A stretch of 64,000 nucleotides of DNA from NCBI GenBank assembly GCA_963695095.1, contig CAVOFT010000001.1:1504001-1568000 (forward strand). The letters are read 5' to 3'. This document shows, piece after piece, positions 1 through 64,000 of the stretch. The stretch is from an uncultured bacterium (GTDB taxonomy: Bacteria; Krumholzibacteriota; Krumholzibacteriia; JACNKJ01). The translations under genes and the position numbers were made by a program. Under the pieces are notes generated by a model that saw nothing but the letters and a program-made list of their open reading frames with translations, was not told the origin of the DNA and searched no databases. Every line of letters starts with the position of its first letter. Positions within the stretch are counted from its first letter, which is position 1.

Positions 1-1702
1 CTGGACAAGCAGGAGCGCATCGCCCGGGAGACGATGGAGATCTACGCGCCGCTCGCCCACCGCCTGGGCATCGGCCGGGTCAAGTGGCAGCTGGAGGACA
101 TGGCCTTCAAGTTCCTGGAGCCCGAGGCCTACGAGCGCGTCGCCGAGACGATGGGCATGCGGCGGGAGGGGCGCGAGAGCCTGATCGACGTCCATGCGCG
201 ACCGCATCCAGGCCGCCATGGACGAGAACGGCATCGAGTGCGCGGTGGAGGGGCGCGCCAAGCACCTCTACAGCGTCTGGCGCAAGATGCAGGACCAGCA
301 CCTGGGCGCGGACGAGATCCTGGACCTGATGGCCATCCGCATCATCACCGAGAGCGTGGCCGACTGCTATCACGCGCTCGGCGTGGTGCACACGCTCTTC
401 AAGCCGCTGCCCCAGCGCTTCAAGGACTACATCGCCACGCCCAAGCGCAACGGCTACCAGAGCCTGCACACGGCGGTGATCGGGGAGGACGGCAGCGTCT
501 TCGAGGTCCAGATCCGCACCTACCAGATGCACGAGATCGCCGAGTTCGGCATCGCCGCGCACTGGCGCTACAAGGCCGGCGCCGCCGGCGCCGAGAAGCT
601 CGAGGACCTGGGCACCAGCCGCGAGCTGGACTTCCTGCGCACCTTCCTCGACGAGCTCAAGGGCGGCGAGTGGAGCGAGGATCCCTCCGAGTTCATGGCC
701 CACCTGAAGATCAACCTGTTCCAGGACGGCATCTTCGTCTTCACGCCGCGCGGGGATCTGCACATCCTGCCCGTCGGCGCGACGGCGCTGGACTTCGCCT
801 ATGCCATCCACACGCAGGTGGGCGACCGCTGCATGGGCGCCAAGATCGACGGCAAGATCGTGCCCCTGCGCCGGCCGCTGGAGAGCGGCGAAGTGGTGGA
901 GATCCTCACGCGCAAGGACGCGCGGCCCAGCCGCGACTGGCTCGGCTACGTCAAGACGAGCAAGGCGGTCAGCCGCATCAAGCGGCGCCTGCGCGAAGGC
1001 GAGCTGGCCCAATCCCTGCTGCTCGGCCGCGAGCTGCTCGAGCGCGAGTTCAAGCGCCACCATCGGCCACCGCCCGATGAGGCGCAACTCGCCGCCGTGG
1101 CGGAGGCGCTCGGCGTGGAGAACGCGGAGCACGTGGTGGAGGGCGTCGGCCGGGGCAACCTCTCGGCGGCCTCGGTGCTGAACCGCGTCTACCCGCCCGA
1201 GGAGCGGGAGCCGGCGCTCTTCGACGAGGAGCGGGCCACCCGCATCCGCCGCGACTCGGTGCGCGGCGTGCGCGTTGAAGGCCACGGCAACCTGATGATC
1301 CGCTTCGCCGGCTGCTGCAGCCCGGTGCCGGGCGACGGCATCGTCGGCGTGGTCACCCGCGGCCGGGGCATCAGCGTGCACCGCAGCGACTGCCTGAACC
1401 TGGTCCAGGATCCCGGCCTCGAGGACCGGCGGGTGGCCGTCGAGTGGGATGTCGGCAAGAGCGAGACCTTCCTGGTCGGCCTCGAGGTGAGCGCGGAGGA
1501 TCGGCCCGACCTGCTCGTGGACATCACGGGCAAGATCTCCAAGACGGGCACCAACATCAGGAGCGGCAGCTTCGACCGCGACGAGCGCGACCTGCTCAAC
1601 CACTTCCACTTCACGCTCGAGGTGAAGGACACCGAGCAGATCGAGGAGATCCTGCGCCAGGTGCGCGGCGTGCGGGGGGTGCAGGATGTCTATCGCCGCT
1701 AG
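1..1702 (+). CDS. rel: Bifunctional (p)ppGpp synthetase/hydrolase RelA/SpoT, 5'-truncated by window, apparent frameshift near 190
   Basis: EIYAPLAHRLG in ORF 34; then GRAKHLYS, KDYIATPKRNGYQSLHT, EVQIRT, GIAAHWRYK, TGS and ACT domains in ORF 194..1702. Confidence 0.93.
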
Positions 1703-1735
1703 GGTCGCGGCCGGCCCCGCCGCCGGCGGCCCGCC

Positions 1736-2215
1736 GTGAGGGTCGTGGCGCAGCGGGTCGCGCGCGCGGCCGTGCGCGTCGAGGGCGAGACGGTGGGCGC
1801 CATCGAGCGCGGCCTCCTTCTGCTCTGCGCGTTCCAGGCCAGCGACGATACCGCGTGCGTGCAGTGGATGGCGGCCAAGCTGGCCGAGCTGCGCATCTTC
1901 CCAGATGCCGCGGGCAAGATGAACCGCTCCCTGCGCGAGGTGGGGGGCGCCGCGCTGGCGGTGAGCCAGTTCACGCTCTACGGCGACTGCCGCAAGGGCC
2001 GCCGGCCCAGCTTCGTGGGCTCGGCGCCGGCCGCCCAGGCCGCGGCGCTCTACGCGGAGTTCCTCGCCGCCCTGCGCGAGGAAGGGCTGCCGGTGGCCAG
2101 CGGCGTCTTCCAGGCGATGATGGAGGTCGAGCTGGTGAACGACGGCCCGGTCACGCTCATCCTGGATCGCGAGGCCCGGGACGCCGCTCCGCCGCCGTCC
2201 GGAGGCGAAGCGTGA
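1736..2215 (+). CDS. dtd: D-aminoacyl-tRNA deacylase
   Basis: MRVVAQRV, SQFTLYGD, GRRPSF, NDGPVT motifs; usual position after rel. Confidence 0.95.
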   Translation: MRVVAQRVARAAVRVEGETVGAIERGLLLLCAFQASDDTACVQWMAAKLAELRIFPDAAGKMNRSLREVGGAALAVSQFTLYGDCRKGRRPSFVGSAPAAQAAALYAEFLAALREEGLPVASGVFQAMMEVELVNDGPVTLILDREARDAAPPPSGGEA

Positions 2216-2819
2216 ATCCCTTCGTCCCCGCCCGCGTGCAGGCGGATCTGGTGCTGGCTTCGGCCAGCCCGCGGCGGCGGGAACTGCTGGCCGGCCTCGG
2301 CTTCGACTTCCGTGTGCTGCCCAGCGACTACCGCGAGGACGACGGGGACCTGGCGCCGGCCGCGGCGGCCCGCGCCCATGCGCGCGGCAAGGCCGAGGCG
2401 GTGGCGCTCAGCGAGCCCGGGGCCCTCGTCATCGGCGCCGACACCCTGGTGGTGGTCGATGAAACGGCCTTGGGCAAGCCCCGCGACGCCGACGAGGCCC
2501 GCGCCATGCTGCGCCGCCTGGCCGGGCGCGCCCACACGGTGATCACCGGCCTGGCTCTGGCCCGCTACGAGCCCGGCTGCCAGCGCCTGACGAGCCGCGT
2601 GGAGGCCAGCCTCAGCGAGGTGCGCTTCCGCGCGCTGGCCGAAGCCGAAATCGCCGCCTATGTCGCGAGCGGCGAGCCCTTCGACAAGGCCGGCGCCTAC
2701 GGCATCCAGGGCCTGGCCGCGCAGTTCGTCACCGGGATCACGGGCTGCTACTTCAACGTGATGGGCCTGCCGCTGGAGCTGCTCACGCGCATGCTCTGCG
2801 CCTGGGACGGGGAGGGACC

Positions 2820-2823
<4 letters not shown>
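2212..2823 (+). CDS. maf: Maf family nucleotide pyrophosphatase
   Basis: LVLASASPRRRELL, IGADT, LGKP, DKAGAYGIQ; GTG start overlaps dtd stop. Confidence 0.92.
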
Positions 2824-3922
<1,099 letters not shown>

Positions 3923-3926
<4 letters not shown>

Positions 3927-4396
3927 CCATGACCGAAGCTCTCGTCCTCAAGACCCTGCACGCGCTGGGCGCCATTCTGCTGATCGGCAATGGCATGGTG
4001 AGCGCTCTCTGGAAGGGCCTGGCCGACCGCACGGGCGATGCGCGCATCGTCGCCCGCGCCCAGCGCAGCGTGGCGGTGGCCGACTGGGTCTTCAGCCTGC
4101 CCGGCGCGCTGCTCCTGCTGGTAACGGGCCTTGCGCGCATGGGCGAACTCGGCGGCATGGGCGCCCAGCCCTGGATCCGCCGCGGACTGGAGATCTACGC
4201 GCTGGTGGTCCTGCTCTGGCTGGCCGTGCTGGTGCCTGTGCAGGCCAAGCAGGGCAAGCTGGCCAAGGCCTTCGGCGCGGGCGGCGAGATCCCGCCGGCC
4301 TACCGGCGGCTGCGCCTCATCTGGAATCTGGTGGGGGGCATCGTGCTGCTGCTCTTGCTTGCGGCGCTGGTGTTCATGGTGCTCAGGCCGCTCTAG
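3923..4396 (+). CDS. Small 4-TM membrane protein (DUF2269-like)
   Basis: LKTLH start, four hydrophobic segments, LMVxRP-type C-terminus. Confidence 0.6.
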
Positions 4397-4875
4397 CGCT
4401 CGGCCAGCAGGCGCCGGAGCTGGAAGGCGTGGCGCATCGGGTGCGTCACTGCGTGCTCGAGCATGGCGTCGATGCAGTAGGTCACGTTCCAGCGGGACTT
4501 GTACTCCTCGCCGAAGCGCTCCTCGTCGACCTCGACGAGCGGAGCGCGCCAGCCCGCCAGCACCTGTTCGAGGTAGCCGTCCGCTTCGGCCGCGATGCGC
4601 GCCACGGGCGGGGCCTCGGGGATGCCGGGCTCGGGCAGGCCGAGGCTCGCGCAGCACCAGACCATGTAGCCGCGGGCGCAGGCGAGCACGTGGCGCAGCA
4701 GGGTCTCCAGCGAGGCGTAGTCGGGATCTGCCGTCGCGGGCAGGGCCAGCTGCGTCGCGGCGGCCTCGCGCCACGCGGTGAGGAAGTCGCGCATCTGCTC
4801 CTCGTGCAGCAGCACGAGGGCGCGGGCGCCCTGGTACTGGTAGGCGGGCAGTGCGCTGGCTTCGGGCGCGGGCAT
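4393..4875 (-). CDS. DinB/YfiT-like putative metalloprotein
   Basis: His pattern LLRHV ... MLEHAVTHPMRHAFQL; SD upstream; follows pirin. Confidence 0.65.
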   Translation of the reverse strand: MPAPEASALPAYQYQGARALVLLHEEQMRDFLTAWREAAATQLALPATADPDYASLETLLRHVLACARGYMVWCCASLGLPEPGIPEAPPVARIAAEADGYLEQVLAGWRAPLVEVDEERFGEEYKSRWNVTYCIDAMLEHAVTHPMRHAFQLRRLLAER

Positions 4876-4883
4876 GGCGTCTC

Positions 4884-5790
4884 CTAGACCTCGAGAAAGG
4901 TGCCGCGATCGAGCTGGGCGTAGGCCTCGCGCAGCTCCTGATCGCTGTTCATCACGATGGGACCGCGCCAGGCGACGGGCTCCCTCAGCGGCCGGCCCGA
5001 GACGAGCAGGAAGCGCAGGCCCTCCGCGCCGGCGGTCACGACCACCTCGTCGCCCCGATCGAAGAGGACGAGTGCGCGATTGGCCGCGCTGAGCCCGGGG
5101 TCAGGGCCGTCGACGCCCGCCGCGTTCTCCGTGGGCATGGCTTGTGGCGCGGACGCCCCGCCGAAGCGGCCCTCCCCGGCGAAGACGTAGGCGAAGGCGC
5201 TCGCCTCCAGGGCGACGGGCAGGCGCCGCCGCCGCCCGGCCGGTACGTCGACATCCAGGTAGACCGGATCGGCGGCGATGCCCTCCACCGGGCCGCGCTT
5301 GCCCCAGAACTCGCCGCAGACGATGCGCACGCGCGTGCCGTCGTCGTCGACGAGTTCGGGAATGTCGGCGGCGGCAATCTCCTGATAGCGCGGCGCCGTC
5401 ATCTTGAGCGCGGCGGGCAGGTTGGCCCACAGCTGGAAGCCGTGCATGCGGCCGCTCGCGTCGCCCCTGGGCATCTCCTGGTGGAGGATGCCCCGGCCGG
5501 CCGTCATCCACTGGATGTCGCCGGCGCCGATCGACGCCGCGGTTGCCCAGGCTGTCGCCGTGGGCGACCTCGCCGGCGAGCACGTAGGTGATCGTCTCGA
5601 TGCCGCGATGGGGGTGCCAGGGGAAGCCGGCCTCGTAGTCCGCCGGCTGCTCGCCGCGGAAATCGTCGAGGAGCAGGAAGGGGTCGGTCGCCGCCGTGTC
5701 GCCGAAGCCGAAGGCCCGCCTGAGCCGCACGCCCGCGCCCTCGAGGGTTGGCCGCGACTCGGTGAGTCGCTTCACGGGTCGAATGGACAC
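4884..5790 (-). CDS. Pirin family protein, apparent frameshift near 5533
   Basis: DPFLLLD, GFPWHPHRGIETITY, HGDSLGN in ORF 5101..5790; QWMTAGRGILHQE, QLWANLP, GPIVMN in ORF 4884..5507. Confidence 0.9.
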
Positions 5791-5923
5791 GGTCGACTCC
5801 TTTCGCTCCGGGTCAGTGGCCGGCAGCGCGACACGCGTGATGCCGCCGGTGCATTGCGCGGTCGCCGGGACCTCTCGCGCGCGCCTGTGAAGCGGCGCCA
5901 GCGCGGGAGGTCCCGGCGACCGC

Positions 5924-8005
5924 TTATTTCACGAGCAGCATCTTGCGCGTCGCGCTGCCGTCGGCGGTCACGAGGCGGTAGAAGTAGACGCCCGAGCCCA
6001 CGGACTTGCCCGCGGCGTCGCGGCCGTCCCACTCGACCTCGTTGTCACCGGCGGCGAAGTCGCCGTCGGCGAGGACAGCCAGCCGGCGGCCGGCGACGTC
6101 GAAGACGCTAAGCGTCGCCTGGCCCGCGGCGGGCAGCGTGAAGCGGATCGTCGTCTTCGGGTTGAAGGGGTTGGGGCTGTTCTGCGCCAAGAGCAAACCG
6201 GCGGCCGGCGTGCCGCCCTCGCCGCCCGGCACCGCCGTCAGGTCCTCGACGATGTTGTGGTGCGCGAACTTCTGCGTGAAGACCGCCGCATGCGGCTGGC
6301 CGGGCTGCAGGGCCTGGGCCGCCGCGATCGTGGCGTAGGCCAGATCGCGCATCTTGGGCCCGAAGCCGATGCCGAAGTGGGACTCGAGCACGATCTGATC
6401 CACGCTGTCGCGCGTCTGGCCGTGGGTGCCGACCAGGGTGATCAGGCTCTGGAAGAGCGGCGTCGACCACAGCTCGTCGCTCTGGCCGCCGGGGATGCTC
6501 TGGTGGGCGCCGTAGGTGGTGCTGTGCACGTAGACCAGGTTCAGCTTGTTCATCAAGCGGCCGGACCAGCACAGGTTGCCCGTGCCGTGGCCGTCCCAGG
6601 AGAAGATCCACTCCGGGTGGTAGATGGCGCCGTTGGGCGTGCTGTAGCTGTAGGAGCCCGCCCAGTAGTCGCCGAAGCCCTCGCCGATGCCGCCCGTGTC
6701 GCCGCCGCTCCAGTTGCTGTTGATGCTGTAGTGGATGGCGTGGCCGTACTCGTGCAGCATGACGTCGCTGTCCTCGCTGTCGTCCACGCAGCCGTGGCCG
6801 AAGGACATGCGATTCGTACCGGAGGTGTAGTAGGAGTTGTCGGCGCCGTTGACGCCGTCGGTGTCGGTGCCGATCGAGCCCTCCTGGATGCCGGTGGCGC
6901 CGGTGAAGCCGAGCGCCTGCATGTAGCGCTGGTTCTGGTCGATCATGAAGTAGGTCATCGCGTCATTGAAGGCGTTGTTGCCGCGCGTGGCCGTCCAGTT
7001 GCCGTCGACCGTCGTGCTGGGCGCCGTTGCCGGCGGATCCCAGTTGATGATGTTCACCCAGGGGCCGGTCACGCGATAGAGGCCGCCGCTGAGGGTGATG
7101 TCATTCAAAGTGCGCGTGAAGTAGGCGGCCGTGAAGCTGGAGGCCGGGCTGCCGTCCTGCAGGCCGTCGTTCATCAGCGTGGCGCGAGGGTCGGGATCGA
7201 AGACGACGCCCGATCCGGTGGCGCGGCTGCCGCCCGCGGGGGCGCTCTCCAGCGTGGCGCGGGCCGCGAAGCGGGCGAAGGCCGCGGCGCGGTCGCCGGC
7301 CGGCCCGGCCAGGGCGCCGATGCGCTCGGCGGGCGTGGCCGTCGTGAAGTCGTCCGCCACGCGATAGAGGCGGCTGTCCGCGATGCCGAGCAGCTCGCCG
7401 CTGATGGCGTCCACCGTGAGCGCCCAGTGGCCGTAGGGTTCGGCGACCTCGAGCGCGAGCTGCCAGACGAGCCGGGGATGGCCGTCCGCCGCCTGCCAGA
7501 GCAGCGTCGCGCCGGGCGCGCTGAGCAGCTCGCCGCGCGCCCGCAGGGTCTGCCAGACGATCTCGTAAGCGGCCTCGCTGTCCAGGTGGGCGGTCGCGTC
7601 GGGCCGCTCGCTCAGGGGGTAGTAGTTGTTGTAGCTCTGGTAGACGCGGCCGTCCGCCTTGGCGATGGAGACGATCACCTCGCCGTGCTCGACGGCGAGG
7701 CCGGCCAGACGCTGCGCGAAGTGGTAGTGCGTGCCCAGCAGGCTCTCCTGGACGCTGGCCAGCTCGAGGTCGGTTAGATCCGTGGCGAGGCGGAAGCTCG
7801 CCACGCGGTCGGCGAGGAAGGCGCGGGCCAGCGCCTCGCCGGCCAGGTCGCCGGGCTGGCTCCAGGCGGGCTCGATCTGCAGCCGCGGCGTGCCGCGCCA
7901 GTCGTCGTGCCGAGTGTCGGGGAGCGTGCCGGCGGCCATGGCGGCCGCCGGCAAGACGACGGCGAGCAGGCAGAGCGCGAGGAGGCGGTGCGGGTTGCGC
8001 AGCAT
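5924..8005 (-). CDS. Secreted M36 (fungalysin)/M4-like zinc metalloprotease with propeptide and C-terminal T9SS-CTD/FlgD-Ig-like domain
   Basis: Signal peptide from ATG 8005 with GGAG SD; HEYGH then GEGFGD; C-terminal QNSPNPFNP...WDGRD...SGVYFYRL...KMLLVK. Confidence 0.82.
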   Translation of the reverse strand: MLRNPHRLLALCLLAVVLPAAAMAAGTLPDTRHDDWRGTPRLQIEPAWSQPGDLAGEALARAFLADRVASFRLATDLTDLELASVQESLLGTHYHFAQRLAGLAVEHGEVIVSIAKADGRVYQSYNNYYPLSERPDATAHLDSEAAYEIVWQTLRARGELLSAPGATLLWQAADGHPRLVWQLALEVAEPYGHWALTVDAISGELLGIADSRLYRVADDFTTATPAERIGALAGPAGDRAAAFARFAARATLESAPAGGSRATGSGVVFDPDPRATLMNDGLQDGSPASSFTAAYFTRTLNDITLSGGLYRVTGPWVNIINWDPPATAPSTTVDGNWTATRGNNAFNDAMTYFMIDQNQRYMQALGFTGATGIQEGSIGTDTDGVNGADNSYYTSGTNRMSFGHGCVDDSEDSDVMLHEYGHAIHYSINSNWSGGDTGGIGEGFGDYWAGSYSYSTPNGAIYHPEWIFSWDGHGTGNLCWSGRLMNKLNLVYVHSTTYGAHQSIPGGQSDELWSTPLFQSLITLVGTHGQTRDSVDQIVLESHFGIGFGPKMRDLAYATIAAAQALQPGQPHAAVFTQKFAHHNIVEDLTAVPGGEGGTPAAGLLLAQNSPNPFNPKTTIRFTLPAAGQATLSVFDVAGRRLAVLADGDFAAGDNEVEWDGRDAAGKSVGSGVYFYRLVTADGSATRKMLLVK

Positions 8006-8080
8006 GGTGGTCTCCGGGGCTGGGGCGGGGAGCTGGGGCAGGCACGCTGGACGCGCGTTACGAGAAAACGAGATCCTCCA

Positions 8081-8109
8081 ATTATCCCAGATTCGCGCGC
8101 TTCTGGCAA
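8081..8109 (-). promoter_or_regulatory. Putative sigma70 promoter of protease gene
   Basis: Minus strand TTGCCA-N17-GATAAT. Confidence 0.55.
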
Positions 8110-8137
8110 GCTCGCGGGTGGGGGCGGGGCGGTCCCG

Positions 8138-8167
8138 TTGACAGCGCAAAAAACGCTGTGCTAGCGT
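8138..8167 (+). promoter_or_regulatory. Putative sigma70 promoter of TBDR cassette, with inverted repeat in spacer
   Basis: TTGACA-N18-TAGCGT with extended TG; ACAGCG-N7-CGCTGT at 8141-8159. Confidence 0.55.
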
Positions 8168-8227
8168 GCACTACGCGAGCGGTTTCCTTCGCCCGCGCCT
8201 GTGCCGCCCTCGCCAAGGAAAGCCCAG

Positions 8228-11083
8228 ATGCTGTCTTCGGCGCCCCGGCCGCTTCGGGCGGCCCTCATCGTCCTCGCTCTGCTCAGCCTGGCCGGGCCCC
8301 TGCCCCAGGCAGCCTTCGCGCAGGCCGACGGCGCCACGCTGACCGGCGTCCTCCTCGATGCCGCTACCGGCAAGCCGCTCGCCTACGGCAACATCGTCCT
8401 GCTCGGCACGCAGTTCGGCGGCATGAGCCTGGACGACGGCACCTTCCTCATCACCCAGATCCCGCCCGGCACCTACACGGTGCGCGCCAGCTACATGGGC
8501 TACAGGATGGCCGAGCGCACGCTGGTGCGGCTGCGCAACGGCACCGTGCTCGAGATCGAGTTCGACCTCGAGCCGACGGTGATCCAGACCGAGAAGATCA
8601 CCGTCTTCGGCGAGAAACCCCTGGTGGACGTGACCGAGGCCAGCAGCACCAAGAACCTGGCGGCCGACGAGATCGGCAAGATGCCGGTGGAGACGGTGGA
8701 AGAGGTGGTGGTCACCCAGCCCGGCGTGGTCAAGCAGGACGATGAGTTGCACATCCGCGGCGGCCGCGCGGACGAGACCCTGGTGCTCGTCGACGGCGTG
8801 CCGATGAAGGACGCGCTCGCCGGCACGAGCAGCGCCAAGGGCATCGACTCCAAGTCGGTTTCCAACCTGGACCTGATCACCGGCGGCTGGCGGGCCGAGT
8901 ACGGCGACGCCATGGCGGGCGTGATCAACGTCACGCTCAAGGAGGGCGGCGAGACCTTCAGCGGCTTCGCCGAGTACGGCATCGACCACTTGCCGGGCGT
9001 GGTCACGGACTGGGAGCACTATTACACCGACACCTACAAGTTCCAGCTCAGCGGCCCGCTGCCGGGCAGCGGCACCTGGTTTCCCGGCGAGCGGCTGAGC
9101 TTCTTCGCCAACTTCGCCGGCGAGCTGCTCGACACGCGCTATCCCAACATCCGCGACATGCCGGGCGGCGGCCGCAACCTGAACACCCGCTACGAGGACA
9201 GCTTCCTCGGCCTGCCGATCATCTGGCAGAGCGGCAGCGCGGCGCCCCGACAGAACAACGAGTGGAATCTGACGGGCAAGTTCGCCTGGAAGCTGAATCG
9301 CGACCACAAGCTCAGCCTGACGATGACCAAGTACCTGGCCATGGACCAGGGCTTCGACCGCCACGACATCAGCGACCTCACGCGCGAGAGCAACAAGTAC
9401 CCCTACCAGTGGTCGCAGTACCTGGATCACTACAGTGCCTTCGTCGAGGACCGCAACACGGCCGTGCTCAACTACCGGCAGAACTTCGCCGGCAACATGT
9501 TCCAGGAGCTGCAGCTTTCCCGCTTCTTCGTGCGCATCCGCCAGAATTCGCAGCTGCCGGAGCAGGCGGACCTGCGCGACTACCTCGCCCAGTACGCGCC
9601 GCAGGTCTACGACTGGCCGGACCCGGCCCAGGGCGACGACTGGCGCTTCCATCCCTACTTCTACCTGAACGGGGACTACAACCAGTACCGCGACCGCTAC
9701 GTCGAGCGCTGGACGGGCAAGTGGGCGCTGACGAAGAAGTGGTATCCGCATCACCAGGGCAAGGTGGGCCTGGGCGTCGACTACGAGACGATCCAGAACA
9801 TCGAAATCCGCGACCCCTGGATCCAGCGCGCCGACGGACTCGGCCGCAAGGACATCTTCCGCGCTCATCCGACCAAGGCCGAGCTCTATGTCCAGGACGA
9901 CATCGAGTACAAGGGCTTCGTCGCCAACGTCGGGATGCGCTCGGACTTCTGGTTTCCCGGCCAGATGGCCGAGCGCGCGGCCCAGGCGGCCATCGACGGC
10001 ACGGCGGGGGATCTGTTCAGCGCCGAGGTCGGTGAGCAGTACTTCGCCGAGACCCAGTCCTTCTTCGGCAATCGCTACAAGTACACGGTGAGCCCGCGGG
10101 TGGCCGTCAGCTATCCGGTCAGCGAACGGGACAACCTCTTCTTCAACTACGGCCACTTCAGCCAGTGGCCCACCTACTACTACGTCTACACCCACGTCGC
10201 CAGCGGCGTGGAGGACCTCTTCGGCAATCTGGGCAACATCAACCTGGATCCGCAGATCACCATCCAGTACGAGCTGGGCGCGCGGCGCACCTTTCGCGAC
10301 GGCCTCGCGGGCGACGTGACGGTGTTCGTCAAGGACATCTTCAACTACCCGACCAGCGAGCGCTTCACGGTGCAGTACTACGATCCGGTGGAGGGCAGCA
10401 AGGAGGCCACCTACTTCCTCTACCGCAACAGCGACTACTCCCGCAGCCGCGGCGTCGAGCTCTCCCTGCGCAAGCGGCGGGGCCGCTACCTCTCCGGTTC
10501 GCTGAACTACACCTACTCCATCGCCACCGGGCGCAGCAGCGACCCCAATGCGCAGCGCGAGCAATACATCGGCGGCGCCACCGGCGAGGTCGAGCTGGGC
10601 GAGGGCTTCCTCTGGTGGAACCGGCCGCACAGCGTCAGCGCCACCTTCGACTACCGCGTGGATGAGCACCGCGGCCCGCGACTCCTCGGCCTGCCGCTGC
10701 CCGGCCACTGGGGCATCAACGGCTACTACAGCCTCTCCAGCGGTCGCGCCTACACCAAGCAGGATCTCTCGGGCCAGCCGATCAGCGAGGACTACGCGCA
10801 CAACGGACCGATCGAGCAGAATCTCAATCTGAAGCTGCAGAAGTGGGTGCTCTGGGGGAACTACCGGATCGATTTCACGCTGCAGGGGTGGAACGTCTTC
10901 AACTGGAACCAGCCGCGCAGCGTCGATCCCATGACCGGCGAGCCTTACCGGGACGGCGCCGGCAGCTACCTCAACCCGCCCACGGATCCCGATGCGCGCC
11001 TGGCCCGCTACCTGTCGCTGGCCGATCCCTCGCGCCTGGGCGCGCCGCGCCGCTTCAAGTTCAGCATGGGGGTGAACTTCTGA
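8228..11083 (+). CDS. TonB-dependent outer-membrane receptor with N-terminal carboxypeptidase-regulatory-like domain
   Basis: Signal peptide; DGTFLITQIPPGTYTVRASYMGY; plug motifs HIRGGRADE and TGGWRAEYGDAMAGVIN; SPRVAVSYP, FFNYGHFSQ; C-terminal Phe. Confidence 0.9.
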   Translation: MLSSAPRPLRAALIVLALLSLAGPLPQAAFAQADGATLTGVLLDAATGKPLAYGNIVLLGTQFGGMSLDDGTFLITQIPPGTYTVRASYMGYRMAERTLVRLRNGTVLEIEFDLEPTVIQTEKITVFGEKPLVDVTEASSTKNLAADEIGKMPVETVEEVVVTQPGVVKQDDELHIRGGRADETLVLVDGVPMKDALAGTSSAKGIDSKSVSNLDLITGGWRAEYGDAMAGVINVTLKEGGETFSGFAEYGIDHLPGVVTDWEHYYTDTYKFQLSGPLPGSGTWFPGERLSFFANFAGELLDTRYPNIRDMPGGGRNLNTRYEDSFLGLPIIWQSGSAAPRQNNEWNLTGKFAWKLNRDHKLSLTMTKYLAMDQGFDRHDISDLTRESNKYPYQWSQYLDHYSAFVEDRNTAVLNYRQNFAGNMFQELQLSRFFVRIRQNSQLPEQADLRDYLAQYAPQVYDWPDPAQGDDWRFHPYFYLNGDYNQYRDRYVERWTGKWALTKKWYPHHQGKVGLGVDYETIQNIEIRDPWIQRADGLGRKDIFRAHPTKAELYVQDDIEYKGFVANVGMRSDFWFPGQMAERAAQAAIDGTAGDLFSAEVGEQYFAETQSFFGNRYKYTVSPRVAVSYPVSERDNLFFNYGHFSQWPTYYYVYTHVASGVEDLFGNLGNINLDPQITIQYELGARRTFRDGLAGDVTVFVKDIFNYPTSERFTVQYYDPVEGSKEATYFLYRNSDYSRSRGVELSLRKRRGRYLSGSLNYTYSIATGRSSDPNAQREQYIGGATGEVELGEGFLWWNRPHSVSATFDYRVDEHRGPRLLGLPLPGHWGINGYYSLSSGRAYTKQDLSGQPISEDYAHNGPIEQNLNLKLQKWVLWGNYRIDFTLQGWNVFNWNQPRSVDPMTGEPYRDGAGSYLNPPTDPDARLARYLSLADPSRLGAPRRFKFSMGVNF

Positions 11084-12072
11084 TGCGCCGCGCGCTCGTC
11101 GCCCTCTGCCTGCTCGCCCTCGCCGCCGGCTCCGCGCCGGCCGTGCAGGAGCTGGGCGGCCTGCGCGTGGCAACCAGCAGCGGCACCTTCCTGAAGATCG
11201 ACATCAGCCCGCGGGCCGCGGCCATGGGCGGCGCCTGGGTGGCCGTCGCCAGCGACGCCACGGCGGTCTGGTACAACCCCGCCGGTCTGGGCCAGCTGCC
11301 CCATCGGCAGTTCTTCGCCAGCTACGTGGCCTGGCCGGCGGACATCCACTACGCCAATGCGCTCCTCAGCCTGCCGCAGCCGCTGCTCCGCGGCAACGTC
11401 GCCTTCCAGATCGGCAGCCTGAGCACGAGCATCGACGAGACGGACGAGTACCACCCCTACGGCACCGGGCGCAGCTTCCGCTTCAGCGACCTGGTGCTCG
11501 GCGCCGCCTACGCGCGCCCGATGACCGATCAGCTCTACCTCGGCGTGGCGCTCAAGTACGTCCGCGAGGATCTCGGCTCGGCCATCGGCGGGCCGGTGAC
11601 CAACGCCTGGACCGTCGACGTGGGCACGCTCTACCACATTCCCTACCTCAACACGCGCATCGGCATGGCCATCACCAACTTCGGGCCCGAGTTCAAGCCG
11701 GCGGGCAGCTACTGGAACCACAGCGAGGAGAAGAGCGAGGAGTACGAGGGCTTCCCGCCGCCCTCGACCTTCAAGCTGGGCCTGGCCTTCGAGCCCTGGA
11801 AGCGCTATCCGTGGCTGCTCACGCAGAGCCTCGAGATGAACCACCTGGCCGACAACCAGGAGACCCTGGCCACGGGCTTCGAGCTGAGCTACCTCGGCGG
11901 CCTGCTTGCGCTGCGCTCGGGCTACAACTTCATGGCCGACGAGATGGGGATCGCCGCCGGCTTCGGCGCCAACTTCATGCTCAGCGGCGCCATGGCCGGG
12001 CTCGACTACGCCTTCACCGACGGCAACAGCCTGGGCGGCATCCACCGCTGGGCGATCCGGGTGGACTTCTGA
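11083..12072 (+). CDS. PorV/PorQ-family (FadL-like) outer-membrane beta-barrel
   Basis: FLKIDISPRAAAMGGAWVAVASDATAVWYNPAGL signature; C-terminal IRVDF; TGATG coupling to TBDR. Confidence 0.82.
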   Translation: MRRALVALCLLALAAGSAPAVQELGGLRVATSSGTFLKIDISPRAAAMGGAWVAVASDATAVWYNPAGLGQLPHRQFFASYVAWPADIHYANALLSLPQPLLRGNVAFQIGSLSTSIDETDEYHPYGTGRSFRFSDLVLGAAYARPMTDQLYLGVALKYVREDLGSAIGGPVTNAWTVDVGTLYHIPYLNTRIGMAITNFGPEFKPAGSYWNHSEEKSEEYEGFPPPSTFKLGLAFEPWKRYPWLLTQSLEMNHLADNQETLATGFELSYLGGLLALRSGYNFMADEMGIAAGFGANFMLSGAMAGLDYAFTDGNSLGGIHRWAIRVDF

Positions 12073-13025
12073 TGCGCGCTCGCTCACTGCTGTCTCTGCT
12101 CGCGGCGGCCATCGTGGCCGGGGCCTGCGGCATCAAGCCCGAGCTGCCCAGCCAGATCCCGAGCACGGAGGTGCTGGGCGACGAGAGCTACGAGGTCGCC
12201 TACCGCTGGCTCGTCACCGGCGTCACCGACATGCTCGTGCATCGCAGCACGAGCATCTTCTACGTGATCCAGGACGCCGAGAGCCTCTCGATCTACCCGA
12301 CCTACAAGCGCGAAGACCTGGTGACGCCCAACCACAAGCGCATCTTCAAGGGGCTGACGGCTCCGCGGCTGCTGGCCGACGGCAGCGACCACGACTTCCG
12401 CATCTGGGTCTACGACGCGGCCGACGACCGCGTGAAGGGCTACGACGGCGGCGAGTTTCTCGACACGCTGACCGTGCAGGTGAGCTTCACCGACCCCGCC
12501 TGGCAGCAGGTGATCGCCCTGGCCGCCGATGACGCCGGGCGCGTCTTCGTCGCCGACCGCGGCCTCAATCGCATCTATCGCTACCGCGTCGGGGGCACGG
12601 CGGCCAGCCCCACGGTCAGCGCCGACGGCCAGCTCAGCTGGACCAGCCAGGCCGGCGGCGCCACGGTGCGCGACATCGCGATCGCCGCGGGCCGGCTCTA
12701 CCTGCTCGACGACGGGCTGCACACGATCCAGGCGCTGGACCCGGCCACCGGCCCCCTCAACCCGCCGCTCTTCGCCTACTTCGACGAGCTGCTGGACGAT
12801 CCGGTCGCGATCACGGCCGCGGCCGAGCACCTGTTCGTCATCAACCGGGCGGACACCACCGTCTGGGAGCTGTCAGCCCAGCTGGATCCGGAGGGCCAGC
12901 TGCGCGTCAACACGCACACCAAGGAAATCCTGCGCGCGCCGGCGGCCCTGACCGTGGTGGCCGGGCGCGTCTACGTGGCCGATCCGGAGCTGGGGAAGAT
13001 CATCGACTATGAAAAGCGCCAGTAA
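12072..13025 (+). CDS. Lipoprotein, NHL-like beta-propeller
   Basis: Lipobox AGA-C; repeats DDAGRVFVADRGLNRI, GRLYLLD, GRVYVAD; TGATG coupling. Confidence 0.65.
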   Translation: MRARSLLSLLAAAIVAGACGIKPELPSQIPSTEVLGDESYEVAYRWLVTGVTDMLVHRSTSIFYVIQDAESLSIYPTYKREDLVTPNHKRIFKGLTAPRLLADGSDHDFRIWVYDAADDRVKGYDGGEFLDTLTVQVSFTDPAWQQVIALAADDAGRVFVADRGLNRIYRYRVGGTAASPTVSADGQLSWTSQAGGATVRDIAIAAGRLYLLDDGLHTIQALDPATGPLNPPLFAYFDELLDDPVAITAAAEHLFVINRADTTVWELSAQLDPEGQLRVNTHTKEILRAPAALTVVAGRVYVADPELGKIIDYEKRQ

Positions 13026-15291
13026 GCCGCGCCTGCCGCGCCGGTCCGCCCGCCGCTCGGCGGTGGCGGGCCTCGCCGCCCTGCTCGCCCTGAGCCTGAG
13101 CGGCGCGGCGCCGGAGCCCCATGCGCCCCCGGTGCCCCTCTTGCCCGCGGAGCCCGGGCCCTTCTGGGCGCGCCTGGACGAAACGCTCCTGCTCGACTAC
13201 GTCTTCAAGACGCAGAACGCGGGCAACCTGGCCCTGACCATCACGAACCACGGCTTCTTCGGCAACAACTTCGCCGAGCGGGCCGCCTCGATGGAGTACC
13301 CCAAGGGCTCCGAGGTGGACCACATGATCCGCGGCGGCCTCTGGGTCGGCGGCATCAACACCGACTTCGACACCCTGGTGACGACCGGCGTGCAGGACGG
13401 CTACTGGGGCACCTATACGCGGCCGACGGAGTGGGTGCCGGTTTCGATTCCGCCGGCCGAGCAGGCGCTGGGCTGGATTCGCGAGCGCAGCACGCTGCCG
13501 ACGAGTCCCTACTACGATCCCCTCGGCGCGATCAGCGAGCAGGACCTGGTCACGGCCTTCCTCGACACCCTGGATCACCAGCACACGCCCGAGACCGGCA
13601 ACGCCGACAACTGGCACAGCGCGAGCGGGCTCGTCGTCACGCAGGAGAGCTACGCCTGGAGCTACGAGCCCGCCGACGCCATGGTTCTCGTCAAGTGGAC
13701 GGTGGTGCCCACGCGCACGCTCTTGAACGCTCTCTTCGGCGTCTACGCGGAGATGACCACGGGCTGGAAGGGGAAGTACCCCCTGGGCACCTGGCCGCCG
13801 GCCAGCGCCAACTGGTTCTACCACCACAACGTCTACTGGCTGGACGACATGCCCGAGTACGCGGGCCTGAGCGAAGACCCCTACAACCTGATGGCCGAGC
13901 ACCACTGGACCTATGACGAGGGCCGCGCGCCCCAGCATGCCGGCATCAAGTTCCTGGGCGCCAAGTACAAGCCCGGCGGCGGCGAGTGGACGCAGGAGGT
14001 CGGCCGCGTCGCCTGGCGCTGGTGGGACTGGGAGCCGGGCAGCTACGCCCGCGACAACGACGACGAGAAGTACGCGGTGCTCAGCGAGGACGGCTTCGAC
14101 GACTGGACCGAGATCACGCCGAGTCCCGACACCTCCGGGGACAGCCCCGTCGAGCTGCTGAACGTCGGGCCCTGGGACCTCTTCCCGGGCGGGGGCGGCC
14201 AGGAGCCGGACAGCCTCGTGCTTGCCTTCGCCTTCCTGGCCGGCGACAACTTCGCGGATCTGGTGGACAACGCCCTCTACGCGCAGAAGGTCTACAGCTT
14301 CAACTTCACGGTGCCGACGCCGCCCTATTCGCCGCGCATCAAGGTGGCCACGGATGCCGGCCGCATCCAGATCCGCTGGGGCGACGGCCCCGAGCGCAGC
14401 GTGGACGCGGTGACACGCGACTACGACTTCGAGGGCTATCGCGTCTACGTCGGCCGCGGCCCCGAGGCGGGCAGCTTCGATCTGCTCACCCAGGTCGACC
14501 TGGCCGAGATCCCGGCCAAGAACCCCCTCTTTGACAGCTACTTCACGCAGGGCTGGCTGGAGGCGGCCGTCGCCCCCGAGCCACTGGACGCGGACAATGG
14601 CCAGGCCGCGCTCGATGCGCTCTGGCCGGACGCCTACAGCTTCCACTTCGGCGCCCGGGAACCCTTCCTGGTCACCGAGCCCGACTCGGTGGGCTACAAC
14701 ACGGGCTTGAGCCGGGTGCTGCTGCCCGAGGCGGAGTGGGAATACGAGGCCGCCGGCGCCGATACGATCGTCTACAAGTACGGCAGCACGCTGGCCCCGG
14801 TGAAGGATGGCCACCACTACTGGGTTGCGGTCACCAGCTACGACCTCGGCAATCCCGAGACGCCCAGCCTCGAGAGCGGCGTCGGCCAGAACCTGCTGCA
14901 CGTGGTGCCCGGCCGCAGCCCGGCGCAGGCGGCCGGACGCGGCGTCACGGTCTTCCCCAATCCCTACCGGGGCAGCGCCGTCTGGGACGCCAATCCCGCC
15001 ACCGGCCGCTACATCTGGTTTGCGGGCTTGCCGGCCCGCGCCCTGATCAAGATCTTCACCCTGGCGGGGGACCGCGTCGCCGAGATCGACTTCGACCGCG
15101 CCGAGTACCGCGGCGAGAATGCCGCCGGCCTGCTGGTAGGAGGCGAAGCGCCCCAGCTCTCGGGCACCATGGCCGCCTGGGACCTGCGCAGCGAGAGCGG
15201 CCAGCCGGTGGCCACGGGACTCTACCTCTATTCCGTCACCGACCGCGCGAGCGGCGAATCGCAGCAGGGCAAGTTCCTGATCCTGAAATGA
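13009..15291 (+). CDS. Large secreted protein of unknown function with PNPY-type T9SS-CTD-like C-terminus
   Basis: Hydrophobic N-terminus; EYPKGS...GGLWVGG; DFEGYRVY; YWVAVTSYD; VFPNPY...WDLRSESGQPVATGLYLY...GKFLILK; exact start uncertain. Confidence 0.75.
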   Translation: MKSASKPRLPRRSARRSAVAGLAALLALSLSGAAPEPHAPPVPLLPAEPGPFWARLDETLLLDYVFKTQNAGNLALTITNHGFFGNNFAERAASMEYPKGSEVDHMIRGGLWVGGINTDFDTLVTTGVQDGYWGTYTRPTEWVPVSIPPAEQALGWIRERSTLPTSPYYDPLGAISEQDLVTAFLDTLDHQHTPETGNADNWHSASGLVVTQESYAWSYEPADAMVLVKWTVVPTRTLLNALFGVYAEMTTGWKGKYPLGTWPPASANWFYHHNVYWLDDMPEYAGLSEDPYNLMAEHHWTYDEGRAPQHAGIKFLGAKYKPGGGEWTQEVGRVAWRWWDWEPGSYARDNDDEKYAVLSEDGFDDWTEITPSPDTSGDSPVELLNVGPWDLFPGGGGQEPDSLVLAFAFLAGDNFADLVDNALYAQKVYSFNFTVPTPPYSPRIKVATDAGRIQIRWGDGPERSVDAVTRDYDFEGYRVYVGRGPEAGSFDLLTQVDLAEIPAKNPLFDSYFTQGWLEAAVAPEPLDADNGQAALDALWPDAYSFHFGAREPFLVTEPDSVGYNTGLSRVLLPEAEWEYEAAGADTIVYKYGSTLAPVKDGHHYWVAVTSYDLGNPETPSLESGVGQNLLHVVPGRSPAQAAGRGVTVFPNPYRGSAVWDANPATGRYIWFAGLPARALIKIFTLAGDRVAEIDFDRAEYRGENAAGLLVGGEAPQLSGTMAAWDLRSESGQPVATGLYLYSVTDRASGESQQGKFLILK

Positions 15292-16877
15292 GCACACCTT
15301 ACCGGGACCTTCGACCTGCCACTCCGTGCCGTCGGGCACTGGCCGCCCTTTGCGTGCTGGCGGCTCTCGGGCTAGGCGCCTGCGACGAGCAGCAGTCGCT
15401 CCTGCCCAACCAGCCGCCGCAGACCTTCCTGTCGGTGGAAGGCGGCGAGCTGGCGCCCACGCACTACCGGCAGATCCTGAGCTGGCACGGCGAGGATGTC
15501 GACGGCGAGGTGGTCCGCTTCGAGATCCAGTGGCGGCTGGACCCCGCCACGCCGCCCGTGGCCTTCGATACGACCTGGGTGGGCCTGACCCCGCCCTACC
15601 TCACGGCCACGCGCGACACCTTCTTCCTGCCCGTGCCCACGGCCGGCGCCGACACGCTCGTCCATCGCTTCCGCGTGCGGGCCGTGGACAATCAGGGGCT
15701 CGGCGATCCCGAGCCGGCGGAGCAGGCAGTGCCCGTCTTCAACCGCGCGCCGCGCCTCTGGGCCGTGACGAGCGCGGGAGACACGACGAGCACGCTCAGC
15801 CTGCCGGCCAGCATCCTGCCCGTGCTCACGATCCGCTTCAAGGTGGGGGATCCGGACAACCCGGCGACGGACCCCGAGGAGGCGCTGGCCTACATCGAGT
15901 CGGTGCGCTTCTGGTTCGAGGATCCGGATGCCGCCATCACCGTGGCCGGCACCGACACCCTGATCAGTCTCGTCCCGGCGGACTTCGGCCAGCTCGTGGG
16001 CGTCCAGCGCGAATTCCACCTGCAGGCCCGGGATCTGGGCGGGGCCCTGAGCAACGTGCTCACGGCCACGGCCTTCGTGCGGGACATCCGCCAGGCCCGG
16101 GTGCTGCTGATGGACGGTGCCGGGCAGGCCAGCCCCCAGAACCTGACCGTGGTCGACCCCTTCTGGCACGACCGGTTCACGGGCCTCTTCGCGCCGCAGG
16201 AGGTGCTCCTGCACGAGATCGCCGCCAGCGGGCCGATCGGGGCGCCGGAGAACCTGCACGCCATCTTCTCCCTCTTCGAGCTCGTCGTATGGTATAATGG
16301 GACGGATGGCGCGCCGCTCGCCTTCACGAACCCGCCCAGCCTCAACCTGCGCGCGGCCGAAGCCGGCTTGCGCGTGTACCTGGAAGGGGGAGGCAAGGTC
16401 TTGCTCGAGGGCTACAACCTGGTCGGAGCCAGCCGTGGCGCCTACTCCGGAGGCAGCTTCAGCGTCGACTTCGAGCAGGAGGTGCTCAAGGCCGACAGCC
16501 TGCAGGCCCACAACACGAGCACCGGCGGGGTGATGACCTCGAACTTCTGGGTCTTCGGACCCAAGCAGTTCCAGGGTTTCGCGACTGCCGGCACAGCGGC
16601 GCTCGGCCTTGCCGCTGGTGTCCAGCTCAAGGGCATCGATCGCCTGGCCTTGAATCCGGAGGCGCTCTCCACGGGAATCGTGGCAGAGCTCTATCGTGTG
16701 ACCGGCGACCAGACCTACCCGCCGAGCCTCTTCGCGGGGGCCGTGGGGGTCAGGCGCCATTTCGAGTCGGGCGGTCAGCTCGTGCTGCTGACCTTCCCGA
16801 TCAGCCTGACCTGGAGCAACGACAACGTGCTCGATCAGGTCCGGGGATTCTGCGAGGAATTCGGCGTCCTGCCCTAG
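15288..16877 (+). CDS. Lipoprotein with Ig/FN3-like N-terminal region and alpha/beta C-terminal domain
   Basis: Lipobox LGA-C; NQPPQT, WHGEDVDG, FRVRAVDNQG; VVWYNG...YLEGGGKVLL; ATGA overlap. Confidence 0.7.
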   Translation: MSTPYRDLRPATPCRRALAALCVLAALGLGACDEQQSLLPNQPPQTFLSVEGGELAPTHYRQILSWHGEDVDGEVVRFEIQWRLDPATPPVAFDTTWVGLTPPYLTATRDTFFLPVPTAGADTLVHRFRVRAVDNQGLGDPEPAEQAVPVFNRAPRLWAVTSAGDTTSTLSLPASILPVLTIRFKVGDPDNPATDPEEALAYIESVRFWFEDPDAAITVAGTDTLISLVPADFGQLVGVQREFHLQARDLGGALSNVLTATAFVRDIRQARVLLMDGAGQASPQNLTVVDPFWHDRFTGLFAPQEVLLHEIAASGPIGAPENLHAIFSLFELVVWYNGTDGAPLAFTNPPSLNLRAAEAGLRVYLEGGGKVLLEGYNLVGASRGAYSGGSFSVDFEQEVLKADSLQAHNTSTGGVMTSNFWVFGPKQFQGFATAGTAALGLAAGVQLKGIDRLALNPEALSTGIVAELYRVTGDQTYPPSLFAGAVGVRRHFESGGQLVLLTFPISLTWSNDNVLDQVRGFCEEFGVLP

Positions 16878-16953
16878 CCGGTCGGGGCGCCCGGGCCGTC
16901 TGGCCCAGCGAGCGTACAGCCTTGCCGTAACATCGTCAGCCTAGGGGGCGCAC

Positions 16954-18879
16954 ATGAAGAGCAGAGTTCTATTCCTGGTCGCGGCCGCGCTGAGTCTGGC
17001 AGCGGTCGCCTCGGCCCAGCCCATCGTCACGATCTACGATCTGCAGACGGATCTGATCGCCGACAACACCGTGGTCACGGTCGAGGGCAAGGTCGTCACC
17101 GCCGTCGATGACATCCCCTCCGGGATGGGCTTCTTCATCCAGGAGCCGGCCGGCGGCCCGAATAGCGGCCTTTACGTGTTCGTGGGCACGGTGAACGTGC
17201 CGACCGTGATCATCGGCGACGTCGTCGACGTCACCGGTCTCTATGACGACTACTTTCCCGCCGGCGCCCCCGGCACCGGTCTCGCGGAGCTGAATCTCTC
17301 CGTGCCGCACGGCGGCCAGGGCAGCTACACCGTGGTCGGCAGCGGCCAGGTGCCCCAGCCCGTGCTCCTGCGCGCCTGGCAGACCCGGACCGCCAATCCG
17401 CTCGAGGCGGAGAAGTGGGAATCCGTGCTCGTCCGCCATGAGAGCGTGGCCAAGATCGCCACCGATCCCGGCTTCGGCGAGTGGTTCGGAGCGGAGTTCG
17501 GCTTCGCGGTCAACGACACCACCCGCTTCGACGACGGCCTGGGCACCTCCGGCCCGCCGGTGGGCACGCAGATGAGCTCGGTCACGGGCGTCCTCAACTT
17601 CACCTTCAACGACTTCAAGGTGACGCCCCGCGGCCAGTATGACATCGTCTACGTCGGCGCGGCGCCGGCCCCCAGCCTGCTCTGGGCGGCGGCCACCGGT
17701 GAGTCCAGCATCGACGTGCGCTTCGATCGGCCGGTGGAGGAGACCTCGGCCGAGAATTCGGGCAACTACTTCCTCGATCTGGGCGCCGTGAGCACGGCCA
17801 CCCTCGATCCGGGCGATCCCGAACTCGTCCACCTGGCGCTCGCCAGCCCGATGCTGACGGAAGTCCTGCTCACGCTCACGGTCATCGACGTGCAGAACAC
17901 GGACGGCGTGGCCATGGCGCCTGAAGCGACGCAGTTCTGGGGCGGCATCAATACCGTCGCCTTCTCGCAGTACCCGGATGCCGGCGGCGACTCCTCCGCC
18001 GTGGCTGGACAGATCGTCACCGTCAGGGGCGTCATCCACAGCAAGTACGATGTCTGGGGCAACCACGTCTACCTGCAGGAAGTCAACGGGGCGGCCGGGG
18101 CGCGCACGCCCTACAACGGCCTCGAGGTCTACCTGCCCGCCTACCTGCCGCAGCTCGCCGTGGGCGACATCGTCATCATCGCCGACGCGCAGACCGAGTA
18201 CTTCAACATGACCTCCTTCGTGCAGCCCTTCTACTACTTCGAGAAGGTGTCCAGCGGCAATCCGGTGCTCGCGCCCGAGGTGATCACCATCGGCGACATG
18301 AGCGACCCGAGCGTCTGGGAGCCCTACGAGGGCGCGCTGGTCCGCGTGGAGAACGTGACGGTGGTGGAGCGCGCGGGCGCCTGGAACTTCTACGACTGGA
18401 GCGTTACCCAGGACGACCTCAACTGGCTCAAGATCGGCGACATGGGCGACTACAGCTATCTCGAGGGCCTGGGCGACGAGCTCAACATCACGGGCACGCT
18501 GCGCTACGAGTTCGGCAACTTCGTGCTGATGCCGCGCAGCGACGCCGACATCGAGATCCTCTACCAGAACCCGCTGGGCGCGGACGGCCTGCCCGCGGGC
18601 GCCAGGATCGCGCTGGCGCAGAACCACCCGAATCCCTTCAACCCGAGCACGAAGATCAGCTTCGTCCTCGCCGAGCCCGGCGAGGCGCGCCTGGAGATCT
18701 TCGACACGGCCGGCCGTCTGGTGCAGACCCTCGCCGCGGGCCAGCTCGCGGCGGGCGGCCACGAGTTCGTCTGGGGCGGTGCGTCAGCCGCCGGCGGCCA
18801 GGCTCCCAGCGGCCTGTACTACTATCGGCTGAGCGCCAACGGCGAGAGCCAGACGCGCAAGATGCTGATGCTCAAGTAA
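16954..18879 (+). CDS. Secreted protein with duplicated OB-fold-like modules, Ig-like domain and T9SS-CTD/FlgD-Ig-like domain
   Basis: Signal peptide; TIYDLQ..VTVEG..GFFIQE..SGLYVF and VTVRGVI..YLQE..NGLEVY; EKWESVLVR and EPYEGALVR; QNHPNPFNP CTD. Confidence 0.75.
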   Translation: MKSRVLFLVAAALSLAAVASAQPIVTIYDLQTDLIADNTVVTVEGKVVTAVDDIPSGMGFFIQEPAGGPNSGLYVFVGTVNVPTVIIGDVVDVTGLYDDYFPAGAPGTGLAELNLSVPHGGQGSYTVVGSGQVPQPVLLRAWQTRTANPLEAEKWESVLVRHESVAKIATDPGFGEWFGAEFGFAVNDTTRFDDGLGTSGPPVGTQMSSVTGVLNFTFNDFKVTPRGQYDIVYVGAAPAPSLLWAAATGESSIDVRFDRPVEETSAENSGNYFLDLGAVSTATLDPGDPELVHLALASPMLTEVLLTLTVIDVQNTDGVAMAPEATQFWGGINTVAFSQYPDAGGDSSAVAGQIVTVRGVIHSKYDVWGNHVYLQEVNGAAGARTPYNGLEVYLPAYLPQLAVGDIVIIADAQTEYFNMTSFVQPFYYFEKVSSGNPVLAPEVITIGDMSDPSVWEPYEGALVRVENVTVVERAGAWNFYDWSVTQDDLNWLKIGDMGDYSYLEGLGDELNITGTLRYEFGNFVLMPRSDADIEILYQNPLGADGLPAGARIALAQNHPNPFNPSTKISFVLAEPGEARLEIFDTAGRLVQTLAAGQLAAGGHEFVWGGASAAGGQAPSGLYYYRLSANGESQTRKMLMLK

Positions 18880-18952
18880 AACGGGCAGACCCGCCTCCTC
18901 CCGCGCACGAAACAACGTGCGCGTCCGGAGGCGGGCCAGCCCGCTCCGATTC

Positions 18953-18987
18953 GAGCCCGGCGGCTTCCGCGCCGGGCTCTGTTGTTC
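18953..18987 (+). terminator. Putative intrinsic terminator
   Basis: GAGCCCGGCG / CGCCGGGCTC 10-bp stem followed by TGTTGTT. Confidence 0.55.
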
Positions 18988-19089
18988 CCAGGCGCGACCT
19001 CAGGTGTGGCCGCGCGCTTGCAAGGGGGGAAAGGCCGCGCGCGGCTCCGGATGTATCCGGGGCGGCAAGCGCCGGCGGGGGAGGGGACG

Positions 19090-20139
19090 ATGAAGCGCAT
19101 TGCTGCCTGTCTGTTCCTGCTGTGCCTGAGCGCCCCTGTTGGGGCGGCCATCGTGGCCGATCACGCCGCCGTCGCCGAGTGGGCCGAAATTCCGGCGGCG
19201 AGCTTCGCAGCGGTCCGCGATGAGTTCCACCTATTCTACGGCCACACTTCCCACGGCAGCCAGCTGATGACCGGCCTCGCCATGCTGGCCGGCGAAGACC
19301 CGGTGCTCTATGCGCTGCCGGCCATCCAGGAGACCGGCGGTGATCTCGGCCACATGGGCGACACGAGCTGGGTGGCGCCCACGCGCAGCTACCTCGATCA
19401 GCACCCGGAATGCAACGTGGTCGCCTGGTCCTGGTGCGGCGGCTGCTCGGACAATACGGAAGCCGGCATTGCGGCCTATCTCGCCGCCATGAGCCAGCTC
19501 GAGCTGGACTACCCGAACGTGCACTTCGTCTACATGACCGGGCACCTGGACGGCACGGGACCGAACGGCAACCTCTATCGCAGCAACGAACAGATCCGCG
19601 CCTACTGCGCCGCCCAAGACAAGGTGCTCTTCGACTTCGCTGACATCGAGAGCTGGGATCCGGACGGCGTCTATTATCCCGAGGACACCGATGCCTGCCT
19701 CTGGTGCGCGGACTGGTGCGCCGTCAATCCCTGCCCGGGCTGCGGCGGTTGCGCCCACTCGCACTGCTTCAACTGCTACCTGAAGGGCAAGGGCTTCTGG
19801 TGGCTGCTGGCGCGGCTCAGCGGTTGGCAGGCTGCGAGTGCGCCGCCCGCCGAGTTGCCGGCACCGCCGCGCCTGAGCCGGAACCATCCCAACCCCTTCA
19901 ATCCCGGCACCGCCTTCACCGTCACCCTGGGCGCGCCTGCTTGGGCCCGGCTCGAAGTGATCGACCTCGGCGGCCGCCGCGTCGCCCTGCTGCACGACGG
20001 CGAGCTGGAGGCCGGCGAGCAGCGCTTCCGCTGGGACGGCCGCGATGCCAGCGGCCTTGCCCTGGGCTCCGGCGTCTACCTTTGCCGGCTACGGGCGGCG
20101 GGTCGGGAGGAATGCCGCAAGCTGACCCTGCTCAAATAA
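19090..20139 (+). CDS. Secreted Cys-rich putative hydrolase (HTSHG motif) with T9SS-CTD/FlgD-Ig-like domain
   Basis: Signal peptide; YGHTSHGSQL, WSWCG, YMTGH, LFDFADIE, CAHSHCFNC; NHPNPFNP CTD. Confidence 0.7.
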   Translation: MKRIAACLFLLCLSAPVGAAIVADHAAVAEWAEIPAASFAAVRDEFHLFYGHTSHGSQLMTGLAMLAGEDPVLYALPAIQETGGDLGHMGDTSWVAPTRSYLDQHPECNVVAWSWCGGCSDNTEAGIAAYLAAMSQLELDYPNVHFVYMTGHLDGTGPNGNLYRSNEQIRAYCAAQDKVLFDFADIESWDPDGVYYPEDTDACLWCADWCAVNPCPGCGGCAHSHCFNCYLKGKGFWWLLARLSGWQAASAPPAELPAPPRLSRNHPNPFNPGTAFTVTLGAPAWARLEVIDLGGRRVALLHDGELEAGEQRFRWDGRDASGLALGSGVYLCRLRAAGREECRKLTLLK

Positions 20140-20229
20140 GTGCGCGCCCCTGGCGCTGCCGGCCAGGGCGCGCCGCTTCCGCCTGGGGTCGGCCATGGCG
20201 GCGATCCGGAATGTCGGCGCCTTGCCGGT

Positions 20230-20258
20230 TTGCAGGTGCTTCACCGCCGTGCTATCCT
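20230..20258 (+). promoter_or_regulatory. Putative sigma70 promoter giving a leaderless transcript
   Basis: TTGCAG-N17-TATCCT with extended TG; ATG 7 nt downstream; no SD. Confidence 0.5.
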
Positions 20259-20265
20259 CCCCGGT

Positions 20266-22315
20266 ATGAACACGACCAGCACCCGCCGCCGCGTAGCCCT
20301 TCTCCTCCTCGCTTGCGGCCTCCTGGCTGGCGCGGCGGGTGGGGCCCGGGCCGGCTTCCTGCACCCCGAGGCGCCGCGCCTCATGAACTACTACCTGCGC
20401 ACGGATATTCCCGGCAAGGAGGTCTTCCTGGCCAACTGGGATCTGGTCGTGCTGCCCTACCAGCTCATCGACTGGGAGCCGATGAGCCTGGCCCTCATGA
20501 GACAGACCAATCCCGACCTGCGCATCCTGGCTTACATTGACCCGGTGCTGATCACGGACGCCCTGGGCGTGGACGACACGCCCGGCACGCTGCGCTACGA
20601 CTTCGTCACCGGGGTGCCGCCCGAGTGGCTGGCCTACACCGAGACCGGCGAGGTGATCTCCTTCTGGGCGCACGCCGAGCACGTCAACATCACTCCCGTC
20701 TGCCCGGTGGTGGGCGGCAAGCAGTTCCGCGACTACTTTGTCGACTTCCTCGCCCAGCGCTTCGGTCCGCTCATCGAGGCGGGCGTGATCCATGGCATCT
20801 TTCTCGACGAGATGAGCAGCGGCGGCTACCTCTGGTGGGACCCGCTGTTCGATGGCAGCTTCGACTACAACAACAACGGGCTCGCCGATCTCTACGAGGG
20901 CGGCATCGGCAGCGCGGGCATCCAGGCCTGGCTGGCCGACTCGCAGCGGATGATCGCCGACGGACTGCGCGCCGCCCTGCCCGCGGCGGCGGTGGTGATG
21001 GGCAACAACTCGCGGCCGCGCTTCGATGCCCTGCACGGCAAGCTCTACGAGGCCTTCCCCGGCGGTCGGGGCGAGGGCTACTTCGACGGCACCCTGATGG
21101 ACATGGACATCTGGAACTCCCTCGAGTTCGGGGACAACGTCACCTCCATCAACGCGGTCTATCCCTACGAGGAGCTGGGGGGCAGCCCCACGGACAAGCC
21201 GCCCTTCCGCTTCCGCTTCGCGGGCAGCCTGCTCGCGGACAACTACTTCAGCTACGACTTCACCACCTTCGATCACTACCAGGTCTGTCTGGTACGACCT
21301 CTTCAACCACGATCTCGGCCTGCCCCTGGGCCAGCGCTTCACGCTGGGCGAGAGCCCTCTGTTCGTCGACACCTTCGAGGGCGCCGTCGGACCCCACGTC
21401 GCGCCCTTCGCCCCGCACACGGCGACGAGCATCACCAGCGAGCCGGGACTCGTGCTGCAGGGGAACTCCTCGCTGCTCGTCACCACGAACAGCGTCGATC
21501 CCTTCCCGACGCTCTTCTACCTGCAGCCGCCCGGGGGCTTCCTGCCGGACACGAGCTACGTCATCTCCTTCCGCTACCGCGCCCTGGAAGTGGCGCAGGG
21601 CGAGACGCAGCTGTTCTTCAAGAAGAGCCCGGCGGATCCGGGCTCGCCCCCGGACCCGCCCACGACGACCACCCTCGTGCGCCCGGAGCCGGGCGCCGAA
21701 GGGCTCTACCGGGCCAAGGTCTACCTGGGCTCGCAGTCGAACTACAGCGTGCGGCTGATGACCAAGGGCGTCGTGAGCATGGTGATCGACTCGCTGAGCG
21801 TGGTCTTCGGCAACGGCGGCCTGCTCGCCCGCGAGTACGAGAACGGGCTCGTCGTCTGCAACGCCTCGGAGGAAGGCCAGGTCCTGGCCTACGATCCGCA
21901 GTGGCTGCTGCTGGGCGGCGACGGACAGGCGCAGGACTTCGCCCCCTGGCTGAGCGGGAGCCCGATCGTCCTGCCCAATGAAGACGGGGTGATCTTCGCC
22001 CGCAGCGGGACCGGTGCCGAGTTGCCGCCGCCGCCCGCCCGCCTGGGCCTGAGCGAGCCCTGGCCGAACCCCGGCAATCCGAGCTTCAGCCTGCGGGTCT
22101 GGGCCGAGGAGGGGCGCACCCTTGCCCTGGGCTTGCACGACATCCGGGGCCGCCGGCTGGCGCAGCTCTGGACCGGGCGGCCCGGGCCGAGCGGCCGCGT
22201 CCTCAGCTTCTCGCCGGGCGCCGGCGGGCTGCCGAGCCTGAGCTCGGGGGTCTACCTGCTGCGGGTCGAGGGCGGCGGGCTCAGCGCTCAGCGTCGCTGG
22301 GTCCTGCTGCGCTAG
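20266..22315 (+). CDS. Secreted putative glycoside hydrolase (TIM-barrel, GHL15-like) with CBM-like domain and degenerate CTD; apparent frameshift near 21289
   Basis: Signal peptide; NPDLRILAY, HGIFLD, FRFAGSLLADNYF; second frame continues WYDLFNHDLGLPLG, REYENGLVVCN, PWPNPGNP, SGVYLLR. Confidence 0.65.
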
Positions 22316-22325
22316 GGCCCGCGGC

Positions 22326-23162
22326 ATGCACCAGCTCTACATCAGCCTGCCGCTCACCCAGTACCGCCGCTACGAGGCGGAGCTGTCCGTTCTGCCCGCG
22401 GGGCTCGAGATCCTCATCGACGAGGCCGCCCTCGCCCCGGCCTTCGCCGGCGAGCGCGCCGCCATCGCCGCGGCCCTGCGCGCCCAGGGCCGCCCCTGCC
22501 GCTTCCACGCCCCCTTCCGCGACCTCGCGCCCGGCGGGCAGGACAGCGAGGCTGTCCAGCTGGCCCGGCGGCGCCTGGGGGCGGCCATCGACCTCGCCCC
22601 CGACTTTGGCGTCACGGCGATGACCGCCCATCCCGGCTGGGATCCCCAGGGCAGCGGCACCGCCGAGGAGCGAGCGGGCTGGCTCGAGCGGAGCATCGCC
22701 TTCTGGTCGGCGCTGGGGGAGCGGGCCGCGGCGCGCGGCCTGCGCATCGACCTGGAGAACATCTTCGATCGCGATCCCGGCGCCCTCGGCGCGCTGCTCG
22801 CCGCCCTGCCCGCCGACCGCTTCGCCTGGCTCCTGGATCTCGGCCACTGGCACGCCTTCAGCTTCGCGCCCTTGAGCGAGTGGCTGGCCGCCCTCGGCCC
22901 CCGCCTGAGCAGCCTGCACCTGCACGACAACGGTGGCGCCTCGGATGACCACCGGGCCCTCGGCGCGGGCAGCCTGCCGCGGCGGGAGGCCCTGGCGGCA
23001 CTGCGGGGCCTGGCGCGGCCCCTGGACTGGGTGCTGGAGAACCGCAGCGCGGCGGATATCGCCACGAGCGTCCGCCATCTCGCCCAGGAATCAGGCATCG
23101 CTGAATTCGAGGGCCTCGCGGGGGCGGGGGAAAGGGCGGCGCCGCCCCCGCAGCGCCCTTGA
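22326..23162 (+). CDS. Xylose isomerase-like TIM barrel (sugar phosphate isomerase/epimerase family)
   Basis: HAPF, HPG, LEN, LDLGH, HLHDN..DDH..LGAG, LE metal-ligand pattern. Confidence 0.85.
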   Translation: MHQLYISLPLTQYRRYEAELSVLPAGLEILIDEAALAPAFAGERAAIAAALRAQGRPCRFHAPFRDLAPGGQDSEAVQLARRRLGAAIDLAPDFGVTAMTAHPGWDPQGSGTAEERAGWLERSIAFWSALGERAAARGLRIDLENIFDRDPGALGALLAALPADRFAWLLDLGHWHAFSFAPLSEWLAALGPRLSSLHLHDNGGASDDHRALGAGSLPRREALAALRGLARPLDWVLENRSAADIATSVRHLAQESGIAEFEGLAGAGERAAPPPQRP

Positions 23163-23187
23163 CAGCGGCGTAACCCTTTGTTAGCTT
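23159..23187 (+). promoter_or_regulatory. Putative sigma70 promoter of rplM operon
   Basis: TTGACA-N17-TAGCTT with extended TG, ~95 nt before rplM. Confidence 0.65.
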
Positions 23188-23282
23188 GGGCTTTCGTTTC
23201 GATCCACCGAAGCGCCGGAACCAGACCCCAGGGTGAACGAGGGGTCCGCCTCTGCGCGCGGCAATCCTCAGATGGAGGAAGA

Positions 23283-23717
23283 ATGAAGACCCACGTCGCG
23301 AAGGCGGGGCAGGTCGGGGAGCACTGGTACATCGTGGATGCCGAGGGTCAGACCCTGGGCCGCCTCGCCACGCGTGTCGCCAGCATCATCCGCGGCAAGC
23401 ACCGCCCCGACTTCACGCCCCACGTGGACATGGGCGACCACGTGATCATCGTCAACGCCGCGAAGATCCATGTCACCGGCACCAAGGCCACGTCGAAGGT
23501 CTACACGCGCTACACCGGCTACCAGAGCGGCCTGCGCACGACGCGCCTGGACACGATGCTCGCCACCAAGCCCGGCGATGTCATCAGCCACGCGGTGCGC
23601 GGCATGCTGCCCAAGGGTCGCCTCGGGCGCAAACTCTGCCGGAAGCTGCGCGTTTACGCCGGCCCCGGTCATCCGCATGCGGCCCAGCAGCCCGAGCCGC
23701 TCACGATCGAGCGCTAG
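23283..23717 (+). CDS. rplM: 50S ribosomal protein L13
   Basis: [46 protein letters not shown]. Confidence 0.98.
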
Positions 23718-23745
23718 AACGTCAATCGCAAGGAGTCCCGCTAAG

Positions 23746-24138
23746 ATGGCAGATTTCTTCAACGCCACCGGTCGCCGCAAGGAGTCGGTGGCCCGCGTGC
23801 GCGTGGTGATTCCCGGCCACGGCAAGCAGACCGTCAACGGCCGGCCCCTGGACGCCTACTTCGGCCGTCGCAACCTCATCATCGAGGTGCGCCAGCCGCT
23901 GGAGTACGTCGACATGATGGACTCCGTCGATGTCCACGCCACGGTGGCGGGCGGCGGCATCGCCGGCCAGGCGGGCGCGGTCCGCCTGGGCATCGCGCGG
24001 GCCTTGCTGACCAAGGACGAGGAGTTGAAGAAGACCCTGCGCGCCAGCGGCTGCTTGACCCGCGATCCGCGCATGAAGGAACGGAAGAAGTACGGTCAGC
24101 CCGGCGCCCGCAAGCGCTTCCAGTTCTCCAAGCGTTAG
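23746..24138 (+). CDS. rpsI: 30S ribosomal protein S9
   Basis: [40 protein letters not shown]. Confidence 0.98.
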
Positions 24139-24148
24139 TCGACCAAAC

Positions 24149-24225
24149 CACACACCGGTGGACTGGGCGCGCAGGTCTCCCCACGGGGAGCAACGCCCGG
24201 GATGAAGCCGGTGGCGGCAAGAACC
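24149..24225 (+). ncRNA. rpsB leader RNA (t44/S2-regulatory-like)
   Basis: CACACAC start, nested stems CACCGGT/GCCGGTG and CTGGGCG/CGCCCGG, apical CTCCC-CACG-GGGAG, ending GTGGCGGCAAGAACC just upstream of rpsB SD. Confidence 0.65.
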
Positions 24226-24238
24226 TGCAGGAGGCATC

Positions 24239-25108
24239 GTGAGCTATTCGATCACCATCAAGGACATGCTGGAGGCCGGCGTCCATTTCGGCCACCAGAC
24301 CCGACGCTGGAATCCGAAGATGAAGTCCTTCATCTTCGCCGAGAAGAACGGGATCTACATCCTGGATCTCCAGCAGACCCACCGGCTGGCCGCCATGGCC
24401 TACGAGAAGGTGCGCGAGATCTCCGGCGGGGGCGCGCCCATTCTCTTCGTCGGTCCCAAGAAGCAGGCCCAGGAGACGATCCGCGAGGAAGCCCAGCGCT
24501 GCGGGCAGTTCTTCGTCGTCGAGCGCTGGCTGGGCGGACTGCTCACCAATTTCCAGACGGTGCGCAAGAGCCTGGACAAGCTGGCCGACATCGAGAAGAT
24601 GGGGACCGACGGCCGCATCGAGCAGTTCAACAAGAAGGAGCGCATGCAGCTCGAGAAGACGCGGGACCGTCTGGAGCGCATGCTGGGCGGCATCCGGGGC
24701 ATGCAGAAGACCCCGGGCCTGATCTTCGTCGTCGACACCTCGCAGAGCGAGATCGCCATCAAGGAAGCGAACAAGCTCGGCGTGCCCGTCGTGGCCATGG
24801 TCGACACCAATTGCGACCCCGAGAAGGTGGACTTCCCGATTCCCGGCAACGATGACGCCATCCGCTCCATCCGGCTCTTCAGCCGCATGATCGCCGACGC
24901 CGTCATCGAGGGCGCGGCTGCCTTCAAGTCGCGCGAGCGCGAGGAGAAGGCGATGGTCGAGAAGGCTGCCGCCGAGAAGGCCGCCGAGCAGCGCCCGGCT
25001 CACCGCGCCGCCGGCGCCGAGGCCCGCGCGGAGGCCGCGCAGCGCGTGGCCGCCCGCATCAAGACCGCCGAGCCCGACGACGAGGCGCCGCTCGATCTGG
25101 ACGCCTAG
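24239..25108 (+). CDS. rpsB: 30S ribosomal protein S2
   Basis: [43 protein letters not shown]. Confidence 0.98.
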
Positions 25109-25164
25109 CCTGCCGATCACCACCGCGAAGACGCCGACGAGGCAGCGAGGAGGAGGAGCCGATC

Positions 25165-25770
25165 ATGGCCGAGATCACCGCCAAACTGGTGAAGGAGCTC
25201 CGGGAGAAGACCGGCGCGGGGATGATGGACTGCAAGAAGGCGCTGGCCGAGAGCGGCGGTGACTACGAGAAGGCCGTCGACTACCTGCGCACCAAGGGTC
25301 TGGCCGACGCCAAGAAGAAGTCGGGTCGGGCCACCAAGGAGGGCCTCGTCTTCAGCTACATCCACCCGGGCGGCAAGGTGGGCGTGCTCGTCGAGATCGC
25401 CTGCGAGACGGACTTCGTCGCCCGCACGGAGCAGTTCCAGGAGCTCTGCAAGAACGTCGCCATGCAGGTGGCCGCGGCCGCGCCCCTGGCCGTCGATCGC
25501 ACCGCCCTCGATCCCGCGGTGGTCGCCCACGAGCTCGAGATCGCCCGCCAGCAGGCCCAGCAGTCCGGCAAGCCGGCGGCCATCCTCGAGAAGATCGCCA
25601 CCGGGCGCATCGAGAAGTACTACAGCGAGGTTTGCCTGCTCGAGCAGGCCTTCGTGAAGGACCCCGGCATGACCGTCAAGGATGTGCTGGATTCGACCAT
25701 CGGCACCCTGGGCGAAAACATGATCATCCGCCGCTTCGCCCGCTTCCAGCTGGGCGAAGATCTCTCCTGA
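25165..25770 (+). CDS. tsf: Elongation factor Ts (short form)
   Basis: VKELREKTGAGMMDCKKAL, CETDFVA. Confidence 0.97.
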   Translation: MAEITAKLVKELREKTGAGMMDCKKALAESGGDYEKAVDYLRTKGLADAKKKSGRATKEGLVFSYIHPGGKVGVLVEIACETDFVARTEQFQELCKNVAMQVAAAAPLAVDRTALDPAVVAHELEIARQQAQQSGKPAAILEKIATGRIEKYYSEVCLLEQAFVKDPGMTVKDVLDSTIGTLGENMIIRRFARFQLGEDLS

Positions 25771-25777
25771 GTCGCCC

Positions 25778-26491
25778 ATGACGACGGCCGCCTATCAGCG
25801 CGTCGTCCTCAAGCTGAGCGGGGAGACCCTCGGCGGACCCGACGGCCTGGGCCTCGATTTCGAGCGGGCCCGCTCCCTGGCCCAGGAGCTGGCGGCTCTG
25901 AAGCAGCTGAACTGCGGGCTGATCCTGGTCGTGGGCGGCGGCAACTTCCTGCGCGGGCGCGCCGCCAAGGCCGCGGGGCTCGCCGCCATCCAGTCCGATC
26001 GCATCGGCATGCTGGCCACCGTGATGAACGCCATCGCTCTCGGTTCCCTGCTCAGCGCCGCGGGCGCCGCCGCCCGGGTCTTCAGCGCCGTGCCGCTCGC
26101 GCCTTTCGCCGAGCCCTACACGAGCGAGGCCGCCTTCGCCGCCCTGGCGCGGGGCGAGATCGTCCTCAGCGCCGGCGGCATCGGCCATCCCTTCTTCTCG
26201 ACGGACACGACGGCCGCCCTGCGGGCGGTCGAGCTGGGCGCCGACTGCCTGCTCAAGGCGACCACGGTGGACGGCGTCTTCTCTGCCGATCCCCGGCGCG
26301 ATCCCGAGGCGATCCGCCTGCCGCAGCTCAGCTTCGCCGAGGTGCTCGAGCGGCGCCTGGCCGTGATGGACGCCACCGCCTTCGCCCTCTGTCAGGATCA
26401 TGGGGTGCCGATTCGCGTCTTTGATTTTTCGCAGCCGGGTGCGCTGGAGCGGGTGCTGAAAGGCGAACCGCTCGGCAGCCTGGTCAGCTAG
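25778..26491 (+). CDS. pyrH: UMP kinase
   Basis: LKLSGE, VVGGGNF, GMLATVMN, FSTDT, VMDATA. Confidence 0.96.
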   Translation: MTTAAYQRVVLKLSGETLGGPDGLGLDFERARSLAQELAALKQLNCGLILVVGGGNFLRGRAAKAAGLAAIQSDRIGMLATVMNAIALGSLLSAAGAAARVFSAVPLAPFAEPYTSEAAFAALARGEIVLSAGGIGHPFFSTDTTAALRAVELGADCLLKATTVDGVFSADPRRDPEAIRLPQLSFAEVLERRLAVMDATAFALCQDHGVPIRVFDFSQPGALERVLKGEPLGSLVS

Positions 26492-26500
26492 GAGGAGCGC

Positions 26501-27058
26501 ATGGACAACGAATTGCTCGTCGATGTCGAAGAGCGCATGAGCAAGACCGTCCGCAGTACCGAGCACGAGTTCAGCCAGATCCGCGCCGGCCGCGCCAGCA
26601 CCAATCTGCTCGATGGGATCCGCGTCGACTACTACGGCACGCCCTCGCCGCTGAACCAGGTGGCCACCCTGGCCGTGCCCGAGGCGCGCCTGATCACGGT
26701 CTCGCCCTGGGAGAAGAAGATGCTGGGCGCGATCGAGAAGGCGATCCTGGCCGCCAACATCGGCCTCACGCCGCAGAATGACGGCAGTGTCCTGCGCATC
26801 AACATCCCCACCCTGACGGAGGAGCGGCGCAAGGACCTGGTCAAGCGCGTCAAGCAGCTCGCCGAAGAGGGGCGCGTGGCCGTGCGCAATGTGCGGCGCG
26901 CGGGCATCGAGCAGGCGAAGCAGCAGGAGAAGGAGCAGACCCTCAGCGAGGACGAGCTCAAGCGAGCCACCGACGGCATCCAGAAGCTCACCGATCGCTT
27001 CGTGGCCGAGATCGACAGCGCGCTGGAGAAGAGGGTCGCCGAGATCATGGAAGTCTGA
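26501..27058 (+). CDS. frr: Ribosome recycling factor
   Basis: IRAGRAS, VDYYG, LTEERRKDLVK, VRNVRR. Confidence 0.97.
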   Translation: MDNELLVDVEERMSKTVRSTEHEFSQIRAGRASTNLLDGIRVDYYGTPSPLNQVATLAVPEARLITVSPWEKKMLGAIEKAILAANIGLTPQNDGSVLRINIPTLTEERRKDLVKRVKQLAEEGRVAVRNVRRAGIEQAKQQEKEQTLSEDELKRATDGIQKLTDRFVAEIDSALEKRVAEIMEV

Positions 27059-27065
27059 GGAGCGC

Positions 27066-27809
27066 ATGGCAGCGGCCGCCAGCCCAGAACGTCAGATTCG
27101 CGATCAAGGCGGGCCGCCGGCCCACATCGCCGTGATCATGGACGGCAATGGCCGCTGGGCGCGCCAGCGCATGCTGCCGCGAATCATGGGGCATCGCGAA
27201 GGCCGCAAGGCCGTGCGCCGCACGGTGGAGGCGGCCGCCAGTCTCGGCGTCCGGCACCTCACTCTCTTCACCTTCTCGATGGAGAACTGGCGCCGGCCCG
27301 GCGCCGAGGTGAAGGCCCTCATGCAGTTCCTCGAGGACGTGCTCGACACCGAGTGCGCCGAGCTGGACAAGCAGGACATCAGCCTGCGCGGGATGGGTCG
27401 CCTCGAGCTGCTGCCGCCGGGCACCCTGGCCCGCTTGCGCGCGGCCGAGGCGGAGCTGGCCGACAACCGGGGCATGCAGCTCGTCCTCGCCCTCAGCTAT
27501 AGCGGTCGGGCCGAGATCGTGGACGCGGCGCGCGCCTTTGCCGCTGCGGTGGCCCGCGGCGAGGCGCGCCCTGCGGATCTGGACGAGGAGCGCTTCGCGA
27601 GCCACCTCTATCTGCCCGAGCTGCCGCCCGTGGATCTGCTCATCCGCACGAGCGGCGAGCAGCGCCTCAGCAATTTCTGCCTCTGGCAACTCGCCTACGC
27701 CGAGATCCACAACACGACGACCCTGTGGCCGGACTTCGCGGCGGCGGACCTCCACCAGGCCATCCTCGATTTCCTGGGCCGGGAGCGACGCTTTGGCAAA
27801 GTCCTCTGA
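27066..27809 (+). CDS. uppS: Undecaprenyl diphosphate synthase
   Basis: HIAVIMDGNGRWA, FSMENWRR, LIRTSGEQRLSNF, WPDF. Confidence 0.96.
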   Translation: MAAAASPERQIRDQGGPPAHIAVIMDGNGRWARQRMLPRIMGHREGRKAVRRTVEAAASLGVRHLTLFTFSMENWRRPGAEVKALMQFLEDVLDTECAELDKQDISLRGMGRLELLPPGTLARLRAAEAELADNRGMQLVLALSYSGRAEIVDAARAFAAAVARGEARPADLDEERFASHLYLPELPPVDLLIRTSGEQRLSNFCLWQLAYAEIHNTTTLWPDFAAADLHQAILDFLGRERRFGKVL

Positions 27810-28647
27810 AGCCCTCCTGCAACTGCCCAGCCTCGGCCGCCGGCTGCTGGCTGCCGCGCTGCTCCTGCCCCTGGTCGTCTGGGTCGCCCTGACCGGCGGC
27901 TGGCTCTTCCTCGGCGTGACGGCGCTGTGGACCCTGCGCATGATCTGGGAATTCGGGGCCATGCGCCGGGCGCGAGGGCGGCGCTCCGGCTTCTTCCCCC
28001 TGGCCCTGATCGCGCTGGCCCTGATCGCCGCCTGCCACTGGGGCGGCGCCGAGCAGGCGGCGGCCCTGTTCGCGCTCGTCGGACTCGGCCTCTTCGGCGC
28101 CGACGCGCTGCGCGGCCGCTGCGAGGGCGGCACCGAGCGGGCCGGCGAGAAGCTGCTTTTCGTCTTCTACCTGGCCTGGCTGCCGGGCCACTGGATCCTG
28201 CTGCGCGAACTGCCGGCCTCGCTGGGGCTGCCGGCCGCCGTGGGCGGGCGCTGGTTCCTCTTCGCCGCGGGCGTCACCTGGCTGGGGGATAGCTTCTCCT
28301 ACTTCGTGGGCAGTCTCTGGGGCCGCCACTCCCTGCGCTCCCCGGTGAGCCCGCGCAAGTCGCTGGAGGGGGTCATCGGCGGCATGGCCGGGGCCGCGCT
28401 CTGCGCCTGGCTGCTGGCCCCGGCCTGGGCGCCCTTCCTGGCCGGCTGGCTGGCCGTCCTCGTCGGGCTTCTGCTCTCCCTGGCCGGCCAGCTCGGCGAC
28501 CTCTTCGAGTCCCTGCTCAAGCGCGACGCGGCCATCAAGGACAGCGGCCGCATCCTGCCCGGCCACGGCGGCCTGCTGGATCGCGCCGACAGCATGCTCT
28601 TCTCGATCCCCGCCTTTTACTACCTGCTGCGCTGGGCTATTCTCTGA
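27793..28647 (+). CDS. cdsA: Phosphatidate cytidylyltransferase
   Basis: SPRKSLEG, GDLFESLLKR..IKDSG..PGHGGLLDR; TTG start inferred. Confidence 0.93.
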   Translation: MAKSSEALLQLPSLGRRLLAAALLLPLVVWVALTGGWLFLGVTALWTLRMIWEFGAMRRARGRRSGFFPLALIALALIAACHWGGAEQAAALFALVGLGLFGADALRGRCEGGTERAGEKLLFVFYLAWLPGHWILLRELPASLGLPAAVGGRWFLFAAGVTWLGDSFSYFVGSLWGRHSLRSPVSPRKSLEGVIGGMAGAALCAWLLAPAWAPFLAGWLAVLVGLLLSLAGQLGDLFESLLKRDAAIKDSGRILPGHGGLLDRADSMLFSIPAFYYLLRWAIL

Positions 28648-28649
28648 GC

Positions 28650-29813
28650 ATGAAACGGGTACTCCTCTTCGGCGCCTCCGGGAGCATCGGCGGCAGCACG
28701 CTGGACGTGCTGCGCAGCCGGCCGGACGAGTTCCGCCTGGTCGGGCTCAGCGTCCACCGCAACACGGCGCCCCTGGCGGGCTGGATCCGCGAGTTCGCCC
28801 CGGCGCGCGTCCAAGTGACCGACGCCGCCGCCCACCGCTCCTGGGCCGAGGCCCATCCCGAGCACGCCTCCCGCCTTCTGCCCGCGGACAGCCCGGCGGA
28901 GGCCTTGCTGGAGACGCCCGCCCAGATCGCCCTCAACGGCGTGCTCGGCTTCGCCGGGCTGGCCGTCACCCTGGCCGTGCTCGCGGCGGGGCTCGATCTC
29001 GCCCTGGCCAACAAGGAGTCCCTGGTCTGCGGCGGCGAGCTGCTGGCCGTGGCCCGGCGGCGTGCCCGCGGCCGGCTGCTGCCCGTCGACAGCGAGCACA
29101 GCGCGCTCGCCCAGCTGCTCGCCGGTCGCCCGCGCGAGCAGCTCAGGCGGGTCTGGCTCACCGCCTCCGGCGGCCCCTTCCGCGAGCTGCCGCTGGCGGC
29201 CCTGGCCGCTGTCACGCCCGAGCAGGCCCTGCGCCACCCGACCTGGCGCATGGGGCCCAAGATCAGCGTCGACTCGGCCACCCTGATGAACAAGGGCCTC
29301 GAGGTGATCGAGGCCGCCCAGCTCTTCGACCTGCCACCGGCGATGATCGGCGTGCTCGTCCACCCTGGCTCCCTGGCGCACGCCCTCGTCGAGCTCAGCG
29401 ACGCTTCCCTGCTCTGCCAGATGGCCGCCCCCGACATGCGCCAGCCCATCCTCGCCGCGCTCTGCGACCCCGAACGGCCGGCGGCCGACTATGGCCGCTT
29501 GAACCTGGAGGCGCCGCTCAGGCTGGACTTCGCGCCTCTGGACGCCACCCGCTTCCCCGCCGTGGACCTGGCCCGCAGCGCCCTGGCCGCCGGCGGCACG
29601 GCGCCGCTGGCCCTGAATGCCGCCGACGAGCTCGCCGTAGCTGCCTTCCTGGCCGGTGGCCTGCCCTTCACGGGCATCGTGGCCGTCGTCGAGCGGGTGC
29701 TGGCGGCGGGGGGCTGGGAACCCGCCGGCGATTACCCTGCTTTAGTCGAGGCCGATCAGCGGGCCCGTGCCCTTGCCGCCCATCAGGTGCGCGCTCTCGA
29801 AAGGACCGCATGA
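28650..29813 (+). CDS. dxr: 1-deoxy-D-xylulose 5-phosphate reductoisomerase
   Basis: GASGSIG, LANKES, PVDSEHSA, TASGGPFR, HPTWRMGPKISVDSATLMNKGLE. Confidence 0.96.
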   Translation: MKRVLLFGASGSIGGSTLDVLRSRPDEFRLVGLSVHRNTAPLAGWIREFAPARVQVTDAAAHRSWAEAHPEHASRLLPADSPAEALLETPAQIALNGVLGFAGLAVTLAVLAAGLDLALANKESLVCGGELLAVARRRARGRLLPVDSEHSALAQLLAGRPREQLRRVWLTASGGPFRELPLAALAAVTPEQALRHPTWRMGPKISVDSATLMNKGLEVIEAAQLFDLPPAMIGVLVHPGSLAHALVELSDASLLCQMAAPDMRQPILAALCDPERPAADYGRLNLEAPLRLDFAPLDATRFPAVDLARSALAAGGTAPLALNAADELAVAAFLAGGLPFTGIVAVVERVLAAGGWEPAGDYPALVEADQRARALAAHQVRALERTA

Positions 29814-31147
29814 TCACCACCATCCTCGCGATGATCTTCACCCTGGGCCTGGTCGTGCTCGTTCACGAGCTGGGCCACTTTCTCGCCGCCCGCTCGGTGG
29901 GCATCCACGTCCATCGCTTCTCCATCGGGCTCGGCCCGGTGCTGCTCCGCTGGCGGGGGCTGGGCACCGAGTGGGCGCTGAGCCTGCTGCCCTTCGGCGG
30001 CTACGTGAAGATGGCCGGCATGCTCGAGGCCGTAGGCGAAGGCGAGGTGCCGGCCGAGGAGGCCACGCTGCCCCCGGAGCGGCTCTACCGCAACAAGCCC
30101 ATCCTGGCGCGCCTGTGGGCGATCCTCGCCGGGCCCCTGGCCAACCTGGTCCTGGCCGTGGTCCTCACCACGGGGATCTATGCCGTCCAGGGCTTCCCGA
30201 TCATTCCCGACGTCATTCTCAGCGAGCCGCCCGCGGATACGCCTGCCGCCCGCGCCGGCCTGGCGCGGGGCGATCGCGTGCTCAGCCTCGACGGCGAAGC
30301 GGTGGCCAACTGGAACGCGTTCGCCGAGCGGCTGAGCGCCGGCGGCGCCGGCCAGTATCGGCTCGGCGTGGAGCGGGCGGGCGAGCGGCTCGAGCTGACG
30401 CTCGTCTTGACGGCCACCGAGGGGCGCTTCGATCCCACCGGGCTCAGCGTGCTGGGCGACAACCGGGTCGGGCGAGTGCTCCGGAACGGTCCTGCCGACC
30501 GGCTGGGTCTGGCCACCGGCGACCGCATCCTCGAGCTGGACGGCCGTCCCGTCGCCCACTTCGACGAGATCGCGGCCATCGTCAATGCCAGCCCGGGCCG
30601 CGAGCTGGCCATCATCTGGGAACGTGAAGGCGAGCGGCACGAAGGCAGCATCACGCCCGAGCTGGCCCAGGTGCCGGATCCCGCCGACGAGGACAAGATC
30701 ATCGAGGCCGGGCGCATCTACTTCGAGCCCTACAGCGAGGGCACGGAGGCCATCGGCCTGCTCGATGCCGCCAAGTACGGGAGCCTGCAGGTCTTCTTCA
30801 CGGCCCGCAAGACGCTGGAGTGGGTGGTCAAGCAGGTCACCTTCCGCGGCAGCAAGGACGCCGTCGGCGGGCCGATCCTGATCGCGAAGGTGGCGGGGGA
30901 GATGGCGCGCTGGGGCTGGGACCGCCTGCTCGGCTTCATCGCCTTCTTCAGCACCCAGCTCTTCCTGCTCAATCTGCTGCCGGTGCCGGTGCTGGACGGC
31001 GGCCATGTCAGCTTCCTGCTCCTGGAGGCGGTCGGCCTGCCCGTGCGTGAGCAGTGGCGCTTGCGCCTGACGATGGCCGGCATGTTCCTCCTGCTCGGTC
31101 TGATGCTGTTCATCTTGGTGCTGGATCTGGGCCGCGTCCTGCCCTGA
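29810..31147 (+). CDS. rseP: RIP metalloprotease RseP with two PDZ domains
   Basis: HELGH, PFGGYV, AGPLAN, NLLPVPVLDGG. Confidence 0.95.
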   Translation: MITTILAMIFTLGLVVLVHELGHFLAARSVGIHVHRFSIGLGPVLLRWRGLGTEWALSLLPFGGYVKMAGMLEAVGEGEVPAEEATLPPERLYRNKPILARLWAILAGPLANLVLAVVLTTGIYAVQGFPIIPDVILSEPPADTPAARAGLARGDRVLSLDGEAVANWNAFAERLSAGGAGQYRLGVERAGERLELTLVLTATEGRFDPTGLSVLGDNRVGRVLRNGPADRLGLATGDRILELDGRPVAHFDEIAAIVNASPGRELAIIWEREGERHEGSITPELAQVPDPADEDKIIEAGRIYFEPYSEGTEAIGLLDAAKYGSLQVFFTARKTLEWVVKQVTFRGSKDAVGGPILIAKVAGEMARWGWDRLLGFIAFFSTQLFLLNLLPVPVLDGGHVSFLLLEAVGLPVREQWRLRLTMAGMFLLLGLMLFILVLDLGRVLP

Positions 31148-31154
31148 GCCGGGG

Positions 31155-31508
31155 TCAGCGGGAGCTGCTGCCCTCGCCCTCGAGGATCTGCTTGCGGCGG
31201 ACGATCTCCTCGAAGAGCACCGGCCAGCGCTCGGGGCGCTCGGCGCTGATCCTGGCCGCGACGGCGCGCAGGGAATCGCCGGGGAGGGACGCGGCCAGGT
31301 GGTCGAAGCGCGCGTCCGCGAGGGTGTCGCCGAGCGCGGCCAGGCGACGGGCATCCACGATGCGCAGGTACTGCTGAACGAGGAATTCCTCCTCGGGGCT
31401 GAGCGCGGCGGCGCCATCCGACGGGCGATCGGCGCAAGCGCCGAGCCCCAGCGCCAGCGCGAGAAAGATGGGGACAGCGCGCGCGGGCATGGTTAAGAAT
31501 CGCATCAT
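31155..31508 (-). CDS. Small hypothetical lipoprotein
   Basis: Lipobox LGA-C; GAGGA SD; own promoter upstream. Confidence 0.6.
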   Translation of the reverse strand: MMRFLTMPARAVPIFLALALGLGACADRPSDGAAALSPEEEFLVQQYLRIVDARRLAALGDTLADARFDHLAASLPGDSLRAVAARISAERPERWPVLFEEIVRRKQILEGEGSSSR

Positions 31509-31541
31509 GGTCCAGATCCTCACCGAGTTCGCAGCCGCGGC

Positions 31542-31570
31542 AGTCTACGGCGGCCGGCGGCGTCTGTCAA
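31542..31570 (-). promoter_or_regulatory. Putative sigma70 promoter of small lipoprotein gene
   Basis: Minus strand TTGACA-N17-TAGACT. Confidence 0.6.
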
Positions 31571-33588
31571 AGGCGGCCGCGCCGGGTCGTTGCGGCTGCC
31601 GTCAGCTGGCCTGCTTGCTAGCCCTGGCCGCCGCACCCGCCCTCGCCCTCGCGGCCGAGGATCAGCGTCCCCTGATCGGAGAGATCGCGATCGAGGGCAA
31701 CGAGACCTTCGGCGACGGCCAGCTCAAGGCCCTCCTGCGCACCCAGGAGCCCCGCTTCCTGCAGTTCAGCGGGCAGCCCCGCTTCGTGCGCGATTGGCTG
31801 CACAGCGACCTGACGACCCTGGCCGTCTACTATCGGCGCGCGGGCTTTCCGGAAGTCAGCGTCAGTTCCTTCCGCGAAGAAGATCTGCGCTACGATGCCG
31901 ATCGCGAGCGGCTGGACATCACCATCCACGTCGACGAGGGCAAGCGGCGCTACCTGCGCGCGCTGCGCATCAGCCCCGCTCTGGGCGAGGTTGAGCGGAA
32001 TCTGCGCCGGCGCCTGGTGCTGCAGCCGGGCCAGCCCTTCGATCCCGAAGCCCCGTCCATGGATCATTTCCGGATCCTGCGCACGTTGCAGGAGGAGGGC
32101 CATTTCGCCGCCCATGTGGAGCACACGATCCAGGTGCTGGAGAGTCCGGCCTACGCCCAGCGGGATTCGGTGGACCTCGAGTACCGGATCGATGTCGGGC
32201 CGCCGGCGCGGCTGGCGGCCGTGGCGCTCGAGGGCCTCAGCCTGGACGATGAGCTGGCCTTGCGGGAACTCACGGTGAAGGTCGGCGAGCCGCTGCGGCT
32301 GGATCAAATCGTGAAGAGCAAGCAGAACCTGCTCGACAGTGGCTACTTCCGCTCGATCGACTACCGCCTGGAGGCCATGGATCCGAGCGCCGGCCCCCGC
32401 CTGCCCGCTGCGGAGGAGGAGCTGCGCCTGGTCTGGGTCTGCCGTGAACGCAAGATGGCCGCGCTGGAGACGGGTGTCGGGCTGGGCTCCATCGATGGTC
32501 TGCGCCTGATCGGCGGCTGGAGCCACCGCAATCTCTTCGACCGGGGCCAGCGCGTCGCTCTGAAGGCGAACTTCGCCTTCAGCGAGAATCGCCGCGGACG
32601 CTTCGGCCTGGGCTACGAGCACGAATCCCTCGACTGGCGCTTCCTGGACATCGTCCGTCTGCGCGCCCGGCTCGGCCTGCTTCTCTTCCGCGAGCTGGAC
32701 TACGAGAGCGAGAGCGGCGCCTTCAGTCTCGAGACGCGGGCGCTGCGCCTGAGCGCCACCCGCCGGCTCGATGCGCACTCGGTGCTCAGCCTGCGCCAGC
32801 AATTCGACTTCCTCTACCAGCGCCGCATCGCCGACCTGCCGCTGGAGCCGGTGCCGAGCTACAACACGCGCTCGCTGGGGCTGGTGCTCGATCGCGATAC
32901 CCGCGATCACTTCTTCAGTCCGCAGCGGGGCGGCCACGCCTGGCTGAGCTACGAGCTGGCCGGTGGCCTGCAGGGCGGCGATCATCACTTCCAGCGCCTG
33001 CAGCTCAGCGTGGCCCGGCATCACCGCCTGCCGCGAGAGGCCGTCGGCGCCACGCGCCTCGTCCTGGGCGGCGTCTGGCCTTACGGCGAGAGCAGACGGG
33101 GCGGCCAGATCGGCGTGCCGGCCGACGGCGTGCCCTTCCAGGAGCGCTTCTACTGCGGCGGCGGCGCCACCGTGCGCGGCTACGACGAGAACAGCCTCGG
33201 TCCGCGGATCGATCCCACGGCCACGGATCTCTCGGCGGAAGTGCCGGGACAGAGCCTGCCCGACTTCGTCCTGGGCGGCCGCTACCTGCTCGTCGCCAAC
33301 CTGGAGTGGCGGGTGCCCTTGCCGCTCTTCGGGCGCCGTGAGCTGGGCGGCGTCCTCTTTCTCGACGGCGGCGGCACCTGGCTGGATCTCGGCGACATCG
33401 CCGGCAGTCGGGCCCTGCCCTGGCAGCCCGGCGATCGCAATGACACGCGGCGCGTGTTCTACGGACTCGGCGGCGGCCTGCGCTACCTGACGCCCCTGGC
33501 CGTGCTCCGTGTCGATTTCGGCCTGCCCCTGCAGAGCCTCGCCGATCGCGGCGGCCGCTGGCACTTCAGCCTGGGACACACCTTCTGA
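31564..33588 (+). CDS. Omp85 family protein (TamA/BamA-like, about 3 POTRA domains); start uncertain
   Basis: IEGNETF, YRRAGF, GYFRSI POTRA patterns; FYCGGGATVRGY loop motif; C-terminal HFSLGHTF; adjacent to TamB-like gene. Confidence 0.85.
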   Translation: MSKAAAPGRCGCRQLACLLALAAAPALALAAEDQRPLIGEIAIEGNETFGDGQLKALLRTQEPRFLQFSGQPRFVRDWLHSDLTTLAVYYRRAGFPEVSVSSFREEDLRYDADRERLDITIHVDEGKRRYLRALRISPALGEVERNLRRRLVLQPGQPFDPEAPSMDHFRILRTLQEEGHFAAHVEHTIQVLESPAYAQRDSVDLEYRIDVGPPARLAAVALEGLSLDDELALRELTVKVGEPLRLDQIVKSKQNLLDSGYFRSIDYRLEAMDPSAGPRLPAAEEELRLVWVCRERKMAALETGVGLGSIDGLRLIGGWSHRNLFDRGQRVALKANFAFSENRRGRFGLGYEHESLDWRFLDIVRLRARLGLLLFRELDYESESGAFSLETRALRLSATRRLDAHSVLSLRQQFDFLYQRRIADLPLEPVPSYNTRSLGLVLDRDTRDHFFSPQRGGHAWLSYELAGGLQGGDHHFQRLQLSVARHHRLPREAVGATRLVLGGVWPYGESRRGGQIGVPADGVPFQERFYCGGGATVRGYDENSLGPRIDPTATDLSAEVPGQSLPDFVLGGRYLLVANLEWRVPLPLFGRRELGGVLFLDGGGTWLDLGDIAGSRALPWQPGDRNDTRRVFYGLGGGLRYLTPLAVLRVDFGLPLQSLADRGGRWHFSLGHTF

Positions 33589-36500
33589 TGGGCCGCCACC
33601 TGCGCCGCTCCTCGCTCGCCGCCCTGATCCTCTTCGCAGTGATCCTGGTGGCCCTGCTGCTCTACATCCAGCGCAACAACCCCTGGCTGGCCGAACGGGT
33701 CGCCAGCCTGGTCACGCGCAACCTGCTGGCGACGCGGGGCTACAGCCTGCACCTGGAGGGCATCGAGGGCCACTTGCCCGGCGAGATCGTCCTCCACGGC
33801 CTGCGCGTGAGCTACCTGGGCCCGGGGCACGTGCCCTTCGATCTGTTCACGGCCCGCCGCGCCGCGCTGAGCTTCTCGGTGGCCGGGCTCTTGCGGGGCG
33901 ATTTCCTGTCCGAGTCGCTGCGCGTCGAGGAGGCGGTCCTGCGCGCCTACAAGGTGCGCGCGACCGGCTGGGCCTATCCCGGCTTCGACTCGCCGCGCGG
34001 CGGGCGCAGCGAGGTCCAGGTGGCCCTCGACGAGGTGACGCTGGACCGCCTGCTCGTCCTGCGCGAGACGCCGGGCGGCGCCGATACGCTCATCCTCAAG
34101 GGGGCGGCCTGCCGCATCTATCGCACGGCGGAGGGCAGCAGCGTGGATCTCGCCTCGCTGCGCATCGAGCACAGGGACCGACCGCCGGTCGACCTGGCCG
34201 GCCTCTTCCTCCTGCGCGAGGGCGGACAGCTCGGCCTCGCCGGCGTGGATCTCGAGCTGCCCGAATCGCGGCTGAACGTCCGCGGCGAGCTGGGGCTGGC
34301 CGGCCGCATTTCCGCGGATCTCGCCATCACCGCCGCGCCCGCCCGTCTCGGCGAGCTGGCGACGGCCCTCGGCCAGACCCTGGACACCGATAGCCGACTC
34401 GAGGGCCACCTGCAGCTTGCCGGCCCCCTGGATAGCCTGCAGGTTGCCGGCCGGCTCAGCGGCACGCTCTTCGACTACCGGCTCGAGAACGTGGACTGCC
34501 GCGGCCTCTACACGGACGGGCGTCTGCACTTCGCCGCTCTCACCGGCCGCCTCAACGACAACCAGCTCGATGCGGCCGCCGTCTTCACCTTGCCCATCGG
34601 CGGGCGCGAGTTCGGCTGGAGCGCCGACGCCCGCCTCGCGCACCTGGACCTGGCCACCTTCTTCTCCGACAGCCTGTCCTCGGATTTCAGCGGCAATCTG
34701 AACGCCGTGGATCCGGGCAATGCCGCCCGCTTCCGTTTCGCCCTGGGGGCTGGGCGCCTGGACATCTATCCCTTCGGCGCCGCCACCGGCCGGCTCGCGG
34801 TTCGCGGCGACACCCTGATCCTGAGCGAAGTGGAGGTCAGCGATCGCGGCCTGGCAGTCACGCTTGCCGGTCGCATCCTGCCGGAGGAGGCGATGCTCGA
34901 TCTCGAGTTCGTTGCCGTGAGCGACTCGTCGCGCCTGGCCGGCACCTTCGCGGGCGACTCGACCCTGGGCGGGCACGTGGAGCTGGCCGGCCGCTTCGCC
35001 GGGCCCGCGCTGGCGCCGGCCATGGACCTCAGCGGCCGCTTCGCCCGCCTGCGCTACTTCGGCGCCCTGCTCGGTCGCGGCGAGTTCTCCCTGCGCAGCG
35101 ATGCCCTCAATCTCCAGCCCACGCGCATCCATGCCGAGGGCGATTCGCTGGAGCACCTGGGCCTCGCCTTTGCGCGCTACTACCTGGACGCCGAGCTGCT
35201 GGGCGACACCCTGCTTCTCCGCCACGCTTCGCTGGACGGCGCCGAGCTGGCGCTGGATCTCAGCGGGCGCCTGGCGATCGATCCCCGCGAGCCGCGCCTG
35301 CGCCTCGAACGCGCCTGGCTACGCTGGCTGGGGAAGGACTGGTTGAACGAGGGGCCCCTGGAACTCAGCCTCGGTGAGCGGCCCGCTCTGAGCTTGACGC
35401 GCTGGCGCAGTGGCGGCAGCAGCGCGGCCCTGCGCTGGAATCGGCGGGACCAGGGCCCCGACCGCCTCGAGCTGGTGGGCGTACCGCTGGCCCAGCTGGC
35501 GCCCTGGCTGCCGCCCGCTCTGGGCCTGGGCGGGCGCCTGAGCGGCGTGCTCGAGCGCGAGGGGCCGGCGGCCTTTTCATTCAGCGGCCGGCTCGAGCAG
35601 TTCGCGCTGAGCGGCGCGCCAGCGGGGCGCGCCGACTTCGCGCTGCGCTGGCAGGGCGACAGCCTGGCCGTGGACAGCCTGCGCTGGGAGCCCGCACCCG
35701 GTCAGCACCTGCGCCTGGCCGGCAAGCTGGGCGGCCTGCCCTCGGCGGCGGACGGCCCGGCGGCCCTGGCCACGCTGAAACCGGAGGCCCTCGTCGCCGC
35801 GCTGGCGCTCGAGGCCGGGGATTTCCCCCTGGAGCGTCTCAGCCGGCTCTGGCCCGCCAGCGCCGCACTCGCCGGCCGGCTGAGCGGGGGCTTCCGGATC
35901 GAGGGCCCCCTGGCGCAGCCGGCCATCGCCAGCGAGGCGCGTCTGGACAGCGCCCGGGTGGGAGACTTCGCCCTGGATGCCCTGTCCTGGACGGCCACGC
36001 TCGCCGCCGGCGAGCTCGAGGTCACTCGACTGAGCGTCGGGCGCCGGGGCAGCCGCGTGGAGGGCTGGCTGGGCCTGCCGCTGGACCTCGGTCTGGGGCG
36101 CAGGCCGGGCCCGCTGACCGAGGGCGAGCTCAGGGGCAGCCTGCACGTGGACATCGACGCGAGCGATCTCGTCGGCCTCAGCGAGCTCATCGCCGAGCTG
36201 GGGGGCCGCCTGGAGGGGGACCTCAGTCTGGCCGGCACGCCGGGGGCGCCGCGGCCCCAGGGCCGGCTGCGCCTGCGCGACGGCTCTCTGCGCCTGGCCG
36301 GGTGGGAAGAGCGCCTGAGCGCGATCGAGGCCGAGGCCGAGGTCCAGGGGGACACCCTGCGCGTGGTCTCCCTGCGGGCCAAGGAGAGCATCCAGTGGTC
36401 CCGCTACCCGGAGGGGCAGCTGACGGCCAGCGGGTGGCTGACCTGGCGCCAGCCCTTCCGCTACCTGGCCACGGCCCGGCTGTCTCGCTGCGCCTTCGGC

Positions 36501-37424
36501 ACGCTGCCCTTCTTCTCGGGCCTGATCAGCGGCGAGCTGACGATGAGCGCCTGGGAGGCCGAGGACGTGCCGCCGCATCCCTACCTGCGCGGCTCGCTCG
36601 ACGTGCACGAGGGGACCCTGAGCTACGAGTTCCAGGATGTCGTCGAAGCGCCCGGACCGACGGTGGCGCCCGTGCTCAGCTACGATCTCGCCGTGCGCGC
36701 TGAGCAGAAGCTGATGCTGGTGAACAAGGAGGCCGATCTCGAGCTCTCGGGCGAGCTGCGGCTCTCCAGCACGCCGGCCGGCCAGGACGCCAGCGGCGAG
36801 CTGCGTACGCTGCGCGGGAGCTACTTCGTCTTCGGCAATCGCTTCCACCTCGTGCAGGGAGAGCTGGACTTCAGCAGTGCCGCGGACATCAATCCGAAGA
36901 TCGATATCCTCGCCGAGGCCCGCCATCGCGACGACAAGATCCAGATCCACATCACCAACACCTTTGCCGAGCCCGAGATCGAGGTGACCAGCGAGCAGGG
37001 CTACAGCCGCGAGGACGTGCTGCGCATCCTGATGGGCCTGCCCGTGGGCGGCGAGGAAGGCAGCGGCACCGCGGGCACGGCCGTGGCCGGCCGCGTGGAG
37101 GCGGAGTTGCTCAATCGCTTCGAGCGCGTGGTCTCGGATGAGCTCTCCGGGTTGGTGGACTTCGGCCTGGAAAATCGCAATCTTGAGGGGAGCAGCGGCG
37201 ACATCGAGACGCGCTGGCGAATCGGGCGCTATCTGCCGGGCGGTTTCTACATCAGCTACAATCAGGGACTGAGCATGGACACGGATCGCGAGGTAGCCCT
37301 GGAATATCGCCTCTACAACAGGCTCTATCTCCGCTCCGAGGTGGTCAACCGAGGGCGCGGCTTCGCCGACGAAGGACTGGTCAACGAATACAATGTCGAC
37401 ATCCGCTTCCGCTACGAGTACTAG
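33588..37424 (+). CDS. tamB: TamB/AsmA-like translocation and assembly module protein
   Basis: N-terminal membrane anchor, long beta-rich repeats, DUF490-like C-terminus (IGRYL..YISY..LEYRL..FRYEY). Confidence 0.8.
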   Translation: MGRHLRRSSLAALILFAVILVALLLYIQRNNPWLAERVASLVTRNLLATRGYSLHLEGIEGHLPGEIVLHGLRVSYLGPGHVPFDLFTARRAALSFSVAGLLRGDFLSESLRVEEAVLRAYKVRATGWAYPGFDSPRGGRSEVQVALDEVTLDRLLVLRETPGGADTLILKGAACRIYRTAEGSSVDLASLRIEHRDRPPVDLAGLFLLREGGQLGLAGVDLELPESRLNVRGELGLAGRISADLAITAAPARLGELATALGQTLDTDSRLEGHLQLAGPLDSLQVAGRLSGTLFDYRLENVDCRGLYTDGRLHFAALTGRLNDNQLDAAAVFTLPIGGREFGWSADARLAHLDLATFFSDSLSSDFSGNLNAVDPGNAARFRFALGAGRLDIYPFGAATGRLAVRGDTLILSEVEVSDRGLAVTLAGRILPEEAMLDLEFVAVSDSSRLAGTFAGDSTLGGHVELAGRFAGPALAPAMDLSGRFARLRYFGALLGRGEFSLRSDALNLQPTRIHAEGDSLEHLGLAFARYYLDAELLGDTLLLRHASLDGAELALDLSGRLAIDPREPRLRLERAWLRWLGKDWLNEGPLELSLGERPALSLTRWRSGGSSAALRWNRRDQGPDRLELVGVPLAQLAPWLPPALGLGGRLSGVLEREGPAAFSFSGRLEQFALSGAPAGRADFALRWQGDSLAVDSLRWEPAPGQHLRLAGKLGGLPSAADGPAALATLKPEALVAALALEAGDFPLERLSRLWPASAALAGRLSGGFRIEGPLAQPAIASEARLDSARVGDFALDALSWTATLAAGELEVTRLSVGRRGSRVEGWLGLPLDLGLGRRPGPLTEGELRGSLHVDIDASDLVGLSELIAELGGRLEGDLSLAGTPGAPRPQGRLRLRDGSLRLAGWEERLSAIEAEAEVQGDTLRVVSLRAKESIQWSRYPEGQLTASGWLTWRQPFRYLATARLSRCAFGTLPFFSGLISGELTMSAWEAEDVPPHPYLRGSLDVHEGTLSYEFQDVVEAPGPTVAPVLSYDLAVRAEQKLMLVNKEADLELSGELRLSSTPAGQDASGELRTLRGSYFVFGNRFHLVQGELDFSSAADINPKIDILAEARHRDDKIQIHITNTFAEPEIEVTSEQGYSREDVLRILMGLPVGGEEGSGTAGTAVAGRVEAELLNRFERVVSDELSGLVDFGLENRNLEGSSGDIETRWRIGRYLPGGFYISYNQGLSMDTDREVALEYRLYNRLYLRSEVVNRGRGFADEGLVNEYNVDIRFRYEY

Positions 37425-37455
37425 CCCGCGGCGCGACGGTGCCAGGAGGTCCGGC

Positions 37456-40400
37456 GTGCCGATGAGCGCGATCCGTACGCGCTGGGCATGGGCGCTCCTG
37501 GTTGCCGTGCTGCTGGGGTCCGGTCCGGCCCAGGCCTATGTCTTCGGCAAGAACAAGGTGCACTACGACAGCTTCGCCTGGCAGGTCTACCACAGCCGCC
37601 ACTTCGACCTCTACTACTACCCCGAGGAGGCCGCGCTCGCCAGCCAGACCGTCCTGCTCGCCGAAGAGGCCTATGCCCGCCTCGCCCAGCGCCTGAACCA
37701 CCAGGTGCGCCAGCGCATCCCGCTCGTGCTCTACAGCTCGCATCCCTCTTTCCAGCAAACCAACGTCAGCCCCGAGTTGATCAGCGAATCGACGGGCGGC
37801 TTCACCGATGTCTACCGCAGCCGCGTCGTGCTGCCCTACACCGGCTCCGTGCCCGACTTCCGGCACGTGGTGGCTCACGAGCTGGTGCACGTCTTCATGC
37901 TCGACATGCTCTTCGGCGGCCGCGGTCCGGAGCACGTGGCCCGCAGCGTGGGGCAGTTCATGATGCCGCCGCTGTGGTTCATCGAGGGCATGGCCGAGTA
38001 CCTGTCGACGGGCTGGGACGCGAGCGCGCAGCTCTTTCTCGAGGACGCCGTGGTGAGCGACTACCTGGCGCCGCTGGACGGCTACGTCGGCGGCTTCCTC
38101 GTCTACAAGGAAGGCCAGGCGGCGATTGCCTATCTCACGGCGCGTTTCGGGGAGGGCATCTTGCCTGAGCTGCTCGGTGAGATGAGCGGCCGCGGCAATC
38201 TGGAGCGCGCCCTGGAGAAGCGCACCGGCATGGAGCTCGAGGATTTCAGCGAGGACTTCCTGCGCGAGACCAAGGCCGAGACCTGGCCGCGCCTGGCTGC
38301 CCGCGGCCGGCCGGGCGACCGTGCCTTCCGCTTGCTCGATCACGAGCAGGCGGGCCGCGCCTTCTTCGTCAATCCCCGCTTTTCGCCCGATGGCAGCCGG
38401 CTCGCCTACTTCGCCGACAATGACGGCGAGGTCAATCTCTACCTGGCCTCCAGTCTGGACGGCAAGGTGCTGCGCAAGCTGGTGACGGGGCATCGCTCGT
38501 CCCGCCTGGAGAGCCTGCATCCCTTCGACACCGGCGTCTCCTTCGATCCCAGCGGCGAGCGGCTGGTCTTCTCCGCCCTGGCGGGGGGCGCCGATGAACT
38601 CGTCATCGTGGCCGCCGCCGATGGCCGCGAGCTGGCGCGTCACCGGCCGGGCCTGGCGAGCCTGCGCGGCCCTGCCTGGTCGCCCGACGGGCGCTTCATC
38701 GCCGTGAGCGGCGTCGCCGGCGGCGTCACCGATCTCTACTTGCTCGATCTGACCAGCGGCCAGTGGCGACGCCTCACCCGGGATCTCGCCGATGAGCAGG
38801 ATCCGGCCTGGCTCGATGGCGGCACGCTGGTCTATGCCCGCCACCCCGAGCTCTTCCCGGGTCTGTTCGAACTCGACAGCACACCGGCGCCGGCGGCCCT
38901 CGACACGACCCTCTATGGCCGGCGGCCGGAGGTCTTCCAGCCCGGCGCCGGCTACGACCTCTGGCGCCTGGCCATCGGCGATGCCGGCGAGGCGGGCCCC
39001 CGCCGCCTGACGGCCACCGCCGGCGACGACCGCAATCCGCTGCCCCTGGCCTCCGGCAGCCTGCTCTTCACCAGCACCGTGGCCGGCCTGGAGGAACTCT
39101 GGCAGCTCGCGGAGGGGGATTCCCTGCCGCGCCGGGTCTATGCGCCGGCGGGCGGCGTCATCGGTCCCAGCTTGAGCGGAGACGGCGCGCGCTTGGCCTT
39201 CGCCTCGCTCGATGGGGGCGGCTACGATGTCTTCGTGCTCGAGGATCTGCCCGGCCTGCTCGCGCAGCCCACACCGGCGCCGCCGGCGGCTCCCGATACG
39301 CTCCGCTACCGGCCCTTCCCGGCCCTGCCCGACTCGAGCGAGTTCGCGGCGGGCCGGGCGCCGGCGCCGCCGGCGCCCGCGGACTCGCTGACGGGCCTGG
39401 GCGGCCCCTATCGCACGCGCTTTCTCGTCGATGCCATGGGCCGGCAGATCACCTACGACACCGTCTACGGCCTCTACGGCAGCAGCGTGATCACCTTCAA
39501 GGATGTGCTCGGCGATCAGGAGATCACGCTGCTGCTGGATGTGTTCGGCAACATCTCGGACTCCAATCTGATGGCCGCCTACGCGCGCCGCACGCGTCGG
39601 CTCAACTGGAGCGCCGGCGCCTACTCCTTCCTGAGCTACTACCAGACCCGCATCGGCAGCTTCGGCGAGTACTTCCCGAGCGATCGGCTGGCGCTCGAGT
39701 GGCGGCGCGGCGGCTTCTTCTCGGCGAGCTATCCCTTCAGCCTCTTCATGCGCCTGGACGCGGACCTCAACCTGCTCTATGCGCGGCGCGAGTACTACGA
39801 GGGCTTCGACCCCTGGGGGCGGCCCATCCCCCTCAGCGACACAACTCGCGATCCAATCGAGAAGCGGCTCCTGGCCCAGCCCAGCCTGTCCCTGGTCTAC
39901 GACGACGCCCTTTTCGACTACCTGGGCCCGGTCAAGGGCAGCCGCTGGGCGCTGAGCGCGGGCTACGCCCACGATCTCGGCCAGGGCGAGCCGGTGGCGC
40001 GCTGGGTGGGCTACGCCGACTGGCGGCGCTACTTTCTCGGTCCCGCCGGCCACAGCCTGGCCCTGCGCTTGAGCGGCCGGGGCAGCGAGGGCGTGGACCC
40101 GATCTACTTCTACCTCGGCGGCCCCTACGATCTGCGCGGCTACGACTATCTCGAGTTCGCGGGCACGCGCAGCGCGCTGGGGAGCCTGGAGTGGCGCTTC
40201 CCCTTCATCAACGCGATCTACCTGGGCGGGCCCCTGCCCTTCGCCTGGGGCGGCATCGGCGGCAGCGTCTTCGCCGATGTCGGCGGCGCCTGGACCGGCG
40301 ACGACTTCCGCGCCTTCGTGCCCGGGGACGCGCCGCGCCTGGCCGATCTGCGCGCGGACTTCGGCTATGGCTTCCGCATCAACCTGGGCGGCTTCCTGCT

Positions 40401-40482
40401 GCTCTGGGACATCGCCTGGCCCACGGATCTGAACCAGCTCGGCGCGCGGCGCAGCCACTTCTCGATCGGCGCTCAGTTCTAG
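37456..40482 (+). CDS. Omp85-family protein with N-terminal zincin domain and TolB-like (PD40) propeller
   Basis: Signal peptide; FGKNKVHY; HELVH + WFIEGMAEY; PRFSPDG and PAWSPDG repeats; LGGPYDLRGY; FSIGAQF; AGGAGG SD. Confidence 0.82.
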   Translation: MPMSAIRTRWAWALLVAVLLGSGPAQAYVFGKNKVHYDSFAWQVYHSRHFDLYYYPEEAALASQTVLLAEEAYARLAQRLNHQVRQRIPLVLYSSHPSFQQTNVSPELISESTGGFTDVYRSRVVLPYTGSVPDFRHVVAHELVHVFMLDMLFGGRGPEHVARSVGQFMMPPLWFIEGMAEYLSTGWDASAQLFLEDAVVSDYLAPLDGYVGGFLVYKEGQAAIAYLTARFGEGILPELLGEMSGRGNLERALEKRTGMELEDFSEDFLRETKAETWPRLAARGRPGDRAFRLLDHEQAGRAFFVNPRFSPDGSRLAYFADNDGEVNLYLASSLDGKVLRKLVTGHRSSRLESLHPFDTGVSFDPSGERLVFSALAGGADELVIVAAADGRELARHRPGLASLRGPAWSPDGRFIAVSGVAGGVTDLYLLDLTSGQWRRLTRDLADEQDPAWLDGGTLVYARHPELFPGLFELDSTPAPAALDTTLYGRRPEVFQPGAGYDLWRLAIGDAGEAGPRRLTATAGDDRNPLPLASGSLLFTSTVAGLEELWQLAEGDSLPRRVYAPAGGVIGPSLSGDGARLAFASLDGGGYDVFVLEDLPGLLAQPTPAPPAAPDTLRYRPFPALPDSSEFAAGRAPAPPAPADSLTGLGGPYRTRFLVDAMGRQITYDTVYGLYGSSVITFKDVLGDQEITLLLDVFGNISDSNLMAAYARRTRRLNWSAGAYSFLSYYQTRIGSFGEYFPSDRLALEWRRGGFFSASYPFSLFMRLDADLNLLYARREYYEGFDPWGRPIPLSDTTRDPIEKRLLAQPSLSLVYDDALFDYLGPVKGSRWALSAGYAHDLGQGEPVARWVGYADWRRYFLGPAGHSLALRLSGRGSEGVDPIYFYLGGPYDLRGYDYLEFAGTRSALGSLEWRFPFINAIYLGGPLPFAWGGIGGSVFADVGGAWTGDDFRAFVPGDAPRLADLRADFGYGFRINLGGFLLLWDIAWPTDLNQLGARRSHFSIGAQF

Positions 40483-40573
40483 GGGGCGCGGGAAAAAGCC
40501 CTTCCCCGCGGCGGCGGCGATCCGTATTGTGGCGGCGATCCCCGTCGCCCGCAGCCCCTGCCCTGGAGTGCCC

Positions 40574-42973
40574 GTGGCCCCCCTCGTGCTCAATCCGCCC
40601 CAGGAGGCCGCCGTCGCCCACGGCGCCGGTCCCTGCCTGGTCATCGCCGGCGCCGGCAGCGGCAAGACCCGCGTGCTCACCGAGCGCATCGGCCGCCTCG
40701 TCGCGGCCGGCACGCCGCCCTGGCGCATTCTCGGCTTCACCTTCACGAACAAGGCCGCCGGCGAGATGCGCCGCCGGCTCGAGGCCAGCCTCGGCCCCGC
40801 CGCCGGGCGGCTCTGGCTGGGCACTTTCCACGCGACGGGCGTGCGCATCCTGCGCCGCGAGTGGGAGGCGCTCGGCCTCGCGCGCGACTTCGGCATCTAC
40901 GATGCGGAGGATCAGCTCAGCCTGCTCAAGAGCGTGATGAAGGCGCTGGCCCTGCCCGAGGGCGGCTTGACGCCACAGGCGGCCCGCGCGGCCATCGAGC
41001 AGTTCAAGAATCAGCTCCTGGGCCCGGAGGCAGCCGCCGCCCAGGCCCAGGGCTACCGCGACGGGCTCGCGGCCCGGGTCTACGCGGCCTATCAGAAGGG
41101 GCTCGCGCGCGCGCAGGCCCTGGATTTCACCGACCTCATCGCCCTGCCCGTGCGGCTCTTCGCCGAGTCCGCCGCGGCGCGCGCGCGCTGGGCGGACCGC
41201 TTCGACTACGTGCTCGTCGACGAATTCCAGGACACCAATCCCCTGCAGATGCACTTCATCGAGCATCTGGCCAGCAGCTGCGGCAATCTCTTCGTGGTGG
41301 GGGACGACGACCAGTCCATCTACGGCTGGCGGGGCGCCGACCTCGCGCACATCCTGGACTTCGAGCGCCGGCACCCGGGTGCCGTGCTGATCCGCCTGGA
41401 ACAGAATTACCGCTCGACGCGGCCGATCCTCGAGAGCGCCAACGCGGTCATCGCCCACAATCGCCAGCGCAAGGGCAAGTCGCTGTGGACGTCCCGCAGC
41501 GAGGGCCAGCCGGTGCGCGTGGTGACCCTGCTCGACGAGGAAGAGGAGGCCGAGACCGTCGCCCGCCGCATCCGCAGCCTGGCGGCTCTCGGCACGCCGC
41601 TCGGCGGCTTCGCGGTACTCTATCGCACGCATGCGCAGAGCCGCGCCCTGGAGGCGGCACTCGCGCGCTATCGCCTGCCCTATCAGATCGTGGGGGGCAC
41701 GCGCTTCTACGACCGCCGGGAGATTCGCGATCTGCTCGCCTACCTGAAGGTGGCCGCCAATCCCGCCGACACGGTGAGCTTCGATCGCATCCTCAACGTG
41801 CCGCCGCGCGGCATCGGCAAGACCACCGAGGCGCGCCTCGTCGAGCTGGGCAGGCGCCTGGGCCTCGCGCCCGGCCTGCTCGTCACGGCCTTTCCCGAGC
41901 ACCTGGAGGCGCTGCCGGAGACCGCCGGCCGCCGGCTGGCGGAGTTCGGCCGCCTGCTCCTGTCCCTCGCCCCGCAGCCCGAGCTGGATGCGGCTCCCGA
42001 GGTGCTGGCGCGCCTGCTCGAGCGCGTGCCCTATCTCGAGTTTCTTGCCGCCGGCGATCCCATCCAGGCCGAGACGCGGCGCGAGAACGTGGCCGAGTTG
42101 CTGAGCGCCGCGCAGGCCTTCTTCGAGGCCCGCCTCTCCGAGGCGAGCGCGGGCGAGGCCCGCCCCGCCGCGCCGGACGGGGAGCCGGAGGCGGAGCCGC
42201 GCAGCGGCCAGCCGGGCTCGCTGCGCGACTTCCTGGCCGAGGTGGCCCTCGTGGCCGACATCGACAGCCATCGCGAGGGCGGCGAGCTGGTCACGCTGAT
42301 GACCCTGCACAATGCCAAGGGCCTGGAGTTCGACACGGTGTTCGTCTGCGGCGTCGAGGAGCAACTGCTGCCCCACGCACTCAGCATCGGCCAGGGCGGC
42401 GACGACGAGGGCGACGTCGAGGAAGAGCGGCGGCTCTTCTACGTGGGCCTGACGCGCGCCGCCAATCGGCTCTGGGTGCTGCACGCCCTCAATCGGCGTC
42501 GCTTCGGCGATACCCTGTCCGCGGCACCCAGCCGTTTCCTCGCCGAGCTGCCCGCGGAGTGGGTAGAGCGCGAGGGCGAGGAATTGCTCGGGCGCGCCGG
42601 ACTGTCCGCGACCGGCCTGAGCGGCTGGGGCGCCTGGAGCGGCAGCGGCCGCGCCGCAGCGGGAGCGCGGCGGGAGCCCGAGCGCAGCGCCGTCCCCTGG
42701 CGGCGGGATCTGCAGCGCGCGCCCCGCATCGGCGCCGCCGGCCGCGACGCCTTCTCCCAGGAGCCGCCCGGCGAGGACTTCGCGGGCGAATTCGAGCAGG
42801 ACGAGGAGGCCGCCGCCCTGCGCGTGGGCCTGCGCGTCGTCCATCCGAGCCTGGGCCCGGGGATCGTGCACAAGCTGGAGGGCAGCGGCGAGGACCTGCG
42901 GGTCATCGTGCTCTTCGACAGCAAGGGCGCGCGCAAGCTGCTGGCGCGGGTGGCCGGCCTGCGTCCGCTGTGA
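40574..42973 (+). CDS. pcrA: UvrD/PcrA ATP-dependent DNA helicase
   Basis: AGAGSGKT, FTNKAA, VDEFQDTN, VGDDDQSIY, LEQNYRS, TLHNAKGLEF, EERRLFYVGLTRA; Tudor-like C-terminus. Confidence 0.93.
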   Translation: MAPLVLNPPQEAAVAHGAGPCLVIAGAGSGKTRVLTERIGRLVAAGTPPWRILGFTFTNKAAGEMRRRLEASLGPAAGRLWLGTFHATGVRILRREWEALGLARDFGIYDAEDQLSLLKSVMKALALPEGGLTPQAARAAIEQFKNQLLGPEAAAAQAQGYRDGLAARVYAAYQKGLARAQALDFTDLIALPVRLFAESAAARARWADRFDYVLVDEFQDTNPLQMHFIEHLASSCGNLFVVGDDDQSIYGWRGADLAHILDFERRHPGAVLIRLEQNYRSTRPILESANAVIAHNRQRKGKSLWTSRSEGQPVRVVTLLDEEEEAETVARRIRSLAALGTPLGGFAVLYRTHAQSRALEAALARYRLPYQIVGGTRFYDRREIRDLLAYLKVAANPADTVSFDRILNVPPRGIGKTTEARLVELGRRLGLAPGLLVTAFPEHLEALPETAGRRLAEFGRLLLSLAPQPELDAAPEVLARLLERVPYLEFLAAGDPIQAETRRENVAELLSAAQAFFEARLSEASAGEARPAAPDGEPEAEPRSGQPGSLRDFLAEVALVADIDSHREGGELVTLMTLHNAKGLEFDTVFVCGVEEQLLPHALSIGQGGDDEGDVEEERRLFYVGLTRAANRLWVLHALNRRRFGDTLSAAPSRFLAELPAEWVEREGEELLGRAGLSATGLSGWGAWSGSGRAAAGARREPERSAVPWRRDLQRAPRIGAAGRDAFSQEPPGEDFAGEFEQDEEAAALRVGLRVVHPSLGPGIVHKLEGSGEDLRVIVLFDSKGARKLLARVAGLRPL

Positions 42974-43003
42974 GCCCCGGCCGCGGGGCCTGACCGAAGC
43001 GAG

Positions 43004-43321
43004 GTGGCCGCTGTGAAGATCGACCGCGCCCTGCTGCTCCGCCTGGAAGCGCTCTCCCGCCTCGAGCTGGGCGAGGCCGAGCGCGAGGCCATGGCGGCCG
43101 ACCTGACGCGCATCCTCGACTACGCCGAGAGCCTGAGCCTCTCCGCTGCGGCCTCCGAGGAGCCCAGCGCGCCCTGCGCGGGCGCCCTGCGCGAGGATGT
43201 TCCCGGCCTATCCCTTGATCCTGCGGCCCTGCAGGCCCTGGCGCCCCTTTGGGCAGCCGGGCACTTCCTCGTGCCGCCGGTGCTTCCGGGGCCCGAGGCC
43301 GAGCCGGACGGCGACCGATGA
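43004..43321 (+). CDS. gatC: Asp/Glu-tRNA amidotransferase subunit C
   Basis: LSRL, ILDY, LRED, FLVP pattern; directly upstream of gatA. Confidence 0.85.
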
Positions 43322-44790
43322 TCGCCGCCCTGGATCTCGGCGCTGCGCTGGCGGGGCTCGCGGCCGGCGACTTCCGGCCGGGGGCGCTCCGGCAGGAGCT
43401 GAACGTGCGCATCGACCGCTTCGACGGGCGGCTCGGCTGCTACCTGCATCGCGCCGAGGAGCCCCCTGCCGCCGGGGCCGCCAGGGGCGGCGCGCTCGGC
43501 GGCCTGCCCTTCACGCTCAAGGACAACATGAACCTGAGGGGCACGCCGACCACCTGCGCCTCGCGCTTGCTCGCCGGCTACGTCTCGCCCTACGACTGCA
43601 GCGCCGCCGCTCGCCTCCGGGCGGCCGGCGGCGTCTATCTCGGCAAGACCAACATGGACGAGTTCGCGATGGGCTCCTCGGGCGAGCACTCCGCCCGCGG
43701 CCCGACGCGGAATCCCTGGGACCTCGCGCGCTGCCCCGGCGGCTCCAGCAGCGGCAGCGCGGCGGCCGTCGCCGCCGACCTCGCCCTGGTCGCCCTGGGC
43801 AGCGACACCGGGGGCAGCATCCGTCTGCCGGCGGCCTTCTGCGGCATCGTGGGCGTGAAGCCGAGCTACGGGCGGGTCAGCCGCTACGGCCTCGTGGCCT
43901 TCGCCAGCAGCCTGGACCAGATCGGTCCCCTGGCCAAGACGGTGGCGGACGCCGCGCTCGTCCTCGAGCTGATCATGGGCCACGATGCTCAGGACGCCAC
44001 CACCCTGCGCGCGCCGGTGCCGGCGCTCAGGCCCGAACTCACGCGCAGCCTGCGCGGCCTGCGCCTGGGTCTGCCGAGGGAGCTGGAGCAACTCGCGCTC
44101 GATCCGGCCGTGCGCGCGGCCTGGGAGGAGGCGGCCCAGGCCCTGGCCGCCGAGGGCGCGCGCTGCGTCCCGGTGGGCCTGCCCCATCTCGACCGCGCCG
44201 TGGCCGCCTATGCCGTCCTCGCCAACGCCGAGGCGGCGAGCAATCTCGCGCGCTTCGACGGCCTGCGCTACGGGCAGCGCGCCGAGGGCGCGACCCTGGC
44301 GGCCACGCTCACGCGCAGCCGCAGCGAGGGCTTCGGCCCCGAGGTCAAGCGGCGCATCCTGCTGGGCAACTTCGCCCTCGCCAGCGGCTACTACGAGGCC
44401 TACTACCTGCGCGCCCAGGCGCTGCGCCGGCGCCTCGCCGCCGACTTCACGGCGGCCTTCGCGGACTGCGATGCCATCCTCCTGCCCACGGCGGCCACGC
44501 CGGCCTTTCGCCTCGGCGAGAAGCTGGCCGATCCGCTGGCGATGTACCTCACGGATCTGCTCACCCTGCCCGCCAGCCTGGCGGGCCTGCCGGCGGCCAG
44601 CGTGCCCACGGCCGTGGCGGGCGGACTGCCGCTGGGCATGCAGCTCGTGACGCGCTACCTCGACGAAGCCACGCTGATCCGCGCCGCTGCCGGTCTGGAG
44701 CGCTGCTTCCCCTTCGGCGATCGCCGCCGGCGCGCCGTGGCGGCCGCGCTGGGCGCTCCCGCGGCCGCGAGCGAGGAGGGCGCGCCATGA
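43318..44790 (+). CDS. gatA: Asp/Glu-tRNA amidotransferase subunit A
   Basis: [47 protein letters not shown]. Confidence 0.96.
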
Positions 44791-46262
44791 GCGAGTCGCC
44801 GGCGGGCTGGGAAGTGGTGATCGGCCTGGAGGTGCACGCCCAGCTCAGGACGGCGAGCAAGATCTTCTGCGCCTGCGCGGCCAGCTTCGGCGGCGAGCCC
44901 AACAGCCGCTGCTGCCCGGTATGCCTGGGCCTGCCCGGCGCCCTGCCCGTGCTCAATCGACAGGCGGTGGCCCTTGCGCTGCGCGTGGCCCTGGCCACGG
45001 ATTGCCGCGTCGCGCCGATCAGCCTGTTCGCCCGCAAGCACTACTTCTATCCGGATCTGCCCAAGGGCTATCAGATCACCCAGTACGAGCAGCCGCTGGC
45101 CGAGGCCGGGCAGCTGGAGATCGCCCTCGCCGGCGAGCGGCGGCGCATCCGCATTCGCCGCATCCATCTCGAGGAGGATGCCGGCAAGAGCCTGCACGGC
45201 GGGGGCGGCAGCCGGGTCGATCTCAACCGCGCCGGTCAGCCCCTGGTCGAGATCGTCAGCGAGCCGGACATCGGCCGGCCCGAGGAGGCGCATGCCTACC
45301 TCACGCGCCTGCGCCAGCTGCTCGTCTACCTGGAGGTCTGCGACGGCAGCATGGAGGAGGGCAGTCTGCGCTGCGACGCGAACCTTTCGCTGCGCCGGCC
45401 GGGGGCGGCCCTCGGCGTCAAGACAGAGCTGAAGAATCTCAACTCCTTCCGCGGCGTGGAGGCGGCCCTGCACAGCGAGATCGCCCGCCAGGCGGCGCTG
45501 CTCGACGCCGGTGGCAGCGTGGAGCCCGAAACCCTGCTCTGGGATGCGGGGGCGCGCCGGGCGCGGCCCATGCGCGGCAAGGAGGAGACGGAGGACTATC
45601 GCTACCTGCCCGAGCCCGACCTGCCGCCCCTGGCCGTGGACGGCCCCTGGCTGGCGCAAGTCCGCGCCGCCCTGCCCGAGCTACCGGTCGCTCGCGCCGC
45701 GCGATTCCAGGAGGTGCTGGGCCTGCCCGCCTACGATGCCGAGCTGCTCACGGCCGAGCCCGACCTGGCCGCCTACTTCGAAGCCGTGGTGGCCGCGCTC
45801 GGCGACGCCAAGCTCGCCGCCAACTGGGTGATGGGGGAGGTCCTGCGCCGCTCAGAGCCCGGGGTGCCCCTGGCGGCCTTTCCGGTGAGCCCGGCGGCCC
45901 TGGCCGATCTGCTCGGCCGGGTGCGGGCCGACGAACTGAGCAACAGCGCGGCCAAGACGGTCTTCGAGCGCATGGCCGCCGAGGGGGGCGAGGCGGCCGC
46001 GTGGATCGAGCGCCTCGGCCTCCAGCGCCTGGACGACAGCGCCGCCCTCGCCCGGCAGGCGGAGGCCGTCATCGCGGCGAGCCCGCAGGAGCTGGCCCGC
46101 TACCGGGGCGGTGAGGCGAAGCTCTTCGGCTGGTTCGTGGGCCAGCTGATGGCGGCCAGCGCCGGCCGGGCGGATCCGCGCGAGGCGGCGCGCCTCCTGC
46201 GCGAGCGGCTGGACGCTCCCGGCGGCGGGGGGCCGGCGGCGCCCGGCGATCGGTCCCGCTAG
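44787..46262 (+). CDS. gatB: Asp/Glu-tRNA amidotransferase subunit B
   Basis: [53 protein letters not shown]. Confidence 0.96.
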
Positions 46263-47041
46263 CGGTCCCGCCAGCGCGGGGGCCGTCTCTCGAGAAATGC
46301 TCGCTGGGCTTCGCGGAAGTCCTCGCTCTGCCAGGCGGCGTGGCGCAGGCCGGCGATGTCGGCCAGGAGGTCGGGCGCCAGGGCCTCGGCGGCCTCGAGC
46401 AGGCGCAGGCTGCGCCGGGTCCCGCGCAGGGCGCCGGGCGCGGCGGCGAGCAGGCTGGTCATCAGCTCGTCCGCCGCAGCGGCGAGACCTGCCGGCGCTG
46501 CGAGGCGGCAGAGAAAACCCGCGCGCAGGGCCCGTCGGGCCCCGATCGGCTCGCCGGTGAGCAGCAATTCACGGGCGAGGGGGGCGCCGAAGGCTGTCTG
46601 GAGGCGCCGCATCCCCGTCGGGCTGTAGATGAGGCCCAGGCGCAGCGCCGGCACCGCGAAGCGCGCCGTGGGCACGGCCAGGCGCAGATCCGCGCAGCAG
46701 AGCAGCTCGACGGCGCCGCCCCAGGCGTCGCCCTGGATGGCGGCCAGGATAGGCGCCGGGTAATCCCAGAGCGCGGCCATCACCTGCTCGAAGGGGGCGC
46801 CGGCCCGCACCGCCGGGTCGGCGTGGAAGATGGCCTCCGGAATCGCATCGATGGGGTAGCCCGTGCTGAAGTGCTTGCCCTCGGCGGCCAGGATGAAGGG
46901 CGGCGCGCCGTCGCGAGCGAGCTCGGCGATCGCGGCCAGCAGTTCGCCCAGCAAGGCTGTGTCGAGCAGATTGCGCGGCGGTGCAGCGAGGCTGAGCAGG
47001 GCGTGCTGCGCGCGGCGGTCGACCTTGAGGCTCTTGCTCAT
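46259..47041 (-). CDS. Enoyl-CoA hydratase/isomerase family protein
   Basis: [44 protein letters not shown]. Confidence 0.88.
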
Positions 47042-47047
47042 GGCGGC

Positions 47048-47076
47048 AGACTAGGACGGCAGGGCTTCAGGGGCAA
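47048..47076 (-). promoter_or_regulatory. Putative sigma70 promoter giving a leaderless transcript
   Basis: Minus strand TTGCCC-N17-TAGTCT; ATG 6 nt downstream; no SD. Confidence 0.55.
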
Positions 47077-47145
47077 GTGCTGCAATTGAAGCAGGCCGCA
47101 AAGCCGCCGACCCCTGCGATTCCGGCCGCGGAGGCGGCGAGGCAC

Positions 47146-47177
47146 AAGAAAACGCGGGAGGCCAAAGCCTCCCGCGT
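47146..47177 (-). terminator. Intrinsic terminator of 47241..47888 gene
   Basis: Minus strand ACGCGGGAGGC-TTTG-GCCTCCCGCGT then TTTCTT. Confidence 0.8.
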
Positions 47178-47240
47178 ACCTGCTACATGGGCAAGCTTGA
47201 TTGCCCGGTCTCGCCCTAGCGTGCTCACACGCCGTCGCGA

Positions 47241-47888
47241 CTAGGGGCAAACGCTGCTGTTGAAGTAGCTAGCGAAAATGCCGAAGTCCGCAACGGTGGT
47301 GGTGCCGTTCTCGTTGTAGTCGTGGCAAGGATCGCAGCCGGCCGTGCAGTTGAAATCGGAAGCAAACTTGCCGAAATCGGCCACGCTGCATGCCAGGTCG
47401 CCGTTGAGGTCGACGCTGTCGAAGGACACGCAAACGGGGTTGTTGCCGTTCAGCACGATGCCCAGAGCGTAGACATACAGGTCCGTATTATCGCAGTTCA
47501 CGCCATTGCCGGCATCGCCGTTGACGCCGCCGTAGATGGTGCCCGTGAACATGGTGTGACCCGCAACATCCGTGCCCGCATCGGCCTGGCTGCCCGCCGC
47601 CGCGCCACCGCAAGCGACGAGATTGCCGGGACGATCCAACCACAGATCCGTGGCCGCCAGGGTGGCGACGGCATCGCCGTTGATGTCCAGGACCGTGACA
47701 TGGATGGTGTAGTCGTTGGTGCCCTCGATCAGGGTCTCACCGCCGCCCGGGGCGATGGTGAAGCGGCCGCAGTTGTCCGCGGACGCCGTAGAATTGTTCG
47801 TATCCGGGATGCCAGCGCTTGCCCCCACCGCCAGGCCAAGAACGCACACGGCTGCCAGAGCAAGAGAGATGATATTCCTCATGGCCAT
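47241..47888 (-). CDS. Secreted Cys-rich protein with C-terminal paired EF-hand/dockerin-like repeats
   Basis: Signal peptide ending ASA-GIPD; DLNGDLACSVADFGKFASDF and DYNENGTTTVADFGIFASYF; AGGAGG SD. Confidence 0.8.
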   Translation of the reverse strand: MAMRNIISLALAAVCVLGLAVGASAGIPDTNNSTASADNCGRFTIAPGGGETLIEGTNDYTIHVTVLDINGDAVATLAATDLWLDRPGNLVACGGAAAGSQADAGTDVAGHTMFTGTIYGGVNGDAGNGVNCDNTDLYVYALGIVLNGNNPVCVSFDSVDLNGDLACSVADFGKFASDFNCTAGCDPCHDYNENGTTTVADFGIFASYFNSSVCP

Positions 47889-48056
47889 TCGAAACCTCCT
47901 AAAAGGTAGACTAGGCCCCCGGTAAGGTTGTCACGCTCAGTGCAAGTCTTCCCGTAGGGCTCAACCGGTCAGCAGGGGCGCTATCCATGGCGGGAGCCAG
48001 TTTCGGCCCCCACCACCCATGAGCAGGATGAAGCACATGGGGCGAGAGACAGGGCT

Positions 48057-48086
48057 ATTATACTCCGAAGGCGGAAAAGCGGTCAA
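48057..48086 (-). promoter_or_regulatory. Near-consensus sigma70 promoter
   Basis: Minus strand TTGACC-N18-TATAAT. Confidence 0.7.
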
Positions 48087-48144
48087 CGGGGAAACCTAGG
48101 GGATATCAAGGAGCTGAAAGACTTTCCCGCCCGGGGCAGGCGGC

Positions 48145-48480
48145 TCAGAGCTCCTCGGCGAGGCCCCAGAGGGACTCAACCGGCAAGGTGAAGGCGATCC
48201 CGGTCCCCCGACCCGCCAGGGGGCCGCAGATCCGCTGCAGCAGCGCCACTGCCTGTTCGGCCTTGCCCTGATCGGTCACCGAGAGCAGCAGGCGGTGCCG
48301 GCCGTCCCCACCGGGGAACAGGCCCCTCAGGCCGGCGAAGATGGGCACCTCCTGGGCCAGGTACTCGCCCATGCCCTGGGCGCTCAAGATCGTGGCGCCC
48401 TGGATGCCGAGCTCGAGAAAGCCCTCCAGGACTTCCTCCAGATTCTGGGCATCGCTGAGAACGATGGCGAGCAGGACCAC
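48145..48480 (-). CDS. P-II-like (GlnB-fold) protein
   Basis: 111 aa; GIQGATILSAQGMG, PIFAGLR, GTGIAFTLPV; GGAG SD before GTG. Confidence 0.7.
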   Translation of the reverse strand: MVLLAIVLSDAQNLEEVLEGFLELGIQGATILSAQGMGEYLAQEVPIFAGLRGLFPGGDGRHRLLLSVTDQGKAEQAVALLQRICGPLAGRGTGIAFTLPVESLWGLAEEL

Positions 48481-48559
48481 GTCGACTCCCGGTGCTGGCG
48501 ACAGTGCGATGTTCCCGGCCGTCCCGCGCGAAGTCAAGCGCGAAGCGTTCGCCCCACGG

Positions 48560-48588
48560 TTGACAGCTCCCGGGGCGCTCCGTAGAGT
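48560..48588 (+). promoter_or_regulatory. Putative sigma70 promoter of ABC operon
   Basis: TTGACA-N17-TAGAGT. Confidence 0.6.
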
Positions 48589-48644
48589 CCGACGCGCCGG
48601 CGCGGCCACGGCCGCAGGCGTCACCTCAGCCGAAGCCGTTACTG

Positions 48645-49634
48645 ATGGCCAGCGCACCCCCAATCGAGAGCCCCGAGCTCGCCCGGCGCCAGCGCCGCCG
48701 CCGCGATGGCGCCGGCGCCCTGCTCTACGTGGTCCCCGCCCTGGCCATCGTCCTCATCTTCCGCTTCGTTCCCATCGTCGCCGCCTTCGCCTTCAGCTTC
48801 TACGAGATCAAGATGGGGGCCCTCGTCGGCTTCGTCGGCCTCGGCCACTATGCGAAGCTCTTCCAGGATCCCAGCTTCTGGCACTCGCTGGCGACGACGC
48901 TCTGGTTCGTGCTCGGCACCGTGCCGCCTGCCATCTTCGGCTCGCTATTCTTCGCGCTGCTCCTGAATCGCAAGATCAAGGCCCTGGGCTTCTACCGCAC
49001 GCTCTACTTCATGCCGGTGGTGACGAGCATGGTGGCCGTGGCCGTGATCTGGAAGTGGATCCTCGAGCCCGAGCTGGGCATCCTCAACTTCCTGCTCGAG
49101 AAGCTGCACCTGGGCCGACCGGGCTGGCTGGGGGAAAGCCGCGGCGTCTTCCAGCTGCTCGTCGACCCGCAGAGCCGCTGGCTGCCCGGTTGGGCGGGGG
49201 GGCCGAGCCTGGCCCTGGTCAGCCTGGCCATCGTCAACACCTGGAAAGGGCTGGGCTACAACATCGTCATCTTTCTCGCCGGTCTGCAGAACATCCCCCA
49301 GCAGCAGTACGAGGCCGCCCGCATCGACGGCGCCGGCACCTGGCAGCTCTTCCGGCACGTCACCTGGCCCATCCTCAGCCCGACCACCTTCTACGTCTTC
49401 ATCATGAGCACCATCGTCAGCTTCCAGACCTTCAGCCTGGTCTACCTGATGACCTCCCCGCCGGGCGGTCCCGAGGACACGACGAAGGTGCTCGTCTACT
49501 ACCTCTTCGACAAGGGCTTCACGCCGCCGGCCAGCCTGGGCCGCGCGAGCGCGGTGGCCCTCGTGCTCTTCCTCATCATCCTCGGGCTCACGCTCGTCCA
49601 GCGCCGGCTGGCCGAGCGGCGGGTCCACTACTAG
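48645..49634 (+). CDS. Carbohydrate ABC transporter permease (UgpA/MalF-like)
   Basis: FVGLGHY, AGLQNIP..YEAARIDGA..FRHVTWP EAA motif. Confidence 0.92.
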   Translation: MASAPPIESPELARRQRRRRDGAGALLYVVPALAIVLIFRFVPIVAAFAFSFYEIKMGALVGFVGLGHYAKLFQDPSFWHSLATTLWFVLGTVPPAIFGSLFFALLLNRKIKALGFYRTLYFMPVVTSMVAVAVIWKWILEPELGILNFLLEKLHLGRPGWLGESRGVFQLLVDPQSRWLPGWAGGPSLALVSLAIVNTWKGLGYNIVIFLAGLQNIPQQQYEAARIDGAGTWQLFRHVTWPILSPTTFYVFIMSTIVSFQTFSLVYLMTSPPGGPEDTTKVLVYYLFDKGFTPPASLGRASAVALVLFLIILGLTLVQRRLAERRVHY

Positions 49635-49643
49635 GGGGCGGCG

Positions 49644-50518
49644 GTGGGCATTGGCACGCGGCTGGCGCGGCGCGGCGGGATCCATCTGCTGCTGATCGCC
49701 TTCGGCCTCAGCATGGTGCTGCCCTTCCTGTGGATGGTCTCCACCTCCCTGCGCTCGACGCTGGAAATCACCCGCGATCCGCATCGCTTCGTGCCCGAGG
49801 TGCTGGTGGGTGGCGAAGCGCCCGCGGCCGGTCCGCAGGGCTTCGCGCGCGTGGTCGCCAACTACGTGGAGGCCTGGCAGAGCGCGCCTTTCGGCCGCTA
49901 CTTCTTCAATACCGTGGCCGTGGCCCTCTCCTGCCTGGCCGGCGTCGTCGTCACCAGCGCGCTGGCCGCCTATGCCTTCGCGCGCCTGCGCTTCCGCGGC
50001 CGCGACGCGCTCTTCCTGCTGTTCCTGAGCATGATGATGGTGCCCGAGCCCGTCTACCTGGTGCCGAGCTTCATCATCATCGCTCGCCTGGGCTGGCTCG
50101 ACACCTATGCGCCCTCATCGTGCCCTGGACGGTGAACGTCTTCTCGATCTTCCTGCTCCGGCAGCACTTCAAGACGATCCCCCAGGACCTCTTCGACGCG
50201 GCCACCATCGACGGCGCCACCCGCTTCGGGGTGCTCTGGCGCATCGTGATGCCCCTGTCCAAGGCCGTGCTGGTGACGATCTCGCTCTTCACCATCATCG
50301 GCACCTGGAACTCCTTCCTCTGGCCCCTGGTGATGACCCACAGCCCCGAGATGCGCCCCCTGCAGATCGGGCTGGCCGCCTTCAGCCAGGAGGAGGGCGC
50401 CGAGTACGGCCTGATGATGGCCGCCACCACGCTCAGCGTCGTGCCGCTGCTCGTGCTCTACTTCTTCGCCCAGCGCCAGATCATCGCCAGCCTCGCCTCC
50501 AGCGGCCTGAAGGAGTAG
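49644..50518 (+). CDS. Carbohydrate ABC transporter permease (UgpE/MalG-like), apparent frameshift near 50110
   Basis: PFLWMVSTS, AAYAFARLRF, LGWLDTY then other frame ALIVP, DAATIDGA, WNSFLWP, SGLKE. Confidence 0.88.
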
Positions 50519-50520
50519 CG

Positions 50521-51807
50521 ATGCGCCGTCGCCCGCTCGCCCTCCTGGCCGGTCTCGCCCTCGCAGCGGGCCTGGGCGACTGCGGCGCGCGCCGCGACGA
50601 AAACGTGATCACCTTCTGGCACGCCATGGGCCGCTGGTCGCCGGCCCTGACGGCGATGATCGAGGACTACAACGCCCTCCATCCCGAGCTGCCCGTGCGC
50701 GCCTACGACATGAGCCGCTACCAGGCCCTCAGCCAGAAGATCATCGCGGCGGTGGCGGCCGGCCAGCCGCCCACGATCACCCAGGCCTACGAGGCCTGGA
50801 CCGCCGAGATGATCGCGGCGGGCATCATCGAGTGCCTCGAGCCCTATGCCGCGGGCGAACGGGGCGCGTCGCCGCTGACGGCGGCGGACCTCGCCGATTT
50901 CCGCCCCGTCTTTCTCGATGAATGCCGCTACGAGGGCCGGCTCTGGTCCTTCCCCTTCAACAAGAGCGTGCGCACGCTCTTCTACAACCGCGACCTCTTC
51001 GCGGCCGTGGGCCTGGATCCGGAGCGGCCGCCGGCGACCTGGGAGGAGTGGCGCGACGACAGCGCCCTGCTCACGGCGGATCTCGACGGCGACGGCCGCC
51101 CCGACCGCTGGGGCACCACTGCGCGCGCCTCGGTCACCATCTTCGGCAGCCTGCTGCTGGCCAACGGCGGCGACTTCTTCGCTCCCGACGGCAAACGCTG
51201 CACGATCGCCGAACCCGAGGGCGTCGAAGCCCTGGAGTTCATGGCCGAGCTGCTGGGCACCCGGCGCCTGGGTTACGCCACCTTCGACTACGCCTATCAG
51301 AACGAGTTCAAGGCCGGCCGCGTCGGCATCATGGAGGGCTCGAGCGTCTCGCTCTCCTTCTTGCGTGGCGCGATCGACTTTTCGCTCGGCGTGGCGCCTC
51401 TGCCGGGGCGCAAGCGGCAGGCCGCGCTCATCCAGGGTACGAACCTGGTGGTCTTCGCCAAGGCCAGCGAGGCACAGAAGCGCGGCGCCTGGCAGTTCAT
51501 CCGCTTCCTCACCGATACGGCGAATGCGACGCGCTGGTCCCTGGCCAGCGGTTACGCGCCCCTGCGCAAGAGCTGCCTCGAGCAGCCCGAGATGCAGGAG
51601 CTGCTGGCGGCGACGCCCGGGCTGGCGGCCACCTACGCCCAGCTCGACCACGCCTTCAACGAACCGCGCAACGCGGCCTGGTTCGCCGGGCGCAAGTACC
51701 TGGAGGAGGGAGCGATCCAGCAGGTGATGCGCGGCACCGCGAGCCCCGGCGACGCGCTGCGCCACACCGCGCGCAAGATCGACGCCGAGATCGCCGCCGA
51801 GTTCTGA
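50521..51807 (+). CDS. ABC transporter solute-binding lipoprotein (family 1, UgpB-like)
   Basis: Lipoprotein-like signal; ITFWHAM, PFNKS..LFYNRDLF, PPATWEE, AWQFIRFL. Confidence 0.88.
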   Translation: MRRRPLALLAGLALAAGLGDCGARRDENVITFWHAMGRWSPALTAMIEDYNALHPELPVRAYDMSRYQALSQKIIAAVAAGQPPTITQAYEAWTAEMIAAGIIECLEPYAAGERGASPLTAADLADFRPVFLDECRYEGRLWSFPFNKSVRTLFYNRDLFAAVGLDPERPPATWEEWRDDSALLTADLDGDGRPDRWGTTARASVTIFGSLLLANGGDFFAPDGKRCTIAEPEGVEALEFMAELLGTRRLGYATFDYAYQNEFKAGRVGIMEGSSVSLSFLRGAIDFSLGVAPLPGRKRQAALIQGTNLVVFAKASEAQKRGAWQFIRFLTDTANATRWSLASGYAPLRKSCLEQPEMQELLAATPGLAATYAQLDHAFNEPRNAAWFAGRKYLEEGAIQQVMRGTASPGDALRHTARKIDAEIAAEF

Positions 51808-51898
51808 GCCCCTGAGCCAGCTGTTTACAGACGGGCGCGCAGGCGCTACAAGAGGAGCTTCGAGCCGGCCCTGCGCCGGCCATGCCAAGGAGAGCAGA

Positions 51899-52273
51899 AT
51901 GAGCAAGCAGGAGTGGGATCGCCGCAGCTTCTTGAAGCAGCTGGGCCTCGCGGCCGGCTTCGGTCTCGGCGCGCAGGTCCTGGCGGGCTGCGGCGCCAAG
52001 CAGCAGGATCCCTGCAGCGACATCAGCGGGCTCAGTGCCCAGGATCGGCAGACCCGCATCACCTATGGCTACCGCAGCGAGACGCTCATCGAGGCGAAGC
52101 GCTGCGACAACTGCGCTTTCTGGGTAGCAGCGACCGCCGGACCCTGCGGCAGCTGCACCCTGGTCAAGGGGCCGATCGCGGCCGCCGGCTACTGCAACAG
52201 CTGGGCGGCGCCGGTGCCCGCGGGCGAAGCCGCGCCGGTGGACAGCAGCGCAGGGTCGGTGGAGCAGAGCTAG
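51899..52273 (+). CDS. High-potential iron-sulfur protein (HiPIP), Tat-exported lipoprotein
   Basis: DRRSFLK Tat motif, LAG-C lipobox, CDNCAFW...CGSCTLVKGPIAAAGYCNSW. Confidence 0.82.
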   Translation: MSKQEWDRRSFLKQLGLAAGFGLGAQVLAGCGAKQQDPCSDISGLSAQDRQTRITYGYRSETLIEAKRCDNCAFWVAATAGPCGSCTLVKGPIAAAGYCNSWAAPVPAGEAAPVDSSAGSVEQS

Positions 52274-52420
52274 CGCGGAGTCGGGAACCCCCCGGCGGAC
52301 GCTGCGTTCGACGGGACCTTGCCCATCTCCCTGCCGCGAAGGTCGACCCCGCGGACCGACGCTGCGTCTGGCGTCCAGCCGGCGCCATGACCGCAGCGGC
52401 GGCTTGCGCAAGGAGTAGCG

Positions 52421-53665
<1,245 letters not shown>

Positions 53666-53681
53666 AGCCGCGACGGAAAGG

Positions 53682-54701
53682 ATGACGATGACGCTACTTC
53701 GCGGCGGCCTGCCCGCCCTCCTGGCCCTGCTCTTGCCCGCCGTCGCCGCCGCGGCGCCGCGCCTGGCGCTGTCGGTGAGCAGCATCGACTTCGGCCGCAT
53801 GCCCCAGCACCAGCTCTTCACGCGCGAGGTCCTCATCAGCAATCGCGGCGACGCGGAGCTGTTCCTGAGCGAGGTCTACACCTCCTGCTCCTGCACCGAG
53901 CTGGTGCTGGCCGCCGAGCGCGTGCCGCCGGGCGGGCAGACCCGGCTCACCGTCAACTTCCACAGCCGCGACCTCTCGGGGGAGAACAACAAGACCATCG
54001 AGATCAGCTCGAACGACCCGGAACGGCCGCTGGTGGAGATCCCGGTGCTCGCCTTCGTGGCGGCGCCCATCCTCGTCGAGCCCGCCGATCGCAACCTCGA
54101 CTTCGGCAAGGTCCACCGCGGGGAGCTGCCGCGTCTGGAGGCGGCGATCCGCGTGGACGGCCGCCCCAGCCTGGGCCTCACCCTGGGCCCGGTCGATGCC
54201 AAGCGCTTCGAGGTCAAGCTGGAGCGCGGCGCCGGCGCCGATCGGCAGCGCCTCGTCGTCGGCCTCAAGGCGGACGCCATCGCGGGACCCTTTCGCCAGG
54301 TGCTGCGCCTGGCCACCGACGACCCGCGCATGCCCAGCCTGGACTTCACCCTGAGCGGCACGGTGCTGGGCGATCTCGAGACCGCGCCCGATCGCCTCAA
54401 CTTCCGCTACGTGACGCCGGGCCAGGCCCTGAGCAAGGAGATCCTCGTCAAGACCAAGTCGCCGGGCTTCGCCTTCCGCGTCACCGATGCCAAGGTCGAC
54501 CTGCCCGGCCTGGCCGTCCAGGTGCTCGCCGACGGTAGCGGCGGCGAGGCCAGGCTGCGCGTGACGGGCAAGGCCGTGGCGGCCGACGACTCGCTGGCCC
54601 TGGCCGGCCAGGGCCGCGTCAAGGGCGGCCTGCGCATCTTCACCAACCGGGCCGAGGAGCCTGAGCTGCTCGTGGACCTGCTCTACATCCTGCGCGAGTG
54701 A
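53682..54701 (+). CDS. DUF1573-domain secreted Ig-like repeat protein
   Basis: Signal peptide; IDFG..NRGDAEL..TSCSCT..PG..SNDP; further Ig-like repeats. Confidence 0.75.
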   Translation: MTMTLLRGGLPALLALLLPAVAAAAPRLALSVSSIDFGRMPQHQLFTREVLISNRGDAELFLSEVYTSCSCTELVLAAERVPPGGQTRLTVNFHSRDLSGENNKTIEISSNDPERPLVEIPVLAFVAAPILVEPADRNLDFGKVHRGELPRLEAAIRVDGRPSLGLTLGPVDAKRFEVKLERGAGADRQRLVVGLKADAIAGPFRQVLRLATDDPRMPSLDFTLSGTVLGDLETAPDRLNFRYVTPGQALSKEILVKTKSPGFAFRVTDAKVDLPGLAVQVLADGSGGEARLRVTGKAVAADDSLALAGQGRVKGGLRIFTNRAEEPELLVDLLYILRE

Positions 54702-54709
54702 GGGGAGCC

Positions 54710-55210
54710 ATGCGGCAAGGGGAAGTGGGGGGAGGCGACTGCCGTCGCCTGCTGGCCGAGGCGGGCCTCGTTCTGGCGATCGCCCTGGCGGCGGCGCTCG
54801 TCAGCTGGCTCTGGCGCACGCCGCGCCTGCCCCTGGCCGCCGAGCCGGCGGTCTACGAGTTCGAGCTGAAGCAGCCTCTCATCGCCGCGGCGACCGCGCT
54901 CGCGCACTACGAGGCGGGCAGTCACCTGTTCGTCGACACGCGCGCGGGGCTGGCCGCCGGAGCGGCCCGCATCCCCGGCGCCCTCAGCCTGCGCCCCGAG
55001 CAGTTCGCCGACGACCTGGCGGCCGTCATCGACTTCATGGCGCCCGAAGACCCGATCGTGCTCTACGGCGACCGCCTGCAGGCCACGGCGGCCGTGGCGG
55101 GACGGCTGGCCGAGCGCGGCTATCGCGAGCTCAGCCTGCTCGACGGCGGTCTGCCCGCCTGGACGGCGGCCGGCGGCCCGCTGAGCCGCAGCCGGGAGGA
55201 GGAGCGATGA
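54710..55210 (+). CDS. Membrane-anchored rhodanese-like protein lacking the active-site Cys
   Basis: N-terminal TM; FVDTR, RIPGA, IVLYG, LDGGLPAW. Confidence 0.75.
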   Translation: MRQGEVGGGDCRRLLAEAGLVLAIALAAALVSWLWRTPRLPLAAEPAVYEFELKQPLIAAATALAHYEAGSHLFVDTRAGLAAGAARIPGALSLRPEQFADDLAAVIDFMAPEDPIVLYGDRLQATAAVAGRLAERGYRELSLLDGGLPAWTAAGGPLSRSREEER

Positions 55211-55641
55211 GCCCCCTCGCCCGCCTCAGCGCCCGACTGCCGGGCTGGTCGCTCTGGCTCCTGGCCCTGGCCGTGGCCGCCACCTTCGTTGTCGCTTCCC
55301 TGGACAAGATCGCCAACCCCGGTGACTTCGCGCAGTCGATCTACCGCTACCGGCTGCTGCCCCTGGCCCTGCTCCACCCCTTCGCGCTCGCGCTGCCCTG
55401 GCTCGAGCTGGTGGCGGGCCTGGCCGTCCTGCTGCCGCCGCTGCGCCGCGGCGCGGCCCTGCTCGCCGCCCTGATGAGCCTCATGTTCGTGGGCGCCTTG
55501 ACGCTGGCGCTCCTGCGCGGGCTGGACATCGCCTGCGGCTGCTTCAACGCGAGTGGCGGCCACGGCGTCGACCTCGGTCTCATCGGCCGCGACATCCTCC
55601 TCTTCCTCGCCTGCCTGCCCCTCATCGCCCGTCGGCGCTAG
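55207..55641 (+). CDS. MauE/DoxX family membrane protein
   Basis: KIANPGDFA..IYRY, LPWLEL, RGLDIACGCF, RD. Confidence 0.85.
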   Translation: MSPLARLSARLPGWSLWLLALAVAATFVVASLDKIANPGDFAQSIYRYRLLPLALLHPFALALPWLELVAGLAVLLPPLRRGAALLAALMSLMFVGALTLALLRGLDIACGCFNASGGHGVDLGLIGRDILLFLACLPLIARRR

Positions 55642-55706
55642 CGCGGCACGGCCCTTGCCATCGCCGGGACGCCCCCTCCTCCCCGCTCCACGCCGAGGAG
55701 GCACGC

Positions 55707-56360
55707 GTGCACGATTCCCGCAAGACGGCGCGGCTGGCTAGCTTGCTGGCGCCGCTGGTTCTGATTCTCTCCCTGCCGGTGGGCAGCTTCGCTCAGGTGC
55801 TGCTCAACGAGGTGCTCGCCGATCCGATCACCGATTGGTCCGGCGACGGCATCATCGACTTCAAGAACGACGAATGGATCGAGATCGCCAACGGGGGCGC
55901 CGCTCCCGTGGATCTGGCCGCCTACTGGCTCTCCGACTCGGGCGCGGACCCGGCGGTGCGCTATCGCTTCAGTGGCAGTCTGGCGCCGGGGGCGGCCCTG
56001 GCCGTCACGGGCGCCATGGCCGTGGCCTGGCAGGCGGAGACCGGAAACGGCAGCGCCGGCCTGAGTCTGAACAACTCGGGCGGCGAGGTGGCCCTCTATC
56101 GCGACGAGGGCGGCGAGGCCGTGCAGGTGGACCTGGTCGCCTACACCAGCTACCAGATGGACGACGATCGCAGCCTCGGCCGCTTTCCCAGCGGCACCGG
56201 GGAGTGGATCCTCTTCGACGGTCTCAACCTCTACCACGGCAACCAGGAGCCGGGCTCGACCGGCTGCCTGCCCACCCTCGGCCAGGCGAACGTCTGTGCG
56301 CAGGTGCCGGTGGGCGAGGCGTCCATCGGGCAGGTCAAGCAGCGCTACGGCGACAAGTAG
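55707..56360 (+). CDS. Secreted lamin tail domain (LTD) protein
   Basis: Signal peptide; LLNEVLADP, DEWIEIAN, VDLAAYWLSD, LNNSGG, SLGR, PTLG..N. Confidence 0.8.
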   Translation: MHDSRKTARLASLLAPLVLILSLPVGSFAQVLLNEVLADPITDWSGDGIIDFKNDEWIEIANGGAAPVDLAAYWLSDSGADPAVRYRFSGSLAPGAALAVTGAMAVAWQAETGNGSAGLSLNNSGGEVALYRDEGGEAVQVDLVAYTSYQMDDDRSLGRFPSGTGEWILFDGLNLYHGNQEPGSTGCLPTLGQANVCAQVPVGEASIGQVKQRYGDK

Positions 56361-56458
56361 CGGAGCCGAGGCGGGAGGGCCGGGCGCGGGCCCGCCCTCC
56401 CGTCGCCGGTGGACCGCCTCCGGGGCCTGTGCTAGAGTCGCCGGCGGGAGGCGCCATC

Positions 56459-58168
56459 GTGACGAGTCGCCAGGTCTGCTGGGATCTCTTCCGCTGCCGG
56501 GACCGCAGCTGCCCCGTCTATGGCGATCACATCGTCGGCAGCCCGGCCCTGATGCGCGTGGACGAGGCCGAGGTGCTCGCCTGGCGCAGCGGGCAGCTCG
56601 GGCCCGTCGAGGCGCTGAGCTGCCAGTACTTCCGGCGCCTGCGCGAGCGGGGCCGGGGCCGCCGCTCCGTCGATCGCAACCTGGATCTGTTCCTGGAGCG
56701 CTCGCTCCGCCGCGCGGCCAGTTTCCAGCGGCGATTGGCCCTCTACGAGAGCGGCGGGGAGAGCGCCCACCTGGACGAGCTCAGCCTGCTCGGGCAGTTC
56801 AGCCAGCTCATTCCCAATCTCGGCTCCATTCGCGAGGTCTGCTTCGCCCTGCTCACGGTGGTGACGGCCGGCCAGGGCCTGGGCTTCAACCGCGCGATGA
56901 TGTTCTGGAAGGACCCGGAAGAGGAGCGCATCAAGGGCCACTGCGCCATCGGCCCGGGCGACGACAAGGAAGCCGACCGCATCTGGCGCGAGCTGGCCGA
57001 GCAAGAGCCCTGGCTGGACCTGCGCGAGCTGGTGCGCCGCGGCCTGGCCGGCACGCCGGAGGAGGCGCCGCTCGCGCGGCGCCTGCGGGGCCTCAGCCTC
57101 GCGGCGCAGGAGCCGGCGAGCCGTTTCAGCCGCGCGCTCTGGGAGTTGCAGGAGCTGCATGGGGAACAGCTCGAGCACGCGGCCGATCGCGGCCTCGTCG
57201 CCGCGCTGGATCTGCAGCACTTCGTCACCCTGCCCCTGGTGCGCGCCGAGCGCAGCCTGGGCTTCCTGCTCGTCGACAATCGCTACTCGGGCGTCAGCCT
57301 GGCGCCCGAGCGCATCGACGTGCTGCAGGTGTTGGTGCGCTTCGCCACGGGCATCCTCGAGAACCTGCTGCTGCGCGAGTCGCTGGAGCGCAGCCTGGCG
57401 CGCAGCCAGGCCAGCGCCGAGGTGCTGGCCGAGATCCGCCGCCGCATCAGCCGCGCCGAAAAGCTGGCGGCCAGCGGCGAGCTGTCGGCGGCGGTGGCTC
57501 ACGAGATCCGCAATCCGCTCACCGCCATCGGCGGCTTCAGCCGCCGCCTGCTCAGGAGCGCCAGCCTGGCGGCCGAGGACCGGCGAACGGTGCAGGTGAT
57601 CGCCGAGGAGGCCCTGCGCCTGGAGGAGACCCTGGGCCGCCTCCTGCACAGCGCGCAGCGGGAAGAGCTGCAGGTGCATCCGGTGGATCTCAACGCCCTC
57701 GTGCGCGACATCGAGAGCCTCCTGCGCGACCGCGTCGCCGAGGCCGGCATTCGCCTCCGCAGCGAGCTGGCGGCCGATCTGCCCCGGCTCACCCTGGACG
57801 AGCGGCGCATCAAGCAGGTGCTGCTGAACCTGGTGCAGAACGCCATCGAGGCCATCGAGGACAAGGGCGAGATCCGCCTGGAGACGGAGCGCGAGGACGA
57901 CTGGCTGCTCCTGCATGTCGTCGACAACGGCTGCGGCATGAGCGCCGAGCAGCAGAAGCGCATCTTCCGCGCCTTCTATTCCACGAAGGACGAGGGCACC
58001 GGCCTGGGACTCGCCCTTTCCCAGCGCTACGTGCGCCAGCACGGCGGCGAACTGACGGTGGAGAGCGCGCCCGGTGCCGGCACGCGCTTCTCGATCCGCC
58101 TGCCCCTGCGCGCGGGCGTGTCCGTTGCGGCGTCGCTGCTCCTCGAACGCGAGGAGTACCCGGGATGA
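56459..58168 (+). CDS. Cytoplasmic sensor histidine kinase with Cys-rich N-terminus and GAF domain
   Basis: CWDLFRCRDRSCPVY; GLGFNRA GAF; AHEIRNPL; QVLLNLVQNA, DNGCGM, FYSTK, GTGLGL. Confidence 0.9.
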   Translation: MTSRQVCWDLFRCRDRSCPVYGDHIVGSPALMRVDEAEVLAWRSGQLGPVEALSCQYFRRLRERGRGRRSVDRNLDLFLERSLRRAASFQRRLALYESGGESAHLDELSLLGQFSQLIPNLGSIREVCFALLTVVTAGQGLGFNRAMMFWKDPEEERIKGHCAIGPGDDKEADRIWRELAEQEPWLDLRELVRRGLAGTPEEAPLARRLRGLSLAAQEPASRFSRALWELQELHGEQLEHAADRGLVAALDLQHFVTLPLVRAERSLGFLLVDNRYSGVSLAPERIDVLQVLVRFATGILENLLLRESLERSLARSQASAEVLAEIRRRISRAEKLAASGELSAAVAHEIRNPLTAIGGFSRRLLRSASLAAEDRRTVQVIAEEALRLEETLGRLLHSAQREELQVHPVDLNALVRDIESLLRDRVAEAGIRLRSELAADLPRLTLDERRIKQVLLNLVQNAIEAIEDKGEIRLETEREDDWLLLHVVDNGCGMSAEQQKRIFRAFYSTKDEGTGLGLALSQRYVRQHGGELTVESAPGAGTRFSIRLPLRAGVSVAASLLLEREEYPG

Positions 58169-59149
58169 CCCCAGAGCTCGAGGCCCGCTGCGCCGCCGCT
58201 CGGGCGGGGGACCGCCGCGCACTGGCCCGCCTGATCTCGCTCGTCGAGGACGAGGCGCCCGCCGCCGCGGCGCTGAACGACTGGGCGCTGGCGGCCGGCG
58301 GGGGCGGCTACCGCATCGGCGTGACGGGGCCGCCGGGCGCGGGCAAGAGCAGCCTGCTGGACGGGCTCCTGCGCCGCTACCGCGCGCAGGGTCTGAAGCT
58401 CGCCGCCCTGGCCGTGGACCCCAGCAGCGCCTTCACGGGCGGCGCCCTGCTCGGCGACCGCATCCGCATGCACGAGGCGGCGCGGGACCCGGAGATCTTC
58501 ATCCGCAGCCTGGGCAGCCGCGGCTCGCTCGGCGGGCTGGCCCGCCAGACCGAGGCGGTGGCCGACCTGCTCGACGCCTGCGGCGCCGAGCGCATCTTCA
58601 TCGAGACGCTCGGCGTCGGCCAGAGCGAGCTGGACATCGTCGAGAACTGCTTCACGACGGTGGTGGTGCTCACCCCCGAGAGCGGCGACGGCATCCAGAC
58701 GATGAAGGCCGGCCTCATGGAGATCGGCGATCTCTTCGTGATCAACAAGGCCGACCGCGAGGGCGCCCCCGCCCTGGCCATGGAGCTGGAGGCCAGCCTG
58801 ATGCGCCGCGGGGAACCGTGGACGGGTTGGCGACCGCCCGTGCTCCAGTGCGTGGCGACGCAGGACCGCGGGCTCGACGAGCTGGTTGCCGCTATCGAGC
58901 AGCACTGCGACTTCCTCACCCGCGAGGGCCGCCTCGACGCTGCGCCGGCGCGCGCAGCTCGCCCGCCGCCTGCGCGCGGCCGTGGAGGCGCGCGTGAGCG
59001 CGGCGCTCTGGACGGCCGAGCGCGAGCGCGCGCTCGAGATGGGGGTCGCGCTCGTCATGGAGGGCCGCATCGGCTTCGCGGCGCAGGTGGCGGCGCTGAC
59101 GCCGGCCGACCTCGCGGCGCTCGCTGCGCCGCCAGACGGGCAGCCCTGA
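58165..59149 (+). CDS. meaB: MeaB/ArgK family GTPase, apparent frameshift near 58940
   Basis: GVTGPPGAGKS, VDPSS..GGALLGDRIRM, IETLGVGQSE, KAGLMEIGD..VINKAD. Confidence 0.9.
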
Positions 59150-59222
59150 GCGCCGCTACGGGCGCGGGTCACGCAGCGTCATCTGATCCTCTCGCAGCCG
59201 CCACCGCCCCCGCGGGAGTCCC

Positions 59223-60663
59223 TTGCCCGCGTTCCCTGCCGGCCAGGTCCACCCTTTCGAGCCGGGGATCTATCGCCCCCGGCGGCCTGAGCAGAGCCTT
59301 CTGCATCGGCTGGTGCGCGAGCATCTGGAGACCTTCCTGGACCTGGCGCGGCGGGCCGACGCCGAGATCGATCCGGTTCCCGCCTTCGTCCAGCGCAGCT
59401 TTCGCAAGGTCCTCGAGTGCGGCGTCCTGGCGCACGGCTTCGCCCGTGTTCGCTGCGGCCGCTGCGGGCACGACTTTCTCGTGGCCTTCTCCTGCCGAAC
59501 GCGGGGTCTCTGCCCGAGCTGCGACACGCGCCGGATGGTCGAGACCGCGGCGGCCCTGATCGATCAGGTGCTGCCGCGCGTGCCGATTCGCCAGTGGGTG
59601 CTCTCCCTGCCCAAGCGGGTGCGCTGGTTTCTGCGCCACCGGCCCGAGACGCTGAGCCCGGTGCTCGGCATCTTCCTGCGGGCGGTCGAGACGGCGGTGC
59701 GCCAGGCCAGCCCAGAGGCGCCGGCCGGTGCCCGCTTCGGGGCGGTGGCCTTCGTCCATCACTTCGGCGCCGCGCTGAACGGCCACACCCACTTCCACTG
59801 CCTGATCACCGATGGCCTCTTCGCCGCGACACCCACAGGCGAGGCGGTCTTCTACGCGGCCGGGCCAGCGGATGTCGGCCGGGTGCAAGCGCAGGTGCGC
59901 CGGCGCGTGCTGCGCTGGCTGGCCCGCCACGGCTACCTGGAGCCGGAGGCCGTCGGCCACGATGCTCGCCTGGCGCCACAGCGGCGGCTTCTCGGTGGAC
60001 GCCTCGGTGCGCCTGGCGGCCTGGGATCGCCAGGGCCTGGAGCGCCTGGCGCGCTACTGCGCGCGGCCGAGCTTCAGCAGCGCGCGCCTGGATCGCCTGA
60101 ATGCCGAGACCGCTGGCCTACCGGCTCAGGAAGCCCCTCGCCGACGGGCGCACCTGCCTCTACCTCACGCCGCTGGAGCTGCTGGCGCGCCTGGCGGCGC
60201 TGATCCCGCCGCCCAGGCAGCATCGCACGCGCTACCACGGCGTGCTCGCTCCGCACGCGCGCCTGCGCTCGGCGGTGATCGCCACGGCGGGCCCGAGCGA
60301 GGCGCTGGCCTGCCAGCTGCGCACGGCCGCGGCGCGCATGGAGCTGGCGGGCGAAGCCGAGCCGCCGGCGCCGGAGCCGCCGCCAGTCCACGCGCACGGT
60401 GCGCTACGCCTGGGCGATGCTGCTGGCGCGCATCTACGAGGTGCTGCCCCTGGTCTGCCCGCGCTGCGGTGGCGCCATGCGGATCCTCGCCTTCGTGACG
60501 GAAGCGGCCGCGGTGCGGCGCATCCTCGAGCACGTGGGGGAGTCCGCGAGGCCCTCACCGCTGTCGCCCTCGCGGGCGCCGCCGTGGGCGGAGTTCGCAT
60601 GGGAGGGGGGAGGCGAGGACAGCGTCGACCAGCGGACGGCCTACACGCGACGAGCCCTGGTGA
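59223..60663 (+). CDS. IS91/ISCR-type HUH transposase, broken by at least 3 frameshifts (~59955, ~60110, ~60395); 3' end approximate
   Basis: Zn finger CG..GF..CxxC..VAFSCxxRGxCPSC; RQWVLS; HTHFHCLITDG; GFSVDA; ERLARYCARP; PLELLARL..PPPR.H..RYHG; WAMLLARIYEV.PLVCPRCGG. Confidence 0.88.
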
Positions 60664-60819
60664 CCGGCGCGCATCGCGCGCGGGGACGGAGTCTGCGCGC
60701 GGAGTGCCCGGCCGGGCGCAATTACCGGGGCCAGGGAAGTCGAGGGAAGCCTCCAGCTCAGGGCCACGCAGCCACTGACACCGCAGCGTGTCAGCGGCGC
60801 CCTCGAGGTGGCGCTCGCG

Positions 60820-60848
60820 TTGACAGGGGTGAGAGCCAAGCGCATGCT
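60820..60848 (+). promoter_or_regulatory. Outward-facing promoter inside the element's ori end
   Basis: TTGACA-N17-CATGCT, ~85 nt inside the oriIS-like end. Confidence 0.55.
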
Positions 60849-60892
60849 CGAAGCGGCTCGGAGAGGGCGAGCGGTCGATGAAGGCGAGCCAT

Positions 60893-60934
60893 GGCCAGGC
60901 GCGCGGCCCCAAAGCGGCTTTGAAATGCCTATCC
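60893..60934 (+). repeat. oriIS-like terminus, copy 1
   Basis: GGCCAGGCGCGCGGCCCCAAAGCGGCTTTGAAATGCCTATCC; resembles the TTGAA..CCTAT end of IS91/ISCR; similar copy at 61552. Confidence 0.75.
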
Positions 60935-60971
60935 GGGCGCTCGTGGTCGGCCCGCTGCATGCGCAACTGAG

Positions 60972-61184
60972 TTACGCTGGCACATCCACATAGGTCGAGT
61001 AGCTGCGCGGCGCGGGAACACGGCAGCCCTCCTCGCGCAGCCCCTCGAGATGAAACTCGATCGCCTCGCGCATCGCCTTCTCCACACCGCGACGGGTGGC
61101 ACCGGCGGCGACGCAGCCGGGGCGATCCGGCGAGTAGGCCGAGAACCCGCGCTCTGCCTTTTCGATGACGATCAGGAATCGCAT
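60972..61184 (-). CDS. hicB: HicB family antitoxin (short, no obvious DNA-binding domain)
   Basis: IVIEK..GFSAYSPD.PGCVAAGAT..MREAIEFHLEG..VPAP. Confidence 0.9.
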   Translation of the reverse strand: MRFLIVIEKAERGFSAYSPDRPGCVAAGATRRGVEKAMREAIEFHLEGLREEGCRVPAPRSYSTYVDVPA

Positions 61185-61366
61185 CGTTTCAATCCCGCCT
61201 GCTTGAAGATGCTGCTCAGCGTCCCCGGCGCCAGGTCAGCGCCCGGCTTTCCCGCCACCGTGACCAGCCCTGGCTTGCGCGGGTGCCGGTACTGGCGATG
61301 GCTGCCGCGCTGGCGAAGAGCGCCAGCCATCCCGCTCAGGATCCTGATGACCTCGCGCACCTGCAT
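61172..61366 (-). CDS. hicA: HicA family toxin
   Basis: VREVIRIL, RQRGSHRQYRHP, VTV, LAPGTLSSIFKQAGL. Confidence 0.88.
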   Translation of the reverse strand: MQVREVIRILSGMAGALRQRGSHRQYRHPRKPGLVTVAGKPGADLAPGTLSSIFKQAGLKRCDS

Positions 61367-61408
61367 TGCGTCGCGCGGGCAAGCGACGCATGGGAGGTGC
61401 TACCTGAA

Positions 61409-61437
61409 ATCGTAGGGCAGGGGAAACCGCCAGGCAA
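61409..61437 (-). promoter_or_regulatory. Putative hicAB promoter
   Basis: Minus strand TTGCCT-N17-TACGAT. Confidence 0.6.
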
Positions 61438-61551
61438 GGTACTGCGAACCCCATGCCCAGCCTGCCGCGTCATCGCTCCACGGGTCTCAACGGCCTTCGC
61501 AAAGGCATCCCGGGGATTGCGCAGCTCGGCGGTACGCTCCGCTCTGAGGGG

Positions 61552-61592
61552 GGCCTGGCGCGCGGCGCCGACCGGTATTGAGTTGCCTATCC
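61552..61592 (+). repeat. oriIS-like terminus, copy 2
   Basis: GGCCTGGCGCGCGGCGCCGACCGGTATTGAGTTGCCTATCC; about 80% identical to copy 1 by hand alignment. Confidence 0.65.
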
Positions 61593-61637
61593 GCACGAGC
61601 CGGCTCGCCTCGAGGCGGCGCAGCGCCGCGGACCCAG

Positions 61638-61653
61638 TGTACACGTGTACAAT
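61638..61653 (+). promoter_or_regulatory. Perfect 14-bp palindrome overlapping a -10-like hexamer
   Basis: TGTACACGTGTACA at 61638-61651; TACAAT at 61648-61653. Confidence 0.45.
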
Positions 61654-61734
61654 CCGCGCTTCCGGCCCGGCCCAAATCGAAGCGGCCGGGGGTCGTCCCG
61701 CAGCCGCCCGCGTTCCCAACCCTCCCCAGCTTTC

Positions 61735-61763
61735 CTGCCAGGCGGTCGCGACTGTGCTACAAT
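61735..61763 (+). promoter_or_regulatory. Putative promoter of FG-GAP gene
   Basis: CTGCCA-N17-TACAAT with extended TG. Confidence 0.5.
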
Positions 61764-61796
61764 TACCAGGAACCGTCGGGCAGGGGGAAGATCGCG

Positions 61797-63766
61797 ATGA
61801 AGCTCCGGCCGGCCATGCTCACGCTGCTGCTCTTCGCGTCCGCGGCCACCAGCGAGGCCCAGAACTGGCAGGCGGACGATGGGCTCTTCAACCCCAGCGG
61901 CATCCCCTCGCTGGCCTTCTCGCAGCCGCGCCTGGCGGATCTCGACGGCGATGGCGACTTCGATCTGATCCTCGGCAGCATCGACGACGCGCCGCTGTAC
62001 TTCGAGAACATCGGCACGGCCGCCAGCCCGGCCTTCGCGCCCGGCGGCGACATCCTCGCGCCCATCGATCCGCTGGACGCCGAGATGGCCGTCGCCGGCG
62101 ATCTCGACGGCGACGTCGACCTCGACCTCGTCACCGGCGGCTACCTGGGTCTGCAGCTCTTCGCCAACGTCGGCGATGTCGCACGCCCCGGCCTTCGCGC
62201 GCGTCGACGGCTTCTTCGCCGGCCTGCAAGCGGGCTCGATCCCCGTGCCGACCCTCGCCGATCTCGACGACGACGGCGATCTGGATCTACTGGTCGGGCT
62301 CAGCGAAAGCGGTCAGCTCAAGTACTATCCCAACCTGGGTTCGCCGACCGCCGCCGTCTTCACCGAGGCATCGGCCGCGACCTGGTTCGACGTGGGTCTG
62401 TACGCGTATCCGTGCTTCGCCGATCTCGACGGGGATCTCGATGTCGACCTGCTCTCCGGACGCGACGAGCACGGGTTCGTCTACTACCGGAACATCGGCG
62501 ACCCGGCGGCGTGGTCCTGGCAGAACGACGACGCGGTCTTCGCGGGCCTCGGCGGGGTGACGTACTGGAACTCGCCCTGCCTGGCCGACCTCACCGGCGA
62601 CGGCCGCCTCGATCTCGTGTACGGCACCGACGCCGGGCCCCTGCAGTACTACGTCAACACCGGCAGCCTTGCAGTGCCCGTCTGGACAGCCAACACGAGC
62701 CTGTTCGGCGGCGTGCTCGACGTCGGCGGGGCCAGCTCGCCGTTCTTCTACGACTTCGACGGCGACGGCGACCTGGACCTGGTCAGCGGCAGCCAGCTCG
62801 GCGACATCAAGTACTACGAGAACATCGGCACCGTCGCAGCGCCGGCCTGGCGTCGCCGACCACGCGTACTTTGCGAGCATCGATCACTCGATCTACTCGG
62901 CCATCACGCTCGGCGACGTCAACGACGACGGCCTCGCCGACGCCGTCGTCGGCGACCTGAACGGCCAGCTGTTCTTCCACCCCAACACCGGCAGCGGCTT
63001 CGGCTACGACGGCAGCGTCTTCGCGGGCGTCGACCTCGGCGACTGGTCGGTGCCGCGCTTCGTGGACATGGATGGCGACCTCGACCTCGACCTCGTGGCC
63101 GGCAACGAGGCGGGTCAGCTCAGCTACCTGGAGAACCAGGGGACCCTCGCCGCGCCGGTGTGGGTTGTCGTCCCCGGCTACTTCGGCGGCCTGGACGTGG
63201 GCAGCAACTGCTCGCCGACCCTCGGCGATTACGATCACGACGGCGACCAGGACCTGATCACGGGCAACCTCTCGCACGCGGTGCGCTACTTCGCGCACGA
63301 GGGCGCGAACTGGGTGGAGGACGCCAGCGTCGTCGCCGGGATCACCGCCGGCCAGAATGCCGCGCCGGCGCTCGCGGACCTCGACGGCGACGGCGACCTC
63401 GACCTGACGATCGGCAACTACGCCGGCACCTTCAACTACTACCGCAACCTGGGCCCGCCTACGGCCGTGCCGGATGCGGACGTGGTGGCGGCCAAGCTCG
63501 CGCTCGCCGCGTATCCCAACCCGTTCAATCCCTCCACGACGCTGCGCTTCCGACTGAGCACACCCACGACCGTCCTCCTCGCGATCTACGATCTGGCCGG
63601 CCGGCAAGTCCGCACCCTGGCGGTGGGCAAGCTGCCGGAGGGCGACCATGCGGTGAGGTGGGACGGCCGCGACGAGAACGGCGCGCTGCTGAGCTCGGGC
63701 GTCTACTTCGGGCGTCTTCGCGCCGGCAAGGACATGCGCACGGCGAAGCTCGTGTTCGTCAAGTAA
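61797..63766 (+). CDS. Secreted FG-GAP/VCBS repeat protein with T9SS-CTD/FlgD-Ig-like domain; apparent frameshifts near 62180 and 62850
   Basis: Signal peptide; about 10 repeats P.LADLDGDGDLDL..G...G...YY.N.G across three frames; YPNPFNP...WDGRDENG...SGVYF...KLVFVK. Confidence 0.85.
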
Positions 63767-63838
63767 TCTCCTGCGCGCAGGCCGGGCTGTGTTGCAGGGC
63801 GAGCACCATGACCTCGGACAGGTCGCTATCTGCTTTCT

Positions 63839-63970
63839 GCTCAGGTCCGCCGCCGCGTGCTTGCCTGGCCGGTCCGGCACCACCACCTGGAGCCCGAGGC
63901 CGTGGCCGCCATGCTGGCCCGGCGGCAGCCCGACGGGGGGTTCCCCTTGCTGGATGCGGCATTGCGTTTG
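63839..63970 (+). pseudogene. Internal fragment of a second, diverged IS91/ISCR-like transposase
   Basis: Translates AQVRRRVLAWPVRHHHLEPEAVAAMLARRQPDGGFPLLDAALRL, collinear with AQVRRRVLRWLARHGYLEPEAVATMLAWRHSGGFSVDASVRL at 59889-60015. Confidence 0.8.
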
Positions 63971-64000
63971 TACTTAACATTCGGGTCCGAAAGGTGGTAA

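Follow-up and report, generated by a model that had tools for sequence, protein, structure and literature searches.

A six-gene cassette joins a TonB-dependent transporter to a private PorV-family barrel and T9SS-tailed partners and may serve the capture of extracellular nucleic acids

In the window, i.e. the whole stretch of 64,000 nucleotides analyzed here, six genes almost certainly constitute a single functional unit. With middling confidence we propose that this cassette captures extracellular DNA or RNA fragments, which transporter A imports for nucleoside salvage, D probably being held by B and thereby replacing a SusD lid. Import through A is very likely, and anchoring of D by B is likely. 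The genes and a hairpin following them are located as follows:

A: 8228..11083, + strand, open reading frame of 951 aa; TonB-dependent transporter
B: 11083..12072, + strand, open reading frame of 329 aa; PorV/PorQ-family barrel, private to the cassette
C: 12072..13025, + strand, open reading frame of 317 aa; NHL-type beta-propeller lipoprotein, Cys19
D: 13009..15291, + strand, open reading frame of 760 aa; predicted supersandwich, FN3-like domain and atypical CTD
E: 15288..16877, + strand, open reading frame of 529 aa; Ig-like lipoprotein, Cys32
F: 16954..18879, + strand; OB-fold T9SS cargo with type A CTD, 76 nt 3' of E
Hairpin: 18953..18979, + strand; terminator-like, 10 pairs, 3' of F

An earlier sequence-only reading had described A to E as five open reading frames linked by four overlapping junctions. 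This was confirmed for the coordinates and for the junctions (TGATG at A/B and B/C, a 17-nt overlap at C/D, ATGA at D/E), and profile and structure searches bore out its labels of receptor, PorV-family barrel, propeller lipoprotein, CTD protein and Ig-like lipoprotein. The five genes are real, but that reading left out the sixth gene F, which provides the main clue to the substrate. Gene overlap alone is weak evidence of a unit, because 377 of 1432 close same-strand neighbors overlap genome-wide according to our own gene calls. Terminator-like hairpin sites are not enriched in the window (3 observed vs 3.8 expected in shuffles).

Conservation was assessed in a GTDB search anchored on A, a fairer anchor than D, from which the best 80 of the 267 loci found were used. 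All six genes were present in each of the 33 loci of the A subfamily that extend at least 8.5 kb to both sides, in the order ABCDEF (21 loci) or DFEABC (12 loci). In the sister family f4 the order is DEABC in 16/19 loci, and full-length F is encoded elsewhere in 20 of 21 genomes, adjoining an unrelated gene. Family f6 has D and F separated from A, B, C and E (5 loci). The genes of the cassette are kept together in several uncultured phyla that are relatives of Bacteroidota, and the neighborhood survey supports the conservation of the arrangement. Among 61 genomes of the phylum, D and F were both present in 36, both absent in 25 and never found one without the other; the threshold was chosen afterwards, and this count essentially compares four families with four, plus one genome.

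In trees, B from all phyla groups in a single clade separate from the paralogous modules, and so does the CTD of D (37/37 rows each; FastTree support 0.79 for B and 0.85 for the D CTD), which fits the earlier idea of a dedicated PorV paralogue paired with its CTD protein, as lineages. Mirror-tree correlations were 0.89-0.97 among the six genes and 0.82 for B versus the D CTD. They reflect shared descent and were not counted as evidence of contact.

A consists of an N-terminal carboxypeptidase-regulatory-like domain, plug, barrel and C-terminal Phe. Profile models detected the barrel (PF00593, 57.4 bits, cut-off 27) and the plug (PF07715, 40.5 bits, cut-off 23.9), i.e. the plug and 22-strand barrel of a TonB-dependent transporter. 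Identity to orthologues outside its own family does not exceed 39%. Judged by profile scores, A is not a SusC and lies far below the SusC cut-off: it is not listed for the SusC/RagA model TIGR04056 (cut-off 368), for which an A orthologue scores 55.3 bits. Genes resembling exbB, exbD and tonB, as read from the sequence, adjoin an A paralogue in the genome. B exceeds the cut-off of the PorV/PorQ family model NF033709 (147.4 bits, cut-off 90) but stays below those of the equivalog models NF033710 (46.4 bits, cut-off 250) and NF033711 (72.6 bits, cut-off 220), and is neither PorV nor PorQ proper. The PorU-linked PorV lies elsewhere in the genome, separate from B. The search for sprA, porKLMN and porU proposed earlier succeeded in part: the translocon SprA (532.5 bits, cut-off 200) and the sortase PorU (438.4 bits, cut-off 420) were found in the genome, while the models for GldM and GldN gave no match there or in the controls.

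D belongs to no Pfam family and has no PDB sequence relatives of note, and its Atlas neighbors are unnamed clusters. The AlphaFold model (pLDDT 87.1) shows a beta-supersandwich (about residues 61-435), then an FN3-like domain and then an atypical CTD, and the family has no name. The CTD (residues 644-760) superposes on that of PorZ (Z 12.0, rmsd 2.2, 87 residues) and terminates in GKFLILK, representing a separate class, GKFxxxK. Despite this superposition, D is not listed for the T9SS type A model TIGR04183. In fold searches, the N-domain was aligned with the supersandwich of enzymes from GH15, GH94 and GH116 (Z 16-19.5), and all fold matches are accessory domains of sugar enzymes. The model lacks the catalytic (alpha/alpha)6 barrel of these matches, and D as a glycoside hydrolase was rejected; the earlier suggestion that the CTD protein may act as an enzyme is not supported. 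Since the D fold is common to all paralogous triads, it does not identify the substrate.

C matches the NHL family by sequence (PF01436, 21 bits, cut-off 20), and a lipobox-like motif is found in 61/69 of its orthologues and in 59/70 orthologues of E. For E, no Pfam family and no PDB sequence relatives of note were detected. It is predicted to comprise two Ig domains and a class I GATase-like domain (AlphaFold pLDDT 87.5); as a lead, the Atlas places this last domain near DUF4960 and GATase-like families. E aligned over 523 columns with chain G of the levan utilisome, the levan-binding protein (E 1.1e-7, TM 0.33), and its model is laid out like the surface glycan-binding proteins of utilisomes. 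No SusD-like gene had been recognized before, and indeed the SusD models PF07980 and PF12771 gave no match in the genome (93.5% complete), while both matched the B. thetaiotaomicron control. Neither lipoprotein has a SusD fold, nor has D: the D model is beta-rich, that of E is alpha/beta and C is an NHL propeller according to Pfam, none being a TPR-helical SusD. The assertion that the complex differs from PULs was overstated in view of this layout of E.

F carries two OB-type repeats and a standard type A CTD (TIGR04183, 32.2 bits, cut-off 23). The repeats resemble the non-catalytic N-terminus of the extracellular nucleases ExeM/NucH and match the N-termini of EEP-domain proteins (PDB 9sf8/9sf9, E 1.7e-8) and of a PLD-domain cargo in the same genome (hhalign 99.5%). 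Matches to DUF5689 are weak: F scores 14.2 bits (cut-off 28.6), 4/15 F sequences reach E<=0.05 and one of seven further F orthologues passes the cut-off (36.1 bits). Several points count against a nucleic-acid substrate: F is acidic (net charge -43), OB folds bind sugars too, and no nuclease domain was detected in the six cassette proteins (profile searches of A-F; models of D and E). A search of the genome for genes of ExeM type or for endonuclease I gave no match. A candidate nuclease with OB, PLD and CTD parts is encoded away from the cassette (C1:3470095-3472527).

Nucleoside-salvage genes lie near 25/103 cassette loci compared to 1/39 paralogous control loci within the fetched loci; the salvage panel was compiled from these same cassette loci, and loci of related genomes are not independent of each other. 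The background of such genes in this genome is about 3%. The control set had comprised 40 loci before L193 was recognized as a cassette locus and removed; the one control locus with a match, L188, has a TBDR without B or D. In f4, salvage genes accompany 14/19 cassette loci vs 0/16 paralogous triads. At least four arrangements occur (dNK-ADA-PNP downstream; deoC upstream; a deoC/deoB/TK/ADA/PNP cluster upstream; an adjacent 5'-nucleotidase). Only 1/49 Marinimicrobia/KSB1-type loci has salvage genes, and there are none beside the cassette in this genome or at the 8 loci of its family. The lead that these neighbors give to the substrate is new here, and a nucleic acid is the substrate that we moderately favor.

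A glycan or another polymer from cell debris could be handled by the same architecture, which would then be a utilisome without SusD in which D forms the lid and E binds glycans at the surface. We consider this unlikely, although it would account for the matches of D to sugar enzymes and of E to the levan-binding protein. In addition, a paralogous triad in the genome adjoins GH1-, GH94- and LacI-like genes (assigned by reading of the sequence only), and two control loci are near amylase-like genes. However, the scanned neighbor clusters of the 103 cassette loci contain no conserved glycoside hydrolase or CAZyme, the D fold names no substrate, and F and the salvage neighbors are confined to the cassette subfamily.

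It is rather improbable that the cassette takes up DNA across the outer membrane for natural transformation, in the manner of the Riemerella pair of TBDR and DUF5689 protein. The genome encodes ComEC, the cassette is single-copy and strictly kept, a helix-hairpin-helix gene lies near one locus (L108), and both R. anatipestifer genes are reported to be essential for transformation (PMC8459023). However, ComEC was matched in 10/14 control genomes and thus carries little information, and the scanned neighbors are catabolic and salvage genes, not comEC, dprA or comF.

PorF is TBDR-like. A T9SS or envelope-assembly accessory in which A resembles PorF and B-D the PorQ-PorZ pair, rather than a nutrient importer, is highly improbable: the PorZ-like CTD of D, the missing GldM/GldN matches (missing in controls, too), the housekeeping-like conservation and the listing of PorF among T9SS components (PMC8754138) would fit, but the 25 of 61 phylum genomes without D orthologue and F each still gave at least 43 first-look candidates when searched with the profile of F, which includes the CTD, and this suggests that CTD cargo is retained there, the PorU-linked PorV is located elsewhere, and F and the salvage neighbors are left unexplained.

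In the preferred reading of nucleic-acid capture and import through A, the proteins D and F would be exported via SprA by their CTDs. D, with its CTD of the separate class GKFxxxK, would stay bound to B without being cleaved, like PorZ on PorQ, and would be placed on A to form a lid or scaffold without catalytic function. The OB repeats of F and lipoprotein E would bind the polymer, with C as a structural lipoprotein. Nucleases encoded elsewhere, possibly the OB-PLD-CTD protein, would cut it, and oligonucleotides would cross A to reach the salvage enzymes. The missing matches for GldM and GldN (missing in the controls, too) and the separation of genes in f6 and of F in f4 count against this reading.

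The ddbABCDEF DNA-utilization locus of B. thetaiotaomicron and Riemerella RA0C_RS04915/04920 resemble the cassette in having a TBDR and no SusD; there, the TBDR adjoins a partner of DUF5689 type for which DNA binding has been proposed (PMC12478041, PMC8459023). DdbD and RA0C_RS04920 are these TBDR partners in Bacteroidota DNA utilization and transformation, and the weak DUF5689 matches connect F with both. The ddb locus also has six genes, but among them three nucleases and lipid-anchored partners (PMC12478041), whereas the cassette has no nuclease and possesses the private barrel and two T9SS-tailed proteins, F matching DUF5689 only weakly. The ddb Pv2 subtype is likewise without secreted nuclease (PMC12478041). 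With the levan SusCD utilisome (PMC7618045), the cassette shares a TBDR with surface lipoproteins and, in E, the Ig-Ig-globular layout of SGBP(lev); it differs in having no SusD or hydrolase, in the distance of A from SusC and in partners predicted to use the T9SS. PorV-PorU, PorQ-PorZ and PorP/SprF with type B cargo, as described in PMC8754138 and PMC12618676, also place a barrel gene beside a CTD protein of matching class, and such cognate shuttles can retain cargo at the surface. The cassette differs from these pairs by a type A-like CTD combined with a PorV/PorQ-family barrel and by coupling to a TBDR, and D has a supersandwich instead of the propellers of PorZ or the protease of PorU. Our literature search, mostly of openly accessible journals, found no paper on the six-gene cassette, in line with the earlier remark that no functional characterization was known.

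More tentatively, non-Bacteroidia FCB phyla (Krumholzibacteriota, Eisenbacteria, Marinimicrobia, KSB1, Calditrichota) might employ a third importer plan, in which a T9SS-exported lid is locked by a private PorV-family barrel and the T9SS comprises SprA and PorU with no recognizable GldM/N. The six-subunit version would harvest extracellular DNA and contribute, by a hitherto unrecognized route, to its turnover in sediments and deep water. If right, the preferred reading would assign substrate and mechanism to an operon that belongs to the best conserved among the unannotated outer-membrane operons of FCB lineages that are abundant and uncultured, extend TonB-linked DNA utilization well past gut Bacteroidales and make PorV-family barrels permanent anchors of transporter partners, beyond their role as shuttles. 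UBA2242 Marinisomatota MAGs were recovered in DNA-amended sediment cultures, reportedly without an assigned mechanism (PMC8630151).

A 1980-aa reading frame (C1:289875-295817) was considered as a fusion of TBDR and partner, a "Rosetta stone", and rejected; one stretch of it looks off-frame and a signal peptide occurs a second time, and it likely results from an assembly indel.

The five reading frames proposed for the cassette from sequence alone, encoding the TonB-dependent receptor (TBDR) A, the PorV/PorQ-family barrel B, the NHL lipoprotein C, the 760-aa protein D with a T9SS C-terminal domain (CTD) and the Ig lipoprotein E, were found with their junctions exactly as claimed when the coordinates were rechecked. 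A sixth gene follows 76 nt past E, trailed by a hairpin:

16954-18879: gene F, OB-fold T9SS cargo
18953-18979: hairpin

Gene overlap is frequent here (377 of 1432 close neighbours genome-wide), so the overlaps joining A to E are no more than a hint of an operon. Divergent from A lies a gene for a T9SS-tailed thermolysin/fungalysin-like metallopeptidase (5924-8005, minus strand), which adjoins the cassette only here and in a same-genus genome. A PF01261 TIM-barrel gene (22326-23162) is located downstream of the cassette in nine family loci, followed by rplM-rpsI-rpsB.

GTDB was searched with A as sole query, and B to F were scored beside it with purpose-built profiles. Among the best 80 of 267 loci, A was accompanied by B in 76, C in 74, D in 59, E in 70 and F in 58. 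Conservation of the arrangement across genomes was borne out by this survey: all six genes occurred in 33/33 of these loci with 8.5 kb or more of sequence to either side, in the order ABCDEF in 21 (Krumholzibacteriota, Eisenbacteria and unclassified records) and DFEABC in 12 (Marinimicrobia, KSB1 and unclassified records). Inspection of the 28 incomplete loci showed 27 to break off where the missing genes would lie, the remaining one being locus L103. In f4, a sister family in the same phylum, the order is DEABC in 16/19 loci and irregular in three, with F located elsewhere in 20/21 genomes. In family f6, where the search covered D and F, these two are sited away from the remaining cassette genes in 5 loci, which speaks against strict linkage. 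Of the 61 phylum genomes compared, 36 carry D as well as F and the other 25 carry neither. The gene set persists through rearrangement of its order and with median identities of 22-37%, which points to one functional unit.

We give roughly even chances to the cassette being a utilisome-like importer of nucleic-acid fragments. Both D and F are predicted to be exported as T9SS cargo. PorQ pairs with PorZ, and by analogy with this pair and with cognate PorP/SprF shuttles D would probably stay on its private barrel B. The attachment complex is named in PMC8754138 and PMC12618676, the latter also describing type B cargo kept at the surface by cognate PorP/SprF shuttles. Because A, B and D form an invariant core also in paralogous modules, i.e. 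other sets of TBDR, D-like and PorV-family genes, D is the best candidate for a lid or scaffold, and C, E and F as the subfamily's additions would set the substrate.

The predicted structure of D is confident (pLDDT 87.1) and comprises a beta-supersandwich, an FN3-like domain and the CTD. The supersandwich resembles N-terminal, non-catalytic domains found in GH15, GH94 and GH116 enzymes (best match Z 19.5, rmsd 3.2, 257 residues, 7% identity); the catalytic barrel of these enzymes is missing from the model. The CTD superposes on that of PorZ (Z 12.0, rmsd 2.2, 31% identity). A C-terminal GK/R-F/L-xxx-K/R motif ends 58 of the 59 D orthologues listed, whereas F orthologues mostly carry K-K-M-type tails, as does most cargo. 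As the tails differ and F passes the TIGR04183 cut-off that D misses, D and F are, judged by sequence, two CTD classes. Trees built from one GTDB locus in two plus 8 f4 loci were in line with the dedicated PorV-CTD pairing that had been proposed: B formed one clade (37 rows) and so did the D-CTD (37 rows), each apart from 39 comparison rows taken from paralogous modules and other genome pairs.

E (pLDDT 87.5) is predicted to carry a pair of Ig-like domains followed by a class I GATase/ThuA-like domain (Z 14.3). Among the Foldseek matches listed, one spans nearly the whole protein, namely chain G of the levan utilisome, which we take by its length (435) to be SGBP(lev); PMC7618045 describes the latter as Ig, Ig and a globular binding domain. 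Lipobox-like motifs were found in 61/69 C and 59/70 E orthologues, and in 2-3 orthologues for D, F and B. No cassette member is a SusD, in agreement with the sequence-only reading, and two SusD models found none in the genome. Beside these glycan-enzyme and levan-utilisome likenesses, uptake of glycans is a tentative and rather unlikely alternative.

For F, two repeats match positions 1-128 of the ExeM/NucH nuclease model, outside its catalytic part, a match recurring in 7/7 orthologues checked. The repeats also match the N-termini of two EEP-domain structures and of a PLD-domain T9SS cargo encoded in the same genome. F is acidic, which limits a nucleic-acid reading, and no nuclease was found within the six genes. 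F further matches DUF5689 weakly, the family of DdbD, which PMC12478041 presents as a partner to the TBDR, predicted to bind DNA, at the ddb locus of Bacteroides thetaiotaomicron. A Riemerella DUF5689 gene is essential for transformation according to PMC8459023; a transformation role for the cassette is improbable.

A T9SS cargo with an F-like OB unit and PLD-like domains (G000:C1:3470095-3472527) is a candidate secreted nuclease. At three loci extra cargo genes lie right behind the cassette (L093:20763-22811, L097:20817-22826, L108:15320-22750), including an OB + PHP-type metallohydrolase; others encode lamin-tail/OB proteins, a further PorV-like protein and a helix-hairpin-helix protein.

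Import of nucleic-acid fragments agrees with the neighbours in several lineages. In f4, dNK, adenosine deaminase (ADA) and PNP genes are right behind the cassette block. deoC is right before it in L083, L087, L089 and L099 (two named Eisenbacteria and relatives). Upstream of L093 are deoC, deoB, uridine kinase, thymidine kinase, ADA and PNP genes, with a similar set at L097; PNP and cytidine deaminase flank L095, and a 5'-nucleotidase occurs at L085 and L133. With one tblastn panel, itself drawn from cassette loci, a salvage gene was found near 25/103 cassette loci vs 1/39 control loci (surroundings of paralogous TBDRs from an overlapping genome set), kin loci not being independent and amounting to some four or five distinct arrangements. 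The same panel hit about 3% of random stretches of the window's genome. The counts were 14/19 vs 0/16 in f4 and 9/14 vs 0/13 in Eisenbacteria-type genomes, a set picked after some neighbours had been seen. Panel genes were found at 0/8 loci of the window's own family and at 1/49 of the Marinimicrobia/KSB1-type group, in which four more loci adjoin genes that the panel does not include, for IMPDH or purine synthesis.

The cassette would work like the utilisome, a TBDR-based SusCD surface complex, and like the ddb DNA-utilisation locus, yet it belongs to neither. No published description was found in the literature searched; new are the controlled neighbourhood count of salvage genes, D-F co-occurrence, the distinction of two CTD classes, and structure predictions for D and E.

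The window's genome (70% GC, 3.64 Mb, 93.5% complete) was checked for sprA and porU, and both were present over model cut-offs:

G000:C1:2432871-2439296: SprA gene
G000:C1:2160287-2164249: PorU gene

porU is directly adjoined by a PorV-family gene. GldM and GldN were not found by a profile search run without positive control. A purpose-built CTD profile detected about 154 tailed proteins in the 3.6 Mb, and the PorV family gave 11 matches at 10 places. That the cassette is a T9SS accessory is highly improbable.

Of 8 TBDR barrels, two besides A each form a triad together with a D-paralogous gene and one of the PorV family. One triad (L151, G000:C1:2390000-2402049) is followed by a GWxTD-type gene and exbB/exbD/exbD/tonB-like genes; this set is near-universal among phylum genomes searched and could energise a T9SS without GldM/N. 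The other (L152, G000:C1:289875-296849) adjoins GH1-, GH94- and LacI-like genes, and its TBDR and partner are apparently fused in one 1980-aa ORF, probably through an assembly indel. An orphan D paralogue lacks TBDR and PorV neighbours (G000:C1:3110475-3112934). Five more PorV-family genes (G000:C1:743511, 1822486, 3032453, 2083434 and 1351871) each lie directly 3' of a gene for a large CTD-type protein (807-2863 aa), and one carries a C-terminal extension, OmpA-like in appearance.
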